From NCBI GenBank assembly GCA_964016885.1, contig OZ024762.1, positions 24,986,001 through 25,050,000 on the forward strand: 64,000 nt of DNA. Direction: 5' to 3'. Below are positions 1 through 64,000 of the stretch, piece by piece; position 1 is the stretch's first letter; each line of letters opens with the position of its first letter. Source of the DNA: Eledone cirrhosa (lineage: Eukaryota). Below the pieces are notes generated by a model. The model was not told the DNA's origin. It did not search any database and worked only from the letters and a program-made list of their open reading frames with translations. The translations under genes and the position numbers were made by a program.

Positions 1-463
1 TTGGGACAGGTTCTCCACCGCCAGATTTTACCTAGATTAGAAATGAATAATTTATTTGGCTCCAATGGACAACAAAAAAACGAGAATTTTACTTTCGAAA
101 AAGGATTTAGCTTCAAGATACACGTGCATATTAATGAGTAAGTAAGATGCAAGCGACTTTCATTGGCCACCTTCATCTATACATAAATTAAGAGAACAAA
201 AGAATCTCACATTAGCCGGTAAGGTAAGATTTTTTTGTTATCTTAGCAATGTTAATTTTCTTTCTAGTGCATTGTATGGTTTTCAAAATTATTTAAATAT
301 ATATTTTGAACTTCCTTTTCTTTTGTGTATCTATCCTTAGTGACCCTGTCTCTATATTTGTACTCCTGAAGAAGGGCTAAACCTCGACGCGTCTAACTTT
401 CTTTCAGCATTTCCATATAAAGCGTGAAACTAATAATACTTCTTCTATCTCTGTTTATTGTTT

Positions 464-840
<377 letters not shown>

Positions 841-967
841 ATGCCTAACGGCGTGAGAGGCATAGTTGGAGAGCCGTGGTATGTTTTGCTTTTTTCTATA
901 TATTGTTTTAGTGTCAAGGGAAATAACTATTCTGAGTAAGTTAAGAACGTATGAAAACGAGTTAAAA

Positions 968-1103
968 TTATTATTATTATTATTATTAATATTATTATCA
1001 TTATTATTTTTTAATATTGTTGTTGTTGTTGGTGTTGTTATTGTTGTTGTGATTATTATTATTATTATTATTATTATTATTGTTGTTGTTGTTGTTGTTG
1101 TTA

Positions 1104-1152
<49 letters not shown>

Positions 1153-1216
1153 CATTATTGTTGTTGTTGTTGTTATTATTATTATTATTATTTTTATTAT
1201 TATTTTTATTATTATT
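968..1216. repeat. (ATT)n/(GTT)n trinucleotide microsatellite
   Basis: Direct reading. Confidence 0.95.
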
Positions 1217-1444
1217 AAGCAAGAATTGCCACAGAGACTGTTGTAGTGTTTGTGTATCGTTTATTTATATATTTCTGTATTTTTTTCAAAACAATAGAAT
1301 TATATTAGAAAACGGTACAGCGTAGAAGATATCATGGTAGATTATTATTTATAGATCTTTACGGTTCGGTGACTAAATTCATTTATCTGTATATACAACC
1401 ATCTATCCAGATATATATATATATATAGATAGACACAGACACAA

Positions 1445-1484
<40 letters not shown>

Positions 1485-1525
1485 TATTTATAATTATACC
1501 TATATTATTTATCTATACATATACA

Positions 1526-1644
<119 letters not shown>

Positions 1645-1749
1645 TTCGTTTTTTAATTTGTTTTGCAAGATTTCTCATCTGAGAACGTGTGTTTTTATTC
1701 GCAGCATGACCCTCCCAACGTATAACAACTTATATATATATATATATAT

Positions 1750-2195
1750 GCAAAAGTTCTATTTAAATTGTTGGGATACAACAAGCAAATATTTTTATAA
1801 CTGATACAAAGCACTCGACAAGTATTTGGAGTAAATATACGATATTAACAAATGGAAACTATATTTATAAAACCATATCTATTTTATTATACATATTTCA
1901 AGGATACCATGTTAAATGATGGTATGCTTTCATCAGATAAAACACAATATATACCAGTTTTATAAATAAATATTGACATACCCTTTCAAAATGCAACCGT
2001 TACTTTTTGAAGACATCTGATGTCTTCCAAAAGTAACTGTTGCATTTTGAAAGGGTATGTCAATATTTATTTATAAAACTGGTATATATTGTGTTTTATC
2101 TGATGAAAGCATACCATCATTTAACATGGTATCCTTGAAATATGTATAATAAAATAGATATGGTTTTATAAATATAGTTTCCATTTGTTAATATC

Positions 2196-2200
<5 letters not shown>
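1750..2200. mobile_element. Hammerhead-bearing fold-back element, family D (Penelope pLTR-like)
   Basis: Near-perfect palindrome 1836-2200 centred at 2018, plus a unique left tail 1750-1835. Flanked by (TA)n. Second copy at 34758-35142. Confidence 0.8.
2094..2154 (+). ncRNA. Type I hammerhead ribozyme (minimal stem III); mirror copy on - strand at 1882-1942
   Basis: UUUUAU-CUGAUGA-[aagcAUACCAU..AUGGUAUccuu]-GAAA-UAUGUA-UA^AUAAAA. Confidence 0.8.
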
Positions 2201-2287
<87 letters not shown>

Positions 2288-2336
2288 GTATGTATATAGA
2301 CGTATATATATATCTATCTCACGCTCATGTAATATG

Positions 2337-2394
<58 letters not shown>

Positions 2395-2935
2395 GAACCA
2401 GCGTCCGAAACGTGTTTTCAACATAGTCACTGGAAAGAAGCAATGCAGATATTTAATACGAAGAGTTGAAATTAATGCATGCAATATTTCACAGCTCTAG
2501 CATGTCCAATTTATAATCAGCCTCCGAACCTTTCAACTCACTCTCGTAAATGCAGAGTATTTGGAAGAAAAGAGACAATACTGTTTTGTTATCATCCCTC
2601 TTGTAATAGGAGCCTTAGGAATAGTGTCAAGAAGGTTAAATGGCTGAATGGATCTGTTGGATATAGAGGTGAGTTTCGTGACTCTACAGAATACATATTT
2701 GTTTTGTAGGCAGAACAAAGAACTTTAAGAAAGAGCTAGATTGATAAGGATGAAGAAATACAGCTTCGTTGGTATCTAGTTATCAAATAACGTCGAAAAA
2801 ACAATTACAAAATGCAGAGAGAAAAATGCTGAACAACAACCACCACCACCATCACCACCACCACCACCACCACCACCACCACCACCACCACAACGACCAC
2901 CACCACAACAACAACAAGACCAACACCAACAGTAA

Positions 2936-3572
2936 CGGTTTCTGATTGAGGCACCAAGCTAACAATTTTAGGGGAAAGGGAAAGTTGATTAAACGACCCC
3001 AGTACATTACTGGTACTTTATTTTATCGACCCCGTAAGCATGAAAGGTAAAGAAAACCTCGTTCGTGATTTGAATTCAGAATGTAAAGGGGCGTAACTCT
3101 CTGCTGCAAAGCATGGTGTCTGACCCTCTACCAATACTACCAATCCACCGCCCTTAATAATGGTTTCTTATATAGGCACAAGGCCAGTAATTTAGGGGGA
3201 GGGGAAAGTCGATTAAATCGACTCCAGTGCGTGACTGGTACTTTATTTTATCGACCCCGTAAGGATGAAAGGCAAAGTTAACCTCGGCGGGATTTGAGCT
3301 CAGATCATAAAGGGCCGTAACTCTATGCTGCAAAACATGGCGTCCGACCCTCTACCGATACTGCCAATCCACCGCTCTAATAATAATAACACTTGTTTCT
3401 ATTCTTGGCACAAGCCCCGCAATTACCCCAGTGCATTACTGGTACTTTATATTTTTTGAACCCGTAAGAATAAAAGGCAAAGTTAACATCGGCGGGATTT
3501 GGACTCCGACCGTAACACTATGCTGCAAAGCATGGCGTCCGACCTTCTACCGATTCTGCCAACCCACCGCCC
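2936..3572 (-). mobile_element. Three tandem tRNA-derived SINE copies
   Basis: On the minus strand: ggcggtggattggcagtatcggtagagggtcggacgcc (A-box-like), gagttcaaatc (B-box-like), conserved core ctttcatccttacggggtcgataaa, 3' end ...ttgtgcc..gaaac(att)n. Confidence 0.85.
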
Positions 3573-3586
3573 GAATGATATTGATG

Positions 3587-3653
<67 letters not shown>

Positions 3654-3654
3654 G

Positions 3655-3900
3655 GGGTCTAATGATTACTTATCGCAAATCCCAGGAAACCCGCGTATAG
3701 GAGAAATACAAAAGATAGTACTAATGGGAACTGCCCATATACTAAGGAAGATTCTGTCAATATAAGTACATCACAAGTCTAAACACTAAAGATGCATGTG
3801 TGAGTATGTGTGTTCTTTCTTGAACATGGCGGACCTTGTTGTCTCTTGAGGTCACTGGTTGTGACTTGGTGATAACTCGTATGAACATAAAGCAAGATAA
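3655..3900 (+). mobile_element. 3' end of RLE-type (R4/Dong-like) LINE between (AAT)n tracts
   Basis: Translates to ...IPGNPRIGEIQKIVLMGTAHILRKILSI*, a typical RLE LINE C-terminus, followed by a short UTR and (AAT)n. Confidence 0.7.
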
Positions 3901-3929
3901 ATGCAACTGTAATAATAATAATAATAATG

Positions 3930-5452
3930 ATTTCATTTATTAGCCACCAGGGCCGACATATAGGGGACAATACAAAGACAGGGACAGTGGGAGTTTACAA
4001 TAAGGTGGAGTAAAAGTGCACAATGGCAAGACTAATTTAACAATGAAAATATAAAAATATAAAATAAACTATGCATAAATATAACAAAATAAATTCCCCG
4101 ATAGGGGGTGTACGACCCTGGGGTGCTTCAGGTACCCCACCAATCCTGAACCACCCTGCGCTTCTAGGGCACCCAGGGAGAGCACCCTTCTCCTCAAGTT
4201 AGCTAGCCTATAGGCGCATGGTCAACATTCATCCACCTTTTAGCAAATGTACTGGGGGACAGCACTTCTCTCTCCACCCTCACCTTGCTTTCCAGGTGAA
4301 ACTTGAAGAAGTTGATGAGGGATTGGCCGAAGAGAAAAGTGTCTGTCTTCAGTCCTTTTAATCTGGTCCACCATATAACCTCTTTCGCAACGGCCACCAG
4401 ACAGAGGAAAATTGCCTGCTCTTCCTAACCTAAGGAAGGCGGCGGGTCGATCTTCACTATGGACTCGGCCGATAGCCGGATTCGTTCCACACGCGACAGT
4501 AGCTGTTCGACATAACTCCACAAGTCAGTAATGCACGGACATTGGACAAGTGCGTGCAGAATGGTTTCGTCGTTCTGTGCGCATCTTGAGCACGTACGTC
4601 TGACAGCACTTCCGTGCCTGTAGAGTTTATCCCGAACCGGCAGTGCCCCCCGGTAGCACTGCTAAGTGAGGGATTTGTGGAAATTGTCCATCGTCCCCGG
4701 CTCGAAATTCCTCCGGTACAGACTGGTCAGTTCGCCTTCGTCGAGGCCCAAAGCTTCTCCGAGTGCGTCATCGCACTTGTCCAGCACTAATCCTCTATAG
4801 AACTCGAGAGTGGAAGTCCCACTGATCTCATTGCCCGCTTAGTAGAGGGCAGTGAGTGCCTGGCAGCATTCCAGGTGCCAGTCACCCAGTCTCGGTTTCT
4901 TCTTGACCCAGGACTGCAGCTCAGTCAAAGAAACCAGCTGCGGAAAGGCCCGTCTGATAAACAGCGACCTGTTCACCGTTTAGGCAGAATATCTGGAGAT
5001 GTCGCAGCCCCAACGCATGTCTGCGCAACATTAGCTACGGCATGCCTAGCCCTCCGCGTAGACGGTGCTGGCAGCAGATGGACCGCCTCACCAACGGAAC
5101 TGGTCCCCTCCACAAGAATTTGAAGAGCAGCCGTTCCAACTTGACGAGGCGCGGACGGGGGAAAGGCACGACTGTCAGGCGGTAGTAGATGACGGACGCG
5201 ATGTACGCATTCGCCACCTCCGCGTGACCTTTCAGTGATAGCTTCCTCCCAGCCCATTTTTGGGTAAGACTTCCTACTCTGCTTGTTACCTCATCCCAAT
5301 TCTTTTCCACCTGGAGGTCTGGTCCGAACCAGACCCCGAGCAACTTTACCGGTCCGTCCATCCAGCGCCCCACGACGCTGTTGGACGACATGAGCTTGCC
5401 TCTCCAGGTTCCGAGCTGCAAGCCCACCGATTTTTTCCGGGTTAAATTTGGC
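3930..5452 (-). pseudogene. 5'-truncated Tx1/L1-clade LINE (late RT, C-terminal zinc finger and 3'UTR)
   Basis: GLQLGTWRGK...VKLLGVWFGPDLQVEKNW...LSLKGHAEVANAYIASVIYYRL...GGLGMP, then CSRCAQNDETILH. Paralogous to 10740-12250. Confidence 0.9.
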
Positions 5453-5486
5453 TAATAATAATAATAATAATAATAATAATATTAAT

Positions 5487-5678
5487 GATTTCTGATTGAG
5501 GCACAAGGCCAGCAAAATATCGGGAGTGCAAAGTCCATTAAATCGACCCCAGTACATTACTGGCACTTTATTTATCGACCTTGTAAGGATGAAAGGCAAA
5601 GTTAACCTGGACGGTATTTGAACTCAGACCGTAATGGGAGGTAACTATGCTAGAAAGCATGGCGTCCAACCCTCTACC

Positions 5679-5680
<2 letters not shown>
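5487..5680 (-). mobile_element. SINE copy in (AAT)n
   Basis: Same core as 2936-3572, flanked by (AAT)n on both sides. Confidence 0.8.
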
Positions 5681-5733
<53 letters not shown>

Positions 5734-5734
5734 T

Positions 5735-5990
5735 TAGGATTTGGAACTGCCATGAAGTCAAAGTGATCCCGATTGTCATAGGCGCACTGGGGACTATCTC
5801 CAAAGGTTTCCAGGGATGGTTAAAGAAAATCGGCCCCTTCACGCTTTTTGGAACGCTTCAAAAGGCATGCTTGCTTGGAACGGCAAGAACCCTCCGATAC
5901 GTCCTGAATATCTGAGGCTGCAGGTAGTGGCTTGATATTCAATCCAACGGACTTTCCAGTTAACCAACATCAATGACTGAGATTCAAGGA
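5735..5990 (+). mobile_element. 3' end of RLE-type LINE between (AAT)n tracts
   Basis: IWNCHEVKVIPIVIGALGTISKG...LQKACLLGTARTLRYVLNI*. Confidence 0.8.
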
Positions 5991-6346
5991 ATAACAATAA
6001 CAATAATAATATTAATAATAATAATAATAACAATAAAATCAAACGGAAGAAATAATTGGAATTAATCCCATTTCAATCGATAAAAGATTTATCGATTTTT
6101 CTTGTGAATATATTTGTACATAGTAGGGTTATTTAAGAGATGAAAATAGGGCTTTCAGTTGTGAAATGTGAGAGGTGAAAGCAGAGTTCGTGGATCAGTA
6201 AACAGTGTTTATGAAAACTTATGGGATGCTTCGATTGGCACGTTTTATGAAGGCACTTATGGAATTTATTCGTTATCGATTTTACACGCCCACTACATAT
6301 TAATAGCAGTTGATTTCTATTCTATTGTGCTCAGCAAATCATCCAT

Positions 6347-6690
<344 letters not shown>

Positions 6691-6988
6691 TCTGCCTGAC
6701 GTGTGGAACATCGCCGGTAAGCTTTTTTGTAAATTTCTATACAAAAACTGAACAAATTGTTTGAAAAAACATATCATTTTGTAGATTAACCCCCAAGATG
6801 AATTGTCAGCTGGGTGATAATCCCATGTTTCGCCCATTTAGGGGCGAAAATTTAATTTAAAAATTGTTTTAAAAAATCAAATTTTGCCAACTATAAAACA
6901 AGAGTAGCTCGGAAAGAACGCTAGAGAACGTCGACAGAGAGAAGAGAGGTAGAAAGGAGATATTAACGTTATATCTGCTTCTGCTACT

Positions 6989-8780
6989 ATGGACGTCGCC
7001 ATGGATACGACTGTCAACAAAGAGAAAATAATAATATTACCACTTGAAGATTTTAAAATTTCTACCGTCGAAGCGGAGAAAAATAACACACAGGAAAACA
7101 CAGGAATTAAACCCATTAATATACATACACATGAAAAAGACAACAACAAGAACTCCATAGATACATCTTCACATAAAGTTTCACCTCGTCAAGAAATTGC
7201 GATTTCCAACACCGAGGCTAACAACAATAACAACAACAGCAACACCACAGAAAAAATGTCTCTCGCTGAAACAGTGAACAAAAAACAAGATTTTATAAAT
7301 CTTGACATCTCCAATGCCAGTGAGGGAGAAAATTTATAGCTTTCGAAGACAAGGGTGGGTTTAGAATCAACTCACCCTTCGAAATAAAAGAAGAGACAGT
7401 TTGAAGGAAAGTGACCTTCAGGACCGTCTCCAACACAACGAGAAAGCCAATATTTGTGAATCAAGCAGACATAGAAGCGACCTTGAAGGAGACTCTAGCA
7501 AATATTGACTTTTTCCAACGAGGAAAACAGTACGGAAGTATTTCCGTAATGTTTAAATGCGAGGCAATCGCCCAAAAACATTCTTTGACACTAATGGTGT
7601 CAAAAGCAGTCACCTTTTTCCCTATGTACATGGGAAAAAGGACACAAAAAATAAAAATAAAAAATATACCACCAAACATTAACATCTGGTGTATCTTGGC
7701 TGGCTTCGTGGAGCCAGAGACTGATGTCATTCTTTCAATACGAAAGTCTATTAGACAAAGGTGGGCGGGTACTGATTTGGAGATTCTGATGCAAATGAGG
7801 CCGGAGAGAATCTCCAAAATACCCGAAAAAGTCGTCATCGACGATAACAACAAAATAAACATTTCGATGGTGGGGCGTAAATTTCATTGCTTTCGCTGTA
7901 GTAGCACAACACACCTTAAAGGCCTCCTGTTCTTTACAAACACGATCAACCAAATAATACAAAAGAAAGCACTGTTACCAACACCAACACCAAAACAACC
8001 ACCACCACAACAACAACAACTCACGAAACAAGCACACACACCAAAACAAACAGCCACTCAACCAACAACAACAGAAAAAACACAGACAACACCCCTGAAG
8101 AACACAGCCCCACCCATTCCACTCCATCAAACACTACCACAAACACACACACCGAAACACCACCACCACACAACATACCCCATACCCCACACTCCTGACG
8201 ATGATTATTCATGAACAGATGAGGCTGCTTCCCCTTCTTTAAGTGAAGAAGAAGGAGAGCCTCGGAAATCTAAAAAACAAAAAAGAGACACCACAAACCC
8301 CCAAAACTCAAATTACCAACACCAACACACAACCACAGACACAAACAACACCACAGGCAAACATTCCTCTACCAACAAAACCAACACCAACACAACCCAA
8401 ACACAAGCACCCACCATAAAAAGAAAACTCCCGGACGAATAACAAACTAAAACAACACTACAAAAACACACACAACAATACGCATACATCAACACAAAGA
8501 ACAAGAGTTTGATGGAGGTCATCTCCCCAAACCCCAAGTTGGAGACGGAGGGCAAAACTTTCGTCAAAGCAGAATCGTCTCCACACCTTAAACTTATAAG
8601 GGTCTCTATGGAGACCTATAGTGACCTGAAAAATAAATTTTCGAAGGACGTGGGCAACCCCTGCCAGAAACCCATCAATCGCGTTCTGATAAAATGTTTC
8701 ACCACCCACCCAACACCTCCTCCAACACCCAAATGGAGAATGAACAACCCGATCTCCAGGAAACGAAAAGGTAAGTGCAC
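6989..8780 (+). pseudogene. Tx1-like ORF1 (gag-like, zinc knuckle), disrupted
   Basis: ORFs 6989-7339 and 7411-8214 with KIKIKNIPP and CFRCSSTTHL, followed by a T/P/Q-rich tail. Lies directly upstream of the APE domain. Confidence 0.7.
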
Positions 8781-8816
8781 CTTTTCGTCCTTTTTCTCCA
8801 ACTCTTCTTCACCAAC

Positions 8817-11800
8817 ATGGCTAGTTTACGAGTTGGAAGCGAGAATGTGCGTGGCCTAAGGATGCCCTGGAAACAGGGCCAACTTTTAAACGACTTTGAG
8901 ATCTACGAATCTCTCTGTCAGCCAGGAGGTGGAGGTGGAGTGGCTGTCATGTTTCGGAAGAATCTGGACGTCGAAGTACAGCAAGTACAATTGAACCCGG
9001 AGGGTAGACTGGTAGTCCTAGACGTGAACAGTATTGGAGGTGGAGCCTTCAGACTGGTGGTCATTTATGCCCCGACCGGGCAATCGCAATCACGGCCAGA
9101 CTTCTTTAAGCGTCTAGAGTCTTTTCTGGGAACATCTCACTCCTTACTTTTAGTGGGGGACTGGAATGGTATCCTAGATGCACGATGGGAGTATGTGGGA
9201 GCATGTCCCAGTAGAGGGAGGTGCAACAGCCTCAAAACTTTAATCGGCCAATTCCAACTTGCCGATAGGTATCGACTGGATTTCCCGACTGCACCAGAAT
9301 GGACATCTAGATCGTATTTATATAGATCGTATGTATATAGGTTCTTCATTAGAGGAAGGGACAACGAGATGTTAAGCTGTCCACGGATGCACATGGTTGC
9401 CTACTCAGATCATAAATTAGTCATCTGCTTAGTCAACCGTGACAGAATACATAGACAGGGACCCGGATACTGGAAGCTGAACGTGTCGTTGCCGGCACGT
9501 AAAGCTTACAGTGAACGGATAAGTAGACTAGTCAAGCAACAGTTAACGGGAGCCATCGTCAACAATTGATGGTGGTACTCTCTCAAGAAAGCAATTAGAG
9601 TAGAATCGATAGAGTTTAGCAGAGAGTTAGCCTTAGGGAAAAGCAAAATAGAAAGAGAACTAGTAGCCAAAGTAGAGGAGGCACTAGTAGCCAAAGTAGA
9701 GGAGGCACTAGTAGCCAAAGTAGAGGAGGCACTAGCCGCGTTGCCACTTCTAAAGTGGCAACGCGGCTAAAATGTTAACGTAGAGAACGGCACTAGACTA
9801 AACACGAAACACGAAGGCTGCGTGGTCAGAAGCAAAACATGTGCTCTAGGAAACGAAGGAGCGAAAGCTGTCAGCTAGGCCCGAGTGGCGGAGGCAAAAG
9901 GTGGCACCAAGTCCACGTTTCGGTCTTTGCAAGACAAAAACGGACGCGTGCTACTTGACCCCAAGCGAATGTGCACTTTGCGCGACTGTTTGAGCAGAAC
10001 GACGGTGACCCGAACGGGGCAATGGACTTTAGTTCATACCTCGGGAGAATTACCAGTTCTGCAGGCAAGGGCGTAGTAACGCTGATCAGCAAAGACGAGA
10101 AAAGGGAGACGAAATTAACAACTTCAGGCCCATAACTGCTCAACACAGAGTTAAAGATTTTGGTCAAGGTGCTGGCGACGAGGTTGGCGCTTGTCGTCGA
10201 GAACATGTTAGGGAAAGCGCAAACGTGTGCAATCCCGACTAGGTCCATACACGACAACCTCCACCTCACGCGATACATCATAGAGAGGGTGGGCAGCAAA
10301 CCCGGCTTTGGTGAGGCTCTGATCAATTTGGATCAGTCTAAGGCATTCGATAGGGTCGACCATCGATACTTGAAAACGGATCTCAAGGCGGCCGGTTTCG
10401 GTCCCGTTTTCAGAGGATGGATCGAGGCGATGCACACAAGCATCTGCTCGAGGGTCAAGGTGAACGGCTACCTATCGGAGCCGTTCGCAATCACGCGTTC
10501 CATTCGACAGGGGTGCCCTCTCTCCTTCATTCTGTATGTATTGACTCTAGAGCAACTACTGGGGAAATTGGAGCTGTTGCAGAGCATCCCTCTAGAAGCG
10601 GGACTGTGCAAAGCGGCGTCGGCTTATGCCGCCGATGTTACGATAATGGTGACGAGCACCTCGGAAATCGGGGTGATTGGCAACTTACTGGAAAAATACG
10701 AAACGCTGATGGGAGCAAAACTAAACCCGGACAAGTCTGTCGGTTTGCAACTCGGTACGTGGAGAGGCAAACCGATGACGTTCGACAGCGTCACTGAACG
10801 CTGGACGGACGGACGGTGTAATTGCTCGGGGTCTGGTTCGGTCCAGACCTCTAGGTGGAGAAAAACATGAACGAGGTAATGCCCAAGGTGTTTGCGCTCA
10901 CCCAGAAGTGGACAGAGTGCAAACTGTCCTTGAAAGGTCGAGCGGAGGTGGCGAACACTTTCATAGCGTCCGTCATCTACTACCGCTTGACTGTCGTGCC
11001 TTGTCCCCGTGAACACCTGCCAAGATGGAACGCATACTCTTCCAGTTTCTGTGGAAGAAGCAGGCTCCGCTGGTGAGGAGATCGTCTGCAGTCAGCACCC
11101 TTCCAACGGAGGGCTAGGAATGCCATGGCTGATGATGCGCAAACATGCGCTGAGGCTGAGGCATCTCCAGGTATTCCTCACCGACCCTCAACCGGTGTGG
11201 GCAACGTTTGTGAGACAGGCTTTCCCGCAGCTCGTCTCGCTGATGGAGCTGCAGTCCTGGGTCAAGAAAAGACCGAAAACGATGGGAGCCTGGCACAATG
11301 ACTGCGCTCAGGCGTTCACAGCCCTCTGTCAAGCGGGTACAGCAATCAGTGGAGACTCCATTTCGACATTCTATAGAGGGATTATACGTTACAAGGGCGA
11401 CGACATGCTCGGAGAGACTCTGGGCGTCGAAGACGATGAGCTAATCAGTCTGTTTGGTAGGACTTTCCGCCCGAGACCTATGGACATCTTCTAGAGGTCC
11501 CTGGCCTGGCAGTGCTACCGAGGTGCGCTACCGGTTCGTGACAAGATCTACAGGCACGGACGCCCCGGCAGGGATCCTTCCGAGAGCACGTGTCCAAGAT
11601 GCGCGCAGGACATTGAAACCGTCCTGCACGCAATTTTACACTGCTCGAGCGTAACCGACCTGTGGAACTATGCAGAACAACTGCTGTCGCGTATGGGACA
11701 AATCCACTTGACTGCCGAGTCCATAGTAAGGATCAAACCGCCAGACTCTTTCAAAAAGGAAAGAGAGGCGGTTTTCCTCTGTACGGTGGCTATGGTGAAA

Positions 11801-12008
11801 GAGGTTATATCGTGGAGGAGTTTGAGATGACTGCGGACAGATGCTTTTCTCTCCGGACAACAATTGATTCCCTTCTTTAAGTGTCACTTTAGAAGGAGAA
11901 TCAGAGTGGAGAGAGAGGCACTGCACCCCAGTAAATTAACTGAAAGGTGGGTGAATGTTGCAAAAATGGCCCGAGTGATTGGGCCTTCTCTGTTTATAAG
12001 CCTGTAGA
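8817..12008 (+). pseudogene. Tx1-like ORF2: AP endonuclease, reverse transcriptase and C-terminal zinc finger; frameshifted with an internal deletion
   Basis: MASLRVGSENVRGL, VIYAPT, VGDWNG, SDHK, GPGYWKLN (APE). LDQSKAFDRVDH, SIRQGCPLS, AYAADVT (RT; YADD mutated). CPRCAQDIETVLH. Confidence 0.92.
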
Positions 12009-12264
12009 TTAAAGAAGAGAGCAAAAGGAAGAAAGGCACACTTGCACAACACGCTCCTGGAGTTGAGGGTTGTTCTATCTACGGGGTACTAAACAACCCA
12101 TTTGTGGCGCTCCGCCCCCCCCCCCTATTGGGGATTTCGATTGTTGTAATTGTTTGTTTTTATATTTTTTACACGACTGTATGTAAAATCCCCGGCATGT
12201 TTTTGTATTGTCACATTTTCTTGTGCGCCTTTGTGGCAAATAAAGAAATCTATCTATCTCCGCA

Positions 12265-12670
12265 TGGTATAGACGTTCTTCACATCGGCTCCTCGAGTAT
12301 TGGAGATATTACGTGTTAACAGTAAGTTTGTCTGTATTCTTGCGTTATTGCGTTAATTAACCCCCTTGCCTGGGTCTTCGGACATTAGGATTAATTTGTT
12401 TCACCCCTTTTGGGGTGAAATTTTTCATCCTAAAACTCTTGTAATTGTCTCTACGCTAGTTGTAATGGAAGCCATTACCATAGGTAACGATAACACGCCC
12501 ACTAAACACACCGAAGGAGAGCGGGTAGCGGAGGCAACAAGCCTCTCTACTGAAAGAATAATGATTATTAGAAACATTGAAAAAATGGAGCCTAACCCTA
12601 ATGAATAAAATGTGAAAAAAATTGACTCGGAGAAATTGCCAACATTAATGGATGCCGTTTCGACTTTTCA
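12265..12670 (+). mobile_element. 5' end of a further Tx1-like copy directly downstream
   Basis: ccccttttggggtgaaattttt resembles the 5'UTR motif cccattttaggggcgaaaattt at 6833. Followed by an ORF1-like start (MEAITIGNDN...). Confidence 0.5.
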
Positions 12671-12671
12671 C

Positions 12672-13298
12672 GGGAAATACCACCAGTGTATGGAATCTAT
12701 AACCTATGAAAGGCAGACTATAGACACGATAATTAAAAATATAAATTAAAGCGTAAATAAATACCTCTATAACTATATAACACACGTAAAAATCCAAAGA
12801 GATCTGTTTCGTCAGTAAGTTGTTGACAGAAATGGAATAACCTCGGTTCTTCAGCGTGTGTAAGCCTATACATTTCAGACAACACTAACAATTTTTAAAA
12901 GTGACTGTCCAGCTACACGTGGGAGAGAGTCTTTCCTCTCTCTCTGTTTGGTTGAGCACACTTCTCTGAGTGCTGCCCTTTCTAGCAGCTCGTCCCTCTG
13001 AGGCCACTGGTTCACTGCCCTTAAACACGCATGATTTCTCTCTCCCACGTGTAGTTGGACAGTCACTTTTAAAAATTATCTTAGTATTGTCTGAAATGTA
13101 TAGCCTTACACACGCTGAAGAACCGTGGTTATTCCATTTCTGTCAACAACTTACTGGCGAAACAGATCTCTTTGGATTTGTACGTGTGTTCTATAGTTAT
13201 AGAGGTATTTATTTACGCTTTAATTTATATTTTTAATTATCGTGTCTGTAGTCTGCCTTTCATAGGTTATAGATTCCATACACTGGTGGTTTTTCCCT
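12672..13298. mobile_element. Large fold-back element (~260 bp arms, ~105 bp spacer) with mirrored hammerheads
   Basis: 12672-12929 is the reverse complement of 13036-13298, with a few substitutions. Confidence 0.85.
13108..13189 (+). ncRNA. Type I hammerhead ribozyme, fully formed; mirror copy on - strand at ~12780-12861
   Basis: ACACACG-CUGAAGA-[stem II]-GAAA-CAGAUC(ucuuug)GAUUUG-UA^CGUGUGU. Stem I has 7 bp and stem III 6-7 bp. Confidence 0.85.
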
Positions 13299-13371
13299 GT
13301 TTTATTGACGGCGCACTGTATCTCTCTCTAGTGTGTTACCTTTTCAACATATATATATATATTTATATATA

Positions 13372-13695
13372 TATAAAGAAGAAATTATAAGATGTTTAAA
13401 AAAGTTCCATATAGTTTATTATGCGCATGTACAGTCAACATATGTTCACTGGACACTTTCTTGTTCACAAGTGTTTTTAGGCCTCATATTATGTTACCTT
13501 ATTTTATCTGATGAGAACATAATTTTTGTCCCATGATTATGTTATTTTCGAAATGCGCATAAAAATATATATGGAACTGTTTTAACCCTCTTTTAATTTC
13601 TTCTTTATATATACTCCAGTTCTACCAAATGTCGAGTGCTACTTATCTGATATATGCATAATTTTATTGTTCTACAATATTACTCACCTCCTACA
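13372..13695 (+). mobile_element. Family A fold-back element with hammerhead (13500-13568) and 3' tail
   Basis: Short inverted arm 13372-13430. CUGAUGA at 13508, GAAAUGCGCAUA at 13550. Tail ends ...actcacctcctac. Confidence 0.75.
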
Positions 13696-13727
13696 CACAC
13701 ACACACATATATATATCTTTATATATG

Positions 13728-14348
<621 letters not shown>

Positions 14349-14399
14349 GTACATATATATGTATGTATGTACATATATATATATATCTATATATATATA

Positions 14400-14460
14400 T
14401 AGGAATAAGTATGACCCCGACGGCAGAGCTCAAGCCGTTTCGACGGCTATTTCTGGACTA
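14400..14460 (-). mobile_element. Family B fragment (3' half of a hammerhead)
   Basis: Minus strand GAAA-CGGC-uugagcucu-GCCG-UC^GGGGUC, embedded in (TA)n. Confidence 0.6.
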
Positions 14461-14529
14461 TATATATATATATATTATATATATATATATATATACACAC
14501 ACACATACACACATATATATATATGTATG

Positions 14530-14588
<59 letters not shown>

Positions 14589-14589
14589 G

Positions 14590-14642
<53 letters not shown>

Positions 14643-14649
14643 GTATATA

Positions 14650-15512
14650 TAGCGGCGATGAATTAGTTTTGCGAGGTTTTTTATATGAAATCGTGTGTCG
14701 AAACAAATATTGTTATACTTGGGGAGGGTAATATTTATGTAATATTGCCAGAATTAATAACAGAACACACTCACACTTTGGTTGGTTTTCGCTTCTCGCT
14801 TCTCTGTCTTTTATATCGGTAATCTAATTTATTGGGTCCTCAATGTTGCCATTGACTGACCGACGGTCAAAAATAATACAGATACAATATAGACAAAAAC
14901 ACATATATATAGTTTATCATAAATCTTTCGTTGCACATCTGCAACATCGTCAGTGGTGCTATTGTTTCCTCCCGTTGTATTATATGTCTACGCCATTTTT
15001 ATTCAGTCTGTCTATATATTTATTTATTTATTTGCTTGTTTGTTTATTTTATTTTGTCTTCTTTGCGCATGCGTTTGCGTGTGTGTATAGTGTTTTGTTT
15101 GCTGTGTGATGGGTGACTAGTGTGTGTTCATGCGCTTGTTGTTATTGTGCTTGTGTATGTATTTATTAATTAATTTATTTATCTATTTATTTATTTATTT
15201 ATATTTCTCTTAGGTCAGTGTTGTTTGTTCGGGTGTTGTTGTTATCCCATTCATTCTTTCTGTTTAATCTTGGTCTTCTAATTTCTATTTCACTGGCCTC
15301 TCTGATTTGCCTATCTGCTGGGTCATTTCTATGTTTAGATATTATTCTAATTTCTATGTTGTCTATGTTACTGTCATGTTGTTGTCTAGCATGTTCGTAT
15401 AGTACTGATCCATTTTTTCGTCCTTTTAGTTCCCCCCAGTGTTGGTCTATCCTTTCACCTAGGCTACGAGCTGTCTCACCTATGTATGTTGTTGTCATGT
15501 TTCTGCAAGTAC
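14650..15512 (-). pseudogene. Penelope-like element 3' fragment: GIY-YIG endonuclease (15199-15512), 3'UTR and family E terminus
   Basis: TCRNMTTTYIGETARSLGERIDQH...SVLYEH...RQIREASEI...LNRKNEW. The terminus 14650-14780 is related to 48885-48990 and 1645-1730. Confidence 0.85.
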
Positions 15513-15535
15513 CGTCTATATATATATATAGAAAT

Positions 15536-15589
<54 letters not shown>

Positions 15590-15683
15590 GAAGTAATTCC
15601 GTCGGAAAGGTCCAGGATAAAAGAGTGCTCTATGTAGTTTACAGAGCTTATTAGTTTATGTAATAAACAACATAAGATAATTA

Positions 15684-15743
15684 TTTCATTTACCAGTGGT
15701 TTCTTGAAAGCAAACACATTTGCTTTCAATCGTCAGAATGAAA
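15684..15743 (-). ncRNA. Type I hammerhead ribozyme (family F), intact
   Basis: UUUCAUU-CUGACGA-UUGAAAGCAAA(ugug)UUUGCUUUCAA-GAAA-CCACUGG-UA^AAUGAAA. Stem I has 7 bp and stem II 11 bp. Confidence 0.88.
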
Positions 15744-15852
15744 AATTCGTGGTGTTTATTTTTTATGTGGATTTGAAAACCAAAATATAAGAAATATGAA
15801 AGTGAAGCTCAGGGAAGAAGACAAAAAAGATTATAAATATATAAGTATATAA

Positions 15853-15887
<35 letters not shown>

Positions 15888-15934
15888 CATATATATAAAT
15901 ATAAACATACATACACATACACATAAATACACAA

Positions 15935-15986
<52 letters not shown>

Positions 15987-16319
15987 ATACATATATATAC
16001 ACGCACATACACACACACACAATTATACAAATAAGCAAAGATGAATAAACAAACATATACACACTCGATCATGCGCATATACTAAAATAAGCAGTTACAA
16101 CAACTAGCCAAGATAAATCAGTAAAAAATAAAGTCAAATATAAAAATAAAAAATAAAAAATAAAAAATTAGCAAGTTGACAGCGATACGAAAGAAGAAAA
16201 AACACAAATAAAAATAAATAAATAAATAAACAAAAACACGTGGTAATCAAATGCACAAAATAAAATAAATATATATATATAAATATAAATATACATATAT
16301 ATATATATACATATATATA

Positions 16320-16447
16320 TTTTATTATGCGCATTTCAAAAACAAATATCATGCAATAACATATACTCCAGTCCTACAAATTGTAGAGTGCTTCTTATCC
16401 AATATCTGCATTGCTTTATTGTACTACAATAAAACTCACCTCCTACA
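16320..16447. mobile_element. Family A remnant (inverted half-hammerhead joined to tail)
   Basis: ttattatgcgcatttc followed by tactccagtcctac...actcacctcctac, in (TA)n. Confidence 0.7.
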
Positions 16448-16779
16448 TACATATATATATATATATATATTAAAATATATATGTATATATATATGTATAT
16501 ATGTGTATATGTTTATAAACAAACGGGGGAAATGGTGCGTCGGGCGATATGTGAGCATTCAGAGTGAATTAAAGTAAATATAGTTCCATATATCATCGAC
16601 TTTTAGAATCATAACTAAAGAGGTAGAGAGGCTTCATATTTTGATAATGTAGTAGAAAATAGATTCTATTAGATCTCCATTTTAATATTGGTAACTCTGT
16701 CTTGCTTAATGTATTCATGACATACATTTTTCCTATCTTTATTCAAAGAGTGAGCTCAAATGAACCTTCTTTCAGAAGC

Positions 16780-17320
16780 TAAACTCCGCCAGTTGCAGAC
16801 TGCACATCAACATGTGATATCTCTCTTCACAAAGTTCGATCACCAGTAGCAGAGTTCAAAGAGCAAAGATCAAGTCCAGTCCATGAATTGATATTGTTAA
16901 GCCATCGTTATGGCTGCCGGCCCCTGCTTCTCTAACCAGCCAACCTTCCTTCCAGGAATATATAATACCTTTCGTTCACCAACAGCAGAGTTCAAAGATC
17001 AAAGATAAAGTACAGTCCATAAGTTGACATTGTCAAGCCATCGTTTTGGTTGCCGGTCTCTGCTTCTCTTACCAGCCAAACTTCCTTCCAGCAATATATA
17101 ATTATTTTTACTTTTGGCACAAGGCCAGCAATTACCCAGTGCATTACTTTATTTTATCGACCCCGTAAGGATGAAAGGTTAACGTCGGCGGGATTTCGAT
17201 CACCAACAGCAGAGTTTAAATAGCAAAGATCAAGTCTAGTCCATGAATTCACATTGTCAAGCCATCGTTTTGGCTGCCGGCCTCTGCTTCTCTTACAAGC
17301 CAACCATCCTTCCAGACATA
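16780..17320 (-). mobile_element. Three tandem ~130 bp RTE-clade LINE 3' ends, with an intervening SINE fragment (17108-17196)
   Basis: The minus strand reads like FLEGRLAG.RSRGRQP.RWLNNINSWTGL, an RTE C-terminal motif. Confidence 0.65.
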
Positions 17321-17404
17321 ACCAACTCACACCACGAGTTGATCTTTTTATATGGCCGTATAGTTTGAGTACTCTTGATTGTACCTATATATACTCATAT
17401 ATTA

Positions 17405-17530
17405 GGCGGCAAATTGTCAGATTCACTGAATCGTTGGACAGAATGCTTTGCGGTATTCGTACCAGGTCCCTGAGTTCAGATCTGACGGGGGTCAGCTTTG
17501 GCTTCCATCCTAGTCGTGGGGTTGATCGAT
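17405..17530 (+). mobile_element. Degenerate tRNA-derived SINE 5' part
   Basis: ggcggcaaattgtcaga...ctgagttcagatc...ctttggcttccatcc. Confidence 0.55.
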
Positions 17531-17740
17531 TCTTCCTCAATATCACTTCCTCTACCTCTCTGTCTCTTTAAATCTTTCTCTCTCTGTTAATCTCTCTCCC
17601 CCTCTGTCTCTCTAAGTCTCTCTCTCTCTCTCTCGAAATCTCTCTCGCTCTATCTTTCTAAGTCTTCCTATCTCTGTCTCTGTTAATCTCTCTCTCGCTC
17701 TGTCTCTCCAGATCTCGATCTCTCTCACGCTATTTCTCTC

Positions 17741-17812
<72 letters not shown>

Positions 17813-17944
17813 CTTTCCAAGGAATAAATCTGTTCTGTCCAGATCCAGAAATTGGATGGGTTCCGCCAAACTCAAAATGCTCAAGAAATGCTGAATGCCA
17901 TTAAGGCGTCCCTACGACTCCATTGAGAATTACAGGACCACACA

Positions 17945-17977
<33 letters not shown>

Positions 17978-17978
17978 G

Positions 17979-18306
<328 letters not shown>

Positions 18307-20705
18307 TATATATATATATGTAGAAGGTGAGTAATATTGTAGAACAATAAAACTATGCATATATCAGATAAGTAAGACTAATTGCCTGTAAGACTAATTG
18401 CTCCTTCTAAAGCTGACCTAGGGGTTGTTAGGATATCCATCTTGGATAGAATTATCCCACAGGTTAGGTCTAAATCTCAATTACATTTATGGTTGGGTTC
18501 TTCTGATGTAATAGACTGGTTCAATGACCTGAATAATAAAAACAAACTGAAATGTATTCAATTAGACATTGCTAGCTATTACTCTTCTATTTCTCCTTCA
18601 CTCCTAAACAAGGCTCTCTCTCATATGCGTTAAAATACACGGACATTATTTGTGAAGAAATAAAAATAGTTCTCACCGCAAGGAAAACCATCTTGGAATT
18701 TTACAATGAATATTGGACAAGAGCGGATACTTCCAACAATTTCGACATCACCATGGGTTCATCGGATTCAGCTCAATTGACCGACTTGGTTGGAATTTTC
18801 ATCTTGAACCTTTTAAACCGGAAAACTCCTTAACTTCGCGGTGGAATTTATCGTGATGATGCTCTTTTTACTGTCTCTAATTGTAACAAAGTAACCTTTA
18901 ATATTAAGAAAAATATACTTGATCTATTTAAGCATCTTAACTTAAAAATTGAATTCGAGAATAAAGATAAATTAGCAAATTTCCTTGATATATCCCTTAA
19001 TCTAGATACCGGCCTATATTACCCATATCATAAGGACAATGAGAACCTAAATTACGTTAACTTTAAATCTAACCACCCTAATAATGTTAAAAATGCTATA
19101 GTCAGAAGTGTAGAAAAAAGAATTTCTAATTTATCTTCTAATAAAGATATCTTTGAAGTTAATGCCAAATATTATAATAATGCGCTATCTTGGGCTGGAT
19201 ATGCAGACAAAATTAGATATACTAAGGAAACTAATCTTGGCAGAACTTATAGTAACTATAGTAATGTAGCTAGTAATAATTATACCACTAACACAAGGAG
19301 GACACCTAGATATAAAAATATCCTTTGGTACAACCCTCCATTCTCTCTTTCCGTTATTAATAATATCCCTAAATAATTTTTTAGGGCTTTATATAACAGC
19401 TTCCCTCCTCCACATATATATAGCAAGATTTTCAATAAGCATACTATTAAATTCTCATATTCCACTACTTCCAACATTTCTAAAATTATCTCAAGACATA
19501 ATTCTAAAATTATTAAAGAATAACTCATATGCATCCAACCATGAGAGTCATAATAATAACACTATAAGGCCCGACGTCAATGTAAACTCTAGGCAAAATA
19601 ACACAAGTATAAATACGACGTCAAACGTAACTTTGAGGAATGCTTCAAATAGTAATGTAAATCTGGATACTTTAGAACCTCCTTTAGTTAATTCCACCAC
19701 TCCAGTTCCTAATATAATTAACCCTGGGCCACTTGCCAATAACACTGTAAATAATCTTAATCGTAAATGCAACTGCCCTATTAGAACTAATTGTGTTCTT
19801 AGTAATTTCTGTAATATGAATGTAAAGTGGTAACTAGTACCAATACCTATATCTACATTGGCTCTACTTCCACATCTTTTAAAGCAAGACTCTACATTTA
19901 AATCTCCACTTAAAAGGACCAGCACCGCACTCTCAGAACTTATTTGTTCCTTAAAAGACAAAAACATTAATTACGAAATTTCTTGGCGTAAAATCTACAA
20001 TGCTCCTCCATACTCAAATGCTTCCATATGTAGCGTTTGTAATTTATGTCTAGTTGAAAAATTTACCATTAACTCGAATTTCAACTCTATAATAAATAGA
20101 AGAACAGATTTATTTGGTCTTTGTAATCATAAATCCTTCAAAACCTTTCACAAAGTATATAGCTAATGTCCTATAATATATTCCACGAATAACGGTTAAT
20201 TTTATACACATATACTTTTTTACACATATTTTTTACACATATTTCATTATATTCTACAATGTATTAATTCAGTTTTCTCAGCATATTTTAAGCCTTTCAC
20301 CTTTTTTCGATAGCCTTAAATTTTCGTTCAAACCTTCGTAGATTTTGTAAACATGACGTCATATGTAAACATGACGTCATATGTTTTTCTACGTTTATAA
20401 AACTTTCTAGCAATTTCCTTTACTTACTTGTTGATATAAAATAATAATTAAATAGTATACCCCACATATATAGACTTTTAATAGAAACTTTTTATTTTGA
20501 CATAGACTATTTTTATTTTTTGTATTGTATTTTATTTTATTTTAAAAACCTTTTTTATACTTATTTTAATTTAATTTTATTGTATTTTATTTTATTTTAA
20601 AAACATTTTTTATACTTATTTTAATTTAATTTAATTTGATTTTATTAATACATTTTTACACTTCTTAATCCAAGTTTTAGTATGTAAACCCAATATAAAA
20701 TAAGT

Positions 20706-21091
20706 GTTTCTACTTTTGGCCCAAGGCCGGCAATTACTCAGTGTATTACTGGTACTTTATTTTATCGACCCCGTAAGGATGAAATGGAAAGTGAACCTCG
20801 GCGGGATTTGAACTCAGACTATAAAGGGCTGTAACTCTTTGCTGCAAAGCATGGCGTCAGACCCTCTACGGACACTGCCAATCCACCGCCCTTATAAAAT
20901 AATTGTTTCTACTATTGGCACAAGGCCAGAAATTACCCAGTACATTACTGGTACTTTATTTTATCGACCCCGTAAGGATGAAAGGCAAAGTTAACCTCGG
21001 CGGGATTTGAACTCAGAATAGAAAGGGCCGTAACTCTATGCATCAAAGCATGGCGTCCGACCCTCTACCAATACTGCCAATCCACCGCCCT
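20706..21091 (-). mobile_element. Two tandem SINE copies inserted in the Penelope 3'UTR
   Basis: Same SINE consensus as 2936-3572. Confidence 0.85.
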
Positions 21092-21433
21092 TATAAAATA
21101 ATATACCCAGTTTCTATATTTTAGACCTCTAATATTTGAATAGCATCCATAATATTCGCACATACACCTCATCAATTTACTTTTTAACCGTTATCTACAT
21201 CTGTTTTCATTTTGACACCGTTCCTGATCAAAAGTCTCCCACTCTCTCTTTTTCTTTCTCTCTCTTCCTTCTTTCTTCTTTCCTTTTATCCTCTCTTCTA
21301 TTTCCTTTTCCTGTTTCTCCTTCTTTTCTTTTCGTCTATTTTCCTATCTTTTTCTTACTCTTATATTTCTGTTATATGTAGGCTGGACACTTTCTTGTTG
21401 ACAAGTGTTTTTAGGCCTCATATCATGCTACCT

Positions 21434-21503
21434 TATTTTATCTGATGAGAACACAATTTTTGTCCCAGGATGATGTTGTTTTCGAAATGCGCATAATAAA
21501 ATA
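21434..21503 (+). ncRNA. Minimal type I hammerhead (family A)
   Basis: UAUUUUAU-CUGAUGA-gaac..uuc-GAAA-UGCGCA-UA^AUAAAAUA. Confidence 0.82.
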
Positions 21504-21559
21504 TATGGAACTTTTTTAACCATCTTTTAATTTCTTCTATATATATATTTATATATATA

Positions 21560-21714
<155 letters not shown>

Positions 21715-21802
21715 AATTTTATTGAAAAGGTTGCTATGATAATACTCACACACATATATATATATATACATACATACATACATATATATATATATATACA
21801 TA

Positions 21803-21909
<107 letters not shown>

Positions 21910-21920
21910 GTATATAGATA

Positions 21921-21991
<71 letters not shown>

Positions 21992-23074
21992 GTATATACA
22001 TATATATATATATTATATATTATGGAATACTGTTGGCTTTTTGCTACAATATTTTCTATATCTTTCATTTATATATATATATATATACATCCATACGTGC
22101 ATATTAATACACCCATAATTATATTAAAACACGAATCAAATTCCTCTCTCACATTGAGTGAAAAAAAAAATATTATTGTTTATAAAGATAGGAACAATAA
22201 ATAGAAAATAATGGACATATATGGATGTTTTCAGTTAATATTAATGTCTTTCTACTTTCCATTTCGTTTCGTCATTTCGGGTTTTCTAAGTTCTCCTTAT
22301 CTCTCTATATACTAAATAAGTTCACCCGAAGACGAATATAAACATTCCTTTGAAGTAACTTTGAAAAACCGAAATGGATCAAAGAATAAAAGCTTTATAT
22401 TTGCTGATATCTTTGTAGGCTTTCTTATTTCGATTTTCGATTTTGCTTTTTGATTTTTGTTTGATTTGTTTGTTGTTTTGGTGTTGCTTTTGGTTTCTTT
22501 GAATGTATACATGTGTATGTATGTATTTATGTATGTGTATATATATAAATAGGTATATAATATATATGTATGTATGTATGTACATATGTGTGGGTTTGTG
22601 TATGTGTATATATGTATAGGTGTATATGTGTATGTATGTTTGTATATAATTGTATGTATGTATGTATGTATGTATGTATGTATGTATGAATGTATATATG
22701 TATTATGTACGTGCGTTTGTATGTATATATGTTGTTCGTATGCATGAAAGCATGTTTGTATGTATGTATATATGTATTTATATATGTATGTGTGTATCTA
22801 TCTATGAAAGTACGCATGTATATGTGTATGTACGTATTTATATATGTTTGTATGTGTGTATGTTCTTCTGGTTTTATAATTTCACAAAGTTTTACCAATA
22901 GAGAGAGAGTCGGTTTCTAACACAAGACTCTCCCATTGGAATTTACACAACATCAACTAGGTAGATATGTATGTGTAGATATGGATGTTATTGTATGTGT
23001 GGATGTGGATGTTTTGAGTTGTATGTATGCATGTGTATGTGTGCTTTATATCTGTACATGTGTATATGCAGTTA

Positions 23075-26000
23075 TTAGATGCAAAATCTTTGGAATGTTT
23101 TACATACTTTTACTGTTCCATTAATGGATTGTACTTGTAATTTCCTAACTAGTTGTGTTCTTTCTGTTCCTGTTAAGCCTAGCTTCTCAAGATTTGTATT
23201 GAGGCAGTTACTAGTATATCCCAGTGCTCCAATAATCACAGGCATAAATCTGAAGGTGTCATCAGGGTGGAGTATCTGCAGATTTCTCATCAGTTCTGCA
23301 TAAATATTCTCCTTTTCACTAATCTTTGATATTATATTGGCATCTGCTAGGCAGCTAATTTCCACTGCTGTGTATGCTTTCTTCTCCCTGTCCCATATCA
23401 TAATATCTGGTCTGTTATGCCTGCATTTTATTGGCGTTTTTACTGGAACATTCCACCAGTACTCTTTCATATTATGTATATGGATGTCTTCCACATTGCT
23501 GTAGCTTTTAATGGGTTTATTATCGGGGCTATGTTTTTTACGAACTGCATTGTACAGTGTTTTGGTCACTATATCATGCCTCATAGGTAGATAGTACCGC
23601 GATGACATCTTTGGACAGCTGCTGATGACATGGGTGATATTCTCGATGTTAGTTCTGCAGAGTCTTCACTTGTTATCACATCTAGGTGTTTTGCTTTCAT
23701 CCCTATCTCTTTTGTGAATCAGGTATTTCGTGTTAATCTCCTGTTCTTGGATTGCAAAAGCGTATCCTTCAAAGTGGGAGCCAATATAGCGGTTGTTGGT
23801 CCAAGATAGACTAGTTTCCTTATCTATATTACTCTCACTCTGGAGCTTCCTGGCAACATATCCATGCATGATTTTTTGCTGATAGGCATGCAGTTTTTCA
23901 TCCATGGATTCACTGCGATACTGCTGAGCGACATCCCTGGGTGTGAGTTTTTGATTATCACACAGGGAATATCTCTCAAGGAGTTCCTTCCCAACTCTCA
24001 TGATCTTATCTGTTTCATGCAGATAGACTTGCTCAAGGAACGGGCTCCTACGCTTCGAGGTTCGTAGATGTTGTCGGAGTGATGTGATGCGACATTCAAA
24101 TGTTGTCTGGACTGATGTTAGGCCTCTACTTCCCTGCTTACGTTTCAAGTAAAGGCGGTCTATGTCACTGTTGATGTGGATTTTCCGGTGTTGTTCAGTA
24201 TTTTTCGAGCTCCATCATCAACTGCTCGGATTTCGTCTATCGTCCAATTGAGTATTCCAAACGTTGGTGTTAGGACAGGCACAGCAAACACATTGTGAGC
24301 CACTGTTTTGTTTTGCGCAAAGAGTTCCGTTGACCAGATCTTTCTTAATCGGGTGTAGTATTCCCTGGTTACGCGTTCTTTATTACATATACCATTATAG
24401 GATATGTTCTCATCTATCCCCAGGTATCTGTAGCAGTCCTCATCAGATATCGGTGAAACAGTTAGACCATTTATGACAATGTTGCTGGATTGGTTTGTTG
24501 TTTTCCCCCGCTTTACAGTCATGTATGAGAATTTATCTTGGCCAAACTCCATTCCTATATCCTTTGAGAACGTTGTAACCAGGTCAAGATTTTTCTTCTT
24601 TCCATCCATGTTCTTGGCATAGAGTTTCAGATCGTCCACAAAGAAATTATGGGTTAGGTTCGTATTTCTGTCCTCCTGTGAGCCAATGATGTATCCCTCA
24701 CATTTCTTGAGCAGAAAGGACAAGGGGTTTAATGACAAGATGAACAATATCAGAGAGATACTGTCTCCCTGAAATATACCCCTGCGATATTTTATTTTAT
24801 CAGTGAAAATAGAGTCCTCTCTCTCTGTCTTTAACCTTAGGATAGTAGCCCAAGAAGAAGACAGCCTCTCTATGACTCTGACAATAACTGTCTGGGACTT
24901 TAACAAGCTGGATAGCCTCTATCATCCAAGAGTGGGGAACAGAATCGAAAGCTTTACTGTAGTCCAGCCAAACTGTAGTCATATTGCTCCAAAGTTGTCG
25001 TACCTCCGACATCGCAGTTTTGTTGATTAGGAGTTGTTCAGCACATCCCCAAACCCCTTTCTTTCCAGCTGCTTGTTCATCTGTGATGATGTTATTATTT
25101 TCACAGTGATCTTGGAGGAATAGGTTGAGGCAGGCTGTATACATCTTATACATCAGGTTCTGGCATGCAATGGGTCGGTAGTTTTTTGCCACTGGGTGTC
25201 TTTGTTCTTGGGGACCAGTAACGTTTGTGCTAATGTCAACCATTCTGGTATAAGTGTATCTCCCTTAAGAACTTGTTGGTAGAGGTCAGTAAGATACCTC
25301 CGATAGAATATTATTTTTTTGTACCATTAGCCGATAATCTTGTCTCTTCCTGGTGTTTTCTTATCTTGGAGTTTTCCTATCACAGTCTCAAGGGCACCCT
25401 CACTTATTTCGTATGTTTTTGTTGTAGTGTAGGGGCAATAGTTCTTTCGGATTTCGCTTAGCCACACTGCATCTTGGTTCAAATTCTTCTTTTCCCCCCA
25501 TATTTTTCTCCAAAAGGAATCTATGTCTTTCTGGGATGGGGCCTCAGTAACACTTATTATTTTGCGCTTCATATCTCTATAGACTGATGTTTGGTTTCGT
25601 CTGAATCTTTTATTAAGCATTTTTCTCTCGTCTACCTTCTTCAGGTATCGGCGTTTTTCGCTAACAGCTCTCAATTCTTGTTTGAGGGTGATCAGCTTAT
25701 ATTAGAGAGTTCTGGTTCTACTGTTACCAAACATCGTCTCTATTATACTTTTCACTCATTGTTGGTGAGGAGTGAGGTTCTTTTGTGTTTTTTTGCATGT
25801 AAGGAGCATTGTCACATGTCCTATGTTTTTTCGTAGGTCAGCACTCTTTTTTTCTATTTTAGTTATATATGATGGTATTTTTGGTGGTGTTTTGTTCTTG
25901 TTAATATCTCTGCTATCACCAAGATAATGGTTCACTGTCATTGCTAAGGCATATAAGCAGGCGTTGATTTGCCAAAATGTTGGGGTTTTTATCCGTCGTA

Positions 26001-26620
26001 AATATTCATCCCCTATTTCGTCAATAACACGTAGTATTTCATTATTTGGTTTTTTATTCAACATTGTCATTTTACTACGTTCAGCAAGAGAGATATTTAT
26101 ACATGAGTTAATTTCTCTCTGGAAGATTTCGTTGAGGGAAATTTTCAATTGTTTATACTTATGATTATCATTATCGATAGTATTTTCCACAACAATCGAG
26201 GTAGACTCGGATGGTACACGTGGTGTCACATTTATTCGATTATTATTATTATTTCTTCGATTATTATTATTATCGATAGTGTTTTCCCCAGCATTTGAGG
26301 TAGACTTAGATGGTACAGGTGGTGTCAAGTTTCTTACAAGCATAGGTGTTTCAAGGCGCTGTTCGACCTGGCTGCTAGGAAGTCTAGTAGCATGGCGATC
26401 TGTAGCACGTGTTGTTGATTCCATGTCTGTTGTGGGGGACTTACAATTAATAATATTTATCTTATTTTTACGTTCAACAAACGTCGCTTGTTGGCGTAAT
26501 TGCCTCGCTGTGAAGTGATTTAGCTCTGGGTGCATTTCGTCCCAGTGTAGCTTCATTCTATTCATATAGCCAATGGAGGGATTGTTTTTTGCCATTTTAT
26601 AACCATTAAATAAATCATTA
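23075..26620 (-). pseudogene. R4/Dong-like non-LTR retrotransposon (RT, CCHC and restriction-like endonuclease), frameshifted
   Basis: NYRPIAC, WLDYSKAFDSVPHSW, RGIFQGDSIS, HNFFVDDLKLY, YRYLGI, C..ENITHVISSC, RHD, RPDIMIWD, VIIGALG. Confidence 0.92.
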
Positions 26621-26668
26621 TTAATATATATATGTATGTATGTATATATATGTGTATATATAGGTATG

Positions 26669-26706
<38 letters not shown>

Positions 26707-26707
26707 T

Positions 26708-27152
26708 AGATCCGCCTCTTCAATGCTGTAGTGTAGTCTGTGCTGATCTACGGGTCTGAGACTTGGACACTGACCAAGAAACTCACTCAGATGGTGGATG
26801 GGTGCTACACGAGAATGCTGAGGATGGCTCTGAACATTAATCAGTATACACTGAGGATGAACAACTCAGAGCTGTATGGGAGACTCCCAAAAGTCAGCTC
26901 AAAAGTGACACAGAGGAGACTGAGGTGAGCTGGACATGTTCACCGACATCCAGAGTTGACATTGCACTCAGTGCTCCTGTGGGAGCCCCTACATGGACAC
27001 ACTGGAAGAGGAAGACCAAGGTTCACGTATGTTGATGCCCTAAGGACAGGCACTGGTCTGTTGGAGACGCGGGACATGGCAGCGATAATGGGGGACAGAG
27101 ACCGCTGGAGAGAACTCGTCCATGGATCTCGAGAATTTTACCCGCCCTAGAT
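26708..27152 (+). pseudogene. RTE-clade LINE 3' fragment in (TA)n
   Basis: SVLIYGSETWTLTK...DGCYTRMLRMAL...GHVHRH...LLWEPLHGHTGRGRPRFTYVD...DRDRWR. Confidence 0.85.
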
Positions 27153-27160
27153 ATATATAT

Positions 27161-27238
27161 ACCCCGGGAATCCCACCAAATCGTATGCACTCTACAACAG
27201 CATTCTAATAAAAGTGTGTATACGTTTTTTTGGACACG

Positions 27239-27243
<5 letters not shown>
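27161..27243. mobile_element. Tiny Tc1/mariner-type MITE-like element
   Basis: Right end ...ttttttggacacgctgTA, in TA context. Shares gcattctaataaa and its end sequence with 52117-52222. Confidence 0.45.
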
Positions 27244-27303
<60 letters not shown>

Positions 27304-27327
27304 GGAACGAGTAGGACCCCGACGGCT

Positions 27328-27527
27328 NNNNNNNNNNNNNNNNNNNNNNNNNNNNNNNNNNNNNNNNNNNNNNNNNNNNNNNNNNNNNNNNNNNNNNNNN
27401 NNNNNNNNNNNNNNNNNNNNNNNNNNNNNNNNNNNNNNNNNNNNNNNNNNNNNNNNNNNNNNNNNNNNNNNNNNNNNNNNNNNNNNNNNNNNNNNNNNNN
27501 NNNNNNNNNNNNNNNNNNNNNNNNNNN
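27328..27527. other. Assembly gap (200 N)
   Basis: Run of N beginning inside a family B arm. Confidence 0.99.
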
Positions 27528-27888
27528 TTATGAAGCTATGTTGAAGTTAAGCTTGAGAAATGTTGGAATTAAATCAAGTCAGTCAGGTGTCTTCACATGG
27601 AATCGAATATTTAGCGTATTGGCTTTCAAACGCCTCACTGGATCCTTAAGAATTCTGTTCCCTACTCGACACAATCGTTAATTCTAGAATACTAGTCACA
27701 CCAAATACAATGTAGAAGGTAATACACATTGATTTTTATATGCGTTTTCTATCTATGTGTGTATGTGTTTGTGTGTGTTTGTGTGTATGTATATGTATGT
27801 ATATGTATGTGATTATGTATATGTATATATATGTGTGCTGTGAGGATCTATGTATAGATATATGAATATGTAAATATACATATATGCA

Positions 27889-27927
<39 letters not shown>

Positions 27928-27930
<3 letters not shown>

Positions 27931-28055
27931 GGAACGAGTAGGACCCCGACGGCTGAGCTCAAGCCGTTTCGACGGCTAATTCTGGACATACTACCCTAAG
28001 TATTGAGTACTTTGGTGCGTTATGGTCCACCTGGTTCCTTACCACATTTCCTTCG

Positions 28056-28057
<2 letters not shown>
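27928..28057. mobile_element. Family B remnant (inverted half-hammerhead joined to tail)
   Basis: ggaccccgacggctgagctcaagccgtttcgacggc followed by ctaagtattgagtactttggtgcgttatggtcc. (TA)n flanks. Confidence 0.7.
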
Positions 28058-28110
<53 letters not shown>

Positions 28111-28199
28111 AAGTAAAAGCGAAGATATTTACTACGTCACTCCTATGTGGAAAAAGTGCGTTGAGTGCTTGAATTGAATTGCATCAATGTTTACCCTAA

Positions 28200-28282
28200 G
28201 TATATATATATATATATATAAATATGTGTGTGTATGTACAAATGTATATATATGTAAATAGATACAATCACACACACTCACT

Positions 28283-28326
<44 letters not shown>

Positions 28327-28412
28327 AGTGAGTGTGTGTGATTGTATCTATTTACATATATATACATTTGTACATACACACACATATTTATATATATATA
28401 TATATATATATA
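28200..28412. repeat. Perfect palindrome of compound microsatellite
   Basis: gtatgtacaaatg...gatacaatcacacacactcactcac mirrored around a (TA)n centre at ~28305. Confidence 0.85.
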
Positions 28413-28432
28413 TCTGTGTGTGTGTGTGTATG

Positions 28433-28505
<73 letters not shown>

Positions 28506-28530
28506 GTGTGTGTGTATATATATATATATA

Positions 28531-28940
28531 ATATAAGATCAAAAGATGGTTAAAGGAGTTCCATGTATTTTATTATGCGCATTTCAAAAACAAACATCAT
28601 CATGCAATAATATTTGTGTTTTCATCAGATAAAACAGGAGAACATGATATGAAGGCTAAAAAACACTTGTGGATAGTGCAGTTTGATATATTGATTTAAC
28701 ACTGCACTATCCACAAGTGTTTTTTAGCCTTCATATCATGTTCTCCTGTTTTATCTGATGAAAACACAAATATTATTGCATGATGATGTTTGTTTTTGAA
28801 ATGCGCATAATAAAATACATGGAACTCCTTTAACCATCTTTTGATCTTATATTATGTATACTCCAGTCCTACAAACTGTAGAGTGCTTCTTATCCGATAT
28901 CTGCATTGCTTTATTGTACTACAATAAAACTCACCTACTA

Positions 28941-62999: not shown

Positions 63000-63148
63000 G
63001 ATTTTGCCTGAAGATTTCGTACGAATAAAAGAGTTCTAGTCCTGTAGAAGACATTTCTATAATGAAATTAATATACCTCTACTCTACTAATGTATTGAGT
63101 ATCTTTTTTTAAGCAGTGGTCACCTCCCGATGTGCATCGGGGTTCCCT
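63000..63148 (+). mobile_element. Degenerate family C copy (decayed hammerhead and tail)
   Basis: cctgaagatttcgtacgaataaaagagttctagtcctgtagaa, then tactctactaatgtattgagta. Confidence 0.6.
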
Positions 63149-63781
63149 TATTTATATTATATGTGTGGATGGGAAAGGGGGTTTCGCTTTCTCTCTCTCT
63201 CATACTCCCAATTTTCTATGTGTGTGCCACATATGTTATAACCTCTAATGTATACCAGTCACAGGAAGTTCAGGGATTTCGTGATTAATGCAATCATCAT
63301 ACATGTTTATGTACGAAAAACCTTCGGTCTTAATTCTTTAGCATTACTCCATAGCGACACAGACTGAATGCTTATGGCGGGAGCGGAACTATTTGAATTC
63401 TGTCTCCTACCGTCATGTACATTTCTGAACCAATTGCTAATCAGTTGACGGCATTGTGATGAATCATAGGGATTTCAGTTGTTGAGGTTTTATTGTGTTG
63501 GGCCGTAACGTTCACTGTCATAGCCGACACGGACTGGAATCGAATTCTGTCGATCGATTGGTTACTGATTAGGCAGTGGATGCAGTGGATGCTGTGCAGT
63601 TTCTTGGTGCAATAAATGTGGCCGAAACTCGAGTACGAGTATAGATTGGAGGAACCCATTTACGTGTGTTGTATTGAAGCAAATAACTATGTGTATATTC
63701 TGTGATTTTACATAACATTACCTATTGAGTACACTGAGATGCAACCGGTACTAACAGGGAAACTCATGCTAGACCCGTCAA

Positions 63782-64000
<219 letters not shown>

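Follow-up and report, generated by a model that had tools for sequence, protein, structure and literature searches.

The stretch at 18319–21540 is best read as one 5'-truncated, dead Penelope-like retroelement (PLE) of the Hydra clade, inserted in a single event into a (TA)n target, with the hairpin family A1 as its family's native 3' end (pseudo-LTR plus tail), a reading to which we assign a probability of roughly three in four. Positions are those of the window, the whole 64,000 nt of Eledone cirrhosa DNA that was analysed. The domains of the relic, its breaks, the identities of its ends, its target, and the tail motif with its covariation were observed directly. The element itself is ordinary: its clade is known, its architecture has been published, and its family is unlisted. 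The part worth following is a covarying RNA motif between the two end points of the arms, which is new within the literature searched.

The RT–GIY-YIG relic named in a preliminary description of this DNA is real. By tblastn it is colinear, in broken frames, with homologues of 635–806 aa, both YRDD and YIG are present, and a reverse transcriptase (RT) is followed by a GIY-YIG endonuclease (EN), the order of EN+ PLEs. The coding part starts at approximately residue 195 of homologues of 700–800 aa and lies on the plus strand throughout. Homologue matches and sequence delimit the RT core and thumb, 5'-truncated by approximately 195 residues (18382–19520, with YRDD at 18849–18860), translation reveals an Asn/Thr-rich linker (19521–19767) and the CxCX5C linker motif diagnostic of Hydra (CNCPIRTNC, 19768–19794), and homologue matches define a C-terminal GIY-YIG EN without CCHH, spread over two frames (19815–20166; YIG 19854–19862, CxxC 20038–20049, CxH 20122–20130, stop 20164–20166). 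The RT region has in-frame stops at 18831 and 19374, and frameshifts occur near 18620, 19510, 19810 and 19900; with at least two in-frame stops, four frameshifts and some 195 N-terminal residues missing, the copy is dead. Without a later SINE-like insertion the relic is 2.8 kb long, which with the approximately 195 missing codons gives a full length of approximately 3.4 kb or more, so that the description of Hydra elements as "generally short (<3 kb)", which characterises the clade without defining it, does not fit this family.

A search with the RT piece returned 5,693 representatives at E 0.001 or better and 26 long homologues (E 1e-72 to 1e-35), 21 of which carry CxCX5C. RWK is found in 15 of the 26, many of them partial, and DKT in the nearest full-length ones, the N-terminal region being absent from the relic; in the insertion-in-fingers region the relic is colinear with Hydra-type homologues. 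Pfam gave no RT or GIY-YIG match for six relic pieces and a sub-threshold RVT_1 match for one homologue (P0002), and a PDB profile search gave no matches. In a tree that combined 31 of the retrieved homologues, drawn from the top of both lists, with a Neptune-like PLE of the window as outgroup, the sister group of the relic consists of four proteins assigned to Octopus sinensis and Argonauta hians (88/84 support, not starred), a placement that makes an octopod host likely. An O. sinensis protein with the annotation GATA zinc finger-like, P0035 (XP_029653623.1), is a fragment of a Hydra RT and shares 51% identity with the relic.

Membership of the Hydra clade follows from the CxCX5C linker, CxxC and CxH, the absence of CCHH, the type I hammerhead and the (TA)n target. 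CxCX5C, CxxC, CxH and the lack of CCHH are among the published features of the clade (PMC8557442), and its members Hydra-1_Obim, Penelope-13_HM, Hydra-2_Amil, Hydra-2_Ajap and Hydra-1_Crog share with the relic an RT plus C-terminal GIY-YIG EN, these linker and EN motifs, a type I hammerhead and (TA)n insertion (PMC8557442). Published descriptions of PLEs and of Hydra include (TA)n targets, tails on one side and 5'-truncated copies in inverted orientation, and a copy of the latter kind is listed for the 5' end of Penelope-13_HM (PMC8557442). The relic likewise combines an inverted, 5'-truncated copy with a tail confined to one end, sits in (TA)n, and has a canonical type I hammerhead in its pLTR as predicted by descriptor scan. 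Neptune, Nematis, Poseidon and Naiad were rejected, the relic having no CCHH in its EN, no CX2-5CxxC linker and no N-terminal EN. Hydra-1_Obim was also rejected as its family, as the hammerhead and 3' end differ when compared by eye with Files S2 and S7 of PMC8557442. Compared with published Hydra elements, the relic family has a longer 3' UTR, long Asn-rich linkers and a long hammerhead loop 2, and its tail of approximately 85–90 nt exceeds the 30–40 bp given for PLEs (PMC8557442).

The relic is flanked by a short (TA)n target run on the left (18308–18318) and another on the right (21541–21635), and no TA run was seen on inspection of its two inner junctions. It begins, as had been proposed, with an inverted family A tail: 18319–18374, on the minus strand, matches 13640–13695 of A1 on the opposite strand (96%, 56 nt, E 2e-20) and represents the final 56 nt of the A1 tail, to the distal end point. 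The proposed fusion of this tail to RT sequence through a short duplication was likewise borne out, the junction (18371–18400, plus strand) combining an imperfect tail/RT microhomology (6/8 nt) with a 14-nt direct duplication of period 16 (18371–18384 and 18387–18400). At the other end, the hammerhead arm that the preliminary description placed at 21380–21540 is present and 91% identical to A1, but homology starts at 21374; BLAST of 18100–21600 against the window aligned 21374–21547 with 13440–13613 (91%, 174 nt, E 1e-66). This arm (21374–21540, plus strand) comprises an upstream stem-loop, a type I hammerhead and an end at the internal TA point, and in arm alignments the short arms of A1, A2a and A2b do stop at that same point, as claimed. 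The descriptor scan placed the hammerhead core at 21442–21495, with an 8-bp stem I formed by 21434–21441 and 21496–21503, the core element at 21442–21448, GAAA at 21484–21487, a palindromic stem III and a predicted cut after 21495; Rfam gave no ribozyme match over 20650–21545. Metazoan PLE hammerheads with palindromic stem III have been described as probably dimer-dependent (PMC4209133).

By alignment of their arms, the family A hairpins of the window form two sequence subfamilies. A1 has one member (13368–13695, plus strand, tail motif at 13613–13637), the sole close match to both relic ends by BLAST, and three of the four loci belong to A2: hairpin a (13848–14290, minus strand, motif at 13904–13928), mini-hairpin c (16290–16447, plus strand, motif at 16365–16389) and hairpin b (28520–28942, plus strand, motif at 28860–28884). 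Immediately 5' of the A1 hairpin lies a 626-nt palindrome (12672–13297) unrelated to family A by BLAST. The exact family A pattern had no match in metagenome contigs and ten in viral contigs, none of which was confirmed, and neither A1 nor the relic UTR had DNA similarity to the 79 loci surveyed for the tail motif. All four family A loci are inverted pairs, and the direct tandem repeats of hammerhead monomers that define retrozymes were not found. Non-LTR retrozymes (PMC7229834; bioRxiv 10.64898/2026.07.22.740005) resemble family A as short, non-coding, hammerhead-bearing derivatives of PLE pLTRs, for which dependence on PLEs has been proposed, but they are direct tandem arrays or monomers, whereas family A copies are inverted asymmetric pairs.

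The relic had been put forward as the probable autonomous driver of family A, which overstates its role: the copy is broken and 5'-truncated, drives nothing itself, and matches A1 only. Its family is probably behind A1, and may be its source, and is not the driver of A2. The relic arm is 91% identical to A1 and 77–78% to the A2 arms, which are 96–98% alike, the tail matches A1 at 53 of 55 positions and the A2 tails at 44–46, and A2 sequence upstream of 21401 is unlike that of the relic. A2 is younger than A1 and, because the relic ends match A1 (96% tail, 91% arm) and A2 hairpins overall at 77–84% only, it points to a sister master or to mobilisation in trans. We lean towards the view, compatible with the single-insertion reading, that most family A hairpins (A2) spread non-autonomously from short RNAs, or from a sister master outside the window. 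This is favoured by the similarity among A2 arms and their divergence from the relic, by hairpin centres that recur at one place (65–85 nt upstream of the hammerhead core) with differing junction sequences, an indication of either a strong stop or short template RNAs, and by read depth over the arm in one organism far above that of the ORF, depth giving no copy number; against it, heavy 5' truncation alone yields a large 3'-end excess in PLEs (PMC8557442).

The tail motif is a small stem/2-nt-bulge/stem. Its GCTC...GAGC signature follows the hammerhead cut site at a distance of 36–56 nt in 19 of the 25 distinct, unrelated Hydra families scored, compared with 2% of shuffled tails. The 39 loci considered contain 32 distinct hammerheads, of which seven had too little sequence behind them and 25 were scored. 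Among 31 distinct motif copies from 79 loci, a second stem lies inside the first after a 2-nt bulge, mostly TT or TC. Its inner pairs are formed in 77 of 93 cells, compared with 22–37 of 93 for other bulge lengths, and none of 10,000 partner shuffles scored as high, a statistic that ignores the kinship of loci and concerns a pattern defined after the data were seen. RNAalifold recovered the same structure, with two-sided changes at four of seven pairs and 99% pairing, from a hand-picked 30 of 43 copies that omits several poor fits, the unselected figure being the 77 of 93. In family A the motif lies 50 nt from the cut site and has A-U in place of the outer G-C, a compensatory change, and a second true but unrelated Hydra EN relic (57837–58531) carries it as well, also with a compensatory outer pair. 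Across the 12 window copies examined, pairing is formed in 34 of 36 cells, and a strict scan of the window found 13 matches at 11 sites (mean 1.4 and maximum 5 in 100 shuffles). The motif is absent from the 3' region of the window's sole Neptune-like PLE. Many Hydra loci (L008, L039, L052, L065, L071, L074 and L077) have a tandem motif pair, 30–50 nt apart, in the leader before the ORF.

The folding energy of the motif is weak (-1.8 to -8 kcal/mol alone) and it was the minimum-energy fold in none of four whole tails, so its formation would need protein or context. It is visible in published Hydra consensi, without a mention found in the accessible text of PMC8557442; in the part of that paper's supplement examined, three 9-mers of the motif's 3' half occur at least six times, at least four of them in Hydra consensi, including two just upstream of the Hydra-1_Ajap ORF. 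No description was found in the available text of PMC8557442, in the retrozyme texts or in literature searches; these sources exclude figures, most subscription papers and Repbase reports, so the motif may be in print.

The window holds several other PLE-derived repeats. The second Hydra family (57837–58531) consists of an EN fragment 35% identical in protein to the relic EN, a short UTR, its own hammerhead (58399) and a tail motif (58471–58490), between (TA)n runs. A near full-length but degenerate PLE on the minus strand (42400–39340) has a CCHH-type EN, is Neptune-like by motifs and includes a decayed hammerhead-like stretch but no tail motif. In a further asymmetric hairpin family (1770–2204 and 34758–35149) stem I of the hammerhead is identical to that of family A, and the tail motif is confined to one of the arms. 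Another hairpin family (18139–18307, 45830–45971, 63007–63130 and 63876–64000) includes a copy adjoining the 5' flank of the relic; this 18139 copy has no tail motif, and relatives carry one at 45894 and 63081. In a tail-motif hairpin family at 45580–45765 and approximately 47500–47700 the short arms end 6–7 nt before the motif, at a foot that is not TA-rich. A solo end on the minus strand (15590–15760) has a well-formed hammerhead (12-bp stem II) and a canonical GCTC...GAGCACT motif, and hammerhead-like cores at 57424 (minus strand), 58850 and 49037 have no tail motif within 130 nt.

Alignment of all arms revealed two recurrent end points, the internal TA point and the tail end some 85–90 nt further on. 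Short arms end at the 5' foot of the motif: inverted partner arms stop at -7 to +1 of its first base in seven of the 12 window copies and at -29 in one, four having no usable partner, and tail arms reach a TA or CA run 40–63 nt past the motif in ten of the 12. Two of the seven partner-arm ends have no TA directly at the foot, hence the position of the arm end is not set by target homology alone. In the relic the long arm stops at the internal TA point and the short inverted one at the tail end; of the tail, only the 26 nt of the motif are missing from the two arms taken together, a single case. The preliminary description had seen in this the same asymmetric architecture as in the hairpins, with one long cDNA arm, and to the extent that both ends are A1-type, inverted and at the two recurrent end points, this stands; it does not extend to the position of the tail, which is on the short arm of the relic but on the longer arm of the hairpins. 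The shared architecture is supported by the Hydra-type motif in family A tails and by an unrelated Hydra locus with a like asymmetry (L018), where the inverted 5' arm ends just before the motif and the 3' arm runs through it to (TA)n. Both ends can occur within one family, L030 stopping before the motif and L026 after it.

These end points suggest a scheme in which the RT-endonuclease would bind the small stem/2-nt-bulge/stem in its own RNA, approximately 50 nt 3' of the hammerhead, and nick both strands of a (TA)n target. Of the two cDNAs then started, one would begin at the internal TA point, which is the 5' foot of the motif, and the other at the tail end, approximately 58 nt beyond the motif, and the two would be joined head to head through microhomology. 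Pairing of a short cDNA with another short one would give the family A hairpins, and a 2.8-kb cDNA with a 56-nt one the relic, into which the SINE-like pair would have inserted afterwards; an intact master of the relic's family could have made A1, with A2 made by a sister master or copied in trans. From the arm ends we infer that the motif probably positions the two reverse-transcription start sites, and that pairing of the two cDNAs would produce the asymmetric hairpins, although the arms overlap in A1, A2a and A2b, which calls for strand displacement or for two RNAs as templates. More tentatively, at a little under even odds, the motif (a 4-bp stem, 2-nt pyrimidine bulge and 2–4-bp stem, then RCT) may be a cis RNA element common to the whole Hydra clade, bound by an RT-EN dimer and measuring two fixed start sites, one on each side.

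In the twin priming of L1 elements, two primed cDNAs joined by microhomology give rise to 5' inversions. The scheme for the relic family differs in that both starts would be fixed internal RNA sites, with no poly(A) and no target-site duplication visible in (TA)n. A Poseidon PLE of Anolis carolinensis (PAc) nicks and extends both target strands in vitro, with two internal start sites defining the tail and hammerhead cleavage dispensable (PMC11167929). It thus resembles the scheme for Hydra in its two internal RT starts, its use of both strands, its AT-rich target and a stem-loop start region, but belongs to another clade, and its start sites lie in an AC-rich stem-loop within the ORF, 111–118 nt from the start codon (PMC11167929), unlike those of the relic family, which would flank the motif in a non-coding leader, approximately 85–90 nt apart. 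It is unlikely that the hairpins instead arose through fold-back of a single cDNA: A1, A2a and family C do have short palindromes at their centres, but the arms of the relic and of A2c do not overlap, the short arm of A1 has an internal deletion, and the fixed end of the second arm beside the motif would be left unexplained.

Between the stop and the arm, the 3' UTR of the relic consists of a proximal part (20167–20693, plus strand), which by read mapping recurs in public runs at ORF-like depth and in which neither a hammerhead core nor a tail motif was found, and a distal part (21102–21373, plus strand), CT-rich from 21235. A palindromic 14-mer, duplicated and holding a TGACGTCA site, lies in this UTR at 20353–20380. 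The two parts are separated by two tandem copies, each of approximately 200 nt, of a very abundant SINE-like repeat (20694–21101; BLAST, read depth and sequence), which may be the common octopus SINE. As these two abundant-repeat copies lie between three copies of a 10-nt repeat (at 20694, 20893 and 21092), they represent a later insertion foreign to the element. Without them the distance from stop to hammerhead is 877 nt in the relic, compared with 79–524 nt in 38 of 39 Hydra loci (39 of the 65 metagenome loci with a locatable ORF end had a hammerhead downstream).

Reads were mapped from four of ten public runs, representing at most three samples and two organisms, A and B, with depths that do not give copy numbers. 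All 30 bins of the relic were covered in all four runs, and copies of the ORF, and of the UTR as far as 21234, recur in each, 21125–21234, 3' of the SINE pair, having ORF-like depth (4349, 5596, 2964 and 21). Among the pieces listed, 181–488 nt long, divergence from the relic is approximately 9–15%, so both organisms, A and B, have further copies of the ORF and the proximal UTR; every contig covering the two stops has a different base there. Organism A shows the depth profile of a 5'-truncating element with family A as its 3' end, with depths of 438 and 634 over 21235–21344 (21235–21285 skipped) and then 42,000–550,000 over the arm. In organism B (run X5) depth is 31 and 40 over 21235–21454, compared with 455–4470 in ORF bins, and is high both over the tail and over the final 86 nt of the arm, so that its copies either diverge at 21235–21454 or end otherwise. 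No contig bridging UTR and arm was found among the contigs, joints and loose ends listed for the four runs, and the UTR–arm link rests on a single locus and the tail motif. A base difference at 21373 in 21 and 30 contigs was discarded as bridging evidence, as A1 hairpin centres share that base, and read-end piles in run X8, located at AATT or GCATGC-like sites, were attributed to library restriction sites. Nor is the link refuted by the different 3' end that follows the second Hydra EN, at 57837, as this is a different family.

The single-insertion reading is weakened by the missing bridge, the fall in depth in organism B and the 877-nt distance, and it also has to accommodate a homology between relic and A1 that begins exactly at the A1 hairpin centre, in a window crowded with PLE ends, one of which abuts the 5' flank of the relic. 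It is favoured by two A1-type ends in inverted orientation, the lack of TA runs at the inner junctions and the Hydra motifs in the relic and its homologues, and further by the tail motif that family A shares with Hydra families, the two recurrent end points, the recurrence of ORF and UTR in all four runs and the in vitro behaviour of the Poseidon PLE. Most of the former points would also suit a coincidental composite, in which a Hydra fragment decayed, its own 3' end being lost, and pieces of A1 came to lie beside it, through insertion or recombination, in a TA-rich hot spot: the UTR is long, homology starts at the A1 hairpin centre beside TATAT, organism B lacks 21235–21454 and many other PLE ends are close by. 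We consider this very unlikely, as it requires two independent A1 events in the right orientations with complementary end points where 64 kb contain one other A1 copy, and as the 5' tail is joined inside the ORF through microhomology and not at a TA run, the UTR has no leftover hammerhead or motif, and depth in organism A persists through 21235–21344. Just as improbable is a one-event chimera, with priming of both cDNAs on A1 RNA followed by a template switch of the RT, at the 5' boundary of A1, to RNA from another Hydra family; a different master would then own family A. It would account for a homology boundary at a recurrent hairpin centre and for the profile of organism B, but in the relic pairing at the base of the upstream stem-loop extends from 21374 onwards, no junction scar was seen, and the UTR would be without its own hammerhead.

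The choice of internal start sites and the formation of tails and inverted repeats in PLEs are stated to be open questions (PMC8557442; PMC11167929). If the proposed role of the motif is true, start sites measured from it would explain both the one-sided tail and the asymmetric inverted insertions, and any short RNA that carries it, such as those of the family A hairpins, could spread as a non-autonomous element. The motif is also a precise thing to move or unpair in the existing in vitro assay, and it marks hairpin repeats without an ORF as Hydra-derived, which aids repeat annotation in genomes rich in them.
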